A stretch of DNA of 64,000 bases from Betaproteobacteria bacterium (GCA_005881575.1 VBCA01000015.1:16322-80321); one strand, 5' to 3'. Shown: positions 1-64,000, counted from the stretch's first letter. Numbers and translations: made by a program. The notes: generated by a model not told the origin, from the letters alone.

Positions 1-707
1 TCGAGCGCGGGATTCGGCGCGACCTGCATCACATAGGCGCCCGGCAGAAGCGCCTGTGTGCGCTTCAGCGCCTCGGGCGAAGTGCCGACTTCCAGGACGC
101 GCAGTCCTCCGACGCTCGCGTTCGCCTGCTTGATCGCCGCCGAGCCCAGGGCGAAGAACAGCACGTCGACTTTGCCGCTCATGAAGTCCTCCGCCTGCCG
201 GACGACGTTCGGCGCGGGAACCCTCACCACGTCGCCGTACCCCAGCCCCATGTTCGCGAGGTGCGCCTCGATGATCCGCGCGATCGTCTTTTGCGCGTTG
301 AACTCGCTCGAGACGCGCTTGCCTTTGAGATCGGTGATCGAATTGATCCTGGAGTCGGCGCGCACGTGCATGGCGACCCGGTACGGAATGAGCGAGCCGA
401 CGTAGCGCATCGCCGGTTGCCTGCCCCGGCCTTCGTATTCCCCGGTGCCGGTCGAATAGAAAGTCGCGTCGAACGAGTTCGACACGTTGAAATCGGCCGA
501 GCCGCTTTCCACTTCCTCGAACCCCGTGCTCGCCTGTGCCTGGACGATGGCCCGGAGCTTCGCCCTCTCGACCAGCACTTTGGCGATCGCCTGCCCCGCA
601 GAGTTGGAGAAGGACCCCGCCGGGGTGGTCACGATGCCGATCGTCTGGGCGACTGCCGCAGCCGTCAGGAAGGGCGCACACAGGACAACGGCGCGCAGCG
701 ATTTCAT
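1..707 (-). CDS. TAXI-family TRAP transporter solute-binding subunit (3' end outside window)
   Basis: Manually translated, not in ORF track: MKSLRAVVLCAPFLTAAAVAQTIGIVTTPAGSFSNS...DLKGKRV...GKVDVLFFALG; signal peptide and G-rich RBS upstream of ATG 707. Confidence 0.8.
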   Translation of the reverse strand, partial: MKSLRAVVLCAPFLTAAAVAQTIGIVTTPAGSFSNSAGQAIAKVLVERAKLRAIVQAQASTGFEEVESGSADFNVSNSFDATFYSTGTGEYEGRGRQPAMRYVGSLIPYRVAMHVRADSRINSITDLKGKRVSSEFNAQKTIARIIEAHLANMGLGYGDVVRVPAPNVVRQAEDFMSGKVDVLFFALGSAAIKQANASVGGLRVLEVGTSPEALKRTQALLPGAYVMQVAPNPAL

Positions 708-735
708 GGTCGATCCCCCCTCGTATTTTGGCGGG

Positions 736-1923
736 CTAGGCCGCCATTTCTTTGGCGGTCGCTTTCTCTTCCTCGGTCGGGAACAGCAACGCTGCAGTAA
801 AAGTGATGAAGGCGAGCGTTCCGAGCACGTAGTACAGGAGCTTAAAGTCCCCGCTCGACTTGTAGACCCAGGCGACGAGCGGCACGGCTAGCGCGCTCGC
901 TCCGAACGAGACCACGTAGCGCACCGCATAGGCGCGTGCGCGCCATTCTTCCGCGGTGTAACGGGCGATCATGGCGTCGTTGATCGGGATCTGCCCGAAC
1001 ACGAAGAACATCATCGCCACGGCGGTCGCAAGCATCAGGTAGCTTTCGGTCGTTCCGGCGAGAGCGAGGAGCGGTACCTGGAGCGCGACCACCGGGACGA
1101 ACACCGATTTGAGCGGGCGCCGGTCGAGCCACCAGCCGACGCAGAGCTGCGCCACCGCAGCGATCAGATAGACGCCGCACACGAGCATCCCGATGCCGAA
1201 GGTCGAATGGGTCAGGGCCGAGAGGCGCTCGTCGAACACCTTGGGCATGGAAATGGTCGCTGCGTTGAAGATCACCCCGCCGCAGGCGGTGGCGACAGTG
1301 AGGACTGCGAACACGCGGGCGAGGTCCGCGCGCGAGGCCTTGTAGAACCCGCTCCGGCGCAGCGGCGTCTCGGCCTGCGTTTCGCTTGTGAACAGCACGA
1401 ATGCCGCACCCACGCCGAGGGCGATTGCGCCCGGAACGATGAACGCCGCCCGCCAGCCGACGGCGTCGGCGAGGGCGCCCGCGATCAGCGCGGAGAACGC
1501 GACGCCGACGTTGCCGAAGACCCCGTTCACTCCGAGGACCCGGCCCACGTTCTCCCGGTTCGCGACGAGCATGGCGATGCCGACCGGGTGGTAGATCGCA
1601 GCGAACACGCCGACGAGCGTGAGGCCGAGGGCGATGTGCAGCGGGCCGGTGGCGAAGCCTGTGAGGATGCTCGCGGTGCCGATGCCGAAGAAGAACACCA
1701 CCATCAAGCCTCGCCGGCTCCAGCGGTCGGCGAGCCAGCCTGCAGGGATCGAAAAAGCGCCAAAGGCGATGAAGCCGCCGAGGGAGAGCGGCAGGAGATC
1801 CGCGTAGCCGCGGCCGAGCTCCGCACCCATCGCGAGCACCACAGTGGGGAAAATGAGCATGAGGAGGTGATCGAGCGTATGCCCGAGGTTGAGGAACAGG
1901 CTCATGCCGCGCGAGGCGCCCAT
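736..1923 (-). CDS. MFS transporter
   Basis: Many hydrophobic helices, motif A GWLADRWSRR; start 1923 or 1905 (track ORF over-extended). Confidence 0.9.
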   Translation of the reverse strand: MGASRGMSLFLNLGHTLDHLLMLIFPTVVLAMGAELGRGYADLLPLSLGGFIAFGAFSIPAGWLADRWSRRGLMVVFFFGIGTASILTGFATGPLHIALGLTLVGVFAAIYHPVGIAMLVANRENVGRVLGVNGVFGNVGVAFSALIAGALADAVGWRAAFIVPGAIALGVGAAFVLFTSETQAETPLRRSGFYKASRADLARVFAVLTVATACGGVIFNAATISMPKVFDERLSALTHSTFGIGMLVCGVYLIAAVAQLCVGWWLDRRPLKSVFVPVVALQVPLLALAGTTESYLMLATAVAMMFFVFGQIPINDAMIARYTAEEWRARAYAVRYVVSFGASALAVPLVAWVYKSSGDFKLLYYVLGTLAFITFTAALLFPTEEEKATAKEMAA

Positions 1924-2020
1924 GGAGAAATGATAACCCGGGCAGGGCCGACGCCGCTTGGCCGGACAGTAGAAATGGGCGCCGTTTAGTAAGACAATTC
2001 CGGCATCACAGGGAACGACG

Positions 2021-3061
2021 ATGATCAAGAATCGAATTGTGGCGGTGTCGGCGGCCTTGCTGCTGGGATGGGGAGGCGCCGCAGCTGAAGAGCCCAAGGA
2101 AAGACCTCGCGTCCAGAAGTCCCAGCAAACCCAGGCGGAGCTCGAAAGGGAGGCGGAGGAGATGCTTGCCGCCGTGGTGCGGGTCAGGATGAAGGCCATT
2201 CCCAACGCCCGCAGCAATACGACCCTGGGCTCGAGCCGCGAGGGAACCGGCGTCGTGATCGACGAGCGCGGGCACATCGTCACGATCGGCTATATCGTGA
2301 TCGAGGCCGATTCGATCGAGATCACCACGCGGGACGAGAGGACCGTTCCCGCCACCTTGGTCGGTTACGACCACGCGAGCGGCTTCGGATTGCTGCGCTC
2401 GGGCGCGCCGTTGGGGGTGAAGCCCATGCCCATGGGGCTGGCAGCCGACCTCGCCATGCGCGAGGCTGTCATGGTCCTGCCGGCGGGCGGCCGCGACGCG
2501 GCGAGTCTTGCGTACGTCGTCTCCAGGCGCAAGTTCGCAGCGAGCTGGGAATATCTGCTCGAGACCGCGATCTTCACGGCGCCGCCGACCCTGCAGTGGG
2601 CGGGCGCGGCGCTGGTAAGCCGCGAAGGGAAACTGGTCGGCATCGGTTCGCTTTACGTGCGCGAAACGCAGGAGAGCGGGTCGGAGATTCCGGGAAACAT
2701 GTTCGTGCCGATCGATCTGCTGAAACCGATCCTCGCCGACCTCATCGAGAAAGGACGCAGGAGCGGGCCTGCGCGTCCGTGGCTGGGTCTCGCGACCGAG
2801 GAGCTGCACGGTCACCTTCTCGTGACGCGTGTTTCGCCGGAGGGCCCCGCGGACAAGGCCGGGGTCAGAAGCGGAGATATCGTCGTGGGCGTCGGCGCGG
2901 ACGCGGTCCAGAGCCACGAGGAGCTCTATCGCAGGGTGTGGGGCCTGGGCGCGGCCGGGGTCGAAGTTCCGCTCAAGATCCTGCAGGGCGCGGACGTGCG
3001 CGAGTTGAGGCTGCGCTCGATCGACCGCTTCCAGTACTTCAGGGAAAAGCCGGTTTACTAG
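2021..3061 (+). CDS. S1C (HtrA-like) trypsin-fold protease with PDZ domain, periplasmic
   Basis: Signal peptide, GTGVVID, GAALVSREGKLVGI, C-terminal PDZ (GPADKAGVRSGDIV); canonical His/Ser motifs look altered (TIGYI, WAGA). Confidence 0.85.
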   Translation: MIKNRIVAVSAALLLGWGGAAAEEPKERPRVQKSQQTQAELEREAEEMLAAVVRVRMKAIPNARSNTTLGSSREGTGVVIDERGHIVTIGYIVIEADSIEITTRDERTVPATLVGYDHASGFGLLRSGAPLGVKPMPMGLAADLAMREAVMVLPAGGRDAASLAYVVSRRKFAASWEYLLETAIFTAPPTLQWAGAALVSREGKLVGIGSLYVRETQESGSEIPGNMFVPIDLLKPILADLIEKGRRSGPARPWLGLATEELHGHLLVTRVSPEGPADKAGVRSGDIVVGVGADAVQSHEELYRRVWGLGAAGVEVPLKILQGADVRELRLRSIDRFQYFREKPVY

Positions 3062-3402
3062 ACTTTCTGCACGGGATGCTTGCCGCAGTGGAGCATGAGC
3101 CCGGCCTCGTGGTGGTCGGCGATGGGGGGTTCCTCACCGAGGGCTCGATAGGCTCCGTTCAGCGCCCGGCCCGCGGCGGTCCAGTTCCAGGCGCGCGTCT
3201 GCGCGCGACTCACCTTGCACATGTCGACGGCGAGCGAGTATCTGCGCAGGCGAATTTCGATTTCCGCTTCGGTGCAATGCGGATTGTCGAGGCGCAGCTG
3301 CCGCTGTATATCCTCGACGCTTGTTTGACGGTGGTACAGATCAGCCACAGTAGGCTTAATCGCGATCATCGTTCTGGGTCCTGCCCCGTTTTCGGGCGCC
3401 AC
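3058..3402 (-). CDS. hypothetical protein (114 aa)
   Basis: GTG start after GGGAGG RBS; stop overlaps the protease stop; no recognisable family. Confidence 0.55.
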   Translation of the reverse strand: MAPENGAGPRTMIAIKPTVADLYHRQTSVEDIQRQLRLDNPHCTEAEIEIRLRRYSLAVDMCKVSRAQTRAWNWTAAGRALNGAYRALGEEPPIADHHEAGLMLHCGKHPVQKV

Positions 3403-3415
3403 GGACACCTCCCAC

Positions 3416-3454
3416 AAAAAAAATCGGCGTAGCCGTAAGACGCGGATACGCCGA
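3416..3454 (-). terminator. intrinsic terminator
   Basis: TCGGCGTA/TACGCCGA stem (3424-3431, 3447-3454) followed by T8 on the minus strand. Confidence 0.7.
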
Positions 3455-3479
3455 AAGGTGCTACGGAGGAGACAGGTTC

Positions 3480-3656
3480 TTACCGGCGGCGGTTGCGCAC
3501 GAGGCGGCGATAGCCGGTTTGGAAATCGTTGGCGACAACGGAGGTGAAGCGGTCTGTTACCTTGCAGCGTTGCATCACCTGATACATGGAGAGCGCGGTA
3601 CCCAGGGCGAGGCTTGCAACGCACAGGATCGGGAGTGCGATGATTACGGTTTCCAT
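3480..3656 (-). CDS. small membrane protein (58 aa)
   Basis: METVIIALPILCVASLALGTALSMYQVMQRCKVTDRFTSVVANDFQTGYRRLVRNRRR; AGGAGA RBS; too short for ORF track. Confidence 0.65.
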   Translation of the reverse strand: METVIIALPILCVASLALGTALSMYQVMQRCKVTDRFTSVVANDFQTGYRRLVRNRRR

Positions 3657-3706
3657 GGTCTGTCTCCTATATTCCGGTAGGCAATCCGTGTCCTTACCCT
3701 ACTTGA

Positions 3707-3723
3707 AGCAGGAAGCGCGCCAA
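3707..3723 (-). promoter_or_regulatory. sigma-54 -24/-12 promoter
   Basis: TTGGCGCGCTTCCTGCT = GG-N10-GC, with AT-rich IHF-like tract immediately upstream. Confidence 0.6.
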
Positions 3724-3877
3724 GCATCATTATGGTGGGAATGTATAACTTAATAGTATGATTAATAACATTTATTCAAAATATGCAGCGAGAATGTCTA
3801 TTTGGAAGTGAGCACACGCTCAGTGGTGCTCGGGTGACAGCGGCGTCAGGGCATTCGCGGGGAGAGGGCCACTTCGT

Positions 3878-4939
3878 TTGAGCGGGCAATTCACGGGCAC
3901 GATGCCGATCCAGGAGCACCAGCGTTTCGACGTGGGAGCGCTGGAGGGCTATCTCCGCAACCACGGTTTTTCCGGGCCCCTCACGGTCGAGCAGTTCAAA
4001 GGCGGCCAGTCGAATCCTACGTATTTGATCGAGGCCGCGGGAAAACACCACGTGCTCCGGGCCAAGCCCGGCCCGGCGGCTAAGCTCCTACCCTCGGCGC
4101 ACGCCGTGGAGCGCGAGTTCCGCGTGATCACGGCGCTCAGGGACGCGGGTATTCCCGTTCCGCGCGCTTACTGCTTGTGCGAGGACGAGAGCGTCATCGG
4201 GCGCGCGTTTTACGTGATGGAGTACGTCGAGGGCCGCGTTCTTTGGGACCAGTCGCTTCCGCACATGACGCCATCAGAGCGCGCAGCGATCTACGACGAG
4301 ATGAACCGCGTGATCGCGGCGCTGCACCGGGTCGATTATGCGGCCGCCGGGCTCTCGGACTACGGAAAACCGGGCAACTATCTCGCGCGGCAGATCGGGC
4401 GCTGGACCAGGCAGTACCGGGCCTCGGAAACCGAGCGAATCGAGCCCATGGACGCTCTGATCGCGTGGCTGCCTGAGAACATTCCGGCCGGGGACGAAAC
4501 GACGGTGGTGCACGGCGATTACCGCATGGACAATCTGATCTTTCATCCGCACGAGCCGAGAATTCTCGCCGTCCTCGACTGGGAGCTTTCAACGCTCGGG
4601 CACCCGCTCGCGGATTTTTCCTATCACTGCATGAGCTGGCATATTCCGCCCGGACAATTTCGCGGCATCGCCGGGCTCGACCTGGCCGCGCTCGGCATTC
4701 CGGGCGAATCGCAATACATTGCGTCATACTGCGAGCGCACCGGCCGCGGGGAGATTGAGCATTGGGACTTCTATCTCGCCTACAATCTGTTCCGTATCGC
4801 CGCGATCCTGCAGGGCGTGATGAAACGCGCGCTCGAGGGCACGGCGGCGAGCGCGCAGGCGCTGGAGGCGGGCCGGCGCGCCCGCCCTCTCGCGGACCTG
4901 GGGTGGAAATACGCCGAAAAGGCGATGCGGACGGCGTAG
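3878..4939 (+). CDS. APH-family phosphotransferase (ACAD10/11 N-terminal kinase-like)
   Basis: GGQSNPTY, SAHAVEREF, HGDYRMDN, LDWEL motifs. Confidence 0.92.
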   Translation: MSGQFTGTMPIQEHQRFDVGALEGYLRNHGFSGPLTVEQFKGGQSNPTYLIEAAGKHHVLRAKPGPAAKLLPSAHAVEREFRVITALRDAGIPVPRAYCLCEDESVIGRAFYVMEYVEGRVLWDQSLPHMTPSERAAIYDEMNRVIAALHRVDYAAAGLSDYGKPGNYLARQIGRWTRQYRASETERIEPMDALIAWLPENIPAGDETTVVHGDYRMDNLIFHPHEPRILAVLDWELSTLGHPLADFSYHCMSWHIPPGQFRGIAGLDLAALGIPGESQYIASYCERTGRGEIEHWDFYLAYNLFRIAAILQGVMKRALEGTAASAQALEAGRRARPLADLGWKYAEKAMRTA

Positions 4940-4951
4940 CACGAGGGCGAA

Positions 4952-6184
<1,233 letters not shown>

Positions 6185-6209
6185 GCCTCGCGTCACGCGA
6201 GCCACCCCG

Positions 6210-6611
6210 TCATCGCTTCCTGTCCGCCAGCGGCGGGACGGGCCGCGGCTTGCGGTCCGTGCCGGTCGCAACGTAGGTGAGCGTCGCTTCGGTGACTTTG
6301 ACGGTTTCGATCTCGGAAGGATTGCGCTGCGCGTACACCTCGACGTAGATGGTGATGGAAGTGGTGCCGACGCGCACGATGTCGCCGTAGAAGGAAAGCA
6401 CGTCGCCGATGGATACGGGCTGCTTGAACTGGAACTCGTTGACCGCGACGGTGACCACGCGGCCGAGCGCGCGTCGCGCGGCGAGCACGCTCCCGGCGAT
6501 GTCGACCTGCGCCATGATCCAGCCGCCGAAAATGTCGCCGTGCTGGTTGGCGTCGGCCGGCATGGGCATGACGCGAAGAATAGGGTCCTTGTCTTGAGGC
6601 AGGTTCGTCAC
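6210..6611 (-). CDS. yciA: acyl-CoA thioesterase (hotdog fold, YciA-like)
   Basis: MPADANQHGDIFGGWIMAQVD. Confidence 0.9.
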   Translation of the reverse strand: MTNLPQDKDPILRVMPMPADANQHGDIFGGWIMAQVDIAGSVLAARRALGRVVTVAVNEFQFKQPVSIGDVLSFYGDIVRVGTTSITIYVEVYAQRNPSEIETVKVTEATLTYVATGTDRKPRPVPPLADRKR

Positions 6612-6620
6612 CGCGCAATG

Positions 6621-7808
6621 TTACCGTGAACGCTCCAGCGCCGCCTCGATACGCGCGATTATCGTGGCGAGTGCGGCGCCGCGCTCGTGGCGGGCGTAGC
6701 GCTTTGCGAACTCGAGCGCCTTCGCGGCGTATTCCCCTTTTTCCGTAAGCGCCGTGAGCGCGGACGCGTAATCGGCGTTCGGCACATCGGGCGCAATGCC
6801 CAGACCCGCGCCTAGGCGCACCACGCGCCTCATGATGAGGAACTGCTCGAGCTGGGTCGGCAGGAGCAGCACCGGCTTTCCGGCGAGCAGCGCCTGCGCG
6901 GTCATCTGGTGGCTCCCGTGGCATACGACGGCGTGCGCCTTCGGCAGCACCTTCGACACCGACATCGCCTCTGCAGAGAAGTCGATCAAGCCTCCGCCGT
7001 ATTTTTCCCTGAGTTTCGGGTCGATGCCGCGGCAGAAGACGAGCGTGGGCGACCCCGACGCCGCGATCGTCGCGAGCAGGGGATCCAGTCCCTTGAAGTA
7101 AGAATAGAGGTAGGCGAACAGGCGCGGGCCGGTACCCGCCGGCCAGTCGGGAACGGCCTTGCCCTCGCCGGAATCGGTGATGCCGTAGTAATCGCAGGGC
7201 CCGCGCTCGGGGTAGATATCGAGCTCGGGATAGGTGAGCAACATGGCCCGGCCGGCAAACAGCTCGCCGATGTTCGCGAGCGGACGCACGCCGTGGCCCG
7301 AGAGCACGGTGTTGATCGCATGCAGCACCCGGCGGTCCGCCGCCTCCAGGCGCGCGCGCGGCGCGGGCTCCCAATGGCGAAGCGGCGGCGAGGGCATCGC
7401 CGGCGGCGGGACGTGAAAGCCCTGCGAAATCTCGAAGCTCGGTATCCCGAGCGTCAACGCAGCGAGGTGCGCGGCGGGCGCGACGTTGGCCACCACCGCG
7501 TGCGAGCCCTTCAGGCGCTCCCGCCAGGCATCGATCAAGGCCTTGTGCTGGGGCGGATCGTGATAGCCGAAGTTGAGCAGGATCTCGCCGAGGCTGAGAG
7601 GAGCCTCGCAGGTCGGCGGCCCGGACCAGATGGGCGCGCTCTCGCGCGGAATTTCCGCCGCGCCGTCGAGGTCGGCACCCGCGGAAAGATCCCGGAGAAG
7701 GAAACGCGCGTCGTGCCCGCGCGTTTTCATCGCTGCCGCGATCGGCAGCAGGGTTGCGACGTGCCCCGTGCCCGCGCCCAGTTCCCAGGCGAAATCGATT
7801 TTCGCCAC
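6621..7808 (-). CDS. GT-B fold glycosyltransferase (GT1/UGT-like)
   Basis: N-terminal WELGAGTGH, C-terminal VVCHGS...AGKPVLLLPTQLEQ nucleotide-sugar binding signature. Confidence 0.85.
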   Translation of the reverse strand: MAKIDFAWELGAGTGHVATLLPIAAAMKTRGHDARFLLRDLSAGADLDGAAEIPRESAPIWSGPPTCEAPLSLGEILLNFGYHDPPQHKALIDAWRERLKGSHAVVANVAPAAHLAALTLGIPSFEISQGFHVPPPAMPSPPLRHWEPAPRARLEAADRRVLHAINTVLSGHGVRPLANIGELFAGRAMLLTYPELDIYPERGPCDYYGITDSGEGKAVPDWPAGTGPRLFAYLYSYFKGLDPLLATIAASGSPTLVFCRGIDPKLREKYGGGLIDFSAEAMSVSKVLPKAHAVVCHGSHQMTAQALLAGKPVLLLPTQLEQFLIMRRVVRLGAGLGIAPDVPNADYASALTALTEKGEYAAKALEFAKRYARHERGAALATIIARIEAALERSR

Positions 7809-7836
7809 TGCGATACGAGTCCTCGAAATGAAGAAG

Positions 7837-7853
7837 CCCGCCTAGAAGGCGGG
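7837..7853 (-). terminator. hairpin / weak intrinsic terminator after the FecR gene
   Basis: CCCGCCT-TCT-AGGCGGG followed by CTTCTTCATTT on the minus strand. Confidence 0.5.
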
Positions 7854-7870
7854 TGTAGCGGCTCAAGGCC

Positions 7871-8599
7871 TTACTGGACCACGCACTCCATGTTCGAGCC
7901 GGCGTTGATGCTGCTCGTCTTCAGCGTTTGCCCGAAGGTGGGCGGCGGGGTGACCTGCGGGAGATTTAGGGGTGGGGGGATCAACTTCGGAGGCAGATTG
8001 ATATTGTTGGAGAAGCCCACCTGTCCGACGCCGACCACGAGCTCAAGGCCGCCCGCAATGAACGCGATCTGCCCCTCGGCCACCGTGACGTACACCCCCG
8101 GCGGTGGCAGGTCCGATGGCGCGCTCTCGCCGGGCCCGGGCGCGGGGATGTCGATCGCCGAATAGTCGGTGCCGCGGATGCCGATGGTGGCGGTGGAGGT
8201 CAACATCCTGTAGGCGCTGCGATTGGGCGTGCGCTTGCCGATCAGCCCGGTGAGGGAACGCAGTCCGCCCCTGAAAAGCTGCATCGCGAAGCTGTCGCGC
8301 TCGGGACGGCCCTCATCGTAGCCGTACGCCTCGATCTTGACCTGAGTGCTGGGCCGCAGCGTCACCTGTCCGCCGTCGGTGAAGCGCAGCTGCGCATAGC
8401 TGTCGCGCTCGGTGGAGATCACGTCGCCGACGAAGACATCGGAGCGCTCTGCCAGAGCCAGCACCGAGCCGTCGGGTCGCTGCACGGAGAGAGTCCCCGA
8501 CAGATGCTGTACGGTGGCCTGCGCGAAGGCGAGCAGAGGGGCGAGCAGCGCAGCCGCCGCGAGAGCGCGGACGGACAGGCGAGGCGCGCTCACTTGCAT
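7871..8599 (-). CDS. FecR-domain periplasmic protein
   Basis: Signal peptide (LAFA|Q), GDVIST...[24 protein letters not shown] FecR-domain motifs; start 8599 ATG or 8593 GTG overlapping the tpsA stop. Confidence 0.85.
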
Positions 8600-11500
8600 A
8601 TCGCCGCCGCTTTCTTGTCGTCGCGCTTGTCTTTCGTCGGCGCTTCCTCGACGACGCGTGCGCCGAGGGACCCGCTCGCGGCCGTGGTGTTGTAGGCTGC
8701 GGCCACGATCGTATTGGCGAGCGGGTCGCCTGAAACGAAAGTGAACTTGGTGATATTGAGCTGGTTCGGAAACAGCGGCGCGGTCAGGCCGAGGCCGCTC
8801 GCCACCAGATGCAGCGTGCCGAAGGCGCCGATCGTGACTTCGAACGCCCCGGTGGCGGTGCTGTAGGTGAACGGCCCGTTGAGCGTCATGTCGTTCGGAA
8901 GCGTGCTGCCAAGCGAAGGACCCGCGGTCGACAGGAAGATGCCGCTCCCGGCAGTGATGCCCTGCTGGACGTCGAGCGGGCCGAAGCTGTTGATCGTCAC
9001 GTTGCCGGGGCTGCTCACGAGCGAAGTGATCGTCGTCCCGCCGTGAGCATTGAAGAGGATGTCGCCGGTCGTCGTCGTCAGCGTGTTGACGACGGCAGGC
9101 GTGGGGCCGAACGCGTTCAAGTCGATAGCGATGCCGTAGGCGGCGCTCGCGGCCAGCGCCGGAGCCGCGACGGCGAGCGGCGCCGTGGTCGAACCGATCG
9201 CGCCGCCGGCGTTGAGCGTCACTCCTGTGCCGCCTTGAACGCCGTTGCCAAGGGGGCTGCCCGATGTGGAGATTCCCGCAAGGGGGAGACCCGCAGCAGA
9301 CCTGCTGCCGGTGATGTTTCCAGTAGCCGAAATCGAAGCAAGCCTGGAGGCCGAGACCCCTTCTAGCTCCAGGTTTCCGGAGTTGTTGAAAGTGAAGTTG
9401 CCGTTGCTGGCGGAACCCTGGAGAGACTTGACGGTGTTGGTCAGATCGAGCTTGACGTCCGTGCCGGCGGCGACAAGCGAATCCGTCGTCAGCGCCGCTG
9501 TCTGGGCCTGGGTCACTGCTCCGCCCGCGACGATGTCGATCAAGCCACAACACGTGCGGGTGATTCCAGCGCCGTCGAGTCCCCCGTAGGCATTGATCGC
9601 TCCCCCGAGAGCAATGTTGCCGGGAGTGGATATCAGGAATTCACCGCCGGTGCCGCCGAGACCGATCGCGCTGCCGGTGCCGCCGTTTCCGCCGATCGCA
9701 GAGATGGGGCCCATGGATCTGGCATCTCCAGAGATCGAGATCGTTCCCGCTGCGCCGCCGTTGCCGCCCGCGCTTCCTGCGGCTCCGTTGCCGCCCGCTC
9801 CACCGTTGGCGAGGATGTTGCCGCCGACCGTTACCGATTGTCCCTTGCTGCTGATCAACACGTTCCCCGCAGAACCGCCGGAACCGCCTTGACCGACGGT
9901 CACAGTGGCCCCGTTGCCTCCAGAGGTGAGAATGCCGCCAGAAATTGCCACCGTGCCGGAGGTTGCAGTGGCAAGACTTTCGATCGTTACATCCCCGCCG
10001 CGAGAGCCGGCCACGGGTCCGTTGGGGCTGCCGTCCGCTCCGTGAGTGTCGATGAGGCCGTTGACGGTGACGTTGCCGCCGTCGGTCGCAAGCTTCACGC
10101 CGCCGCCGACCCCCAAGGTTCCACCGCTTGTGTTGATGTTGCCGACGGCGACGCCGTAACCGAGGAGATTGGCGCTCCCGCCGTTGGTCGTGATGTTGCC
10201 GAAGCCGGAACTCGAGGTGATGCTGCCGACTCCGCTCGCGGAATTCGACGCCGGATCGTTAGCCCTCAGACTGATGTTCGTGCCGTTGGCGGTGATGTTG
10301 CCGCCCAGGTTGATGTTGTTACCGGCTTGCGCGGTGAAGGCACCTCCTCCATAGGTGAGGTTCAGGTCTGTCTGCAGATTGATGTCGTGATGCGCTTGAA
10401 GGGTCACAGACCCGTTCGTGCGCAAGCCGGCATCTATCGTGCCGATCGTAATCTGAGATAGGCCCAACACGGCAGGATCGTCGAAGCAGATTCCGGCCGG
10501 GCAGGTCAGCAGATCCAGGCCGATAGCTGCGATATTTATGTCAGTCGGATCGAGCAGCCACTCGCCGCCGTTGCCGTTCGGCGCGCTCGTGTCCACGCTG
10601 CCGAATGCCTGCAGCGCCTTGCCCGAAGTCTCGACGAAACCGCCGTTGCCGCCTTGCGAGCCGCCGCGCGCGGAGATGCTGCCGAAGAACTTCGTGGACT
10701 CGTCCGACCATACGATCACGCGGCCGCCATCACCGGTGGTGCCCGCATCGGCACGGATGATTCCGTCCGAACCGATCACGGTCTGCTGCGCGTTCTGGAT
10801 GTCGGGATTGGCGCCGTGCGCGTCGCCGCCGACGAGGACCGTGCCGCCGCCCGAGTCGCCCGATGCGTCGATCACACCGTGGCCGATCACGCCGACGCGC
10901 ACGCCGAGGGCGTGGATCGTTCCGCCTTGGCCCGAGCTGCCCGTGGCCTCCACCGTTCCGGAGATGAGATTGGTGCCGCCCTGCGCTTGAAGCGTTATGG
11001 TGCCTCCGCTCGGTCCGTTGGCGGCGGTGAGGCTGCCGGCGTCCAGGGTGAGATCCCGCGTGGCGATCAGGCGGATCTCGCCGTTGGCGCCGACCACGGC
11101 GCTGTTCGCCTCCACGACGCCGCCCTGGCGCACCAGCGCGCCGAACATGCCGATGCGGCCGGAGTCGGAGATCAGTCGTCCCAGGTTGAGCGCCTGCTCG
11201 GCGTCAGCGACGATGTGCACGGTAACGAAAGGGGAATTCTCGGAGACCAGCTCCACGCTCTTGCCTGCGGCCAGCACGATCTCGCCCTGCGGGGAGCGGA
11301 TGACGCCCGAGTTTTGCACGTCCGCGCCGACCAGGAACACCCGCCCGCCCGGGCCGCCCGAGCTCGTGTCGATCACGCCGGCGTTGGAGACGGCGCCCGC
11401 GCCGGGAGTCTCGGTGAAGCGCAGCCGTCCGTTGAGGAAGTCCTGGTCGGAGAGATTCAGGCTCGAAGCGACGAATCCTGCGACGTCAATGCGCCCGGTC

Positions 11501-11886
11501 GAACCGATCACGACGCCGCTCGGGTTGATCAGGAACACCCGGCCGTTCGAGGAAAGTATCCCGTCGATCACGCTTTGCGGGATCACTCCGTTCGCGCCTA
11601 CCACGCGGTTGAGCACCGCCGAGGAACCCGAGGACTGCAGGAACTGCGTGATCTCGTTGACGCCGATCGAGAAGCCCTGCCAGTTGATGATGGCGCCGGC
11701 GCTGTTGGTGATCGTCAGCGTGTTGCCCGAGCTCGCGAAGGTCGCGCTGCCCGAGCTGACCGTGCCGCCCGTGGGATTGGCGAGACTCGGTCCATTGGAA
11801 AGACCGAAGCAGGCGGCCACCGAGAGCGCGATCAGCTTGGGCTTGAAATCGACTCGTCGCCTGCGCTTGGCGCTGGAACTGGACAT
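8590..11886 (-). CDS. TpsA / filamentous-haemagglutinin N-terminal domain exoprotein
   Basis: Signal peptide, TPS domain ([25 protein letters not shown]), [13 protein letters not shown], Gly/Ser/Thr-rich beta-helix repeats. Confidence 0.93.
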
Positions 11887-11902
11887 GGCTACCCCCCGAT
11901 AG

Positions 11903-11938
11903 ACTTCATTTCCGCAGCAAACTTCATTCCCGCAGCAA
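11903..11938. repeat. 2 x 18-bp tandem repeat in tpsA leader
   Basis: ACTTCATTTCCGCAGCAA / ACTTCATTCCCGCAGCAA (1 mismatch). Confidence 0.85.
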
Positions 11939-11949
11939 ACGGGAAACTC

Positions 11950-11993
11950 ATTCTAGACCCCGGTCGCAGGCGTGGCATGTGACTTTTCGCACA
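11950..11993 (-). promoter_or_regulatory. sigma-70 promoter of tpsA with adjacent CRP-family site
   Basis: -10 TAGAAT (11950-11955), 17-bp spacer, -35 ATGCCA (11973-11978); TGTGA-CTTTTC-GCACA at 11978-11993 (9/10 to TGTGA-N6-TCACA). Confidence 0.6.
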
Positions 11994-12004
11994 AGCGGTC
12001 CGCC

Positions 12005-13708
12005 TCAAAAGCTGTAAGCGACAGCGGCATGGGCCCGGTATTCTCCCTTCAGACGGGTGCCCGCATCCTGGGTGACCCGCGCGACATCGAGCCGGAACGC
12101 GAAGGACTTGCCCTGGTTCGCGCGTACGCCCAGGCCGAAGCTCCCGAGCTTGTTTTCCGGGCCGCGCTCCGGAATATTGTCGTGGCCGCGCGCCGCGTCG
12201 TAGAACACGAGCGCCCGCGCGCGCCAGGTGCTGCCGATCCACGATCCGAAATCCGGGCCGTAGCCCTCGAGCGAGAACCGCCGGCCGACGTCGCTCGCCG
12301 TCTCGCGCTCGTAGTAACCGCGCACGCTGTCGGCGCCGCCCATCCCGAATTGCTCGCCCGGGACGAGCAGGTCGCGGGTCTGCTGGGCGTTCGCGGCCGC
12401 GCGCAGGATGAAATCCGAAGGCAGCACCTGCGAGAAGACGACACCTGCGCGCCAGATTGAATATTTGGCCGAAGCGCCGGCGCGCGCAGGGCGCCTGACT
12501 GGGTTTCCGTTGCTATCCACGACTAGGTTTCCGCTGCTATCCAGGATTCCAGTGAAGGCTTCCTGATCGCCGTTAGGTCCACCGGGAATGTTGCGCGAGT
12601 AGGAGACGTTGAAGGACAAATCCCGCCCGACCTGCGACGCGCGGCCGATGTAGGTGAGCGAGACCGGCCGGACCGTGATGTCCGGAACCTCTGACTGGCC
12701 AGAATCCGCGAAAATGACGCTGTTCTTGTACGCGCGGTAATCCCATCCGAGCGCGACCCGATGTTCGTGGCTATCGATCCGCCCCAGCAGTTGCGTGTAG
12801 CGCAGCCCGAAGACCGTCCCTTTGCCCGACACGGTGAAATCATTCAGCACCGTGCCCGAATTGACGCTCGAATACCCGGCGAGGACATCGACGACGCCGC
12901 TCAATTTGTATACGGGCACGCGGTATGCGGCGCCGAAGACCTTCACGTCGGACGCGTGGCCCGGGGAGCTGAGGTACTGCGCATTGATCACGTCGTCGCC
13001 GTTGAAGAGGTTCGCGTTCTGGTAGCCGAGGCCGGTGCGCAAGTTACCGGTCGCCGGAGTGCCGGTGTTGTCCGCGGACATCGAGACCCTGGAGGGTTTT
13101 TCGTCCGTGACGCGAACGGTCGCGTCGACCTGGCCGGGGTCGTCAGCGGCCTGCAGCGCCACGCTCACTTGCTTGGCCGGGTTCTCGTTCACGAGCTGGG
13201 CGTGCTGGCCGATCGCGCGCGTGTTCGGGGAGGTGCCTTCTTTCAGCGAAGGCAGGCCCGCCCTGACGTTCTTTTCGTCGAAAAAGCGATTGCCCTGTAT
13301 CTGCACGCGCCGGATCCGCGCCTCGACCACGCGCAAACGCACCTGGCCGGAGCGAATGTCCTGCTCGGGAACGCTCACGCGCACCGCGTTGTAGCCGCGG
13401 CGGGTGTAGACATCCTGCAGCGCTTCGAGCGCGCGCTGAATGTGTCCGAAGTCGCGGTCCTTTCCGGAGAAGGGCGCGAGAATCCTGTCGAGTTCCCCTT
13501 GCGAAAGGATCGTATTTCCGTCGACGAGAAAACGCTGGATCGTGAACCGCGGCGGGGCCGGCGGCTTGGAGGGCGCCGCGACCGGAGCCTGTGACTGCGG
13601 TCTGGGAGGCTGCGGCTTCGTCGGCGCCTGAGCAATTGCGCTGCTCGCGCACAGCGCGAACAGCGATACGAGCAAACGCAGCGCGCCCACCGTTGGTGTT
13701 GGAGCCAC
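12005..13708 (-). CDS. TpsB (ShlB/FhaC/HecB) outer-membrane transporter
   Basis: Signal peptide, POTRA (GNTIL...YTRRGY), DNTG, GGADSVRGY (VRGY motif), C-terminal Phe. Confidence 0.93.
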   Translation of the reverse strand: MAPTPTVGALRLLVSLFALCASSAIAQAPTKPQPPRPQSQAPVAAPSKPPAPPRFTIQRFLVDGNTILSQGELDRILAPFSGKDRDFGHIQRALEALQDVYTRRGYNAVRVSVPEQDIRSGQVRLRVVEARIRRVQIQGNRFFDEKNVRAGLPSLKEGTSPNTRAIGQHAQLVNENPAKQVSVALQAADDPGQVDATVRVTDEKPSRVSMSADNTGTPATGNLRTGLGYQNANLFNGDDVINAQYLSSPGHASDVKVFGAAYRVPVYKLSGVVDVLAGYSSVNSGTVLNDFTVSGKGTVFGLRYTQLLGRIDSHEHRVALGWDYRAYKNSVIFADSGQSEVPDITVRPVSLTYIGRASQVGRDLSFNVSYSRNIPGGPNGDQEAFTGILDSSGNLVVDSNGNPVRRPARAGASAKYSIWRAGVVFSQVLPSDFILRAAANAQQTRDLLVPGEQFGMGGADSVRGYYERETASDVGRRFSLEGYGPDFGSWIGSTWRARALVFYDAARGHDNIPERGPENKLGSFGLGVRANQGKSFAFRLDVARVTQDAGTRLKGEYRAHAAVAYSF

Positions 13709-13720
13709 CTCGACCCTCCC

Positions 13721-15661
13721 TCAGGAATTTCCGGCCTTGGTCTTCATATAGTTCAGCGGTCCGCCGCGGAAGGGCGCGAAACCGGTAGCGAAGATGAGTC
13801 CCGCGTCGACGAGGTCGGCGTCGGCGACGATGCCTTCGGCGACGACGGCCCGAGCTTCCTCGAGGTAGGGCGCGATGAGCTTATCGGTGAGTTCGGGCGT
13901 GGCGCCGCGCGCGGCGCCTTTGCGCGCCTTGCCGTTCTGCCAGACGTAGTAGCCGCGGCCGGTTTTCTTGCCGAGATTTCCCGCGGCGACGAGTTCCGCG
14001 AGTTTTCTCGGGGGTTCTGCGCTTTCGCCCGCCAATTCCTTGCCCACCGCGAGGCAGATGTCGAGGCCCACCGTATCGGCGAGCTCGATCGGCCCCATCG
14101 GCATGCCGAACGCCGTGACCGCCGCGTCGAGCGTCTCCCGCGCGACGCCTTCGTCCACCATGCGCAGCGCCTGGTCGATGTAGGGACCGAGCACGCGATT
14201 GACGAGAAAACCCGGCGAGTCCTTGACCGGCAGGGGCAGTTTATCGATCTGCCGCACGAAGGCCGCCGCCCGCTTCGCGACTCCCGAGTCGGTGGCCGCG
14301 CCCTTGACCACTTCGACCAGCTGCAACTGCGGCACCGGGTTGAAGAAATGGATTCCCACGAGGCGCGACGGATCCTCGAATTTCGCGCCGATATCGGCGA
14401 GCTTGAGGCTCGATGTGTTCGAGGCGAGGAGCGCCTCCGGCTTCGCCGCCGCTTCGAGCTTCGCGAACAGCTCGCGCTTCGCCTGCAGGTTCTCGAAAAT
14501 CGCCTCGATGACGACGTCCGCATGCCGCGCTCCGTCCCCGGCGACGTCGGGAATCAACCGGTCGAGCGCATCCCGGATCCGGGATTTGTCGCGAAGCCGG
14601 CGTTTGAAAAGCTCGGTCGCGCGCTTCATCGCCGGCGCGAGGCGCTCGGCCGACTGGTCCTGAAGAGTCACCGTCAGGCCGCGCATCGCGCACCAGGCGG
14701 CGATGTCTCCGCCCATGACGCCCGCGCCGACCACGTGAACGTGTTGCGCCTTGAAGTCGCTGTCCTTTCCGAGCGATTTCAGGCGCTCCTGGAGGAAGAA
14801 GATGCGGATGAGGTTGCGCGCGGTATCGCCCTCGAGAAGCCCGATGACCGACGCCGGGTCCTCGGGTCGCGGCGCGAACGGATCGCCGTCGTATCTCCGC
14901 CACAGCTCGAGGATCGCGTAAGGCGCGGGATAATGATCCGGCGAGGCCCGGGAAGCGAGCTCCCTTCTCGCGAGGTGAACGACGAGCGGACGCATCAGGC
15001 CGGAATTCATCAGCCGCTGGAAGAGTGGCAGTGTTCTCGGGCGGGGCGCCTCGAGCACGATCACGCGCGCGGCGTTGTCCTGGATACGCGGCGGCACCGC
15101 CTCGTCGACGAGACCCAGACGCTTCGCGCGGCGCGCGTCCACGGCCCGCCCCGTGAGCAGCATGTCGAGCGCCGCAGTCGGGCCGACGAGGCGCGGCAGG
15201 CGCTTGACGCCGCCCCAGCCCGGAAGGATGCCGAGCATCACTTCGGGAAGCGCAAAGCGCGTTCCGGGCTGATCCACCGCGACGCGATAGCGGCAGGCGA
15301 GCGCGAGCTCGACGCCCCCGCCCATGCAGAAGCCGTTGACGAGCGCAAGCGTCGGGAACGGCAAGGCCGCGAGTTTGTTGTAGAGATCCCAGCCGCGCTT
15401 GACCAGGCGCATCGCTTCGTCCGCGTCCTTGATCCGGGTGAACTCCTCGACGTCGGCGCCCGCGATGAACCCGGAGTCCTTGGCGGAGCGGATGATGAGC
15501 CCACGCGGATTCTTCGCGCGCAGCTCGTCGAAAATCCGGTCGAGCTCTGCCATCGCGTCGGCGGACAGGACGTTCGCGGATGCGTCCTTCTTGTCGAACG
15601 ACAGCCAGACGATGTTGTCGCGGTCGGTCTCGAGCTTCCAGTGCTGGTAGCTGTCCACCAT
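13721..15661 (-). CDS. fadJ: enoyl-CoA hydratase / 3-hydroxyacyl-CoA dehydrogenase
   Basis: FIAGAD, GGGVELALAC, GAGVMGGDIA, HFFNP, GFAPFRGGP; start 15661 or 15670. Confidence 0.92.
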   Translation of the reverse strand: MVDSYQHWKLETDRDNIVWLSFDKKDASANVLSADAMAELDRIFDELRAKNPRGLIIRSAKDSGFIAGADVEEFTRIKDADEAMRLVKRGWDLYNKLAALPFPTLALVNGFCMGGGVELALACRYRVAVDQPGTRFALPEVMLGILPGWGGVKRLPRLVGPTAALDMLLTGRAVDARRAKRLGLVDEAVPPRIQDNAARVIVLEAPRPRTLPLFQRLMNSGLMRPLVVHLARRELASRASPDHYPAPYAILELWRRYDGDPFAPRPEDPASVIGLLEGDTARNLIRIFFLQERLKSLGKDSDFKAQHVHVVGAGVMGGDIAAWCAMRGLTVTLQDQSAERLAPAMKRATELFKRRLRDKSRIRDALDRLIPDVAGDGARHADVVIEAIFENLQAKRELFAKLEAAAKPEALLASNTSSLKLADIGAKFEDPSRLVGIHFFNPVPQLQLVEVVKGAATDSGVAKRAAAFVRQIDKLPLPVKDSPGFLVNRVLGPYIDQALRMVDEGVARETLDAAVTAFGMPMGPIELADTVGLDICLAVGKELAGESAEPPRKLAELVAAGNLGKKTGRGYYVWQNGKARKGAARGATPELTDKLIAPYLEEARAVVAEGIVADADLVDAGLIFATGFAPFRGGPLNYMKTKAGNS

Positions 15662-15666
15662 GACGG

Positions 15667-16986
15667 TCACAGCGCCTCGACCAGCATCGCCCCGCCGAGG
15701 CCCCCGCCGATGCAGATCGAGGCCATGCCGCGCCGCGGCCTTTGGCGGGCGGTGCCGGCGCGCTTGAGCACATGCAGCAGATGCAGCACGATGCGCGCGC
15801 CCGAGGCGCCTACCGGGTGGCCGAGCGCGATGGCGCCGCCGTCGACGTTGAGTTTTCCGCCATCGAGCTCGCCCAGCGCACGGTCCAGGCCCAGCTCCTC
15901 GCGGCAGTACTTGTCCTCCTTCCACGCCGTGAGGCAGCCGAGCACCTGGGCCGCGAACGCTTCGTTGATCTCCCAGGCATCGAGGTCGTTGAGCTCGAGG
16001 CCGTGGCGCTCGAGTATCGGTGTCGCGGCGTGCACCGGTCCGAGACCCATCTGCGCCGGATCCAGGCCCGCCCACTGCGAATCGACGATCCGGCCGAGCG
16101 GCTTCAGATCGTGGCGCTTCACGGCCTCCTCGGTCGCGAGCACCAGCCACGCCGCGCCATCGGTGATCTGCGAGGAATTTCCCGCGGTGACGTTGCCGTA
16201 CTTCCGGTCGAAAAAGGGTTTGAGCTTCGCAAGATTCTCGGCCGTCGAATCCTTTCGAACGCCGTCATCGTCCCGGTAGAGGTTTCCCTCGTCGTAGATC
16301 GGCGTGATTTCCGCCGGCAGACCGTCATGCGGGTTGCTGAATGCGCCGCTCTCCTGCGCGCGAATGACGCGGGCGTGGCTCTCCGCGGCGTATTCGTCCA
16401 TTTGGCGGCGACCGATCCCGAAACGATAAGCGACATTCTCGGCCGTTTGACCCATGAGAAGGCCCACGTAGGGGTCGGTCAGGCCTTTCATGATGCCGAT
16501 GATGGGCGAGAGCAGTTGAGCGGGTTTCAATTTCAGGAACATGCCGGCGCGCTGGAGGGAGGTCTTCGCGGCCATGTAGTTCGAGAACCAAATGACCATG
16601 GCTTCCGAGTAGAGGAGCGGCACGCGCGAGAGCGCGTCCACGCCGCCCGCGAGGACCAGGTTCGAGCGCCCCGAGAGCATGTTGGCTACGCCTGAATCGA
16701 GCGCCTGCATGCCGGAGGCGCAGTTGCGCATCACGGTCCAGCCCGGGACCTTCTGCCCGCAGCCCATGCGCAGCGCAGCGACCCGCCCGATATTGACTTC
16801 GTCCACCGAGGGCGCCGCGCAGCCGAGGATCACCTCGTCGAGCTCCGTCGGTGCGAAGGGCTGTCGCACGAGCAGGGCTTTGCCCGCGGCGGTCGCGAGG
16901 TCGCTCGCGGAGAAGGGGCCCGGCCGGTTGCGCGATTTCAGAAACGGCGTGCGCGCGCCGTCGATGATGTAGATGTCCTTGGGCAT
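15667..16986 (-). CDS. fadI: acetyl-CoA C-acyltransferase (thiolase)
   Basis: RTPF, NCASG, NEAFA, GHPVGASG, CIGGG. Confidence 0.92.
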   Translation of the reverse strand: MPKDIYIIDGARTPFLKSRNRPGPFSASDLATAAGKALLVRQPFAPTELDEVILGCAAPSVDEVNIGRVAALRMGCGQKVPGWTVMRNCASGMQALDSGVANMLSGRSNLVLAGGVDALSRVPLLYSEAMVIWFSNYMAAKTSLQRAGMFLKLKPAQLLSPIIGIMKGLTDPYVGLLMGQTAENVAYRFGIGRRQMDEYAAESHARVIRAQESGAFSNPHDGLPAEITPIYDEGNLYRDDDGVRKDSTAENLAKLKPFFDRKYGNVTAGNSSQITDGAAWLVLATEEAVKRHDLKPLGRIVDSQWAGLDPAQMGLGPVHAATPILERHGLELNDLDAWEINEAFAAQVLGCLTAWKEDKYCREELGLDRALGELDGGKLNVDGGAIALGHPVGASGARIVLHLLHVLKRAGTARQRPRRGMASICIGGGLGGAMLVEAL

Positions 16987-17005
16987 CGTGCCTCCGATGA
17001 CGGGA

Positions 17006-17097
17006 AAACCGGGGACAGACCCCTATTTTTGATTCCTATTTTTGATCACGCATCGTATGAAAGCAACTCGGGGAAAATAGGGGTCTGTCCCCGGTTT
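17006..17097. repeat. REP/MITE-like element with perfect 24-bp inverted repeats
   Basis: AAACCGGGGACAGACCCCTATTTT (17006-17029) and its exact reverse complement (17074-17097). Confidence 0.85.
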
Positions 17098-19559
17098 CAA
17101 GCGGCGGCGCGCTGAGGTTGCGCGGGCCGGAGCGCTTCGGACAGTCCGAGATCCTGCGGGAAATGGTCCACGCGGATCACCTCGTCGCGCAGCTCCGCTG
17201 CGCGCTTGAGCAGGGCTTGCTCCTCGGCGCCGATGACATGCGCGGCGAGCGCAGCCTGCGCGAGCTCCTCGGCGGTTCTGCCGCGTATCGCCCCGGATTT
17301 CTGGGCCGCGCGGATCCTGGCCTCGACCGCTTCGGCCTTGATCGCCGCGTCGAGCGCGGCTTCTAGGCACCCGAGCGGTTCGCTCTCAGGCGTAGGGAGG
17401 TACATGCCGGCGCAAAGCCGGTCGCGAGCCGCCGACGGCGCGATGAGCAAGCGCGCGACTTCGTGCCCGAGCGCGTCGCTCGGTGGCGCGAAGTGCCGGC
17501 CGAGCGGGAAAGTCGCGAGGCGCAGGAACGAGCCGACCGCCCGCACCGGATAGTTCGCGAGCACCGCGTGCAGGGCTTCGGCCGCGCGGAACAGGGTATC
17601 CTGGAGCGACCAGTCGAGGAAGGGAAGATCGGCCTCCTGCCGGCCCTCGTCCTCGAAGCGCTTGAGCGTGGCCGAGGCAAGGTAGAGCATGGACAGTACG
17701 TCGCCCAGGCGCGCGGAGATCCTTTCCCGGCGCTTCAGCGACCCTCCGAGTACGAGCATCGAGATGTCGGCCGCATAGGCGAACGCGGCGGAAATCCGCG
17801 TGAGTTGCCGGTAGTAGCGGCGCGTCCGGGGCGCAGCCTTGGGCGAAACGGAAACGAAGCGCGATCCGGTGATCGCCATGAGAAAGGCGCGCGTTTCGTT
17901 CGAAATGACGTGCCGGATGTGACCGAACAACGCGGCGTCGAAGCTCTTAAGATCACCCGCGCGCGCGGCGTTCATTTCCTTCAGCACGTAGGGATGGCAG
18001 CGGATTGCCCCCTGACCGAAGACGATGAGGTTGCGTGTCAGGATGTTGGCGCCCTCGACCGTGATTGCGATGGGCAGCTGCTGGTAGATTCGTCCCAGGA
18101 AGTTGTTGGGGCCGAGGCAGATTCCCTTGCCGCCGAGGATGTCCATCGCGTCGTTGACTACGGCTCGTCCGCGCTCGGTGAGGTGGTACTTGACGATCGC
18201 CGAGATCACCGAGGGTTTTTCGCCGAGGTCGACCGCGCCCGCGGTCATCGTGCGCGCGGCGTCCATCACGTAAAGGTTGCCGCCGATGCGCGCGAGCGCT
18301 TCCTCGATCCCCTCGAATTTTCCGATCGGCGTCTTGAACTGGCTGCGCACGCGCGCGTAGGCGCCGGTCGCGCGCGCGGCGAGCTTGGCGTAGCCCGTCC
18401 CCGAGGAAGGCAGCGAGATCGAACGTCCCGCGGCGAGGCACTCCATCAGCATCCTCCAGCCCTGGCCCGCCATTTTCGGCCCGCCGATGATCCAGTCGAG
18501 GGGCATGAACACGTCCTTGCCCCAGTTCGGCCCGTTCTGGAACACCGAGTTGAGAGGGTTGTGCCGCCGGCCGATGTTGACGCCCGGCGTGTCGGTGCGC
18601 ACCAGCGCGCAGGTGATGCCGATGTCTTCCTTCTCTCCGAGGAGATGGTCGGGATCGTGGAGGCGGAAAGCGAGCCCGAGCAGCGTGGAGATGGGACCCA
18701 GCGTGATATAGCGCTTCTCCCAGCTGACGCGCATGCCCAGCACTTCGCGGCCTTCCCAGATTCCCTTGCACACGATGCCCAAATCGGGAATCGACGCGGC
18801 GTCCGAGCCCGCGTGCGGATTGGTGAGGCCGAAGCAGGGAATTTCGAGTCCTTTCGCGAGGCGCGGCAGGGTGTGGTTCTTCTGCTCCTCGGTGCCGTAG
18901 TGAAGCAACAGCTCGGCAGGCCCGAGGGAATTCGGAACCATGACGTGCACCGTTGCCGCGCTGCACCGCGTCGCGAGCTTCTGGATCACCTGCGAATGCA
19001 TGGTCGCGGAGAACTCCTTGCCGCCGTATTTCTTCGGGATGATCATCCCGAGGAAGCCCTTGTCCTTGATGAACTGCCACGCGTGCGGCGGCAGATCCTG
19101 ATAGATCTGCGTCGTCTCCCAGTCGTTTACCATCGCGCACAACTGCTCGGTCTCGTTGTCGAGGAAAGACTGCTCCTCGGCGGTGAGCTTCGGCCGCGGC
19201 AGCGCGAGCAGCTTTCCCCAGTCGGGGCGGCCGGAGAAAAGATCGCCATCCCACCACACGGTGCCGGCGTCGATCGCCTCCTGCTCGGTCTGGGACATTG
19301 CGGGAAGCTGGCCGCGATACCACGCGAGAAGGGGGCGCGAAACGAGCAAACGGCGCAAGGGCGTCGCGCCCAGCAGGACACTGCAAAAGACGAACAGTCC
19401 GGCGAGCACGGAGAAAGCATCCATTGCGAACGCTCCTCCGGCCAGGCCGGCGGGAAGCGCCACCGCGCCCGCGGCGATCCAGATCCATCCCGGCGATTTC
19501 AGATAGGCGAGCGCGAATGAAACGGCAACGACGGCGACGATCCAGGCAGCGACCGGCAT
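17097..19559 (-). CDS. fadE: acyl-CoA dehydrogenase FadE
   Basis: N-terminal TM helices, AGTVWWDG, PNSLGPAELL, ITVEGANILTR, C-terminal VIRVDHF; GGAGG RBS before 19559. Confidence 0.95.
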   Translation of the reverse strand: MPVAAWIVAVVAVSFALAYLKSPGWIWIAAGAVALPAGLAGGAFAMDAFSVLAGLFVFCSVLLGATPLRRLLVSRPLLAWYRGQLPAMSQTEQEAIDAGTVWWDGDLFSGRPDWGKLLALPRPKLTAEEQSFLDNETEQLCAMVNDWETTQIYQDLPPHAWQFIKDKGFLGMIIPKKYGGKEFSATMHSQVIQKLATRCSAATVHVMVPNSLGPAELLLHYGTEEQKNHTLPRLAKGLEIPCFGLTNPHAGSDAASIPDLGIVCKGIWEGREVLGMRVSWEKRYITLGPISTLLGLAFRLHDPDHLLGEKEDIGITCALVRTDTPGVNIGRRHNPLNSVFQNGPNWGKDVFMPLDWIIGGPKMAGQGWRMLMECLAAGRSISLPSSGTGYAKLAARATGAYARVRSQFKTPIGKFEGIEEALARIGGNLYVMDAARTMTAGAVDLGEKPSVISAIVKYHLTERGRAVVNDAMDILGGKGICLGPNNFLGRIYQQLPIAITVEGANILTRNLIVFGQGAIRCHPYVLKEMNAARAGDLKSFDAALFGHIRHVISNETRAFLMAITGSRFVSVSPKAAPRTRRYYRQLTRISAAFAYAADISMLVLGGSLKRRERISARLGDVLSMLYLASATLKRFEDEGRQEADLPFLDWSLQDTLFRAAEALHAVLANYPVRAVGSFLRLATFPLGRHFAPPSDALGHEVARLLIAPSAARDRLCAGMYLPTPESEPLGCLEAALDAAIKAEAVEARIRAAQKSGAIRGRTAEELAQAALAAHVIGAEEQALLKRAAELRDEVIRVDHFPQDLGLSEALRPAQPQRAAA

Positions 19560-19678
19560 GGGTCCTCCGGAATGTTCTCTGGGGCTTTCAACGCAATACG
19601 GCATGATACGCTGCTCCGGCACCGCACGGCGGCACTTGATCCGCGGGTGTCCGCCTCCATGTAACATGGCACTCTTCC

Positions 19679-21514
19679 ATGGCCCACGATCACCGCAGCT
19701 TCGCCTTGCCCGTCCCGATGAAGGATTCCGCAGCGCCGAAACGGCGCAGCGAATGGCGTGCGCTCGGGATGCTCATACCCTATCTGTTGGAATACCGCGT
19801 CCGCGTGGGGATCGCGCTCGCGTTCCTGACCACCGCCAAGCTCGCCAACGTCGGCGTGCCGCTCGTCCTCAAGGAAGTGGTCGATTCGCTGGACGCGCAG
19901 ACCGCCGTGCTGGTGCTGCCGCTCGCTCTGCTCGCCGCCTACGGCATCCTGCGCTTCTCGACCACGCTGTTCGCGGAGCTTCGCGACGTCGTATTCGTGC
20001 GCGTGACACAGCGCGCGATCCGCCGCGTCGCTCTCACCGTGTTCCGCCACATGCACAGCCTGTCGCTGCGCTTTCATCTGGAGCGACAGACGGGCGGCGT
20101 TTCGCGCGACATCGAGCGCGGCACGCGCGGGATCTCGACTCTCCTGAGCTACATGCTGTTCTCGATCGTTCCGGTGATCCTCGAGTTCAGCCTGGTGGCG
20201 GTCATCCTTCTCACCAAGTTCGACTGGCGCTTCGCGGCGGTCACCTTTGTCGCGGTTGCCCTCTACATCGCCTTCAGCGTGGCCATCACCGAGTGGCGCA
20301 TGGAAATCCGCCGCCGCGCGAACGAGCTGGATTCGAAGGCCAACACGCGCGCGATCGACAGCCTGCTCAACTACGAAACGGTGAAATACTTCAACAACGA
20401 GGAATACGAGGCGCGCCGGTACGACGAGAACCTGCAGAAGTACGAATCGGCGGCGGTGAAGAACGAAGCCTCGCTCGGGCTCCTCAACATCGGGCAGAGC
20501 TGCATCATCGCCGTCGCGGTGACGCTGCTGATGATCCTCGCGGCCGAGGGCGTAGTGGCGAAGACGCTGACGCTCGGCGACCTGGTGCTCGTGAACGGCC
20601 TTTTGATCCAGCTCTACATCCCGCTCAATTTCCTGGGCATGGTGTACCGCGAGATCAAGCAGGCGCTCGCCGACATGGACCGCATGTTCCGCCTGCTCAC
20701 CCAGGACCGGGAGATACAGGACCGGTCGGATGCGGTGCCGCTGCCCCTTGGTAAAGGCGCGGGAAGCGCGACGGTGCGTTTCGAGCGTGTCGATTTCTCC
20801 TACGAGCCGCGGCGCCAGATCCTGTTTGACGTGTCCTTCGAGATCCCGGCCGGAAGCAAGGTCGCCGTGGTGGGCGCGAGCGGCTCGGGAAAATCCACCC
20901 TGGCGCGGCTGCTGTTCCGCTTCTACGACGTCAACGCGGGCCGCATCACCGTGAACGGCACCGACATCCGCGGCGTAAGCCAGTCGTCCCTGCGCGCGGC
21001 GATCGGCATCGTGCCGCAGGACACGGTGCTCTTCAACGACACGATTCTCTACAACATCCACTACGGGCGGCCGAGCGCATCGCCCGAAGAGGTCATCGAG
21101 GCGGCGAAGGCGGCGCACATCCACGAATTCATCGAGAGCCTACCCGACCGGTATGAATCCCGAGTGGGGGAGCGGGGCCTCAAGCTCTCCGGGGGCGAGA
21201 AGCAGCGGGTCGCGATCGCCCGCGCCATCCTGAAAAACCCGAGCATCCTCATCTTCGACGAGGCCACCTCCGCGCTCGATTCGGAAACCGAGCAAGGTAT
21301 CCAGGCCGAGCTCGACCGCATCGCCCGGGGGCGCACTACCCTAGTGATCGCTCACCGCCTTTCCACACTCATGGACGCGGACCAGATTATCGTTCTGGAT
21401 CAAGGCTGTATCCTGGAGCGGGGCACCCACAGGGAGTTGTTGGCGAAGGACGGGGTTTACGCCCAGATGTGGGCGCTGCAGCTGCAAGAGGAGGCCGAGG
21501 TGGCGGCAGCCTGA
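19679..21514 (+). CDS. ABCB (Atm1-like) ABC transporter, fused permease/ATPase
   Basis: FHLERQTG, DSLLNYETVKYF, GASGSGKST, LSGGEKQR, DEATSALD. Confidence 0.93.
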   Translation: MAHDHRSFALPVPMKDSAAPKRRSEWRALGMLIPYLLEYRVRVGIALAFLTTAKLANVGVPLVLKEVVDSLDAQTAVLVLPLALLAAYGILRFSTTLFAELRDVVFVRVTQRAIRRVALTVFRHMHSLSLRFHLERQTGGVSRDIERGTRGISTLLSYMLFSIVPVILEFSLVAVILLTKFDWRFAAVTFVAVALYIAFSVAITEWRMEIRRRANELDSKANTRAIDSLLNYETVKYFNNEEYEARRYDENLQKYESAAVKNEASLGLLNIGQSCIIAVAVTLLMILAAEGVVAKTLTLGDLVLVNGLLIQLYIPLNFLGMVYREIKQALADMDRMFRLLTQDREIQDRSDAVPLPLGKGAGSATVRFERVDFSYEPRRQILFDVSFEIPAGSKVAVVGASGSGKSTLARLLFRFYDVNAGRITVNGTDIRGVSQSSLRAAIGIVPQDTVLFNDTILYNIHYGRPSASPEEVIEAAKAAHIHEFIESLPDRYESRVGERGLKLSGGEKQRVAIARAILKNPSILIFDEATSALDSETEQGIQAELDRIARGRTTLVIAHRLSTLMDADQIIVLDQGCILERGTHRELLAKDGVYAQMWALQLQEEAEVAAA

Positions 21515-21652
21515 GCCAACGAACGCATCTGTCTTAGGACAGCGTCATGAGCGTGACCTCGTGTGAAGTGTCACGTGTATCCTGTTATTTTCGTTGCAAA
21601 TTAATTTAGCCAAGGCTAAACTGGCCGGCCCGACAACAAACTGGGAGGAAGG

Positions 21653-22549
21653 GTGCGGTTCCTCGCGATTTCGCTCCTTGCACTGGCGGTCGTTTCGACT
21701 GCGGCGTCTGCGCGCGAGCTGCGCCAACCGGCGCTGAAATCCCAGGCGGCGCTGGTCGTCGACCAGCAATCCGGTGAAATCCTCCTCGGCAAGAACATGG
21801 AATCGAAGTTGCCGATCGCGTCGCTCACCAAGCTGATGACCGCGATCGTCACGCTGGACGCAGAGCTCGACGCGGACGAGCCGGTGACGATCACCAAGGC
21901 GGACGTCGACAGGCTGCGCGGCTCGCACTCCCGACTGCAGGTCGGTACTACGCTCACGCGCGACGAGCTGCTGCACCTCGCGCTCATGGCCTCGGAAAAC
22001 CGCGCCGCCTCCGCGATCGCCAGCTCCTACCCGGGCGGAAAGGACTCGTGCGTGCTGGCGATGAACCTGAAGGCGCAACTGCTCGGCATGTCGGGCACGC
22101 GCTTCGAGGACGGCACCGGGCTTTCCGGCCGCAACGTGTCCACCGCGCAGGACCTGGCGAAACTCGTGCAAGCCGCGCACGCCTACCCCAAGATCCGCGA
22201 CTATACGACCTCGACTTCGTACCAGGTCAAGATCGGGCGCCGCGCGATGCGCTTCGGCAACACCAACAATCTCACCCGCAGCTCCCGCTGGGACATCGGT
22301 CTGTCCAAGACCGGGTACATCGCCGAGGCGGGCCGGTGTCTGGTCATGCAGGTGACGCTGGCGGAGCGTTCGATTATCATCGTGCTCCTGGACTCCTGGG
22401 GCAAGTACACTCGTGTCGGCGACGCGACTCGCATACGTCAATGGCTGGAATTCGCCTCCGGCCGGTCCAATGTACGCCAGACATCCGCGGCCTTGCCGCC
22501 CCAGAGCGACTTCCCTTTTATCCACGCACGGAACGCCTGGCCGGGCTAG
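21653..22549 (+). CDS. pbpG: D-alanyl-D-alanine endopeptidase (PBP7)
   Basis: SLTK (SxxK), SEN, KTG motifs, signal peptide. Confidence 0.9.
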   Translation: MRFLAISLLALAVVSTAASARELRQPALKSQAALVVDQQSGEILLGKNMESKLPIASLTKLMTAIVTLDAELDADEPVTITKADVDRLRGSHSRLQVGTTLTRDELLHLALMASENRAASAIASSYPGGKDSCVLAMNLKAQLLGMSGTRFEDGTGLSGRNVSTAQDLAKLVQAAHAYPKIRDYTTSTSYQVKIGRRAMRFGNTNNLTRSSRWDIGLSKTGYIAEAGRCLVMQVTLAERSIIIVLLDSWGKYTRVGDATRIRQWLEFASGRSNVRQTSAALPPQSDFPFIHARNAWPG

Positions 22550-22564
22550 ATTCCGGCCCGCGGC

Positions 22565-23557
22565 ATGAACCCCCAGCCCTCGCTCGAGGCCCGGGCACCT
22601 GGGGTGGTCCGCTTCTACAGCTTTCTTCCACGTGCGCAAGGGCTCTCGGAGGACGTGCTCGCCGGCCTTGCGCTTCCCCAGAAGAGCATTCCGCCGAAGT
22701 ATTTCTACGACGAACAGGGCTGCCGCCTGTTCGAGGCGATCTGCGAGCTGCCCGAGTACTACCTGACGCGCACCGAGATGGCCATCCTGCACGGCAATAT
22801 CGCGGAAATCGCGCAATTCGTCGGGCCCGAGGCCCAGCTGATCGAATTCGGCAGCGGCGTGCAAGCCAAGACGCGCATCCTGATCCAGGCGCTGCAGACG
22901 CAGTTGTACGTTCCGATCGACATCGCGATCGATACGCTGCGTGCTTCGTCAAGCGAGCTTGCCCGTCGCTTTCCCTTCCTCAACATCGTCGGCATCTGCG
23001 CCGATCATACGCGGCCCATCGCCCTGCCCGAGTTCGTAGGGGTGCCGATCCGCAGGAAGACGGTGTTTTTTCCCGGCTCCACTATCGGCAATTTCACTCC
23101 CGCCGAGGCGCTCGTTTTTTTGAGGCAGGCGCGCAAGATGGCGGGGGCGGGCGGAGTCCTCCTGATCGGCGTGGATCTCAAAAAGGACAAAGCCACTCTG
23201 GATGCCGCCTACGCCGACGGCAGGGGCGTCACGGAGCAGTTCAACCTCAACCTGTTGCACCGGATCAATCGCGAGCTCGCGGCGGATTTCCAGGTGAAGC
23301 GCTTCCGCCACAAGGCCTTCTACGACCCTATCCTCGGCCGCGTCGAGATGCACCTGGAGAGCCAGTACTCGCAGTTCGTGCACGTCGCCGGCCGGCGGTT
23401 CGATTTTGCGCCCGGCGAAACCATCCATACCGAAATTTCCTGTAAGTACTCGATCGCCGAATTCCAGGAGCTGGGCAAACGGGCCGGGTTCACTCCCGAA
23501 AAAGTCTGGACCGATTCCGAACAGCTGTTCAGCGTCCACGGAATGGTCGCATCCTAG
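22565..23557 (+). CDS. egtD: L-histidine N-alpha-methyltransferase
   Basis: PKYFYD, LPEYY, EFGSG, GSTIGNF, HTEISCKY. Confidence 0.92.
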   Translation: MNPQPSLEARAPGVVRFYSFLPRAQGLSEDVLAGLALPQKSIPPKYFYDEQGCRLFEAICELPEYYLTRTEMAILHGNIAEIAQFVGPEAQLIEFGSGVQAKTRILIQALQTQLYVPIDIAIDTLRASSSELARRFPFLNIVGICADHTRPIALPEFVGVPIRRKTVFFPGSTIGNFTPAEALVFLRQARKMAGAGGVLLIGVDLKKDKATLDAAYADGRGVTEQFNLNLLHRINRELAADFQVKRFRHKAFYDPILGRVEMHLESQYSQFVHVAGRRFDFAPGETIHTEISCKYSIAEFQELGKRAGFTPEKVWTDSEQLFSVHGMVAS

Positions 23558-23597
23558 GCGTCCGTCGCTTTCCGAGGTCTGCGTCCCGGATGAGGGA

Positions 23598-24653
23598 TCA
23601 GTGCTGCGACCGGTCGACGATGATGCGCTTGTACAGATCCAGCCACTTTTCGTAGTCGTCGATCGCCTCCTGCGCATTCACGATTTTGATGGCCTGGCGG
23701 TCGCTCACCAGGCGCCGCACCGGAGTGTCGTAGTTCTTGTTCGCAGGCACGCGGTGGACTTCCGTGTAGAAGCGCTGGCCGTCGGTCAGCATGTAGTCGT
23801 AGAAAAGCGCTGCAGCGTTGGGATGGGGCGCGCGCCGCGAGACCGCGACTGCTGAGGGCAGCACCACGGCGGGCGGCAGGATGAACCAATCGACCGGAGC
23901 GGACTTGGCCTTCATGCGATCGGCGTCGTGGCTGTAGATCCCCAGCATCAGGGGAATTTCTCCGGCTGCGACCAGGACGGCGCTGTGATTGTGGCCGGTG
24001 CGCACTGCCAGGCCGTTGTCGGCAATGCGCCGGAACAGCTCGAGCCCCGCTTTCTCCCCGAGCGATTCGACCAGAGCCGCGAACCATTCCACGTTCGTGG
24101 ATTCGACGCCGATGCGCTTCTTCCATTTCGGGTCGAGCAGCGCCTGCCAGGACTTCGGCACGTCCGCGGGCCTCACCAACTGGGTGTTGTAGGCGTAGAC
24201 GAGCAGATTGAGCCGGTCGGGTGCCCACTCGCCGTGGGAGGGCATGACCTCGGGGAGCAATTCCTGCTCGATGTAGGGCGAGTTCATTTTCTGCAGCAGC
24301 TTTTCGCGCGCGAGCGCCTCGATCTGCGGGGCGTTGGTCTCGAGCACGTCGAACTCGAAGCGACTCCCGCGCGTTTCGCTGAGCACGCGCTGCAGGATGT
24401 GCGCCTGGCTGCCGCGCCAGAACTTCACGCCAACCCCGTAGCGGCGCTTGAAGTCGGCGACGAGCTTGAGCTGGTCGTCCTGCGTGAGGGAGGAGTACAG
24501 CATCAGCTCGCCCTCTTTCTTCGCGCCCGCGATCAGGCGCGCCGTCCGGTCGGGACCCGAATACGCGGCGACCGCTGCCACGCCGGGCGTGGGCTCCACG
24601 CCGAACGCCGGCAGCGCGAGGAGAACGCTAAAGACGAAGCAGGTGAGCCGCAT
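23598..24653 (-). CDS. ABC transporter periplasmic substrate-binding protein (Fe3+/polyamine-like cluster)
   Basis: Signal peptide, GAKKEGELMLYSS, YNT...PKSWQALLDPKWK, APHPNAA. Confidence 0.85.
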   Translation of the reverse strand: MRLTCFVFSVLLALPAFGVEPTPGVAAVAAYSGPDRTARLIAGAKKEGELMLYSSLTQDDQLKLVADFKRRYGVGVKFWRGSQAHILQRVLSETRGSRFEFDVLETNAPQIEALAREKLLQKMNSPYIEQELLPEVMPSHGEWAPDRLNLLVYAYNTQLVRPADVPKSWQALLDPKWKKRIGVESTNVEWFAALVESLGEKAGLELFRRIADNGLAVRTGHNHSAVLVAAGEIPLMLGIYSHDADRMKAKSAPVDWFILPPAVVLPSAVAVSRRAPHPNAAALFYDYMLTDGQRFYTEVHRVPANKNYDTPVRRLVSDRQAIKIVNAQEAIDDYEKWLDLYKRIIVDRSQH

Positions 24654-25722
24654 TTTCGCCCAGGATCTTGTCCTTCTGCCGGGCGGTGAGGTCCTTGCGC
24701 GCGCGGATGCTTGCGACCGTATGCGGAAACTCCGAGTCGAAGTGCGGATAGTCGCTCGCCATGAGGATGTGGTCTTCGCCGATCTCGGCGATCGGCCGCG
24801 CGAGATCGGCTTCGTCGGCCTCGCAAGTCACGTAACAGTTGCGGCGTATGTACTCCGAAGGTGCCATCTTGAGCATGCCCGAGATCTGCGGGAAGTCCTT
24901 CGCCCATTCCCAGTCGTCGTCCATGCGGTGCATCCAGTACAGGATCCACTCGGCGCTGCACTCGAAGAACACGACCTTGAGCTCGGGAAATTTCTCGAAC
25001 ACGCCTCCCAAAACGAGCGCCACCAGGGCCGCGCTGCAGTTGGTCGGGCGCCCGAGCACGTGCGTCTTGTAGAAATTGTCGAACCTGTCGACCAGCTCGC
25101 CGTTGCTGTTGGGATGGCACAGCAGCGGAACGCCGAGCTCTTCCGCCGCCTGGTAGTAAGGGTAGAAGCTCGGGTCGTCCAGATTGCGCGTTCCGCAATA
25201 AGGCACGAGGTGCGAAGTCCTGAAGCCGAGCTCCTTCACGCAGCGGCGCAACTCGTCCGCCATGGCTTCGGGACAGCCCGCCGGCGCCATCGCCACCGGC
25301 AGAAAAATATTCTCATGGCCCTTCACCAGCTTCGCCACCCAATCGTTGAAGAGGCGCGCGCACTCGCGTCCGAGCCCGCCGATGTTCGAGGTCGCGACGG
25401 TGATCTGCGTCGGGAACAGCAGTTGCTTGTCGATGCCTTCCCTGGCGAGGTCCTCGCGGCGGCGCGCCATGTCGTAGCCGCCCACTTGCCGGGCCGCGAT
25501 ATCGCCCCCGCGCCAGCGGGTCTTCGGGTCGTAGATATAGGGGTGCCGGTGCGCGGCGTGGCCTTGCGGGCTGATGGGGTCGAGCGAATGCAGGAACTTC
25601 GTGTTGTGCGTGCGCCCGTCATTCAGCTTGACCGGCCTGAAACGCTCGTACGGACCGTCGAGCTTGTAGACCTCGTCCATGAAATAACCTTCGCGCAGAT
25701 GGGAATCGAAGTCGATGATCAT
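24628..25722 (-). CDS. amidohydrolase_2 family metal-dependent hydrolase/decarboxylase
   Basis: IIDFDSH, GGVFEKFPELK, ASDYPHFDS. Confidence 0.9.
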   Translation of the reverse strand: MIIDFDSHLREGYFMDEVYKLDGPYERFRPVKLNDGRTHNTKFLHSLDPISPQGHAAHRHPYIYDPKTRWRGGDIAARQVGGYDMARRREDLAREGIDKQLLFPTQITVATSNIGGLGRECARLFNDWVAKLVKGHENIFLPVAMAPAGCPEAMADELRRCVKELGFRTSHLVPYCGTRNLDDPSFYPYYQAAEELGVPLLCHPNSNGELVDRFDNFYKTHVLGRPTNCSAALVALVLGGVFEKFPELKVVFFECSAEWILYWMHRMDDDWEWAKDFPQISGMLKMAPSEYIRRNCYVTCEADEADLARPIAEIGEDHILMASDYPHFDSEFPHTVASIRARKDLTARQKDKILGENAAHLLRL

Positions 25723-25877
25723 GCTGGAGGTCTTGGATTCGGAGTTGGGCGTCGGGTCGTCGCCGGATGTCGAATGAGGCAATTCTAAACCACGACATGG
25801 AGCCCGCGCTTCGAAGGCGCCGGAGTCCCGCGTGCTATGATTTCGGCGCCACCCGTTCAACCCGTTTTCCCGAGTTC

Positions 25878-26609
25878 ATGCGCGTCGGCCTGTTCGCAAC
25901 CTGCCTCGTGGATCTCATGCGGCCTTCGATCGCATTTGCCGCGCTCAAGCTCCTGGAGAACGCCGGATACGAGGTGACGGTGCCGGCGGCGCAGACCTGC
26001 TGCGGGCAGCCCGGCTGGAACTCCGGCGACCGGGAGTCCGCACGGTCGCTCGCCGAGAAGCTGATCGTCGAGTTCGAAGACTGCCGCTACGTGGTCGTGC
26101 CTTCGGGCTCGTGCGCCGGGATGATCCGCGCGCATTTCCCCGAGGTCTTCGCGGACGAGCCCGCAATGCTCGCGAAGGCGCGGGAGCTGGCCGGGCGCAC
26201 GTACGAGCTCACGGAATTCCTGACCAAGATTGCGAAGCGCGGGGTCGTTTCCGCGAGCTTCGACGGCACGGTGACCTATCACGATTCGTGCTCGGGTCTG
26301 AGAGAGATCGGCGTGAAGGCACAGCCGCGGCAGCTCCTCGCGAAAGTGGCGGGGCTCAAGCTCATCGAGATGGAAGAGTGCGAGACCTGCTGCGGCTTCG
26401 GCGGCACTTTTTCCATCAAGTACGGCGACATCTCCTCGGCGATGGCGGAAAAAAAGTGCGCGAACATCGAGGCGAGCGGCGCGCAAGCCGTCGTGCTCGG
26501 CGACCTGGGCTGCATGCTGAACATCGAGGGGCGGCTGCGCCGCCGCGGAGACGCGAAGACGCGGGTGCTGCACGTCGCCGAAGTGCTGGCCGGGCCGACC
26601 GAGGGTTAG
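25878..26609 (+). CDS. lutA: L-lactate dehydrogenase Fe-S subunit LutA/LldE/YkgE
   Basis: TCLVD, QTCCGQP, YHDSC, CCGFGG (two CCG domains). Confidence 0.9.
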   Translation: MRVGLFATCLVDLMRPSIAFAALKLLENAGYEVTVPAAQTCCGQPGWNSGDRESARSLAEKLIVEFEDCRYVVVPSGSCAGMIRAHFPEVFADEPAMLAKARELAGRTYELTEFLTKIAKRGVVSASFDGTVTYHDSCSGLREIGVKAQPRQLLAKVAGLKLIEMEECETCCGFGGTFSIKYGDISSAMAEKKCANIEASGAQAVVLGDLGCMLNIEGRLRRRGDAKTRVLHVAEVLAGPTEG

Positions 26610-26614
26610 CGCCT

Positions 26615-28048
26615 TTGCAGATCCAAGCGATGCACTTCAAGGCGCGCGCGAGCGCAGCGCTCGCCGACGCGACTTTGCAGGCGAACCTGCGCAAGTTCCA
26701 GTCCGCGGGCTTCACGGCGCTCCGCGCCAAGGCGGTGGCCGAGTTCGGCCCGGAGCTCTTCGAAGCGCTGCGCGGGGAGGGCGCGGCGATCCGCGACCGC
26801 TCACTCGAGAGCCTGGACGCGTGGCTGGACCGCTTCGAAGCGGAAGCCGTGCGTCGCGGCGCGACGGTGCTTTTTGCCGAGACCCGCGCCGAAGCGTGCG
26901 AGCTGCTCGTCGAGATCTGCCGCCGGCACGGCGTCAGGAAAGCGATCAAGTCGAAGTCCATGCTTTCGGAGGAAGCGGGAGTGAACGAAGCGCTAGCAGC
27001 GAACGGGATCACACCCATCGAGACCGACCTCGGGGAATACATCCTGCAGCTCGCCGGGGAGCCGCCTTCGCACATCATCGCCCCGGCGCTTCACAAGAGC
27101 AAAGACGAGGTCGCTGATCTGTTCCAGGCCCATCACCATGCGCCGCGCAAGGACGACATCCCGCGCATGACCCGCGAAGCGCGCGAAGTGCTGCGGGGGC
27201 ACTTCCTCTCGGCCGATCTCGGTATCTCGGGCGGCAACTTCCTGATCGCCGAGACCGGTTCGGGCGTGATCGTCACGAACGAAGGCAACGGCCGCATGGT
27301 GACGACACTGCCGCGCGTGCACGTGTGCATCACCGGCATCGAGAAGGTGCTCCCGACGCTGGAGGATTTCTCGACCCTGCTCAGGCTCCTCACGCGCTCG
27401 GCGACCGGCCAGGCGATCTCGAACTACGTGAGCCTGTTCACCGGTCCGCGCGGGCGGCAGGATCGTGACGGTCCCGAGCACATGGTCTTCATCCTGGTCG
27501 ACGCCGGCCGCACCCATCTCGTGGGCGGCGACATGCAGGAGATGCTGCGCTGCATCCGATGCGGGGCGTGCATGAACCACTGTCCCGTATACAGAGCGGT
27601 CGGAGGACACAGCTACGGCTGGGTCTACCCGGGCCCGATGGGCTCGGTGCTCACGCCTAGTTACGTGGGCCTTGCGAACGCGCTCGATCTCCCCCACGCG
27701 GCGACGCTTTGCGGCGCGTGCTCGGTGGCGTGTCCGGTCAAGATCCCGCTGCCCGAGCTGCTGCGCAAGCTTCGCGAAAAACAAGTGAATCGCGGCCTGC
27801 GCCCGTGGCGCGAGATGGCGGCGGTCCGCCTGTGGTCATGGACGGCGAGGCGCCCACGCCTTTACGCGCTCGCGACGGCGATCGCCGTGCGTCTCCTGCG
27901 CCTCCTCGGCGGACGCGACGGGATGATAGCCGCTCTGCCCTTCGGGCGGGAGTGGACCCGCGGCCGGTTTTTCCCGGCGCCGAAGTCCGGCAGGACTTTC
28001 CGTTCTCTCTACGCGTCCCGTCCGACGCCTGCGCTGCGGAAGCCGTAG
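26615..28048 (+). CDS. lutB: L-lactate dehydrogenase Fe-S subunit LutB/LldF/YkgF
   Basis: KSKSM, ETDLGE, NEGNGR, CIRCGACMNHCP, LCGACSVACP; start TTG 26615 or ATG 26630. Confidence 0.92.
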   Translation: MQIQAMHFKARASAALADATLQANLRKFQSAGFTALRAKAVAEFGPELFEALRGEGAAIRDRSLESLDAWLDRFEAEAVRRGATVLFAETRAEACELLVEICRRHGVRKAIKSKSMLSEEAGVNEALAANGITPIETDLGEYILQLAGEPPSHIIAPALHKSKDEVADLFQAHHHAPRKDDIPRMTREAREVLRGHFLSADLGISGGNFLIAETGSGVIVTNEGNGRMVTTLPRVHVCITGIEKVLPTLEDFSTLLRLLTRSATGQAISNYVSLFTGPRGRQDRDGPEHMVFILVDAGRTHLVGGDMQEMLRCIRCGACMNHCPVYRAVGGHSYGWVYPGPMGSVLTPSYVGLANALDLPHAATLCGACSVACPVKIPLPELLRKLREKQVNRGLRPWREMAAVRLWSWTARRPRLYALATAIAVRLLRLLGGRDGMIAALPFGREWTRGRFFPAPKSGRTFRSLYASRPTPALRKP

Positions 28049-29014
28049 CTAGAGCCAGCCCGCCTTGCGGAAGCGGAACCAGAGGTAGACGTTGATTGCG
28101 GCCATCATGCCGAGTGCCAAGGGATAGCCGAACGCCCATTTCAATTCCGGCATCTGCGCGAAGTTCATGCCGTAGACGCTGGCGATGAAGGTCGGCACCG
28201 CGATGAGCGCGCCCCAGGCCGCGAGGCGCTTGGTCACTTCGGTCTCGCCGAAGGTGATCATGGCGACGTTCACCTGGATCGCGGTGGTCACGGTGTCGCG
28301 TTGGCCGTTGATGTTCTGGTTGATCCGAACCAAGTGGTCGTAGACGTCCCGGTAGTAATCCTGCAGCCCCGAGCACACTTGCGGAACGCGGCCGCCGTGC
28401 AGCTTGCCGACCGCCTCGAGCAGCGGCAGCACCGCATGCTGCAGCGAGGTGAGCTTCTGCCTCACGTAGTAGAGCCCCTCGATGTTGGCGCGCAGCGACT
28501 TGCCGGAGAAGATCTGTGTCTCGAACTTCTCGAACTCGTCCTCGATTGCGTCGAGCACCGGAAAATACCTGTCGACGACTGCGTCGATCAGAGCGTAGAA
28601 CACGAAGCCCGCCCCGTGCTTCAAGAGCTCTGGCTCGCGCTCGCAGCGAGCGCGCACGGCGGCGAAGCCCGGCTCGGCCTGATTGCGCACGGACAGTACG
28701 AAATTCCTGCCGACGAAGACGTCGACCTCCCCGACCTTGATCTCGCCGCTCACGAACTCGATGTTGTGCAGCACCGCGAACAGCGAGTCTCCGTACTCCT
28801 CGATCTTGGGGCGCTGATGGCCGTGGCGCGCGTCCTCGACGGCGAGCTCGTGCAGATCGAACTCGTGCTGCATGGCGGCGAGCTCGCCCGGCCCGGGGTC
28901 TTTCATCGCGACCCAGACGAAGCACTCGGGGCGGCTGACGTACTTACTGATGTCCTCGGGCGCGATGTCGCCGAGCTTTTCTCCGTCCTGATATGCGGCG
29001 CAGTTGATGAGCAT
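28049..29014 (-). CDS. corA: magnesium/cobalt transporter CorA
   Basis: HQRPKIE, YGMNF, MPELKW. Confidence 0.93.
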   Translation of the reverse strand: MLINCAAYQDGEKLGDIAPEDISKYVSRPECFVWVAMKDPGPGELAAMQHEFDLHELAVEDARHGHQRPKIEEYGDSLFAVLHNIEFVSGEIKVGEVDVFVGRNFVLSVRNQAEPGFAAVRARCEREPELLKHGAGFVFYALIDAVVDRYFPVLDAIEDEFEKFETQIFSGKSLRANIEGLYYVRQKLTSLQHAVLPLLEAVGKLHGGRVPQVCSGLQDYYRDVYDHLVRINQNINGQRDTVTTAIQVNVAMITFGETEVTKRLAAWGALIAVPTFIASVYGMNFAQMPELKWAFGYPLALGMMAAINVYLWFRFRKAGWL

Positions 29015-29106
29015 CCGAATCTCCGGTCTACGGCCAATGATAGGGCACGAGCGTGCCTCCGCATAGGCTAAAATAACGTCCCTTGCATCCGCCTGACCGT
29101 CCGCCC

Positions 29107-30318
29107 ATGCCCCGCATCAGTCGCCGAACCGAGAACCTAGGCACCGAAAACGCCTTCGTCGTCCTCGCGGAAGTGAACGAGCTCGTCCGCCGGGGGAAGG
29201 ACATCATCTCCTTCTGTATCGGACAGCCGGATTTTCACACGCCCGCAAACGTCCAGGACGCGGCGGTGCGGGCGGTGCGCGAAGGCCGGCACGGCTATAC
29301 GCCTTCGGCCGGGATCGTCGAGCTGCGCGAGGCCGCCGCGCGCTACATGGGTGCCATGCGCGGGCTGAGCATCCGCCCGGAGGATGTCGTGATCGGCGGC
29401 GGGGCGAAGCCCTTCATCGCGTACTCCATCCTCTCGACCACCGACTACGGCGTCGGCGACGAGGTGATCTATCCGAATCCGGGGTTTCCGATCTACGAGT
29501 CGCAGATCGTCGCGAACGGCGCGGTACCGGTGCCGCTGCATCTGCGCGAGGCGCGCAATTTCGCCTTCGATCCGGCCGAGCTCGAATCGAAGATCACGAA
29601 AAAAACGAGGCTCGTCATCCTCAACTCGCCGCAGAATCCGACCGGCGGCATCCTGACGAAGAAGGATCTCGAAGCCATCGCGGCCATCCTGGGGCGGCAT
29701 CCCGAGGTCTGGATCTACGCCGACGAGATCTACTCGAGGCTGTGCTACGAGGGATCGTTCGCGTCGATAGCGTCCCTGCCGGGAATGCTCGAACGCACGA
29801 TCATCTCCGACGGCGCCTCCAAAACCTGGGCGATGACCGGCTGGCGCATCGGCTTCGCCTCGAACCCCGCCCTCGCGCCGCAGTTCGTGCGCTGGGTGAC
29901 GAACACGGACTCCTGCGCTTCGCACGTCAGCCAGTGGGCGGCGGTCGAGGCGATCAACGGTCCTCAGGACGATGCGCAAAAGATGCGCGACTCGTTCCTC
30001 GTGCGGCGCGACCTGATCGTAGGCTTGCTGAACGAGGCCCCGGGCGTCTCCTGCAAGACGCCGGGCGGCGCCTTCTACGCCTGGCCGAACGTGACCGAGG
30101 CCTGCCGCATGGTGGGCGTCGCGGATTCGGAGGAGTTCAGGAAGCGCCTCTTGAACGAGGCCGGGGTCGCGGTGCTCGCCGACATCCACTTCGGCGCACG
30201 CGTGCCCGGCGAGGGCCAGCACATCCGCTTCTCCTACGCCGCTTCGAAAACCGCGATCGAGCAGGGCGTCGCGCGCATGACCGAGTTCATCCACAGAAAC
30301 CGGCGTCGCGTAGCCTAA
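29107..30318 (+). CDS. PLP-dependent aminotransferase class I/II
   Basis: GQPDF, NSPQNPTG, DEIY, SKTWAMTGWRIG. Confidence 0.92.
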   Translation: MPRISRRTENLGTENAFVVLAEVNELVRRGKDIISFCIGQPDFHTPANVQDAAVRAVREGRHGYTPSAGIVELREAAARYMGAMRGLSIRPEDVVIGGGAKPFIAYSILSTTDYGVGDEVIYPNPGFPIYESQIVANGAVPVPLHLREARNFAFDPAELESKITKKTRLVILNSPQNPTGGILTKKDLEAIAAILGRHPEVWIYADEIYSRLCYEGSFASIASLPGMLERTIISDGASKTWAMTGWRIGFASNPALAPQFVRWVTNTDSCASHVSQWAAVEAINGPQDDAQKMRDSFLVRRDLIVGLLNEAPGVSCKTPGGAFYAWPNVTEACRMVGVADSEEFRKRLLNEAGVAVLADIHFGARVPGEGQHIRFSYAASKTAIEQGVARMTEFIHRNRRRVA

Positions 30319-30327
30319 AGTCCGGCG

Positions 30328-31404
30328 ATGGCGGGCGACCGGATAGTCGTAGGCATGTCGGGCGGCGTGGATTCGTCGGTCGCCGCGCTGCTCCTGAAGC
30401 GACGGGGTTTCGACGTGGTCGGCCTTTTCATGAAGAACTGGGAGGAAGACGACGACGACGAGTACTGCTCGACGCGCCAGGACCTCGTCGACTGCGCCTC
30501 GGTCGCCGAGGTGATCGGCATCGAGCTCGAGGCGGTGAATTTTTCGGCCGAGTACAAGGAGCGCGTCTTTGCGGCCTTTCTCGCGGAATATTCCGCCGGC
30601 CGCACGCCCAACCCGGACGTGCTGTGCAATGCCGAAATCAAGTTCAAGGCTTTCCTGGACCACGCGATCGCCTTGGGCGCGAAGCGCATAGCCACCGGGC
30701 ACTATGCGCGCCTGAGGGAATCGGCGGGAAGGTTCGAGCTGCTCAAGGCGGTCGATTCCGCCAAGGACCAGAGCTATTTCCTGCATCGCCTCACACAGGC
30801 GCAGCTCGCCCGCGTCGTGTTTCCTCTGGGCGACATGACGAAGACCGAGGTTCGCAGAGTCGCCCGGGAGGCCGGGTTGCACAATTTCGCCAAGCGCGAT
30901 TCGACCGGGATCTGCTTCATCGGCGAGCGGCCGTTTCGCGAGTTCCTGAACCGCTATCTGCCGAGGAAGCCCGGTCCGATGCGCACGCCCGAGGGCAAGA
31001 CCGTCGGGGAGCATATCGGGCTCTCTTTCTATACCATCGGCCAGAGAAAAGGCGTCGGCATCGGCGGCATGAAGGACTCGGCGGGCGGGGCCTGGTACGT
31101 CTGCGGCAAGGATCTGGCGAAAAACGAATTGATCGTCGTGCAAGGGCACGACCACCCGCGGCTGCTGTCGCAGAAGCTTCGCGCGGAGGATCTCGCCTGG
31201 GTGAGCGGCGCCGCGCCGCAACCGAGCTTCTCTTATGGCGCGAAGACGCGCTACCGCCAGGCCGACGCCGCCTGCCGCATCGACCGCATACGCGACGAAG
31301 ACCTCGAGGTGGAATTCTCCGCTCCTCAGTGGGCGGTGACTCCGGGCCAGTCGGTCGTTCTCTATCGCGAGGACGTGTGCCTGGGGGGAGGCGTCATTCA
31401 ATGA
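30328..31404 (+). CDS. mnmA: tRNA 2-thiouridine(34) synthase
   Basis: [37 protein letters not shown]. Confidence 0.97.
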
Positions 31405-31430
31405 AAAAGCCGCCCATCGGTCGGCTTTTT
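31404..31430. terminator. bidirectional intrinsic terminator
   Basis: AAAAAGCCG...CGGCTTTTT between convergent mnmA and yceI-like genes. Confidence 0.75.
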
Positions 31431-31456
31431 CTCCGCGCAGGCTCGGTCGGCCGCGC

Positions 31457-32053
31457 CTAGTCGCGAAACGCCTCGACCGAGATCCACAGCTTCACTTCAT
31501 CGCTTACCGGCCCGACGATGAATTTCATTCCGAAGTCGGAGCGATTGAACGCGCCGGTGGCGTTGCCGCCGCAGAAATAGCGCTTGCCCTGGGTGCGGGG
31601 ATCGGGCCCGCATTTCCAGCGCTCCACCGTCAGGGTGAGCGGCTTGGTCACGCCGAGCAGGGTCAGCTGGCCTTCCACCGTAGCGGGGGCATCGCCGTGC
31701 CATTTCGTCGCCGTGCCCTTGTAACTCATGGTCGGAAATTCCGCCACGTTGAAGAAGTCGGGCGAGCGCAAGTGCTCGTCGCGCGAGCGGGGGCGGCTCC
31801 CCTTGTCGTTGTCCCCGGTGCTCAGGGTGGCGGTCGGCACCGTGAGCTCGATCGTGCCGGTCTTGGCCGCGGTGTCGAGGACCAGCTTTCCCGAGATCTT
31901 CTCGAAGCGCCCCCGGATCACGGAGGTGCCCAGATGCACCGTGTCGAAGTACGGAAAACTGTGGTACGCATCGATGGTGAAGGACTCAGGCGCCGCGGCC
32001 GCCGCGAACGGCAGCGCGGCGGCGAACAGGCCAGTTGAAAATTTGCTCGACAT
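31457..32053 (-). CDS. YceI family protein
   Basis: Signal peptide, IDAYHS, RDEHLRSPDFF, LTLLGVTKP, RSDFGM. Confidence 0.9.
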   Translation of the reverse strand: MSSKFSTGLFAAALPFAAAAAPESFTIDAYHSFPYFDTVHLGTSVIRGRFEKISGKLVLDTAAKTGTIELTVPTATLSTGDNDKGSRPRSRDEHLRSPDFFNVAEFPTMSYKGTATKWHGDAPATVEGQLTLLGVTKPLTLTVERWKCGPDPRTQGKRYFCGGNATGAFNRSDFGMKFIVGPVSDEVKLWISVEAFRD

Positions 32054-32085
32054 GCCCTCTTCCTTTCGGTGGGTTGACGGTTAAT

Positions 32086-32898
32086 TCAGCCGCCCGCGTG
32101 CCAGGCGAGCGCGCAGGCAATTCCGGCCACGAAGAACCCGAACAACGACAGCAGCAGCGCCTGCAGCCAGACCGGCGCACCCGCGTTTACCGGCAAGCTC
32201 GCCGCGAGCGGCACGAGCGCGAGCGCGGCGACAGCGTACCACGGCACCTGGGCGAGGATCATGGCGGCGGCGGCGAGCAGCGCGGTGAGGAACGCGGCGG
32301 CGAGCATAAAGGTCGCGCCCGCGTGAATTTTTCTTCCGATGATCATCTGCACCAGCAGGAACGCGCCCGACCCGGCTGCGACCGCCATGCCGTACAGGCC
32401 ATAGGTCAACGAGGCGCCGAGGATCGCCGCCCCTCCGGCGCCTGCTCCGAGGGCGAGGCCGGCGGCGCCCGCGCGCACGCCGTCCTCGGCAAGGCGGCTG
32501 TGTGAGAACCCTACCGTCCAGGCCGCGGCGAGCACCGCAGTACCTCCCGGGAGCAGCGCCCGTTCGAGGCCCTTCGGCGCGAGTATCGGCCAGAAAATCC
32601 ATGCCGCTGCGGCGGCTCCCGCCAAGGCGAGCGCCCATGCCTCGAAACGCGTGGGGCGGAAAGCGAAATCGATGACGATGCCCGCCAGCGGCGCGGCGAA
32701 TCCCAGAAGGATGATCTTGCGCGTCGCGGTGAGCGGCTCAAAAGTGAATCCGGCGATGAAATATACCGCCGTGGCGAATGCGGCGACGACCGCGAGTCCG
32801 CCGAGGCGGAAGGGCGCGAGGAGCGCGGCGACGGTCAGCGCGGCAATGAAAGGCGCGAGGCCGCCCTGGACGGCTGGATTGGCGAGCATTTCCTGCAT
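32086..32898 (-). CDS. hypothetical multi-pass membrane protein
   Basis: MQEMLANPAVQ...; many hydrophobic Ala/Leu-rich segments. Confidence 0.75.
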   Translation of the reverse strand: MQEMLANPAVQGGLAPFIAALTVAALLAPFRLGGLAVVAAFATAVYFIAGFTFEPLTATRKIILLGFAAPLAGIVIDFAFRPTRFEAWALALAGAAAAAWIFWPILAPKGLERALLPGGTAVLAAAWTVGFSHSRLAEDGVRAGAAGLALGAGAGGAAILGASLTYGLYGMAVAAGSGAFLLVQMIIGRKIHAGATFMLAAAFLTALLAAAAMILAQVPWYAVAALALVPLAASLPVNAGAPVWLQALLLSLFGFFVAGIACALAWHAGG

Positions 32899-32950
32899 TG
32901 CGCGTTGTCGGGCAGACTGGATCCGGAGCGGAGCTCGGCGCGCCGAGCCG

Positions 32951-33559
32951 TCATTCCTTCGGAACCGTATCGGCGAACGACTGGCGCTCTGAGAGCTTCG
33001 CGAACGCCCGCGCGAGATTGGCGTGAGTCTTCTTCCAGTCCATCTTGGCATACCGGAAATCGAGCCAGCCTAGGCACACGCCGACGGCAATGTCGGCGAG
33101 GCTGTAGGCGTTGCCCACGCACCAAGGCTTGTCGTCCAGCTCGGAATCCATTGCGGCGAGCCCGGCGCGGACCTTTCCCATCTGGCGCTCGATCCACGGC
33201 GCGCTCCGCAGCTTCGTCTCGCGCTGGTTTTCCAGCCGTGCGAGCACGCCCGCGTCGAGCACGCCGTCGGCGAGCGCCTCCCAGCGCCGCGCTTCGACGC
33301 CCTCGCGGTTTCCCGCGGGCACGAGCCGCGCAATCGGCGAGGCGTTGTCCAGAAACCCGACGATCACTCGTGAATCGAACAGCGTCCTGCCGTCGTCGAG
33401 CAGCAGCGCGGGTACCTTGCCGAGCGGGTTGAGCTTCGCCGCTTTGGCGTCGGGTTTCCAAGGGTCGTCGATCTCGAAATCGAAATCGATTTTCTTTTCC
33501 GCCAGCACGATGCGCACCTTGCGCGTATACGGGCTGGCGAGGGAGCCGATGAGCTTCAT
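32951..33559 (-). CDS. glutathione S-transferase
   Basis: SPYTRKV, NPLGKVP, DSRVI, SLADIA. Confidence 0.92.
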   Translation of the reverse strand: MKLIGSLASPYTRKVRIVLAEKKIDFDFEIDDPWKPDAKAAKLNPLGKVPALLLDDGRTLFDSRVIVGFLDNASPIARLVPAGNREGVEARRWEALADGVLDAGVLARLENQRETKLRSAPWIERQMGKVRAGLAAMDSELDDKPWCVGNAYSLADIAVGVCLGWLDFRYAKMDWKKTHANLARAFAKLSERQSFADTVPKE

Positions 33560-33569
33560 TCGGATGAGC

Positions 33570-35583
<2,014 letters not shown>

Positions 35584-35593
35584 AAGACCGATC

Positions 35594-36790
35594 TTGACTC
35601 CCCCAGCCTTGCGCCGGGTTCTTGCCGATTTCGGCGGCGTCTACTTCGTCAACGGCCTGGTCGCGTTCATCTTCGCGGCTTCCGGCCCGGTCGCGATCAT
35701 CCTCGCGGTGGGCACGCGCGGGGCGCTGGCGCCGTCGGATCTGTCCTCGTGGATATTCGGCGCGTTCTTCGTGAACGGGCTGATCAGCATCGCCTTCTGC
35801 TGGTTCTACCGGCAGCCGCTGGTTTTCTTCTGGACGATTCCCGGGACGGTGCTGGTCGGGCCCGCGCTCGGCCACCTGAGCTACGCGGAGGTGATCGGCG
35901 CGTACATCGCGACCGGTATTCTGATGCTCGCGCTCGGCCTCTCCGGATGGGTGCGGCGCGCGATGGAGGCCGTGCCGATGCCGATCGTGATGGGCATGGT
36001 GGCGGGCGTGTTCCTGCGCTTCGGGCTCGATCTCGTGTTCGCCGTCCGCGACGACTTCTGGATTGCCGCGCCGATGGTGGCCGCGTTTGTCGCGATCAGC
36101 GCCTCTCAGCGGCTCGCGCGGCTCGTGCCGCCGCTCATCGGTGCTCTGGCCGTCGGCGTAATCGCGATAGCACTGATCGGCAGATTCGAGGCCACGGCGC
36201 AGACTGTCGCGCTGGCGCACCCGAATTTCTACTCGCCGGCATTTTCCTGGCGCGCGATGGTGGAGCTGGTCGTGCCGCTGGCGATCACCGTGCTCGTGGT
36301 GCAGAACGGGCAGGGTATCACGGTGCTGCGCTCCGCCGGCCACGCCCCGCCCGTCGACGCGGTGGCCGCCGCGTGCGGCGCCGGCTCGATCGTCACGGCC
36401 TTCATCGGCGCGGTTTCGACCTGCCTCACAGGCCCGGTGAACGCGATCATCTCGTCCTCCGGAGACAGGCGCCGGCACTATACCGCAGGGATCTTCGTCG
36501 GCATGCTTGCGCTCGCCTTCGGTCTGTTCGCGCCTTTTTTCACCCGCCTAATGCTGGCGGCGCCCAAAGCCTTCATCGCCGCGCTCGCGGGCCTGGCGAT
36601 GCTGCGCGTGCTGCAGACCGCGTTCACGGTGAGCTTTCGGGACCGCTTCGCGCTCGGTGCGCTGGTGACGTTTCTCGTGACCGTCGCCGACGTTCCCATC
36701 CTCAATATCGGGGCGCCGTTCTGGGGGCTCGTGTTCGGGTACTGCGCGTCGCGCCTGCTCGAGCGCAGCGACTTTCCGGCGCGCGGGTGA
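35594..36790 (+). CDS. benzoate/H+ symporter BenE family transporter
   Basis: Multi-TM; YRQP...WTIPG, VVQNGQG, GAPFWG. Confidence 0.85.
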   Translation: MTPPALRRVLADFGGVYFVNGLVAFIFAASGPVAIILAVGTRGALAPSDLSSWIFGAFFVNGLISIAFCWFYRQPLVFFWTIPGTVLVGPALGHLSYAEVIGAYIATGILMLALGLSGWVRRAMEAVPMPIVMGMVAGVFLRFGLDLVFAVRDDFWIAAPMVAAFVAISASQRLARLVPPLIGALAVGVIAIALIGRFEATAQTVALAHPNFYSPAFSWRAMVELVVPLAITVLVVQNGQGITVLRSAGHAPPVDAVAAACGAGSIVTAFIGAVSTCLTGPVNAIISSSGDRRRHYTAGIFVGMLALAFGLFAPFFTRLMLAAPKAFIAALAGLAMLRVLQTAFTVSFRDRFALGALVTFLVTVADVPILNIGAPFWGLVFGYCASRLLERSDFPARG

Positions 36791-36791
36791 A

Positions 36792-37679
36792 TTAGCTTTT
36801 CTTCTCGCTCGGAAGCGACGGAAGGGTGCGCAGGTAGGCGACCAGCGCGTCCAGATCGGGAGCGGTGAGTTTGCTGGTCGTATTGGTGACGACCTCGCCC
36901 ATCGATTCGGCGGGAACATCGCCGTCGGGCGTGAAGCCGGTCACGAGGAAATCCTTCAGCTCCTTGTCGTCCCACTTCCTGAGTCCCGTCGGGGTGAGAT
37001 TGGCGACGGCCTTGCCGTCGGGGGCTTTGCCGCCGGCTAGATAGCGGCTAGACTTCGGGCCGCCGAGGAAATTGCGCGGCGTGTGGCACTCGCTGCAATG
37101 CCCGAGGGCCTGCACCAGATAGGCGCCGCGGTTGGCGATGTCGCTCAGGCCCGGTATGTTCGTGAATGGGCCGGGCGTGAAGAAGAACCACTTCCAGAAG
37201 GTGACCACCCAGCGCCAGCCGAAAAAGAACCAGAGATCGTGCTCCTTGCTCGGATGCGCGCTCGGCGGGAGTGTGCGCAGATAGGCCCAAAGGTCGCGAA
37301 GATCGCCGTCGACGATCTTGGTAAACGACGGATAAGGAAACGCGGGGAAATAGTTCGAGCCGTCTGGCCGCTCCCCGACCCGTATCGCACGTATGAAATC
37401 CGCCTCGGTCCAGCTTCCGATCCCCGCCTTCGGGTGCGGCGTGATGTTCGGGCCGTAGAAGGTGCCGAAGGGAGTCTTGAGCGCGCGCCCGCCCGCGAAG
37501 GGAACGGCGCCCTCCTTCTCCTCCGTGTGGCACCCGACGCAGCCCGCGGCCTTCGCGAGATACTCCCCGCGTTTCGCGTCGCCCTGCGCCGCCGTGTTGC
37601 CCGACCACGCGACGGCGAGCAACGCACACTCGCAGACGCGCAACGCTACTTTCAGGTGGACGCGGAGGGTACTGCGCAT
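36792..37679 (-). CDS. di-haem c-type cytochrome (dehydrogenase cytochrome subunit-like)
   Basis: Two CxxCH (CVGCH, CSECH), TPFGTFYGPNITP, YFPAFPY; start approximate. Confidence 0.88.
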   Translation of the reverse strand: MRSTLRVHLKVALRVCECALLAVAWSGNTAAQGDAKRGEYLAKAAGCVGCHTEEKEGAVPFAGGRALKTPFGTFYGPNITPHPKAGIGSWTEADFIRAIRVGERPDGSNYFPAFPYPSFTKIVDGDLRDLWAYLRTLPPSAHPSKEHDLWFFFGWRWVVTFWKWFFFTPGPFTNIPGLSDIANRGAYLVQALGHCSECHTPRNFLGGPKSSRYLAGGKAPDGKAVANLTPTGLRKWDDKELKDFLVTGFTPDGDVPAESMGEVVTNTTSKLTAPDLDALVAYLRTLPSLPSEKKS

Positions 37680-37701
37680 CTGCCGATTATGCATCATCGG
37701 C

Positions 37702-37730
37702 AAAAAAGAAAGCCCCGCCGAGGCGGGGCT
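37702..37730 (-). terminator. intrinsic terminator after cytochrome c'
   Basis: AGCCCCGCC-TC-GGCGGGGCT then TTCTTTTTT. Confidence 0.75.
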
Positions 37731-37748
37731 CTCTCGAGAAAACGCGCG

Positions 37749-38213
37749 CTACTGTTTTTCGCGGAAATGCTCGTGGCAAGCGCCGCAGGCCTTGCCGACG
37801 CCGCCGATCGCCGTTTTTTGCGCGGCCTCATCGCCACCTCTGGAAACCGCGACCAACCCCTGGACGGCTCTCTGGAAATTGTCCTGCGCCTCCTTGAACT
37901 TGGCCGGTTCGTCCCAGATCGCCGGCAGAGCGGCGGTCTTAACGGTCGCCCCCTTGCTGGCGGGCGCGAAACCGTCCCAGGGCATTCTGCTGAGGGCGTC
38001 GAGCATGGCGGCGTTGAATGCGACGGTTTCGGCGTTGTAGGGGACTTTGCCCTGGGCCATGCCGCCCAGCGGGCCCATGTACTTGCCCTGCAGGGTCATC
38101 GCTGCCTGGCGCTGTTTGACCAATATCTCGGGCTTGACCTGCGAGAAGGCGGTGAGCGTGTGTCCCGCCCCCAGCGCCAGGGCAAATCCGGCCAGCAGAA
38201 GCCTCTTTTTCAT
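37749..38213 (-). CDS. cytochrome c' / c556
   Basis: Signal peptide, RQAAM, ALPAIW, C-terminal CGACH. Confidence 0.92.
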   Translation of the reverse strand: MKKRLLLAGFALALGAGHTLTAFSQVKPEILVKQRQAAMTLQGKYMGPLGGMAQGKVPYNAETVAFNAAMLDALSRMPWDGFAPASKGATVKTAALPAIWDEPAKFKEAQDNFQRAVQGLVAVSRGGDEAAQKTAIGGVGKACGACHEHFREKQ

Positions 38214-38343
38214 TCGATTTCTCCTCAGTTGTAGGGACGTGCTTGTTGGGACATGCGGACGTCATTGTAGCGGCGTTTGCCGCATGGGTGGCATAACAGT
38301 TTCCGGCCGCGGTTTATTCCAGCGACGGGGCAGCGGCCCTCGC

Positions 38344-39279
38344 TCAAATGACCGCTTCCTGCTTCTTTTCCTTGAGCGGCTTCACCAAGTCCTCGCGCCG
38401 GATGCCCAGCCAGCGCACGATCGGCGCCATGACCAGCACAGAGGAATAGATCCCGAAACAGATGCCGATGGTGAGGGCGAGCGCAAAGTAGTGCAGGGCC
38501 GGTCCTCCGAACACGAGCATCGAGGTCACCATCGTCTGGGTGCAGCCGTGGGTGATGATCGTGCGCGAGATCGTCCGGGTGATGGCGTTGTCGATGATCT
38601 CGGTGACGCTCGCCTTTCTCATCTTCCGGAAATTTTCCCGGATCCGGTCGGCGATCACCACCGACTCGTTCACCGAGTAGCCGAGCACCGCGAGCACGGC
38701 GGCGAGGACGGGCAGCGAGAACTCCCACTGGAACAGGGCGAAAAAACCCAGGATGATCACCACGTCGTGCAGGTTGGCGATGATCGCCGCGACCCCGAAT
38801 TTCCATTCGAAGCGGACCCAGAGGTATAGGACGATACCAATAGCGGTGACGAACAGGGCAAGAGCGCCGTTCCACGCAAGTTCTTCGCCAACCTGCGGGC
38901 CGACGAACTCGACACGCTGCAACTTGGCCGTCTTGTCGTCGGCTGTGAGTCCCTCCATTACCGATTTCGAGAGATCGGCGTTGTTCTGACCGGTCTTAAG
39001 CGGCATGCGGATGAGGATGTCGCGTGAGGAGCCGAAGTTCTGCACCGAATAGTCGTTGTAGCCACGCGCATCGAGGGCCTTGCGGACTTTCTCGACGTCG
39101 GCGGCGTGTTCGTAGTTGATCTCTATTACTGTGCCGCCGGTAAACTCGATCGAAAAATTCAGACCCCTGGTGGCGAGGAAAAATACCGCGAACAGGAAAG
39201 TGACGAGCGACACCACATTGAACGCCAGCGCATGGCGCATGAACGGGATGTCGTGTCGGATTTTGAAGAACTCCATCAA
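38344..39279 (-). CDS. secF: protein translocase subunit SecF
   Basis: IEFTGG, VGPQVG, HDV, GYSVNESVV. Confidence 0.96.
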   Translation of the reverse strand: MMEFFKIRHDIPFMRHALAFNVVSLVTFLFAVFFLATRGLNFSIEFTGGTVIEINYEHAADVEKVRKALDARGYNDYSVQNFGSSRDILIRMPLKTGQNNADLSKSVMEGLTADDKTAKLQRVEFVGPQVGEELAWNGALALFVTAIGIVLYLWVRFEWKFGVAAIIANLHDVVIILGFFALFQWEFSLPVLAAVLAVLGYSVNESVVIADRIRENFRKMRKASVTEIIDNAITRTISRTIITHGCTQTMVTSMLVFGGPALHYFALALTIGICFGIYSSVLVMAPIVRWLGIRREDLVKPLKEKKQEAVI

Positions 39280-39358
39280 CGTGTCCTAATCTTGGATCGG
39301 CACGGAGAAAACGCAGATCCGAGGGTCTCTGTCAGAGAGCACCGGTGAAAATGCGCGG

Positions 39359-41206
39359 TTATTTCCACGATGTATTTCCGATCGGTACCCGCTCGAGCCT
39401 TCTGCGCGAGCCGTAGGTGAGATTCACCATGCTTCTGCTCACCACGACCGAGGAAAAGATCGACGTCAGGATGCCTAGGCAGTGCACCACGGCGAACCCG
39501 CGCACCGGCCCCGAGCCGAAAATGAGGAGCGAAAGCCCCGCGATCAGCGTGGTAACGTTGGAGTCGAGGATGGTGCCGAAGGCGCGCTCGTATCCGGCGT
39601 GGATCGCCGCCTGAGGGGTGGCACCGCCGCGCAGCTCCTCGCGCACTCGCTCGTTGATGAGGACGTTGGCGTCGATCGCCATGCCGAGCGTGAGCGCGAT
39701 CGCGGCGATGCCGGGAAGGGTGAGCGTGGCCTGGAGCATCGATAGCAGCGCGACGAGCAGCAGCAGATTGGAACACAACGCGAGCGCCGAGAACACCCCG
39801 AACACCGCGTAGTACGCGATGATGAATAGCGACAACGCAGCGAAGCCGTAGATGGTCGAGTCGAACCCCTTCTTGATGTTCTCGGCACCGAGCGACGGCC
39901 CCACCGTGCGCTCCTCTATGATCTCCATGGGTGCGGCGAGCGAGCCGGCGCGGATGAGCAGCGCGAGAGTATTGGTCTCTTCCGGCGTGAACAAGCCGGT
40001 TATCTGGAAACGGTTTGAAAACTCGCCTTGTATCTTTGCCACTGAAATCGCTTCGCCCTTGCCGCGTTCGAAGAGGATGATGGCCATGAGATGGCCCAGA
40101 TTTTCCCGCGTAACACCCAGCATCACGCGGCCGCCGGCGGCATCCAGATTTATCGAAACGGCAGGCTGCTGATGCTGGTCGAACGTCGCTCCCGCGCCGG
40201 TGAAGCGGTCACCGGTCAACAGAACTTGCTTTCTCGTCGGCACGTTGGACACCGAGCCGTCTCGCCTTCGTTCGGGAAAGACGTCCACGTTGATTGTGCT
40301 GTTGGAGCGCATCGCGTCCTCGTCCACCAGCCGCACTTCGAGTGTCGCGGTGCGGCCGAGGATCTCCTTCGCCTTCGCGGTATCTTGCACGCCAGGGAGC
40401 TCCACTACCACGCGGTCCAGGCCCTGCTGCTGGATCACGGGCTCGGCGACGCCCAGCTCGTTGATGCGGTTGTGCAGCGTCTGGATGTTCTGCTTGAGCG
40501 CGGTTTCCTGGATCCGCTTTTGAGCCTCGGGGCGGATCGAGGCGATGAGGCGCAGCTCGCTGTCCGCGCCGGCGTCGGCGAGCTGCAGGTCGGGGAACTG
40601 CTCGGCGACGAGCGTGCGCGCCCTGTCGCGGGTCTCGGAGTCGCGGAACTGAATGGCGATGCCGTTGCTTTCGCGCGCGATCCCGGCATGGCGCACATTC
40701 TTGTCGCGCAGCTGCGAACGGATATCCCCGACATAGCTGTCGAGCTGCTTGGAGAGCGCCGCGCGCATGTCAACCTGAAGCAGGAAATGCACCCCGCCAC
40801 GCAGATCGAGGCCGAGGTACATCGGCCTCGCGGGTATTATCGGAATCGCTGCGAGCCAGGCTGGGGAATTCGACAGCAGATTCAACGCGACCGTATATGA
40901 GGGATCCTGCGGATCGGGGTTGAGCGCCTGGTTGATGACGTCCTTGGCTTTCAGCTGGGTATCGGTATCCGCGAACCGCACCTTGACGGAATTGATGTCG
41001 AGGAAAACCCCGGTCGGCTGGATGCCGGCTTTCTTGAGCGCGTCCTCGACTCGGCCGAGCACGGTGCTGTCGATCTTCAAGGTGGTGCGCGCCGTTGACA
41101 CCTGTACCGCCGGCGCCTCGCCGAAAAAATTGGGCAGCGTATAGAGGAGCCCGAGCGCCAACGCAACTGCGATGGTGACGTAGATCCAGCGGGGGTAACG
41201 GTTCAT
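39359..41206 (-). CDS. secD: protein translocase subunit SecD
   Basis: LGLDLRGG, GVAEP, GPSLG, IDANVLINER. Confidence 0.97.
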   Translation of the reverse strand: MNRYPRWIYVTIAVALALGLLYTLPNFFGEAPAVQVSTARTTLKIDSTVLGRVEDALKKAGIQPTGVFLDINSVKVRFADTDTQLKAKDVINQALNPDPQDPSYTVALNLLSNSPAWLAAIPIIPARPMYLGLDLRGGVHFLLQVDMRAALSKQLDSYVGDIRSQLRDKNVRHAGIARESNGIAIQFRDSETRDRARTLVAEQFPDLQLADAGADSELRLIASIRPEAQKRIQETALKQNIQTLHNRINELGVAEPVIQQQGLDRVVVELPGVQDTAKAKEILGRTATLEVRLVDEDAMRSNSTINVDVFPERRRDGSVSNVPTRKQVLLTGDRFTGAGATFDQHQQPAVSINLDAAGGRVMLGVTRENLGHLMAIILFERGKGEAISVAKIQGEFSNRFQITGLFTPEETNTLALLIRAGSLAAPMEIIEERTVGPSLGAENIKKGFDSTIYGFAALSLFIIAYYAVFGVFSALALCSNLLLLVALLSMLQATLTLPGIAAIALTLGMAIDANVLINERVREELRGGATPQAAIHAGYERAFGTILDSNVTTLIAGLSLLIFGSGPVRGFAVVHCLGILTSIFSSVVVSRSMVNLTYGSRRRLERVPIGNTSWK

Positions 41207-41530
41207 CTAGATCGACTTGATCGTGCCTTTGGGCAGAAGCGTCTGGATCGCGCTCCTTTGCATCTGCACCTCGGTGCCGGGCGCGATCTCGATCGAAACG
41301 TAGGTTTCGCCGATCTTGGTGATCTTCCCGAGTACCCCGCCCGAGGTGACGACCTCGTCGCCTTTTTGCAGCGCTTCTGTCATTTGCTTATGTTCCTTCG
41401 CGCGCTTCATCTGTGGACGGATCATGAGGAAATAGAGCAGGGCGAACATGCCGATGATGATGAAGAACTGCTCGTAGCCGGGGCCGGACGCGCCAGCCGG
41501 GGCCTGCGCCCATGCGGGGGAAATCAACAC
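41207..41530 (-). CDS. yajC: preprotein translocase subunit YajC
   Basis: YFLMIRPQ, GDEVVTSGG. Confidence 0.95.
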   Translation of the reverse strand: MLISPAWAQAPAGASGPGYEQFFIIIGMFALLYFLMIRPQMKRAKEHKQMTEALQKGDEVVTSGGVLGKITKIGETYVSIEIAPGTEVQMQRSAIQTLLPKGTIKSI

Positions 41531-41588
41531 GATCGTCTCCGATGCGATTACGGCAAGGCGGGGAAGTATACCATCGGGAACTCGCCGT

Positions 41589-43729
<2,141 letters not shown>

Positions 43730-43740
43730 GGCCGTGCCGT

Positions 43741-43746
43741 TATAAT
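43741..43746 (+). promoter_or_regulatory. -10 box for tRNA-Leu
   Basis: TATAAT about 25 bp upstream of the tRNA. Confidence 0.5.
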
Positions 43747-43770
43747 GCACGCGCTTTCACGCAGCAACCA

Positions 43771-43857
43771 GCCGGGATGGTGGAACTGGTAGACGCACGG
43801 GACTCAAAATCCCGCGGCCGCAAGGCCATGAGAGTTCGATTCTCTCTCCCGGCACCA
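43771..43857 (+). tRNA. tRNA-Leu (CAA)
   Basis: GCCGGGA/TCCCGGC acceptor stem, D-loop TGGTAGAC, anticodon arm CGGGA-CTCAAAA-TCCCG, long variable arm, GTTCGA, encoded CCA. Confidence 0.96.
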
Positions 43858-43867
43858 CCGGAATACG

Positions 43868-44830
43868 ATGTCCACAGAGCCGCGCTTCAACAGCTTCCTC
43901 GCGCTGGGACCCCACGGCTTCCACCGCGTCGCCTACACCGAGTGGGGGGATCCCCGCGGACAGCACATCGTGCTGTGCGTGCACGGCCTCACGCGCAACG
44001 CCCGCGATTTCGATGAGCTCGCCGAGCACCTCGCCGGCCGGGGCTGCCGCGTCGTGTGCATGGACGTGGTCGGCCGCGGCGACAGCGACTGGTTCGAGCA
44101 CAAGGAGGACTACGGATTCGCGCAGTATCTTTCCGACGCCGCCGCATTGCTCGCCCGGGTGACCGCGCCGCCTCACAAAGTCTCGCTTCTGCGCCGGCTC
44201 CAGGGAGCGAGCGTGGGGCAGCGAATCGACTGGGTCGGAACCTCGATGGGCGGCCTGATCGGGATGATGCTCGCGGCGAAGCCCGATTCTCCGATCCGCC
44301 GCCTGGTGCTGAACGACGTCGGGCCGCTGGTGCCCTGGGGGGCGCTGGTGCGGCTCAAGCTCTCGACCAGCGGCGCCGGCGCGCGCTTTGCGAGCCTCGC
44401 CGAGGTCGAGCGCCATCTTCGCGAGACCTGCGCCTCGTTCGGTCCCTTGAGGGACTGGCAGTGGCGGCGGCTCGCCGCGCACGGGTCGCGGCGCGGCGAG
44501 AACGGAGAGTATTCGCTCGCCTACGACCCGGCGATCGTCAGTACGATGCGCGGCAGCAACGCTGGCATCGAATTCGGCAGCGACTTCCTTTTCGGCATCG
44601 ACCTCTGGGGAACCTGGGACGCGGTGCAATGCCCGACTCTGGTTCTGCGCGGGGGGGAGTCCGACCTGCTGCCCGCGTCCACCGCCCGGCGGATGCAGGA
44701 GCGCGGGCCGCGGGTCCAGCTCGTCGAATTCCCCGGAATCGGCCATGCGCCGTGGCTGATGAGCGAAGGTCAGATCGATCCGGTACAGGAATTCATCCTC
44801 ACGGCCGAACCCCGGAAAGGGGCTGCATGA
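43868..44830 (+). CDS. alpha/beta hydrolase
   Basis: HGLTRN, GTSMGG nucleophile elbow, GHAP. Confidence 0.92.
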   Translation: MSTEPRFNSFLALGPHGFHRVAYTEWGDPRGQHIVLCVHGLTRNARDFDELAEHLAGRGCRVVCMDVVGRGDSDWFEHKEDYGFAQYLSDAAALLARVTAPPHKVSLLRRLQGASVGQRIDWVGTSMGGLIGMMLAAKPDSPIRRLVLNDVGPLVPWGALVRLKLSTSGAGARFASLAEVERHLRETCASFGPLRDWQWRRLAAHGSRRGENGEYSLAYDPAIVSTMRGSNAGIEFGSDFLFGIDLWGTWDAVQCPTLVLRGGESDLLPASTARRMQERGPRVQLVEFPGIGHAPWLMSEGQIDPVQEFILTAEPRKGAA

Positions 44831-45798
44831 GGATTTGCGTGGTCGGCGCAGGCGCCGTGGGCGGTGTGATCGGAGCGTGGTTTGCGAAGGCCGGGCACGA
44901 GGTGTCGCTCGTCGCCCGCGGCACTCATCTCGAGGCGATCCGCAGACGGGGACTGACCTTGATTTCCGGAGGCAAGTCCGAAGTCCATCCGCTGCGCGCG
45001 TCGTCGGAGCCCGCCGATTTCGGGGTCCAGGATGCGGTCTTCATCTGCTTGAAGACGCACTCGATCGCGGCGATGCTGCCGCGCCTGAAGGCGCTCGTCG
45101 GCTCCGAGACCACGGTCATTCCGGCGATCAACGGCCTGCCGTGGTGGTATTTCTACAAGGAGGGCGGGCGCTTCGACGGCCGACCCGTCGACTGCCTGGA
45201 TCCCAAAGGCAAGCTCTTCGCGGCGCTCGACCCGAGGCACATCCTCGGCTGCGTGGTGCACGCGGCGGCAGAGGTTAGGGAGCCGGGGGTCGTCGGCCAC
45301 ACCGCAGGCCGGTTGTTCATCATCGGCGAGCCCGATCGCACGAAGTCCGAGCGCGCGGAGCAGCTGGCGGCAGCGATGAACGCGGCGGGCTTCGAGGCGA
45401 GGCTCGCCGCGGACATCCGCGTCGAGATCTGGACCAAGCTGATCGGAAATCTCTCCTACAATCCGGTCGCGGCGCTCGCGCTCGCCCACATGGATGACAT
45501 CAACGGCAACGAGGCGCTGCTCGCGCTCATCAGCGTCCTGATGGGGGAGGCGATGCTCGTCGCCGAGGCCTACGGCGCGCGCGTGCCGATGACGGTCGAA
45601 GAGCGCATCGGCGTGGCGAAGAAGCTCTCCGGGGCCAAGATTTCCATGCATCAGGACATCGACAAGGGTCGGCCGCTCGAGATCGACGCAATCGTCGGGG
45701 CCGTCGTGGAGCTCGCCCGCAAGGCGCGTATCGCGACGCCGATGATCGACGCCGTCTACGCGCTTATCGCCGAGCGGGCGAAGCACCTCGACCGATAA
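44827..45798 (+). CDS. panE: 2-dehydropantoate 2-reductase (ApbA/PanE family)
   Basis: GAGAVG, NGLPWW, IWTKL, SMHQD...EID; ATGA overlap with upstream gene. Confidence 0.85.
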   Translation: MRICVVGAGAVGGVIGAWFAKAGHEVSLVARGTHLEAIRRRGLTLISGGKSEVHPLRASSEPADFGVQDAVFICLKTHSIAAMLPRLKALVGSETTVIPAINGLPWWYFYKEGGRFDGRPVDCLDPKGKLFAALDPRHILGCVVHAAAEVREPGVVGHTAGRLFIIGEPDRTKSERAEQLAAAMNAAGFEARLAADIRVEIWTKLIGNLSYNPVAALALAHMDDINGNEALLALISVLMGEAMLVAEAYGARVPMTVEERIGVAKKLSGAKISMHQDIDKGRPLEIDAIVGAVVELARKARIATPMIDAVYALIAERAKHLDR

Positions 45799-45944
45799 TC
45801 TCGGTCATCGCCGCGCCGGCTAAGATCCATGGTGCCTCCAGGAACTTATCGTATGAGCCTGCGGTTAAGCCGCGCACGACGGTGAACTGAGCCGATCGGG
45901 CTAAAGGCGGCGCACCGTCCGGGAACGCTGGCGCGACGCGGCTT

Positions 45945-46964
45945 TCAGCGCAGCGAATGCGCGGCGAACAGCGCTGCGCTGAAGACGAGCAGCGCGCCGG
46001 CCTGATGCGCCGCGGCAAGAGGAACCGGCACGGCGAGCAACAGGGTCGCGATTCCCAGGGCGATCTGCAACGCGAGCGCTCCGAGCAAGAGATCGGCCCC
46101 GAGCTTTGCGCGCTCTGATACGGGGTTTCGCCGGACGCGCACCCAGAACCAGGCGACGAGGATCGCAAGCAGCCACGCGATCAGCCGGTGATCGAACTGC
46201 ACGGTCGCGATGTTGTCCGAGAAGTTGAGGTACCAGGGCTCGAGCGCGAAAATTTCCGGGGGGACGAAACGGCCGTTCATGAGCGGGAACGTGTTGTACG
46301 CGAGCCCCGCCCGGGTTCCCGCGACCAGGCCGCCCGAGAGCGCCATCACGAAGACCAGCGCGGCGAGCGCGGAGGCGAAGCGGCGCAGCCTCCGGGAAAC
46401 CGCGCCCGCGCGGGCGAAGAGCAGGTCGAAGGCGATCCACAGCATGGCCGCGTAGATCAGGAAGGCGATGCCGAGGTGTGCGGTGAGGCGGAACTGCGAT
46501 ACGCGCGGATTATCGACGAGGCCAGACTGCACCATGTACCAGCCCAACGCGCCCTGCAGCGCGCCGAGCCCGAATATCGCGGCGAATTTCCACGCCAGCT
46601 CGCGGGGGATTCTGCCGCGCAGCGCGAACCACAACAGCGGCAGCAGGAACGCCGCGCCGATCAACCTGCCGAGGAGCCGGTGGACGTACTCCCACCAGAA
46701 AATTCCCTTGAAACCCTCGAGGCTCATTCCGGGGTTGACGAGCCGATACTCGGGGGTCTGCTTGTACTTCCCGAATGTTTCCTGCCATGCGGCCTCGTTG
46801 AGCGGAGGCAGGGTCCCGACGATCGGCTGCCACTCGACGATGGACAGGCCGGAGTGGGTGAGGCGCGTGACGCCGCCGACGACCACCATCGCGAACACCA
46901 GCGCGCAGCAGACGAGCAGCCAAGCGGCGACGGTGCGCTCGCCGTTTCGCGTTTGCGTTTGCAT
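45945..46964 (-). CDS. ctaA: heme A synthase COX15/CtaA
   Basis: GGVTRLTHSGLSI, EYVHR, GWYMV, QFDHR, HQ; AGGAG RBS fits start 46964. Confidence 0.93.
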   Translation of the reverse strand: MQTQTRNGERTVAAWLLVCCALVFAMVVVGGVTRLTHSGLSIVEWQPIVGTLPPLNEAAWQETFGKYKQTPEYRLVNPGMSLEGFKGIFWWEYVHRLLGRLIGAAFLLPLLWFALRGRIPRELAWKFAAIFGLGALQGALGWYMVQSGLVDNPRVSQFRLTAHLGIAFLIYAAMLWIAFDLLFARAGAVSRRLRRFASALAALVFVMALSGGLVAGTRAGLAYNTFPLMNGRFVPPEIFALEPWYLNFSDNIATVQFDHRLIAWLLAILVAWFWVRVRRNPVSERAKLGADLLLGALALQIALGIATLLLAVPVPLAAAHQAGALLVFSAALFAAHSLR

Positions 46965-47097
46965 CGCGCGCATCTCCTATTCAGACGCAATCGTGAACTT
47001 CACCACTGGATGCTCCGCGGGACATGGGTTAAAGTACGAGGCCCGGGCGGTCCGCCCGGGTCGCCCCGGTGGCTTCACCCGCAACAGGAGGCTGGCC

Positions 47098-47334
47098 ATG
47101 TTTGCGATCGTATACAAGTCGGACGGCGTTCCGATCTGTGTCCAGATGCCCGGGGTCTCGCCCGACCCCGTGGTGGTCTGGAGCTCGGAGAGCGCGGCCC
47201 GGGCGTTCATCGAGAGCAAGGGCGGCGGCAAGGAGTTCCAGCCGGTCTCGGTGAACGAGCAGGCAATGGAGAAAATGGCCAAGGCGCTCGGCTGCCCGGT
47301 CGAGAAACTCATGGTGGAGCCGTACCCGTCCTAG
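47098..47334 (+). CDS. hypothetical protein (78 aa)
   Basis: AGGAGG RBS; MFAIVYKSDGVPICVQMPG...; GC3-rich codons; stop overlaps panC stop. Confidence 0.7.
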   Translation: MFAIVYKSDGVPICVQMPGVSPDPVVVWSSESAARAFIESKGGGKEFQPVSVNEQAMEKMAKALGCPVEKLMVEPYPS

Positions 47335-48158
47335 AGCGATACCTCGACGTTGTCGATCAGTCGGGGCCTCCCGAGCTTCGCGGCACCGAGGACGACGAGG
47401 TCACGATCCGCGGGTGACGGCGGTTGCAGGTCGGATTGCCTCCTGATCGCAACGTAGTCCGCCGCCCACTTCTCGTTGAATTTCGCCAGCGCCTCCGCCT
47501 CGAGCTTCGCGTAGTCGTGCCGCCCCGCCAGCAGCGCGCCGCGGACTTCCTGCAGGATCCGGTACAGGCGCGCGGCTTCGGTCCGCTCCACCGGCGTCAG
47601 GTAGGCGTTCCTCGAGCTGAGCGCGAGCCCGTCCTCGGCGCGCACGGTTTCCGCCGGGATGATCTCCACGGGGAGCGCGAGCTGCTTCACCATGTCGCGC
47701 AGCACCACGTACTGCTGGTAGTCCTTCTTGCCGAAGATCGCGGTGCGCGGAGAGACCATGTTGAAGAGCTTCAGCACCACGGTGGCGACGCCGCGGAAGT
47801 GCCCGGGCCGGAACGCGCCTTCGAGAATGTGCTGCAGGTCGGAAGGCTCGACCACGAAGGTCTGCGGCTCCGGGTAGATCTCCGCTTCGCTCGGCGCGAA
47901 CACGACGTCCACGCCCGCATCTTTCATCATTTCCGCATCGGCGCGCAGGGTGCGCGGGTAGCGCTCGAAATCCTCCTTCGGCCCGAACTGGATTCGGTTG
48001 ACGAATATGCTGACGACGGTGCAAGCCGCGCGATGCTTCGCCAGGCGCATCAGCTGGATGTGGCCGGCGTGGAGATTGCCCATGGTCGGAACGAAGACAT
48101 TGTCGGGCTCGCGCTGCAGCCGCTCGCGCAGATCCCTCACCGAAGTGACGATGTCCAC
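47331..48158 (-). CDS. panC: pantoate--beta-alanine ligase
   Basis: VPTMGNLHAGH, RPGHF, FGKKDYQQ, LALSSRN, RLIDN. Confidence 0.96.
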   Translation of the reverse strand: MDIVTSVRDLRERLQREPDNVFVPTMGNLHAGHIQLMRLAKHRAACTVVSIFVNRIQFGPKEDFERYPRTLRADAEMMKDAGVDVVFAPSEAEIYPEPQTFVVEPSDLQHILEGAFRPGHFRGVATVVLKLFNMVSPRTAIFGKKDYQQYVVLRDMVKQLALPVEIIPAETVRAEDGLALSSRNAYLTPVERTEAARLYRILQEVRGALLAGRHDYAKLEAEALAKFNEKWAADYVAIRRQSDLQPPSPADRDLVVLGAAKLGRPRLIDNVEVSL

Positions 48159-48166
48159 CGCTCGAC

Positions 48167-48961
48167 CTAGAAACTGTGCTCTTCGGCGGGGAAGCTGCCG
48201 TCCCTGACGGCGCGCACGTAGCGCTCGGCCGCGTCGGCGATGCTGGAAGCACCTTTCATGAAGTTCCTGACGAACCTCGCTTTCTTTCCGGGAAACACAT
48301 CGAGCATGTCGTGCAGGACGAGCACCTGGCCGGAGCACCCCGGCCCGGCGCCGATGCCGATCGTCGGGATGCGCAGGCGCTGCGTGACCTGCTCGCCGAG
48401 CTTGGCCGGTATCGCTTCGAGCACGATGAGGCCCGCACCCGCCGCCTCGAGCTCCACGGCGTCCTCGATCAGTTTCTGCTCGGCGTCCTCGCCCTTGCCT
48501 TGCACGCGGTATCCGCCGAACTGGTGCACCGATTGCGGCGTGAGGCCGAGGTGGCCGCACACCGGGACGCCGCGCTGGGTTAGGAATCGTATCGTGTCGG
48601 CGAACTCCGCGCCGCCTTCGAGCTTCACCATCTGGGCGCCCGCGGCCATCAGCTCGGCCGCGCTGCGGAACGCCTGCTGCGGAGACTCCTGATAGCTGCC
48701 GAAGGGCATGTCGGTGACGAGAAAACTGCGCTTGCTGCCCTGCGCGACCGAGCGCGTGTGATAGGCCATGTCGGCGAGCGTGACCGGCAGCGTCGTGTCG
48801 TGTCCCTGCAGCACCATGCCGAGCGAGTCTCCGACGAGGAGGCTGTCCAGCCCGGCTGCGTCCAGCATCGCCGCGAAGCTCGCGTCGTAGCAGGTGAGCA
48901 CGGCAATTTTCACGCCATCGTCGCGCAGCTTCTGCAGCGCCTTGATGGTCATTCGCGTCAT
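48167..48961 (-). CDS. panB: 3-methyl-2-oxobutanoate hydroxymethyltransferase
   Basis: [32 protein letters not shown]. Confidence 0.97.
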
Positions 48962-48962
48962 C

Positions 48963-49604
48963 CTAGTCTCCCCAGTTGAAGAACTCACGGTGGCCGCGCA
49001 TGGCTCCGACGCGCTCGATGAGCAGCTCGAGGTCGCGATCCTGGCTCACGAAGTTGAGCTTTTCCGAATTCACGATCAGCACGGGGCTCCCGTCGAAATG
49101 ATAGAAAAAACGGTTGTAGCTGTCCGCGAGCAGGGCGAGATACTCGCCGGTGATGAGCCGCTCGAATTCTACCCCGCGCCGGCGCACCCGCTCGTACAAG
49201 ATCTCCGGCTGCGCCTGGAGGTAGATGACGAGATCGGGTTTCGGAGCTTGCGGCTTCAGCGAGTCGTATATCTGCTGATAGAGGTGCAGCTCCTCGCCCG
49301 AGAGCGTCAGCCTCGCGAACAGCGGGTCCTTCTCGAGGAGAAAATCGCAGACGGTGAGGCGCGTGAAGAGATCCATCTGCGCGAGCTCGCGCAACTGACC
49401 TATCCGCTGGAAAAGGAAGAACAGCTGCGTCGGCAGCGCGAAGCGGGACATGTCCTGGTAGAAGCGCGGCAGGAACGGATTCTGCTCCGGACGCTCCAGG
49501 ACCAGGGTCGAGTTCAACCGGCCGGCCAGACGCTTGGCGAGGCTCGTCTTGCCGACGCCGATCGGCCCTTCGACGACGATGTAGTGATATTTGGAAAGCG
49601 GCAC
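48963..49604 (-). CDS. deoxynucleoside kinase
   Basis: [10 protein letters not shown]-loop, PDLVIYLQA; GTG start. Confidence 0.92.
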
Positions 49605-49821
49605 GGCGGGCTCGTGACAAACGGCGCCCCATGATACACAACACGCGCCCGAGGTCGCGCGCGGATCATGTGGGAAGGCCCGCTCACCTAGGCGTACCGC
49701 CGGGCCATGGAGGCGCCGGGGATGACGCGCTCGAGCTCGCCGCCCTTTGGGCCGCGGGGAAATCCCGCCTCTTACGCCGGACGTAGCCAGGCAACCCTGG
49801 GCTTCGAGCACACGCGCCTCG

Positions 49822-49963
49822 TCGGCAGGGATTTGACGCTAGCCCGCTAAGGTATTTGACGATGGCGTTTTCCTGTTTTTACCGGATGTTCTCGTCTCGC
49901 CGCAACCGCTAGATTGACTCCACCTTGAACCAAGAAGGAGTACATCGTGAACAGATCGACGAA
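49822..49963 (+). repeat. duplicated promoter/leader, copy 1
   Basis: Aligns by eye with 50747-50889, including RBS GAAGGAG and first codons GTG AAC AGA TCG ACG AA. Confidence 0.9.
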
Positions 49964-50543
49964 AGGAATGAATTCACATCGAAAGAAGATGCTGACTAGG
50001 CTCTTCATTGGTGCTTCCATCGCCCTGCTGGGCACGGCTGTCCTCGCTAACCCGTTCGTGCTCGACTGGCGGGTCATCGGGTTCGGGCAGGACACCGGGA
50101 CCTGCGTGGGGAGCTTCATGTCCGGTTGTACGAGCACCCCGGCGGGATCTGTGCAGGGTACGCACATCGGCAGCGGGACCTTCGCCTTGAGCGTCACTGC
50201 CGGCAGCGATAACGGTGGTCCTACGGACCCTTCCAACCACGCTACCAACTCGTCCGGTGGAAAGTGTCTCCCTGCCAACAATAGCAGTGGCCTATTGGGC
50301 CCGATCCCGGGCACCGTCACCGCGGCCGATGGGAGTACCATCAACTTCAATACAGTCGGCTGGCTTTGCCAGGAAGCTGGTAACCCCTCCCCCTATCACT
50401 ATAACGGGACGTACCGCATCACCGGCGGTACGGGCCGGTTCTCGACCGCTGTAGGAGGAGGGAGCTTGACGTACACCGTCGACACGGGCGTCATCACCTC
50501 CAACAACAGCTATATGAAGATCGACGGGACGATCAACTTCTAA
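49947..50543 (+). CDS. secreted beta-rich hypothetical protein
   Basis: RBS AAGGAG, signal peptide (AVLA|N), 4 Cys, C-terminal GTYRITGGTGRF motif. Confidence 0.8.
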   Translation: MNRSTKGMNSHRKKMLTRLFIGASIALLGTAVLANPFVLDWRVIGFGQDTGTCVGSFMSGCTSTPAGSVQGTHIGSGTFALSVTAGSDNGGPTDPSNHATNSSGGKCLPANNSSGLLGPIPGTVTAADGSTINFNTVGWLCQEAGNPSPYHYNGTYRITGGTGRFSTAVGGGSLTYTVDTGVITSNNSYMKIDGTINF

Positions 50544-50564
50544 ATCGATCCGGTAGTGTGCGAG

Positions 50565-50596
50565 CTGGCAGCCACGGCCATCGCCATGGCTGCCAG
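50565..50596 (+). terminator. hairpin downstream of secreted protein gene
   Basis: CTGGCAGCCA / TGGCTGCCAG 10-bp inverted repeat; no clear T-tract. Confidence 0.35.
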
Positions 50597-50746
50597 GCTT
50601 GCATTGCATGCCCGCTCCCGTGCTTTCGATCCCTCCAGTTGCCGAACGTACGCGGGGCAAAGTAGGTTTCCGAGTGTCATATCGGTTTGCACGTCAAGGT
50701 GCCGTTTCAGAGAACGAGAAACGTGTCAAAGCCGGCGTCGAAGACA

Positions 50747-50889
50747 TCGGCGGGGATTTAACGGTAGCCCGCTACGGTATTTGACGATCGCGCTTTTCTG
50801 TTTTTACCGGATGTTCTCCTCTCGCCGGAACCGTTAGATTGATTCTTCCTTTAACCGAGGAAGGAGTACCTCGTGAACAGATCGACGAA
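50747..50889 (+). repeat. duplicated promoter/leader, copy 2
   Basis: Aligns by eye with 49822-49963. Confidence 0.9.
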
Positions 50890-51082
50890 CCTCGGAAGCA
50901 AGCTTTCGAGCATCGTGCTGCTGATTGGCGTTATGGAGCTGATCGGTGCGCCCGCCTTTGCCACCACAGCCACGGGCACGCAGAACCCGGGGCGCGCGGT
51001 TAGGCATGACTTTCCCACTGCTGGACATTGCATCGCACAGGGGGAATCCGAGGGGGCGTGGCCCTTTTCAACAACTTGTTAA
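50873..51082 (+). pseudogene. short signal-peptide ORF, probably truncated secreted protein
   Basis: MNRST start shared with the 49947 ORF, signal peptide (PAFA|T), only about 40 residues of mature sequence before meeting the response regulator stop. Confidence 0.45.
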
Positions 51083-51711
51083 GGCTGAAGCAGGCCGCGC
51101 CGGATGGCGTAACGCACCAGCCCGGCGATGTCGTGGATGTCGAGCTTCTTCATGATCCGGTTGCGGTGCGACTCGGCGGTCTTGAAGCTGATGCTGAGAA
51201 GACCCGCGATCGCTTTGGTGGTTTTGCCTTCCGCGATCAGCTGCAGGATCTGGCGCTCGCGCGCCGTGAGCGGGTCCTCAGGTTCATTGCCCTCATGCAG
51301 GTACGCGTCGACCAGAGACGCGGCCACGCCGGGGCTGAGATAGATCGCGCCGCGCAAGACCTCCTGGATCGCGCGGATCAGGTCGTCGGCCGCCTGCGTT
51401 TTCAGCACGTAGCCCTTCGCGCCCGCCTGCAATGCCTGCAGGACGTAGGGTCGATCGGTATACATCGTCAGGAGAATGGTCCTGGTGTCGGGCGACACCC
51501 GGTGGATCTCCCGTATTGCATCCAGCCCGTTCAACAAAGGCATCGCCAGGTCGAGCACCGCGACGCCGGGCTGGAGAGTCTGCGCCAGCTTGCAGGCCTC
51601 GTGTCCGTCGGAGGCCTCGCCGACCACCTCGTGCCCGGACTTCTCCAGCAGCGCGCGCAGGCCCTGGCGCACGATCTGATGGTCTTCGGCAAGCAGTACC
51701 CGGGAGCGCAT
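51079..51711 (-). CDS. NarL/FixJ-family response regulator (REC + LuxR HTH)
   Basis: LAEDH, LDLAMP, GYVLK, LTARERQIL...TAESHR. Confidence 0.95.
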   Translation of the reverse strand: MRSRVLLAEDHQIVRQGLRALLEKSGHEVVGEASDGHEACKLAQTLQPGVAVLDLAMPLLNGLDAIREIHRVSPDTRTILLTMYTDRPYVLQALQAGAKGYVLKTQAADDLIRAIQEVLRGAIYLSPGVAASLVDAYLHEGNEPEDPLTARERQILQLIAEGKTTKAIAGLLSISFKTAESHRNRIMKKLDIHDIAGLVRYAIRRGLLQP

Positions 51712-51712
51712 T

Positions 51713-52846
51713 TCACCTCTTCAGAGGGATTTCGGCCCGCAGGGTCGTGCCGCCGCCGGGCTGCGAGGCGATGTGCACGGAACCGCCGAGCGCGCCGAGC
51801 CGCTCGCGGATGCCGACCAATCCGAGCCCTGTGCCGCCCTCGAGCCTGTTCGCGGTGAAACCGACGCCGTCATCGCGCACGGTGCACGATACGCGCTCCG
51901 CGGTGTGGCAAACCTCGATGTTCGCTGCGCTCGCCCGGGCGTGCTTGATCACGTTGTTGAGCGCTTCCTGCGCGATCCGATAGAGCGTGATCTCCACGGT
52001 CGGCGCCAGGCGAGCGCCGAGCTCGCCGCTCACCCCGATGGCCACCCCGGCACGCCGGCCCACGTTCTCGGCAAGAAACTGCAGCGCGGGCACGAGCCCG
52101 AGCCGATCGAGCACCATCGGCCGCAGCTCGTGGGAGATGTTGCGCAGCTCCGTCTCGATCTTGCCGAGGAGCCACTTCACCCCGTTGAGACGCTCGCGGT
52201 GGTGCGGCGGCAGCTCGTCCGCGATGTCGGCGATTGCGATGTGCACCGAGGCGAGAAGCTGTCCGGCCTCGTCGTGCAGCGCGTGGGCGATCTTTTTCGC
52301 TTCGTTTTCCAGCGTTTCGGTCAACTGCCGCCATACGCGTGCGCCGCGGATGGCCTCCTGCTGCTCGCGAATGACGCGCTCTCGCTCCTGCACGAAACCG
52401 ACGGCTACGGTGTTGGCGATCCGGTTCGCCGCCGGCTCGTAAGCGTCCAGGATCCGGTTGAGCAGTTTGAAGTCCGATCGATATTTGGCGAAGAACGAGC
52501 GCGCGAGTACGTCGCGCAGCAGCAGCACAACGCCCACCACCTCGTCGGTCTGTACCCCGCGCGGGATGATGCGCCCGGAGAGGTTGCGCGCGTAGGCTTG
52601 CAATGCCTCGAACGTTCCCGTCTCCAGCGCATCCACGTAGTTGTCGTACACGGAGGTCACCTCGGCGAAGATCTCCTCGTCGGTCATCGTGTTCAGCAGT
52701 TTCGCCGCGATGATCCGGCGGGCCCACTCCTTGCGCAGCTCGGTGCGGTGCTCGCGCAGGTGGGCGACCAGCCCGCGCAGCAGCACAGCGCTCGAGTCGG
52801 CACCCGTCTCGAGCGAACGCGGCGCTTTCGCGTGAACGTCTGTCAT
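51713..52846 (-). CDS. soluble HisKA_3 sensor histidine kinase with RsbR-like N-terminal domain
   Basis: IAHALHDEAGQ H-box, LRP, QEALNNVIKHA, DDGVGF, GLGLVG; helical N-terminus ending ERERVIREQQEAIR; no TM. Confidence 0.88.
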   Translation of the reverse strand: MTDVHAKAPRSLETGADSSAVLLRGLVAHLREHRTELRKEWARRIIAAKLLNTMTDEEIFAEVTSVYDNYVDALETGTFEALQAYARNLSGRIIPRGVQTDEVVGVVLLLRDVLARSFFAKYRSDFKLLNRILDAYEPAANRIANTVAVGFVQERERVIREQQEAIRGARVWRQLTETLENEAKKIAHALHDEAGQLLASVHIAIADIADELPPHHRERLNGVKWLLGKIETELRNISHELRPMVLDRLGLVPALQFLAENVGRRAGVAIGVSGELGARLAPTVEITLYRIAQEALNNVIKHARASAANIEVCHTAERVSCTVRDDGVGFTANRLEGGTGLGLVGIRERLGALGGSVHIASQPGGGTTLRAEIPLKR

Positions 52847-53011
52847 GGCTGCCTCCTCAGGGAAAAGCGTGGACGGTACATTCTAAATCTGGACCCATAA
52901 GCCGATGAAGGCCTGAAAGACTTTCCCGCTCGCGCCCCAGGTGTTTTCCTCGCGGGAATTAGGTTAAATACCTGAGGCCGGTTTACCGGGCCCTCCGCGG
53001 GGCGATCGCCG

Positions 53012-54007
53012 CTAGCGCCAGAGATCGACCGATTCGCCCTTCTCGCGCATCGCCTGCGCGCGCGCCCGGATGAAGCGCTGGAAGCTGGGTTCGCGAAGGT
53101 AAGCCGCGCTCGCGACGTAGTCGAGCGCGGAAGCGAGGTGAAAAGGCCGCAGGTAGGCTTCGATGCGGAACGCCTCCTTGCCGTCCGTGCCGAAGAAAAC
53201 CACCGAAGGCGTGTAGGAGAGGCCGAGCGAACGCGCCCAGTCCTCGGCCGGGAGCCTGTCTCCCGCCGGAGTCGTGACCGGAGTGCGTTCCGCGAGCGCG
53301 AAGCGCGCCACGTCGAAGCGCTTCAGCGACTCGGCGATTCCCGCGCGGCGGAAGCCCTCGCGGTGCAGCTCGTCGCAGGCCGCGCAGGACGGCGTCTCGA
53401 AGAAAACGGCGAGCGGTTTTGCGCCGCGCCTGCGCAGATCGTACGGCGGTTTGAGAAAGAAGGGCTCGTCGTGCAGCTGCTCCCCGGCCGGCTCCCGCAC
53501 CGCGGTGCGCAGGTACTCGGCGAGCGCGATTTTCCTTTCCCTGCGGCGGGCGACCCAGTCGAGCACCGGCTCGAAGCGGTGCGGCGGGTAGTAGCCGTTC
53601 AGCCGCGCCACGATCCCGCCGCGCTCGTCGAAAAAGACGAGCGTGGGCGTGAACTGGATTTTCAGGAAGGCCACGAGCTGTTTCTCGGAGAATTTCTTTC
53701 CGTCCGTCCAGGTTACCTCGCGGTCGCCCCAGATGTTGAGCGAAACCGCGAGGAAATTCTTTCGCGCCTTGTCGGCGATCGCTTTCTGGCTGAAGTTGGT
53801 CAGGATCAGTTCCTTGCAGTAGGGGCAGTCGTTCTGCTCGAAGAGGATCATGAGCCGCTTGCCCTCGCGCGCGGCCTGGCCCACGTCTTGCCGGAAATCG
53901 AGGAAAGTCTCGGTGAACCACGGCGGCAGTGCGACCGGCCCGGCGGCGGCGGCCGACGCGGGACCCGGAAGGAGGAAAAGGCAAAAGAGCAGAGCGGGCA
54001 GCTTCAT
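53012..54007 (-). CDS. periplasmic tandem thioredoxin-fold protein (SoxW-like)
   Basis: Signal peptide, PPWF..FLD, CPYC, FTPT, second CAAC and YTPS. Confidence 0.85.
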   Translation of the reverse strand: MKLPALLFCLFLLPGPASAAAAGPVALPPWFTETFLDFRQDVGQAAREGKRLMILFEQNDCPYCKELILTNFSQKAIADKARKNFLAVSLNIWGDREVTWTDGKKFSEKQLVAFLKIQFTPTLVFFDERGGIVARLNGYYPPHRFEPVLDWVARRRERKIALAEYLRTAVREPAGEQLHDEPFFLKPPYDLRRRGAKPLAVFFETPSCAACDELHREGFRRAGIAESLKRFDVARFALAERTPVTTPAGDRLPAEDWARSLGLSYTPSVVFFGTDGKEAFRIEAYLRPFHLASALDYVASAAYLREPSFQRFIRARAQAMREKGESVDLWR

Positions 54008-54026
54008 CGTTGCGCGCCGCAGCCGG

Positions 54027-54374
54027 TCAGCCGCGGAACATGAAATACACCGCACCCATGATACACAACGACGCCCAGAGGTAGTCGAGCTTGAGAGGCT
54101 GGTTCATGTAGAAGAGCGCGAAAGGGACGAACACGACGAGCGTGATCGCTTCCTGGAGGATCTTCAGTTGCGCCAGGCTGAATTGGCTGAAGCCGATGCG
54201 GTTCGCGGGAACCTGGAGCAGGTATTCGAACAGCGCCACGCCCCAGGACACGAGCGCCGCGATGAACCAGGGCTTGGAGGAAAGCTCCTTCAGATGCGCG
54301 TACCACGCGAAGGTCATGAACACGTTCGAGAGCGCGAGCAGTCCGACGGTCTGTGCAAGAACGGTGGAGTTCAT
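54027..54374 (-). CDS. DMT family small membrane protein
   Basis: SNVFMTFAWYAHL, FEYLLQVPANRIG, QLKILQE. Confidence 0.88.
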   Translation of the reverse strand: MNSTVLAQTVGLLALSNVFMTFAWYAHLKELSSKPWFIAALVSWGVALFEYLLQVPANRIGFSQFSLAQLKILQEAITLVVFVPFALFYMNQPLKLDYLWASLCIMGAVYFMFRG

Positions 54375-54377
54375 CGT

Positions 54378-54869
54378 TTATCCAATCTTCTCTATTCTCT
54401 GAGCGGCGCAGGCGGCGAGCAGCGCAGCGGCGCGGCCCTTGCCCGGGATCGCGATGTCGGGAGCGATCTCGGCGAGGGGCGCGAGCACGAAGGCGCGCTC
54501 GTGCATGCGGGGGTGGGGAACGACAAGTCCCGGCTCGTCGATCACGCGATAGCCGTAGAGCAGGAGATCGAGATCGAGCGTGCGCGGCGCGTTGGGAAAT
54601 TCGCGCGTGCGGCCGAAGCGCTTCTCTTCGGCGAGCAGCGCGTCCAGCAGGGCCCGCGCGGTGAGCGCCGTCTCGACCGCGGCGACGGCGTTGATGAAAT
54701 CGAGCTGCGCGACCACGCCCACCGGCGCGCTGCGGTAGAGCGAAGACGCGGCGAGCAGCCGCGTCCCAGGCAGCTCGGCGAGCGCCGCGAGTGCGCGGCG
54801 CACTTGAGCTTCGGGCTCTCCGAGATTCGCGCCCAGTCCCACAAAGGCTTTCGTCGCGAGCTTATCCAT
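54378..54869 (-). CDS. folK: HPPK, 6-hydroxymethyl-7,8-dihydropterin pyrophosphokinase
   Basis: GLGANLG, FINAV, PRTLDLDLL, PHPRMHERAFVL. Confidence 0.96.
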   Translation of the reverse strand: MDKLATKAFVGLGANLGEPEAQVRRALAALAELPGTRLLAASSLYRSAPVGVVAQLDFINAVAAVETALTARALLDALLAEEKRFGRTREFPNAPRTLDLDLLLYGYRVIDEPGLVVPHPRMHERAFVLAPLAEIAPDIAIPGKGRAAALLAACAAQRIEKIG

Positions 54870-55521
54870 TGAGGGTAAAACGCCATGCGTCTCCGGATCC
54901 GCGCAGGACGAGCGGCGCATTTGTTGAGCCGTGCCACGCGGCGACGCGGGGAATCCAGTCCTCCGCCGTCGCGGCGGCAGCGTTTTCCGGGCTGCGTACC
55001 TGTTCGCAGCGAACGGCTCCGGGCATCATCTTCTTCTGAAGGAGGCACCAGTCGCTGCGATGTGCTGCGCCGCCTGAGGCGGATTCCTCCACCCAACCGA
55101 CCAGCACTCTCTCACAGTCCGCGAGCCAGCGTTGCGCGAGGTGCGGCAGCGAAGGCCAGGCGTCCGGGGCGAGAGACAGGCAGGCCGCGCGCGTGACCGG
55201 ATGCGAGCGCTGCGCGAGCAGCGCTCCGGCGAGATGCGGCTGGGTCGCGATGAAGGTGAAAGGCATCGCCGGCTCACCGAGCTTGAGACTCTCGTCGAGC
55301 GCGGCGCGCGTAGCGTCGAGCGCGCCGCCCCCTGTTGCCCACAGGACCCCGAGCGGGCCGTCCCCACCCGCGGCGTCCAGGCAGGCTTGCGCGCCGAGCA
55401 GGCAAAGCTGCGCGAAGCGGCCCGCGCGGCGCAGCTCGGAGGCGAAGCGCGAGCGCACCCGTGCCGAAAAATCGTCCGGAGCGATACGCAGCGCGGCGGG
55501 CGCGAGCAGATACACGGTCAA
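54862..55521 (-). CDS. non-catalytic ketosynthase-like / chain-length-factor-like protein
   Basis: RRAGRFAQLCLLGA and MPFTFI resemble a KS N-terminal domain; directly follows the KS gene; no active-site motif. Confidence 0.6.
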   Translation of the reverse strand: MTVYLLAPAALRIAPDDFSARVRSRFASELRRAGRFAQLCLLGAQACLDAAGGDGPLGVLWATGGGALDATRAALDESLKLGEPAMPFTFIATQPHLAGALLAQRSHPVTRAACLSLAPDAWPSLPHLAQRWLADCERVLVGWVEESASGGAAHRSDWCLLQKKMMPGAVRCEQVRSPENAAAATAEDWIPRVAAWHGSTNAPLVLRGSGDAWRFTLNG

Positions 55522-56606
55522 CCCGCGTTTTCCAGCGCGAGGCTCATCACGCTTCCGCCGAACCCGGAAAGGTTGAACAGCACGCGGCGCACCCCTTGCG
55601 CGTTGCCGCCGGAGGGCGCGAAGCCGAGCGCGTCGTCGGGCTTTGAAAATCCCCAGGTCGCGGGCACGCGCCCGCGCGCGAGGCTCGCGAGGAGCAGCGC
55701 GAGCTCCGCGGGGCCGCTTGCGCCGAGCGTATGGCCGAGCGCGCCCTTCAGCGATACCGATCTCGGCACAGGGGAGAACAATTCGCGTACCGCGTTCGCC
55801 TCGGCGAGATCGGCCAGCGGCCCGCCGCCCGATTGCAGCTTGATCAGATCCACCGCGGCGCTCTCCCAGCGCGCGCCGGCCATCGCGGCCCGCATCGTCT
55901 TTGCCGTCGCCGTGCCGTCCGGCGACGGACCGGTCACACTCGCCGCATCCATCCCGGCGGCGAGCGAGGCAATGCGCCAGGGGGCGGGCACCGCAGACAC
56001 CAGCACCGCGCCCAGCGCTTCGCCGAGCACCAGTCCGTCGCGCCCGCGGTCGCAGGGACGTGCGGCCGTCGCAGAAAGGAGCTGGAGTCCGGCGAAGCCC
56101 GCGACGGTCAGCCGATTGCGGAGCTCCACGCCGAGGACCAGCACCTCGCGGGCTTCGCCTTGTGCAATCAGCCCGAGCGCGATATCGAGCGCGGCGAAGC
56201 CCGAGGTGCAGGTGGTGCTCACTGCCGTCACCGGGCCGCTAACGCCGAACGCCTTTGCGAGCCTCAAGGAAAAATCGAACGAGGGCTCGAGCGCCGCCCA
56301 GCCGCCCTCGTCCCAGGCGCCCACGGAAAACGAGGACGAGCCGACGATGCACGGGAGCGCCGCCCATTGCGCCGGCGCGAGCGCGGCTTTGCGCCGCAGG
56401 TCCTCAGCCACCGAGCGCGCGATGGCTTCGGCGCGCCTCCTCCAGTCGCCTTCGGCGACCGGGATGGCGAAATAGGGCCAGGCTCCCCCGGTTTTCGTGT
56501 TTCGGGCAGGCACCGCGGGCGCGCCCGCGAGGCGTTCGACGGCCGCCTCGAGATCCGGTCCGAGCGCGCTCGCGAGCGCACAGGCGCGCACGAAGGCTCC
56601 GGTCAT
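55518..56606 (-). CDS. beta-ketoacyl-ACP synthase (FabF-like, atypical)
   Basis: STTCTSG, RDGLVLGE, KGALGHTLGA, GFGG. Confidence 0.85.
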   Translation of the reverse strand: MTGAFVRACALASALGPDLEAAVERLAGAPAVPARNTKTGGAWPYFAIPVAEGDWRRRAEAIARSVAEDLRRKAALAPAQWAALPCIVGSSSFSVGAWDEGGWAALEPSFDFSLRLAKAFGVSGPVTAVSTTCTSGFAALDIALGLIAQGEAREVLVLGVELRNRLTVAGFAGLQLLSATAARPCDRGRDGLVLGEALGAVLVSAVPAPWRIASLAAGMDAASVTGPSPDGTATAKTMRAAMAGARWESAAVDLIKLQSGGGPLADLAEANAVRELFSPVPRSVSLKGALGHTLGASGPAELALLLASLARGRVPATWGFSKPDDALGFAPSGGNAQGVRRVLFNLSGFGGSVMSLALENAG

Positions 56607-56869
56607 GCGCGTTTTTGCAGCAAGTGATCCGCGAGATTTCCCACGCAGGCCAGGAGGCGCCGAGTTTCCTTGCTGTCGGTGAGGCGCACGCCGTAGCGCT
56701 TCTGCAGGGCCATGGACACCTGCAGCGCGTCGAGCGAGTCGAGCGCGAGCCGGGTCTCCGTCCCGAAAATCGCTTCCTCCGGCGACAAAGGCGGCGCGAC
56801 CGGAGCCTTCTCGGTCGCCTCGAGGATGAGCGCTGTCAGGTCCGCGATCAGGGCGTCGCGAGGCGTCAT
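56603..56869 (-). CDS. acyl carrier protein (DarC-like)
   Basis: LALDSLDALQ phosphopantetheine site; 88 aa. Confidence 0.9.
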   Translation of the reverse strand: MTPRDALIADLTALILEATEKAPVAPPLSPEEAIFGTETRLALDSLDALQVSMALQKRYGVRLTDSKETRRLLACVGNLADHLLQKRA

Positions 56870-58059
56870 TGCGCGGGAGCCAGGACGCGGCGCCGGTGAT
56901 GCACCCACAGGGCGGCGGCAAAGAGCGCTAGAGCGAGCGCGAGCAGCTTCACGCAGGGCGCAGCGATGTCGGCTGCGCCGCCCTGGCGCAGGATCACGGC
57001 GTGGAACCCGTCCAGGGCCCAAGCCATGGGCGACACCTCGGAGAGCTTCTGCATGGTTTCAGGCATCACGAAGCGCGGCACCATGATGCCGCCGAGGGCT
57101 GCGGCGAGAATGTTGCCGACGCCGCCGATCACGGTCGCCTGCTCGAGCGTGCGCGAGCACACCGCGACGAAGAGGCCCCAGCCGATGGCGGCAACGCTCG
57201 TGCAGGCCGTCACCGCGGCGAGCAGGTCCCAGCGCGCGGGGAGCGCGAGCGTCTCGCCGCCGAACCAGGGCACGAGCGTCCGGCCGGCGAGCAGCATCAG
57301 CGCACCTTGAGCGAGATTGACGACGAAATACGGTCCCACCTTGCCCAGGAGCAGCATCGAAAACGGGACCCGCAGGCTCACCAGGCGCGCGAGCGTGCCC
57401 TCGCGCCGCTCCACGATGAAGAGCGAGGAGATCGGCATCACCACGAAGAACATCCCGAAGATGAGCCAGGCCGGCGTGTTCTGCTGTACCGAAGACGGGC
57501 GCCCGGCGCCGCCGATCGTTTCGACGTTCAAGGTCGCTGCGTGTTTCAGATCGAAGGCATCCGCGTCGGCGGCGATTCCGGCCCGGCGCATCATCGCCGA
57601 TACGCGAAGCGCGAGTGCCACGCCGAGAACGCGCTGCCGGAAGGCGAGGAGCTGCGTCGGCGGCAAGGCGGGATCGGCGAGGAGCGTGAGCTTGGGCGGC
57701 GTACTTTTCCCGTCGAGCGGCGCGTTCAGGGCGCGCTCGAAATCGCGCGGCACGAGGAGGACGAGCGAAGGCGTTCCGCGGCGCACGCCGTCGCGCGCAG
57801 CGGCTTCGTCCGCCGGCGCCGGCGCGGCGCGAAAACCCTCGCCCGACAGGCTCCGAACGAGGCGCTCGGCGAGCTTCGGATCTGCCGCCATGACGGCGAA
57901 CCCGGTCAGGCGCGCGGCGCCGCCCTTGAACACGTCGCTCAGGGCGAGCGACATCACCACGATGAACGCGGCAGGCATCAGAAACAGCACCGCGAGCCCG
58001 AGGACATCGCGCGAAAGCGCGAGCCATTCCTTTTCCCACAAGGCGAGCAAACGGCGCAT
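56866..58059 (-). CDS. ABC-2 type exporter permease
   Basis: LFLMP, SSVQQNTPAWLIFGMFF, ERREGT, LGK, SPMAW. Confidence 0.9.
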   Translation of the reverse strand: MRRLLALWEKEWLALSRDVLGLAVLFLMPAAFIVVMSLALSDVFKGGAARLTGFAVMAADPKLAERLVRSLSGEGFRAAPAPADEAAARDGVRRGTPSLVLLVPRDFERALNAPLDGKSTPPKLTLLADPALPPTQLLAFRQRVLGVALALRVSAMMRRAGIAADADAFDLKHAATLNVETIGGAGRPSSVQQNTPAWLIFGMFFVVMPISSLFIVERREGTLARLVSLRVPFSMLLLGKVGPYFVVNLAQGALMLLAGRTLVPWFGGETLALPARWDLLAAVTACTSVAAIGWGLFVAVCSRTLEQATVIGGVGNILAAALGGIMVPRFVMPETMQKLSEVSPMAWALDGFHAVILRQGGAADIAAPCVKLLALALALFAAALWVHHRRRVLAPAQ

Positions 58060-58793
58060 CAGTCTCTGAGCGACCGGTGGGTCAGCTGCATGAAGAGCTC
58101 TTGCAGGCCCGAGCCGTCCCGGGTCACCTCCGACAGCGCGCCTGAAACGAGCACGCGTCCGTGGTCGATGATCGCCACCCGGTCGCAGATCGCTTCGACC
58201 TCTTCCATATAGTGACTGGTGTAGAGAATCGTCCGTCCCGCTCCGGCCAGCGAGCGGATCGACTCGAGCAGGAAGGCGCGCGCCTGCGGATCGACCCCCG
58301 CGGTCGGCTCGTCGAGGAGCAGGATCTCCGGTTCTACGAGCAGGCCGATCGCGAGATTCAGACGGCGTTTCAGGCCCCCCGAAAGCCGGCCTGCGCGGCG
58401 TGACAGCGCGCTTTCGATGCGCGCGAAGCGGGCGGCGGCGGCGACGCGTTCCCTGAGCCGCGCGCCGGCCAGGTCCTGCACCGCGCCGAAGAAGCGCAGA
58501 TTCTCCGCGCAGGTGAGCATGGGGTAGAACGCGTATTCCTGCGGCACGAGTCCCAGGCTGTGCGGCCGGCGGCGGCGCAAGCCTTCGAGCGGCTCGTCGC
58601 CGGCGCTGATGCTTCCGGTCGCCCCGCGCAGTTGCCCCGCGAGGATCGAGATCAGCGTGGTCTTGCCCGCGCCGTTCGGTCCGAGCAGACCGAAAATTCC
58701 ACCCGCGGGAATCGCGAGGCTGACCTTGTCCAGCACGGTTTCACCCCGGCCGGGGTAGCGAAACGAAACGCTCTCGAGGTTCAGCGTGCCCAT
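58059..58793 (-). CDS. ABC exporter ATP-binding protein
   Basis: GPNGAGKT, LSGG, LDEPTAGVDPQ, SHYMEE. Confidence 0.93.
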   Translation of the reverse strand: MGTLNLESVSFRYPGRGETVLDKVSLAIPAGGIFGLLGPNGAGKTTLISILAGQLRGATGSISAGDEPLEGLRRRRPHSLGLVPQEYAFYPMLTCAENLRFFGAVQDLAGARLRERVAAAARFARIESALSRRAGRLSGGLKRRLNLAIGLLVEPEILLLDEPTAGVDPQARAFLLESIRSLAGAGRTILYTSHYMEEVEAICDRVAIIDHGRVLVSGALSEVTRDGSGLQELFMQLTHRSLRD

Positions 58794-59785
58794 TCGCGCT
58801 GGGCGCGGTGCAGGCTCTGGAAAAAAAACTTTTCGTCGGCGGCCAGAGCGCGCAGCCGCGCAGCCAATGCCGGCGGGGAGAGCGCGTCGCGGCCGCGGAT
58901 CATGCGCGCCGCGGCGAGCGCGAACTCGCGCCAGCGGTCGCCGATCTCGACCAGCCGCGATGCGAGCCCGTCGAGCGCCGCGTGGCCGGTCTTGGCCGCC
59001 AGCTCCTGCAGGAACGACGCATAGAGGAACCGGAAACCGCCGCCGCCGGTGCCGATCTCCTCCTGCATGCGAACGATGTTGCCGATGTACAAGCGCGCCC
59101 GCTCCCCGCCGTCGGCGAGCGGCAGGCGCTCGATTTGCCGCGCGAGCAGCTTCATTCCGCGCACGCCGACGAGGGGCAGGGGAGCGAGCATGATGCGGGC
59201 GGTGCGCGCGAGGGCCCGCCGTCCGAGGCGCACCCAATCGGGCGCAGCAGGCGGCGTCTCCAGGAAATAGAGCAATCCTTTGGGCGCGAGCACCCCTTTG
59301 GCGAAGCGCGCCCTGGCGAGATCCGCACGCGCGCAGCGCACGGTCATCTCCGCCACCGGGTCGCTGATGAGATATTCGTCGCGCTCGCGCCCGTAGACGA
59401 GCAGGTTGTGCGCGTTGAAATGAAACCGCAGATCGGGCGGAAAATAGGGGAGCCAGTAGACCGAAGTCTGCAGGCCGACGAGCTTGCCCGAATCGAGCAG
59501 CGCGTCGAGGCGCTGCATGCCTGCCGAGGGCGAGCGGAAGGTCTCGAAACGCATGTCCAGGCCCAGGGCGCGCGCAAGGCCGCGGATGATGGCGCGCGGC
59601 GGCATGCGGTAGGACACGAGCGGCAGGCCGTTGATGCGCACGAACGGAAGGTAGGCGAACGACAGGGCCGACGCCAGCCCGAAGGCCATCGCTTCGGAAA
59701 AAGGCAAGCCGTGGTGGCGCAGCAGCGAGGACATCACGCCCGACTCACAGTGCGAAGCGTGCGCGTGCACGAACCCGTCCGGCAT
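58781..59785 (-). CDS. BtrH N-terminal domain (papain/C39-like) protein
   Basis: HCESG, VYWLPYFP, FHFNAHN, ISDP, QEEIGTGGGGFR. Confidence 0.85.
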   Translation of the reverse strand: MPDGFVHAHASHCESGVMSSLLRHHGLPFSEAMAFGLASALSFAYLPFVRINGLPLVSYRMPPRAIIRGLARALGLDMRFETFRSPSAGMQRLDALLDSGKLVGLQTSVYWLPYFPPDLRFHFNAHNLLVYGRERDEYLISDPVAEMTVRCARADLARARFAKGVLAPKGLLYFLETPPAAPDWVRLGRRALARTARIMLAPLPLVGVRGMKLLARQIERLPLADGGERARLYIGNIVRMQEEIGTGGGGFRFLYASFLQELAAKTGHAALDGLASRLVEIGDRWREFALAAARMIRGRDALSPPALAARLRALAADEKFFFQSLHRAQREWAR

Positions 59786-59787
59786 CG

Positions 59788-60183
59788 CTATTCCACCTTT
59801 TCCAGGGCCTCGGGGGTGATGCCGAGCGCTTCGGCGTAGCGCGTCTTCAGTGCGGGCGGCAGGCGGGCGAAGGCGGCCGGCTTGAGATGGCGCCGCACGC
59901 GCCAGCGCCACAGGCCGGTGATTTGCGACAGCAGCTCGACATCCATGCGCGCGCGATACATGTGGTATTCGAGCGGCGAGGCTTCACCCGAAAGCGCCCG
60001 CGCCCGCGCCCGCATCGCGCGCCTCTCCAAGTCCTCGACCGCCTGGCGCGTGACGATTTCCTCGACCTCCCAGCCGCGCGAGGACACGAGCCGCAACCTA
60101 CCGTCGTCGGCGATCGCGTAGACGCCTTTGCGATGCCCCGCGAGGGTCGCGTTACCCTCCTGGGGCACATCGCGCTCACGCAT
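59788..60183 (-). CDS. conserved hypothetical protein of dar clusters (HTH-like C-terminus)
   Basis: VPQE, SRGWEVE, SPLEYHM...MD, VRRHLKP; overlaps darB stop. Confidence 0.75.
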   Translation of the reverse strand: MRERDVPQEGNATLAGHRKGVYAIADDGRLRLVSSRGWEVEEIVTRQAVEDLERRAMRARARALSGEASPLEYHMYRARMDVELLSQITGLWRWRVRRHLKPAAFARLPPALKTRYAEALGITPEALEKVE

Positions 60184-61333
60184 GCGCGATGACGGTGAGG
60201 TAGATGAAACCGCTCGAGAAGCGTCCGCTCTCCGGCACCCAGCACAGGAGGTGCTGCCCGTTTCGCAGCCGACCGCTTTGGAGCAATTCGTCGAGCATGA
60301 TGTAAATCGAGGCCGATCCGACGTTTCCCACCCGCTCGAGATTGGTGAACCAGCGTTCCTGGGGAATCGGCAGCCCGGCGCGCGCGATCCCGTCGGCGAC
60401 CGGCGCGCGGAAGAATTCCGATGAATAGTGAGGCAGGAACCAGTCCACTGCTCCAGACGAAAGCGCGCGTTGCGGAATGACGCGCTCGAGCGGTTTGATC
60501 AGAGTGTGCTCGATGACTTTGTCGTTGAGGAGCTTCACGTCCTGCTTCAGGGTAAACAGCGATTTTGTCTCGCGCTCGCGTGCCGAGTAGCTCAACCAGC
60601 TGCGCAGCGCGCCGCCGGCGTCTTTTTCCGCGCCGTAGTACATGCACGCCGGCAGCAGATGCGCATAGGAGAAAATATCGATCCACTCGATGCGCAGGTT
60701 GAGCCCGGGACGCGGCGCGGACTCGATCAGCAGAGCGCCGGCGCCGTCGGAAAGCATCCAGCGCAGAAAATCCTTTTCGAAGGCCAGTTCCGGATGCGTC
60801 TCCAGGGCCTGCGCGTCGCCGGGGCGCTCGTCGCGGTAGTTCTGCGCGCGCAAGCCGAGCGAAGCGGTCTCCGAACCGGTAGCGATCGCGTTTTGCGAGC
60901 TGCCCGACACCACCGACATCCAGCCGTACTTAAGGGCCGTCGCGCCTGAGACGCACACTCCGGCGGTGGCGACCACCTCGCAGACGGCGGCGCCGATCTC
61001 GCCGTGGACCATGACCGCGTGATTGGGCAGCAGTTGGTCGGGGTTCGAGGTGCCGCACACGAGGCACGCGATGTCATCGAGCCCGAAGCCGTCGTAGATC
61101 AGGCCCTTGACCGCTGCGGCCGTGAGGCTCGCGTTGGTAAAGTTGGGCTCACCCGTGGCCGGGTCGATGACGTAGTAGCGCTGGCGAATGCCGTTGCTGC
61201 GTTGGACGACGCGCCGCGCGCGAGACGGACGATCGCCGACCTGGCCCAGAATCGCTTCCACCCGGTCGTTCTCGACCGGAGCGTTAGGCAGACAAACCGA
61301 GCTTCGCGTGATGTAGGCGGTATTGCAGTTCAT
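60176..61333 (-). CDS. darB: DarB/StlD-type ketosynthase III-like cyclase
   Basis: SNGIRQRYY, GVCVSG (Cys), FLRWMLSDGAGA, LPHYSS (His), GNVGSAS (Asn), VPESGRFS. Confidence 0.9.
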   Translation of the reverse strand: MNCNTAYITRSSVCLPNAPVENDRVEAILGQVGDRPSRARRVVQRSNGIRQRYYVIDPATGEPNFTNASLTAAAVKGLIYDGFGLDDIACLVCGTSNPDQLLPNHAVMVHGEIGAAVCEVVATAGVCVSGATALKYGWMSVVSGSSQNAIATGSETASLGLRAQNYRDERPGDAQALETHPELAFEKDFLRWMLSDGAGALLIESAPRPGLNLRIEWIDIFSYAHLLPACMYYGAEKDAGGALRSWLSYSARERETKSLFTLKQDVKLLNDKVIEHTLIKPLERVIPQRALSSGAVDWFLPHYSSEFFRAPVADGIARAGLPIPQERWFTNLERVGNVGSASIYIMLDELLQSGRLRNGQHLLCWVPESGRFSSGFIYLTVIAHA

Positions 61334-61352
61334 GCCCGGATTCGATTGCTCA

Positions 61353-62270
61353 TCAGCGCCCCGACGGCAGCTCGTAATACGCTTGCAGGGATCGCAGGCG
61401 CCTCTTCAGTAGGGGCCGCGTGACCCATTGCAGGAGCAGGCTCGTCGGCACGACGGTGAGGATCATCGCGACGAGGTAGACGCAGAACGCGGCGAGCAGG
61501 GGCAAGCGCCCGATCGACCCGGGAGCGCCGCCGAGACGGATCAGCCGCGACCATACCGAAAACGCCCGCTGCGCCGCCCGTTCGCTGAAAATCAGCTGCG
61601 GATCGACGCACGCTGCTCCGAGGCCCGCAAGCATGGGCGCATCCACGCGCTCGCGATCCGCGCGCAGGCCAGCGAGCAGCGCGCGGCCGAATCGATCGGA
61701 GTTCGCGATCTGCTCTTCGGCCACGCCGGCGGCCGGTAGTCCCCAGAAAGCATTGCGCCGCCCGGTCAGGACCCAGCGCGGAGTCGTGATGAAGGTCGCA
61801 AGCGCCCGACCTTCGTCTATGAACGCCACGTTGTCGCGCAGCCTCCCGCCTGCCTCCCGGATCAGCTGCTTGACGGTTTCCTGCGCCACCAGCCACATGT
61901 TGCGGCACGCGATGACGGTCACCACCGGCCGGCCGCGCAGCAGCCGTTTTCCCGCCTCGCCCTTGAGAAATGCCGTGATCGGGCCGGAGGGCGCGAGGTA
62001 CCATACCTGATAGGCCAGGATGACGAGGTCGAAGAGCTCCTCCGCGCGCACCGACAGGGGTTCGAGCTCGGGTGGCTCGAGCAGCACCGTCTCCGGCATC
62101 ACGTCCAGGAAACGCCAGGCCGGCCAGGGGAAGGGATAGGGCTGGCGCGGACGCAGGACTTCTTCGACGAGCTCCACATCGCCGGCCTCGGCCAGCGGCG
62201 ACACCAGCCGGCGCGCCACGCGCGCGAGCTGGCCGGTTTGCGAAAAATGCACGACCAGAACCCGTTTCAT
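61353..62270 (-). CDS. darA: dialkylresorcinol condensing/aromatising enzyme DarA
   Basis: SQTGQL, YPFPW, YQVWYLAPS, ACRNMW; adjacent to darB. Confidence 0.88.
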   Translation of the reverse strand: MKRVLVVHFSQTGQLARVARRLVSPLAEAGDVELVEEVLRPRQPYPFPWPAWRFLDVMPETVLLEPPELEPLSVRAEELFDLVILAYQVWYLAPSGPITAFLKGEAGKRLLRGRPVVTVIACRNMWLVAQETVKQLIREAGGRLRDNVAFIDEGRALATFITTPRWVLTGRRNAFWGLPAAGVAEEQIANSDRFGRALLAGLRADRERVDAPMLAGLGAACVDPQLIFSERAAQRAFSVWSRLIRLGGAPGSIGRLPLLAAFCVYLVAMILTVVPTSLLLQWVTRPLLKRRLRSLQAYYELPSGR

Positions 62271-62390
62271 GCCCCCCCAAGGCGCGCGCGTCGAAAGCGG
62301 CGCATCGGTTGTCGGCCTCCCCCGAAAGAATAACCCGCGGGGCGGCGGGTGTCATCGGATTTTCCGCGAAAGCCCACGAGCTGTGCCTTG

Positions 62391-63722
62391 TCAAGCCTGC
62401 GCCGGGTCGGGCGGCGGCGACGCGCTCTTGTGCCGGCGGCGGCGACGCCGGCGGCCCTTCCGCTCGCCCGGCTGCGGCGCCATGAGCATCGCCTGGCGCT
62501 CGGCCTCGCCCGAGTGCTGAAATTTTTCCCACCATTGCGCGAGTTCCTCGGGCGCCTCGCCGCTGCCGCTCCTCAGCACGAGGAAGTCGAATCCGGCCCG
62601 GAATCTTTCGTGCGCGAGGAGGCCGAAGGGACGGCGGCCGCTCCTCTGCTCGAAGCGCGGCTGCAGCGCCCAGATCTCCTTCATCACCGCGGTGAGGCGG
62701 CGCGGAACGGCGAGCTTGTCGGTCTGGATGTCGAGCACGGTGTCCATCGCCTCGAACAGGGCCGGGATCGGCTTCAGCCCCCGCTGCTCGGCTTTTTTCC
62801 ACGCCGCGAGCACTTCGTGCCACAGCAGCGCCGCGAACAGGAACGCGGGCGACACCGACTTTCCCGAACGCACGCGGCTGTCGGTCTGCTCGAGCGCGAG
62901 AGTGACGAAGCGCTCGCCCATCGGCTGCTCGAAGATGACGTCGAGCAGGGGCAGCAGCCCATGATGCAGGCCTTCGCTGCGCAGTTCGCGCAGGCCCGTC
63001 GCAGCGTGGCCCGAGAGCAGCAGCTTCTGCATTTCCTCGTAGACCCGGGACGGGGGGACGTTCCCCACCAGGTGAGCGAGCTCGCGTATCGGTTTTCGCG
63101 TGCGCTCGTCGATGGAGAATCCCGCCTTCGCGGCAAAGCGCACGGCGCGCAGCATCCGTAGCGGGTCTTCCCGGTAGCGGGCGCGCGCGTCGCCGATGAT
63201 GCGCACGGATTTCCGCTGCAGGTCCCGGAGGCCATTGTGGTAGTCGAGGAGAGTCTCGCTCGCCGGATCGTAATACAGCGCGTTGATGGTGAAGTCGCGG
63301 CGGATGGAATCGTCCTCGCGCGTGCCGTAGATGTTGTCGCGAAGCACCCGACCGTGCTCGTCGGTCTCCGCGGGGGTGCGCGCGCGGAAGGTCGAGACCT
63401 CGACGGTTTCCTCGCCGAACATCACGTGCACGAGCTTGAACCGCTTCCCGATGAGGCGCGAGCGCCGGAAGAGCTTGTGCACCTCTTCGGGATAGGCGTC
63501 TGTGGCGACGTCGAAGTCCTTGGGCCGAAGGCCGAGCAGCAGATCGCGCACCGCGCCGCCCACGACATACGCCTGATGGCCTTGGGCGTGCAGCACCTCG
63601 CAGACCTTGCGCGAGCCCTGCGAGATCGCCTCGCGGCCGATGCCGTGCTGCGCCTTCGGGACGGTTCTCGGCTCGGAGCCGGAGCCGAACCGCAGGACGC
63701 GCCGGATGAATTTCTTGATCAA
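62391..63722 (-). CDS. pcnB: poly(A) polymerase I
   Basis: VGGAVRD, PKDFDVAT, LIGKRFKLVHV, RRDFTINAL, EDPLRMLRA, RRRRRR tail; TTG start overlapping upstream stop (TTGA). Confidence 0.95.
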   Translation of the reverse strand: MIKKFIRRVLRFGSGSEPRTVPKAQHGIGREAISQGSRKVCEVLHAQGHQAYVVGGAVRDLLLGLRPKDFDVATDAYPEEVHKLFRRSRLIGKRFKLVHVMFGEETVEVSTFRARTPAETDEHGRVLRDNIYGTREDDSIRRDFTINALYYDPASETLLDYHNGLRDLQRKSVRIIGDARARYREDPLRMLRAVRFAAKAGFSIDERTRKPIRELAHLVGNVPPSRVYEEMQKLLLSGHAATGLRELRSEGLHHGLLPLLDVIFEQPMGERFVTLALEQTDSRVRSGKSVSPAFLFAALLWHEVLAAWKKAEQRGLKPIPALFEAMDTVLDIQTDKLAVPRRLTAVMKEIWALQPRFEQRSGRRPFGLLAHERFRAGFDFLVLRSGSGEAPEELAQWWEKFQHSGEAERQAMLMAPQPGERKGRRRRRRRHKSASPPPDPAQA

Positions 63723-64000
63723 GAGGGAAGAAAACTCCCGGTGCCCGCAGCTTCCAGCCGGCACTGGTACAGCGCTTCGAGGTTGGCTTGGGTGAGCATG
63801 TCGCTTGAGCGCCCCAGGCTCGCGCGGCCCGCATCATACAGTAAAACCGCAAAGCCGCAGTGCCGAGCGGCGTGTCCGGGCTCGTGCAGCGCCGCGAGCA
63901 CCGTCTTTCCGCCGGACGCGCACCCGGAGAGGGTTCGCATCACCTGCACCTGGTGGCGCAGGTCGAGATGCTGCAGCGGCTCGTCGAGCAGCAGGATGTC
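63719..64000 (-). CDS. iron-chelate/cobalamin-type ABC ATP-binding protein, C-terminal part
   Basis: ILLLDEPLQHLDLRHQ, ALHEP, LEALY; 5' end outside window. Confidence 0.85.
   Translation of the reverse strand, partial: DILLLDEPLQHLDLRHQVQVMRTLSGCASGGKTVLAALHEPGHAARHCGFAVLLYDAGRASLGRSSDMLTQANLEALYQCRLEAAGTGSFLPS

Follow-up and report, generated by a model that had tools for sequence, protein, structure and literature searches.

In Sinorhizobium meliloti, CHASE2 adenylate cyclases were reported to be activated in an NsrA-dependent manner (PMC7529298, PMC13001267), and the FecR-domain protein SMc02177 is a target of the Crp-family regulator Clr (PMC5498481). [quoted passage not shown] FecR-type anti-sigma regulators act with an ECF sigma factor and a TonB-dependent transducer, e.g., in the Vre/PUMA3 system of Pseudomonas aeruginosa, which controls a TPS operon and whose genes (vreA-vreI-vreR) are associated with tpsA and tpsB in several genera (PMC2729926). 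Regarding surface filaments, HMW1 and HxuA keep their C-termini in the periplasm, locked by a disulfide (PMC5422565). Cys-based anchoring is also known for CdrA as the "cysteine hook" (PMC5422565, bioRxiv 10.1101/198937), and in these anchors two Cys of one tail close an intramolecular loop. The LapA/MpIBP retention module, for whose LapA version 5ix9 served as template (bioRxiv 10.1101/198937), is a small beta domain fused to the N-terminus of a LapG-released T1SS RTX adhesin and serves as a periplasmic plug that keeps the giant adhesin threaded in its outer-membrane pore.

The tpsB-tpsA-fecR locus described here lies in a 64-kb stretch of betaproteobacterial DNA (the window). It resembles the NsrA-CyaD1/CyaD2/CyaK-Clr system in bringing together a FecR domain on an outer-membrane component, CHASE2 adenylate cyclases and a Crp-family regulator, with the attachment of FecR being a proposal in the present case. 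Likewise, the targeting of SMc02177 by Clr finds a parallel in a CRP-type box at the cassette. The S. meliloti ORF abutting cyaK on its upstream side fuses a FecR domain, TPR repeats and a C-terminal part of ~600 aa in one polypeptide of 1216 aa, which is presumed to be NsrA from its position and size. In contrast, the window FecR is a separate protein of 242 aa with TpsB/TpsA as its outer-membrane part, and the attachment provided by the peptide chain in the presumed NsrA would be a disulfide here. Pairwise alignment with the FecR domain of the presumed NsrA gave a weak match (26% identity over 149 residues, E 0.002). TpsA belongs to the same HMW1/EtpA/HxuA-like kind as the Cys-anchored adhesins, and its C-terminus is likewise proposed to be periplasmic and disulfide-locked, whereas its tail features one Cys and the other is found on a second protein. 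The LapA/MpIBP module shows profile and fold likeness to the N-terminal lobe of the window FecR, for which a similar plug role is proposed; unlike that module, the window FecR is encoded separately, is Sec-exported and accompanies a type Vb system. FecR/PupR regulators, including Vre/PUMA3, share with the locus their periplasmic fold, which is the best structural match, and the presence of a FecR-family gene with TPS genes. As in the "BiofilmReg" operon, a secreted FecR-domain protein is linked by gene context to a CHASE2 receptor.

Organization and conservation of the cassette

ORF listing and translation recovered, at unchanged coordinates, the four co-oriented genes that the initial annotation had described, all of them on the minus strand (Table 1). 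The start codon (ATG) of fecR and the stop codon (TGA) of tpsA overlap by 10 nt (ATGCAAGTGA, 8599-8590), and the same overlap was present in 33 of 34 loci of close metagenome relatives. The host is a soil bacterium, and the window sits on an 85-kb contig (C76).

Table 1. Positions of genes and sequence elements of the cassette and its surroundings, counted from the first letter of the window.
Feature	Position	Strand	Description
4HBT thioesterase gene	6210-6611	co-oriented	fifth gene, after the glycosyltransferase gene
GT-B glycosyltransferase (GT) gene	6621-7808	minus	395 aa, cytoplasmic; GT1/EryCIII/YjiC-like in C-terminal half
GC-rich hairpin	7827-7853	minus	CCCGCC-TTCTA-GGCGGG, then CTTCTTCATT; terminator-like, between fecR and GT
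fecR-like gene	7871-8599	minus	242-aa periplasmic protein; FecR / PupR-CCSSD-like two-lobed fold
tpsA	8590-11886	minus	1098-aa EtpA/HMW1-like beta-helical exoprotein; TPS domain residues 37-248
TpsA C-terminal tail	8593-8667	minus	Lys/Asp-rich; conserved terminal Cys1097 (codon 8596-8598)
Sigma-70-like promoter match	11950-11978	minus	ATGCCA-17-TAGAAT, ahead of tpsA
CRP-type palindrome	11978-11993	minus	TGTGCGAAAAGTCACA, in the 118-nt tpsB-tpsA spacer
tpsB	12005-13708	minus	567-aa outer-membrane TPS transporter; signal peptide, POTRA, ShlB/FhaC barrel

The tpsB-tpsA-fecR triad is kept across the order and constitutes a betaproteobacterial module. The earlier reading depended on FecR homologues co-occurring with TPS genes, and a neighbourhood survey found this co-occurrence to be widespread. 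A short FecR gene was called at 32 order-level loci; 18 of these feature a co-oriented ORF of at least 890 aa immediately upstream, and a Crp-like gene takes this position in 12. Searches by tblastn located TpsB and/or TpsA upstream of fecR in 14 of 20 and in 8 of 14 loci, and TpsA in 36 of the 39 loci of close metagenome relatives having enough upstream DNA. On named genome contigs, TPS genes were detected at 37 of 80 loci, or at 33 of 51 where at least 5 kb of upstream sequence was present.

The secretion pair and the FecR-fold protein

By both features tested, tpsB and tpsA form a two-partner (type Vb) secretion system. TpsB matches POTRA_2 (PF08479) and ShlB (PF03865), each with E 1e-19, and its mature form contains no Cys. 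A Pfam search with TpsA retrieved the TPS domain alone (PF05860, E 1.6e-20; also TIGR01901, E 8.5e-16), situated behind a signal peptide and carrying NPTG at 37 and NPSG at 121; the absence of a toxin or CDI-tip family, claimed in the initial annotation, was confirmed in this search. TpsA resembles EtpA (E 1e-53), HMW1 (E 1e-43) and also HxuA.

The FecR protein (PF04773, E 1.3e-9) starts with a cleavable-type signal peptide (..LLAFA/QA) that is followed by no anti-sigma part, as had been claimed before. Nothing precedes the signal peptide, and neither a lipobox nor a transmembrane segment was found in the 242 residues. The fold spans residues ~28-207 and is followed by a Pro-rich disordered tail with Cys239 (codon 7883-7885) in the ending ..ECVVQ. 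The predicted structure (pLDDT 79.5) consists of a two-lobed beta part and a disordered tail, with residues 225-242 being disordered. Foldseek related the model to the PupR CCSSD (6ovk, E 3e-6), to an anti-sigma periplasmic domain (4m0h, E 1e-4) and to 5ix9, a "cell surface anchoring domain" (TM 0.79 of target, rmsd 0.9 over 63 columns), which is also matched by the FecR family profile (E 1.6e-4). The protein accordingly has a periplasmic FecR / CCSSD fold. It is not a LapA-type N-terminal module of a T1SS RTX adhesin, as it is a separate Sec-dependent protein and reached 28.7 bits with the NCBIfam model retention_LapA, under the cut-off of 50 bits.

Paired terminal cysteines

Mature TpsA contains an odd number of cysteines (462, 467, 779, 780 and 1097). 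Cys1097 is the sole one within the last 318 residues, the closest others being 779 and 780, which rules out an intramolecular two-Cys loop in the tail. In all 19 order-level cases, the TpsA beside such a FecR has a basic C-terminal tail carrying a Cys among its last 4 residues, while the C-terminal 220 residues do not align apart from this terminal Cys. The same position is occupied in 34/34 close metagenome relatives and 29/29 named genome contigs, compared to a baseline of 9/473 other predicted proteins from the same loci. On the side of FecR, Cys239, the single Cys of the window protein, is kept in 32/32 aligned sequences, 55/55 full-length metagenome copies, 79/80 genome loci and 8/8 two-domain relatives (447-503 aa). 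The periplasmic domain of the CHASE2 cyclase features no conserved Cys.

This pairing suggests a covalent tether, presumably an intermolecular disulfide between TpsA Cys1097 and FecR Cys239, beyond a mere "reading" of the tail. Judging from this conservation, a small periplasmic partner probably holds the filament tail by a cysteine bridge. Alternatively, the lone Cys could form homodimers or bear another modification. One genome without a FecR match (G015) has a TpsA ending in ..FACR, which counts against the pairing, and no TpsA-FecR fusion occurred among the best 120 of 434 longer homologues. At 12 of the 32 order-level loci, no tpsA lies next to fecR; in all 4 of these genomes with readable TpsA ends, TpsAs with a Cys tail are encoded at other places.

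Linkage to cAMP signaling

The expectation that CHASE2 receptors are encoded elsewhere in the genome was borne out by a CHASE2 adenylate cyclase on contig C46, which has no FecR neighbour and adjoins a cAMP phosphodiesterase gene. A Crp-like gene is located on C70, and neither is linked to the cassette in this genome. In other genomes, however, both the cyclase and a Crp-family regulator are genetically linked to fecR. Orthologues of the C46 cyclase are contiguous with tpsB-tpsA-fecR at the loci L054, L086, L089, L090 together with L069, and L076, as well as in Massilia soli, M. alkalitolerans, M. yuzhufengensis, M. agrisoli, Massilia sp. PDC64 and Telluria sp. (6 of 80 loci), giving 11 other genomes in total. 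At 36 of the 80 named-genome loci, a Crp-like gene is found no more than 2 kb ahead of fecR. Gene context ties the module to predicted cAMP signaling. Both this link and the pairing of terminal cysteines are new findings, and the pairing goes beyond the initial annotation.

A FecR match of E<=1e-30 was obtained in 58 genomes, 55 of which also encode the cyclase, versus 212 of 401 overall; these figures stem from cross-reading two genome listings by hand and include one unpublished genome (G205) among the 58. The cyclase can do without the module: by subtraction, it is present in 157 of 343 genomes without a close FecR match. In the same-genus genome G363, for instance, the cyclase shares 75% identity and the best FecR match reaches merely E 4.6e-19. 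Elsewhere, the partner of the cyclase is another module, which consists of a TPR-SlipAM barrel and a long FecR protein.

The CRP-type box is the sole match with at most one mismatch in the 64-kb window (0.41 expected per window), and its position is conserved in relatives, even in distant ones whose spacers differ. Its center lies ~42.5 nt upstream of the start deduced from the promoter-like site, which is itself purely a consensus match (1 found versus 0.6 expected). The tpsA-fecR promoter is probably driven, as feedback, by a Crp-like regulator through this box.

Proposed mechanism and alternative explanations

In the mechanism proposed here, TpsB would export the beta-helical TpsA, whose Lys-rich C-terminal tail with its lone Cys would remain periplasmic. 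The translationally coupled FecR-fold protein would offer its own lone Cys at the end of the flexible tail, and both residues would join as a disulfide. The folded FecR domain may then act as a stopper holding TpsA in the TpsB pore (a "cysteine hook" and LapA-type retention module in trans) and, at the same time, as a handle passing filament events to a CHASE2 adenylate cyclase, here the one on C46. The resulting cAMP would address the Crp-like regulator encoded on C70 and, via the CRP-type box, probably close the loop. The initial annotation had assumed that the TpsA tail is read by the FecR protein and passed on to an inner-membrane receptor encoded elsewhere. The comparative context, i.e., co-occurrence, C46 cyclase, linked orthologues, Crp gene and box, together with the FecR-TPR fusion encoded upstream of S. 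meliloti cyaK, lends this partial support; FecR-CHASE2 contact and signal direction are inferred.

For the general claim that tpsB-tpsA-fecR couples a surface filament to cAMP signaling, combining an NsrA-type FecR-to-CHASE2 route with a Cys-anchored TPS adhesin, the chances appear to be even. No description of this filament-FecR-cAMP combination was found in print. The complete version, a disulfide-stitched two-protein trans-envelope sensor in which pull or ligand on the filament would drive the CHASE2 cyclase and a Crp response, while cAMP-Crp would feed back on tpsA-fecR, is put forward tentatively and is somewhat unlikely. If true, the sensor would represent a bacterial adhesion or mechano-sensing pathway, the module could be exchanged for one of Slam-type barrel plus long FecR as well as for fused NsrA, and a single FecR could serve several Cys-tailed TpsAs per genome.

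The module may be simply a cAMP-Crp output, which could by itself account for the gene linkage. In an anchoring-only explanation, which is unlikely, the FecR-fold protein would be a retention module in trans, by disulfide or otherwise, and cAMP-Crp would just regulate adhesin expression, the role that c-di-GMP has for LapA and CdrA, without an outside-in signal to the CHASE2 cyclase. The likeness to 5ix9 together with the sub-cut-off retention_LapA match, the terminal cysteines of TpsA and FecR, the precedent of HMW1, HxuA and CdrA, and the conserved box ahead of tpsA are all consistent with it. Nevertheless, the whole FecR model fits FecR/PupR signaling domains better than the anchoring domain, and pairs of FecR-domain proteins and CHASE2 receptors recur, on contig C81 of this genome and in other systems (PMC5192318, PMC9239204). 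Moreover, the cyclase itself, beyond its regulator, belongs to the same gene string in the 11 genomes, and cyclases were reported to need NsrA for their response to external signals (PMC7529298).

Improbable is a role of FecR as periplasmic helper (chaperone, secretion checkpoint or Cys-Cys homodimer) that aids export or folding of TpsA via TpsB and neither tethers nor signals. Translational coupling points to production in matching amounts, the fold match is to FecR/PupR domains, which bind partner domains of the outer membrane, and a lone Cys is equally suited to a homodimer; a helper would, however, leave unexplained why the terminal Cys of TpsA is kept amid a freely diverging C-terminus and why cyclase, PDE and Crp genes are linked, and it has to contend with the 12 of 32 loci in which fecR is located away from tpsA. 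Very hard to credit is a remnant of a cell-surface-signaling system of the PUMA3 type, although TPS genes accompany that system in several genera (PMC2729926) and the FecR Pfam domain is shared. The window protein combines a signal peptide with the lack of both a cytoplasmic anti-sigma domain and a transmembrane segment, and the absence of a TonB receptor and ECF sigma factor noted initially extends to the whole contig C76, which holds 0 of the 6 Plug and 0 of the 12 Sigma70_r2 matches of the genome. Likewise, no ECF sigma factor or TonB transducer was detected in the scanned representatives of conserved neighbour clusters.

Glycosyltransferase and downstream region

The GT, which had been counted as part of the cassette, is present and co-oriented here, yet it accompanies the triad in the sub-clade of the window only. 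It matches EryCIII-like_C in Pfam (E 3e-9) and YjiC (E 4e-5), in the C-terminal half alone. A glycosyltransferase gene next to an HMW1/EtpA-like TpsA recalls the HMW1ABC and EtpBAC operons. HMW1C and EtpC are GT41 enzymes, in contrast to the window GT with its matches to GT1-type UDP-glycosyltransferases. In this sub-clade, the GT probably glycosylates TpsA. Because of the conserved terminator-like hairpin between fecR and GT, which was found in all 42 distinct fecR-GT spacers folded and varies in its loops, the GT is probably a transcription unit separate from fecR. The 4HBT thioesterase gene is genomic context outside the cassette.

Organization of the locus

The window's DNA is GC-rich and comes from C76, one of 86 contigs making up a 3.8-Mb genome. 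Close copies of the locus occur in soil metagenomes and in MAGs labelled Betaproteobacteria or Burkholderiales, and soil metagenomes account for all 19 DNA runs in which at least half the words sampled are present. The initial annotation had described four co-oriented genes, encoding TpsB, TpsA, a FecR-domain protein and a glycosyltransferase (GT), lacking the TonB and ECF sigma partners canonical for FecR. Searches with Pfam and NCBIfam models and a scan of the contig bear this out in every point, the window's contig carrying neither a TonB plug nor a sigma-70 region 2. According to their translations, the genes flanking the cassette belong to fatty-acid oxidation.

Features of the tpsB-tpsA-fecR-GT locus and its flanks (window coordinates)
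Feature	Position	Strand	Remarks
tpsB	12005-13708	-	POTRA_2 and ShlB (Pfam, NCBIfam)
CRP-type box	11978-11993		in the tpsB-tpsA spacer
Tandem direct repeat	11903-11940	-	in the presumed tpsA leader
tpsA	8590-11886	-	TPS domain only (Pfam, NCBIfam)
FecR-domain gene, 242 aa	7871-8599	-	FecR (Pfam, NCBIfam)
Hairpin with T-rich tail	7853-7837		in the fecR-GT spacer
Glycosyltransferase (GT)	6621-7808	-	EryCIII/MGT-like C-terminal half (Pfam, NCBIfam)
4HBT thioesterase	6210-6611	-	start 10 nt past the GT stop
Acyl-CoA dehydrogenase	4952-6184	+	flank, fatty-acid oxidation
fadB-like gene and thiolase	flank	- (both)	fatty-acid oxidation

The ATG of fecR and the TGA of tpsA overlap inside ATGCAAGTGA, and this 10-nt overlap is preserved in 33 of 34 close relatives. 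An Rfam scan of positions 5900-17200 at E<=0.1 gave no match. The presumed tpsA leader, from the promoter-like site to the start codon, carries two copies of the tandem direct repeat GTTTGCTGCGG(G/A)AATGAA. Contigs from the metatranscriptome run X20 match, at 90-99%, stretches of GT, the 5' part of tpsA and tpsB; as they do not resolve transcription starts and may stem from DNA in the library, they are not used to judge expression or where operons end.

Conservation of the tpsB-tpsA-fecR module

Of 401 genomes surveyed in the order, 192 hold a homologue of the FecR protein at E<=1e-10, and about 20 kb around each of 40 matches were taken for gene calling and clustering. A co-oriented ORF of 890-3239 aa lies directly 5' of the short FecR gene in 18 of 32 order-level loci; wherever its N-terminus falls inside the locus, tblastn identifies it as TpsA, usually preceded by TpsB. 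A further 12 of the 32 carry a Crp/Fnr-family cNMP-binding regulator in this place, often with TpsB and in some cases TpsA farther 5' and with ftsK-lolA-rarA-serS 3', and two have neither regulator nor large ORF. Among metagenome relatives (73 loci, FecR identity 44-96% over the best segment), the order fadB-tpsB-tpsA-fecR-GT-thioesterase is retained, with TpsA 5' of fecR in 36 of 39 loci offering enough DNA. In named assemblies, TPS genes precede fecR in 37 of 80 loci (33 of 51 where at least 5 kb of upstream DNA is available), a Crp-like gene lies within 2 kb 5' of fecR in 36, and one or both are present in 66. The pairing of TPS and FecR genes which the initial annotation had anticipated does recur across order-level, metagenome and named loci. 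The two genome surveys drew on overlapping collections, each with one genome per species, and because related genomes are not independent either, these counts overstate the independent support. Taken with the gene strings described below, tpsB-tpsA-fecR forms a conserved module whose gene neighbourhoods link it to a CHASE2 adenylate cyclase, a cAMP phosphodiesterase (PDE) and a Crp-like regulator. The only relevant case of FecR with TpsA found in the literature is Vre/PUMA3, which is a true ECF system (PMC2729926).

In a third context, the FecR domain forms the N-terminus of proteins of 993-1484 aa, each encoded after a TPR-SlipAM (Slam-like) barrel gene, with a TPR-GT41 gene in three of the four loci. 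Likewise, proteins of 528-1584 aa ending in ..G(T/V)A(A/L)(F/L)x(R/Q) come after a TPR-SlipAM gene in loci L061, L063, L064, L066, L081-L083, L085, L087 and L088, their FecR domain being either N-terminal or a separate 146-155-aa protein just 5', often with TPR-GT41 nearby. These proteins may be Slam-exported with a periplasmic FecR handle.

Relationships of TpsA and the FecR protein

TpsA matches EtpA (8vba; E 1.3e-53, residues 19-610), HMW1 (2odl; E 1e-43) and HxuA, which by sequence places it with the adhesin/binding class of TpsA proteins, not the CDI class. It diverges much faster than its neighbours: in locus L117, identity is 69% for TpsA, 86% for FecR and 89% for GT, and in L143 it is 48% for TpsA versus 81% for FecR, as expected of an exposed protein. 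The structure predicted for the FecR protein from a 32-row alignment (pLDDT 79.5, pTM 0.73) has a two-lobed beta structure at about residues 28-207 and then a Pro-rich tail, disordered from residue 225. The best Foldseek match is the C-terminal cell-surface-signalling domain of PupR (6ovk, E 3e-6), followed by the periplasmic domain of a Parabacteroides anti-sigma factor (4m0h) and by 5ix9, a 'cell surface anchoring domain' that superposes with an rmsd of 0.9 A over 63 columns (TM 0.79 of target). The family's sequence profile also reaches 5ix9 (E 1.6e-4), and the NCBIfam model retention_LapA matches the protein below its cut-off. The LapA retention module, itself modelled on 5ix9, is described in a preprint as plugging the adhesin in its outer-membrane pore (bioRxiv 10.1101/198937). 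No TpsA-FecR fusion was noticed among longer homologues, the best 120 of 434 showing FecR annotations only; since the search covered proteins of 425-2000 aa, this is a weak piece of evidence.

Paired terminal cysteines

The main new point is that both proteins end in a paired, solitary cysteine. Without exception, the large ORFs 5' of fecR carry a basic/acidic low-complexity tail with a cysteine among the last four residues, in endings as different as ..AAAICK, ..KKAKKC, ..KMYCN, ..GVCKAA and ..VAQCT. This holds for 19 of 19 TpsAs in the order survey including the window, 34 of 34 from metagenomes and 29 of 29 of the named set (at least three of which end in ..YCN), at a baseline of 9 in 473 other predicted proteins from the same loci. 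The 200 residues before the tail are unalignable between genera. The FecR proteins in turn end in x-C-[VIT]-[VIM]-x past a variable Pro-rich linker. The window's residue in this motif, Cys239, is the sole cysteine of its FecR protein and one of 21 invariant columns in a 32-sequence alignment; it is present in all 33 short FecRs of the order survey, all 55 full-length metagenome copies and all eight two-domain relatives of 447-503 aa (Gallionella, Sideroxydans, Limnobacter, Caldimonas, Symbiobacter and others). In the named loci it is found in 79 of 80, the exception (L192) lacking the usual ending, where an assembly or frame error is suspected.

The pairing extends to genomes in which tpsA does not adjoin fecR: Cys-tailed TpsAs are encoded elsewhere in all four with readable TpsA ends (G193, G195, G106 and G152), and G195 and G106 each hold an additional TpsA of about 3200 aa without a Cys tail. 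Five genomes without a FecR match served as a small control: TPS domains are missing from three of them, and the other two have a TpsA, which lacks the cysteine in one and ends in ..FACR in the other (G015). This last case is an exception to the pairing, as the 1271-aa protein (locus L266 on G015:C14, ending ..AFHFACR) comes from a 98%-complete genome in which FecR was not found at E<=1e-10. In addition, several genomes (loci L106, L107, L108, L109, L111 and L103) encode at least two TpsAs with a basic tail plus cysteine and one Cys-tailed FecR gene among the matches listed, so one FecR protein may serve several filaments.

A lone invariant cysteine on a flexible periplasmic tail, together with a lone invariant cysteine at the last-exported end of the translationally coupled neighbour, is most simply read as a putative intermolecular disulfide between FecR protein and TpsA. 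Mature TpsA of the window has five cysteines (462, 467, 779, 780 and 1097, the last in the terminal tail) and mature TpsB none; the periplasmic domain of the CHASE2 cyclase shows no conserved cysteine, and both TpsB and this domain were rejected as partners of the terminal cysteine for want of one. Such a bond would fit known precedents: a review describes the C-termini of HMW1 and HxuA as periplasmic and locked by an intramolecular disulfide (PMC5422565), and a preprint describes the anchor of CdrA as a 'cysteine hook' (bioRxiv 10.1101/198937). Among the papers listed for this term, the one naming its adhesin in title and abstract deals with CdrA. The di-alanine of the tail (..KKAAAVCK) was considered as a LapG-type site and dropped, being restricted to the close clade.

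Linkage to CHASE2 cyclases

According to the initial annotation, TpsA is a surface sensor/adhesin read by the FecR protein, which passes the signal to an inner-membrane receptor encoded elsewhere. Candidate receptors do exist, as the genome encodes three CHASE2 proteins on contigs C46 and C81, including an adenylate cyclase. Orthologues of this C46 cyclase were found at E<=1e-40 in 212 of 401 genomes, with 42-75% identity over the full length. The cyclase stands in one string with tpsB-tpsA-fecR in loci L054, L090 with L069, L086, L089 and L076, and such strings occur in six named genomes: Massilia soli, M. alkalitolerans, M. yuzhufengensis, M. agrisoli, Massilia sp. PDC64 and Telluria sp. The order in L086 is tpsB-tpsA-fecR-cyclase with a fecR-cyclase gap of 30 nt, and the string of L089 includes PDE and a Crp-like gene as well. 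L081-L083, L085, L087 and L088 have this cyclase ahead of a TPR-SlipAM barrel gene and a FecR protein; thus, the outer-membrane module beside the cyclase seems exchangeable. By hand cross-reading, a FecR match at E<=1e-30 goes together with the cyclase in 55 of 58 genomes, the misses being G008 (68% complete), G119 (82% complete) and G202; by subtraction, 157 of the remaining 343 genomes have the cyclase. The FecR and cyclase tallies include the unpublished genomes G205, G294 and G379, with G205 counted within both the 58 and the 55, and the loci analysed come from other genomes. A complex prediction for FecR residues 27-242 and the periplasmic domain of the C46 cyclase (2-378) gave no verdict, at scores of 0.01 and 0.00, and is counted neither for nor against binding.

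Outer-membrane FecR partners of CHASE2 proteins have precedents. In Sinorhizobium meliloti Rm41, a 1216-aa ORF abutting cyaK combines a FecR domain (E 1.6e-15), TPR repeats and a C-terminal part of about 600 aa; from its position and size, we take it to be NsrA. NsrA is described as the outer-membrane component which CHASE2 cyclases need for the response to a plant protein signal (PMC7529298; PMC13001267). [quoted passage not shown] NsrA is the only studied outer-membrane input to CHASE2 proteins found in the literature, and among the papers listed by the searches none joins CHASE2 with TPS genes or describes a TPS/FecR/CHASE2 module. On pSymB of S. meliloti R11 (L269:3833-7383), the frame 5' of cyaK is split into unannotated ORFs of 721 and 308 aa, as opposed to the single ORF of Rm41 (L270:1733-5383), which points to a difference between the strains or to an error in sequencing.

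The C46 cyclase belongs to an island (C46:29874-37244; L009:7875-15245) of CHASE2-Ser/Thr kinase, PP2C, FHA, CHASE2-adenylate cyclase and class-II cAMP phosphodiesterase, near which no FecR gene was found. The same order recurs in L091, L092 and L081, and in the last it runs directly on into a TPR-SlipAM gene and the gene for a FecR protein of 544 aa. The N-terminal transmembrane segment of the cyclase (LKQHIVRIALGLLVVLVF.., C46:34028-34210) lies 5' of the first ATG, GTG or TTG of the frame, and alignment with L091 and L092 suggests CTG, or some other rare codon, as the probable start. On C81 (22015-26644; L010), a CHASE2-SpoIIE phosphatase is accompanied by an OmpA-family protein and a 162-aa FecR protein on the opposite strand, the latter without a terminal cysteine. 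A 285-aa FecR protein on C51 (104563-107684; L007) is followed by a Tll0287-like/HAMP membrane protein and then a 449-aa ORF with a putative Ser/Thr-kinase N-terminus, which would be another FecR-linked sensor, without CHASE2.

Possible regulation by Crp and interpretation of the module

The genome's own Crp-like orthologue (54% identical) lies on C70 between trxB and ftsK, a site matching the crp-fecR-ftsK position of other genera, with fecR absent. At up to one mismatch, the motif TGTGA-N6-TCACA has a single match in the 64-kb window, and this falls in the 118-nt tpsB-tpsA spacer (chance expectation 0.41 per window and about 0.001 for the spacer). Its centre lies about 42.5 nt 5' of the start implied by the promoter-like ATGCCA-17-TAGAAT; class II activation by CRP involves a centre near -41.5. 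The box keeps its position in close relatives, with at most one mismatch in 15 of the 19 first spacers listed, and recurs within otherwise different spacer letters in distant ones (perfect in L047, one mismatch in L046/L243 and L195, two in L183, L191, L196 and L229). Massilia-type spacers, where the cyclase heads the string, have 4-5 mismatches, like random sequence.

The reading we prefer, at about an even chance of being right, is that the TpsA filament would be tethered by a disulfide to a periplasmic FecR-fold handle, which would both retain the filament and couple it to the CHASE2 cyclase, with cAMP-Crp feeding back on tpsA-fecR. The main rival, which we consider less likely, keeps the tether and makes cAMP-Crp a mere regulator of adhesin expression. 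If the preferred reading is right, the input arm of a cAMP pathway would be formed by TPS 'adhesins' of soil and freshwater Betaproteobacteria, a widespread family known here from Massilia, Sulfuritalea, Nitrotoga and many uncultured lineages. The lone terminal cysteine on both partners would offer a simple sequence marker for such pairs, and the tether would be a third way to keep a type Vb exoprotein on the cell, beside the fused retention module and the intramolecular cysteine hook.

The glycosyltransferase

A GC-rich hairpin with a T-rich tail separates fecR from GT and was folded in all 42 distinct fecR-GT spacers with varying loops, which suggests that tpsA-fecR transcription may end or be attenuated there. 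Of 44 close relatives with enough DNA, 42 have GT, as against 12 of 80 named-genome loci and, by tblastn, none of 40 order-level loci, the latter two counts ruling it out as a universal member of the cassette. The 4HBT thioesterase adjoins GT in the close clade and gave no match in L193-L196 or L236. In these five loci (FecR 53-60% identical), GT lies directly 3' of fecR, and fadB, acyl-CoA dehydrogenase and thioesterase were not found. Since GT stays with fecR where these flanks were not found and is absent from the order-level loci, its distribution marks it as a cassette member of the window's sub-clade. By analogy with HMW1C and EtpC, though these belong to a different GT family, our guess is that it might glycosylate TpsA.
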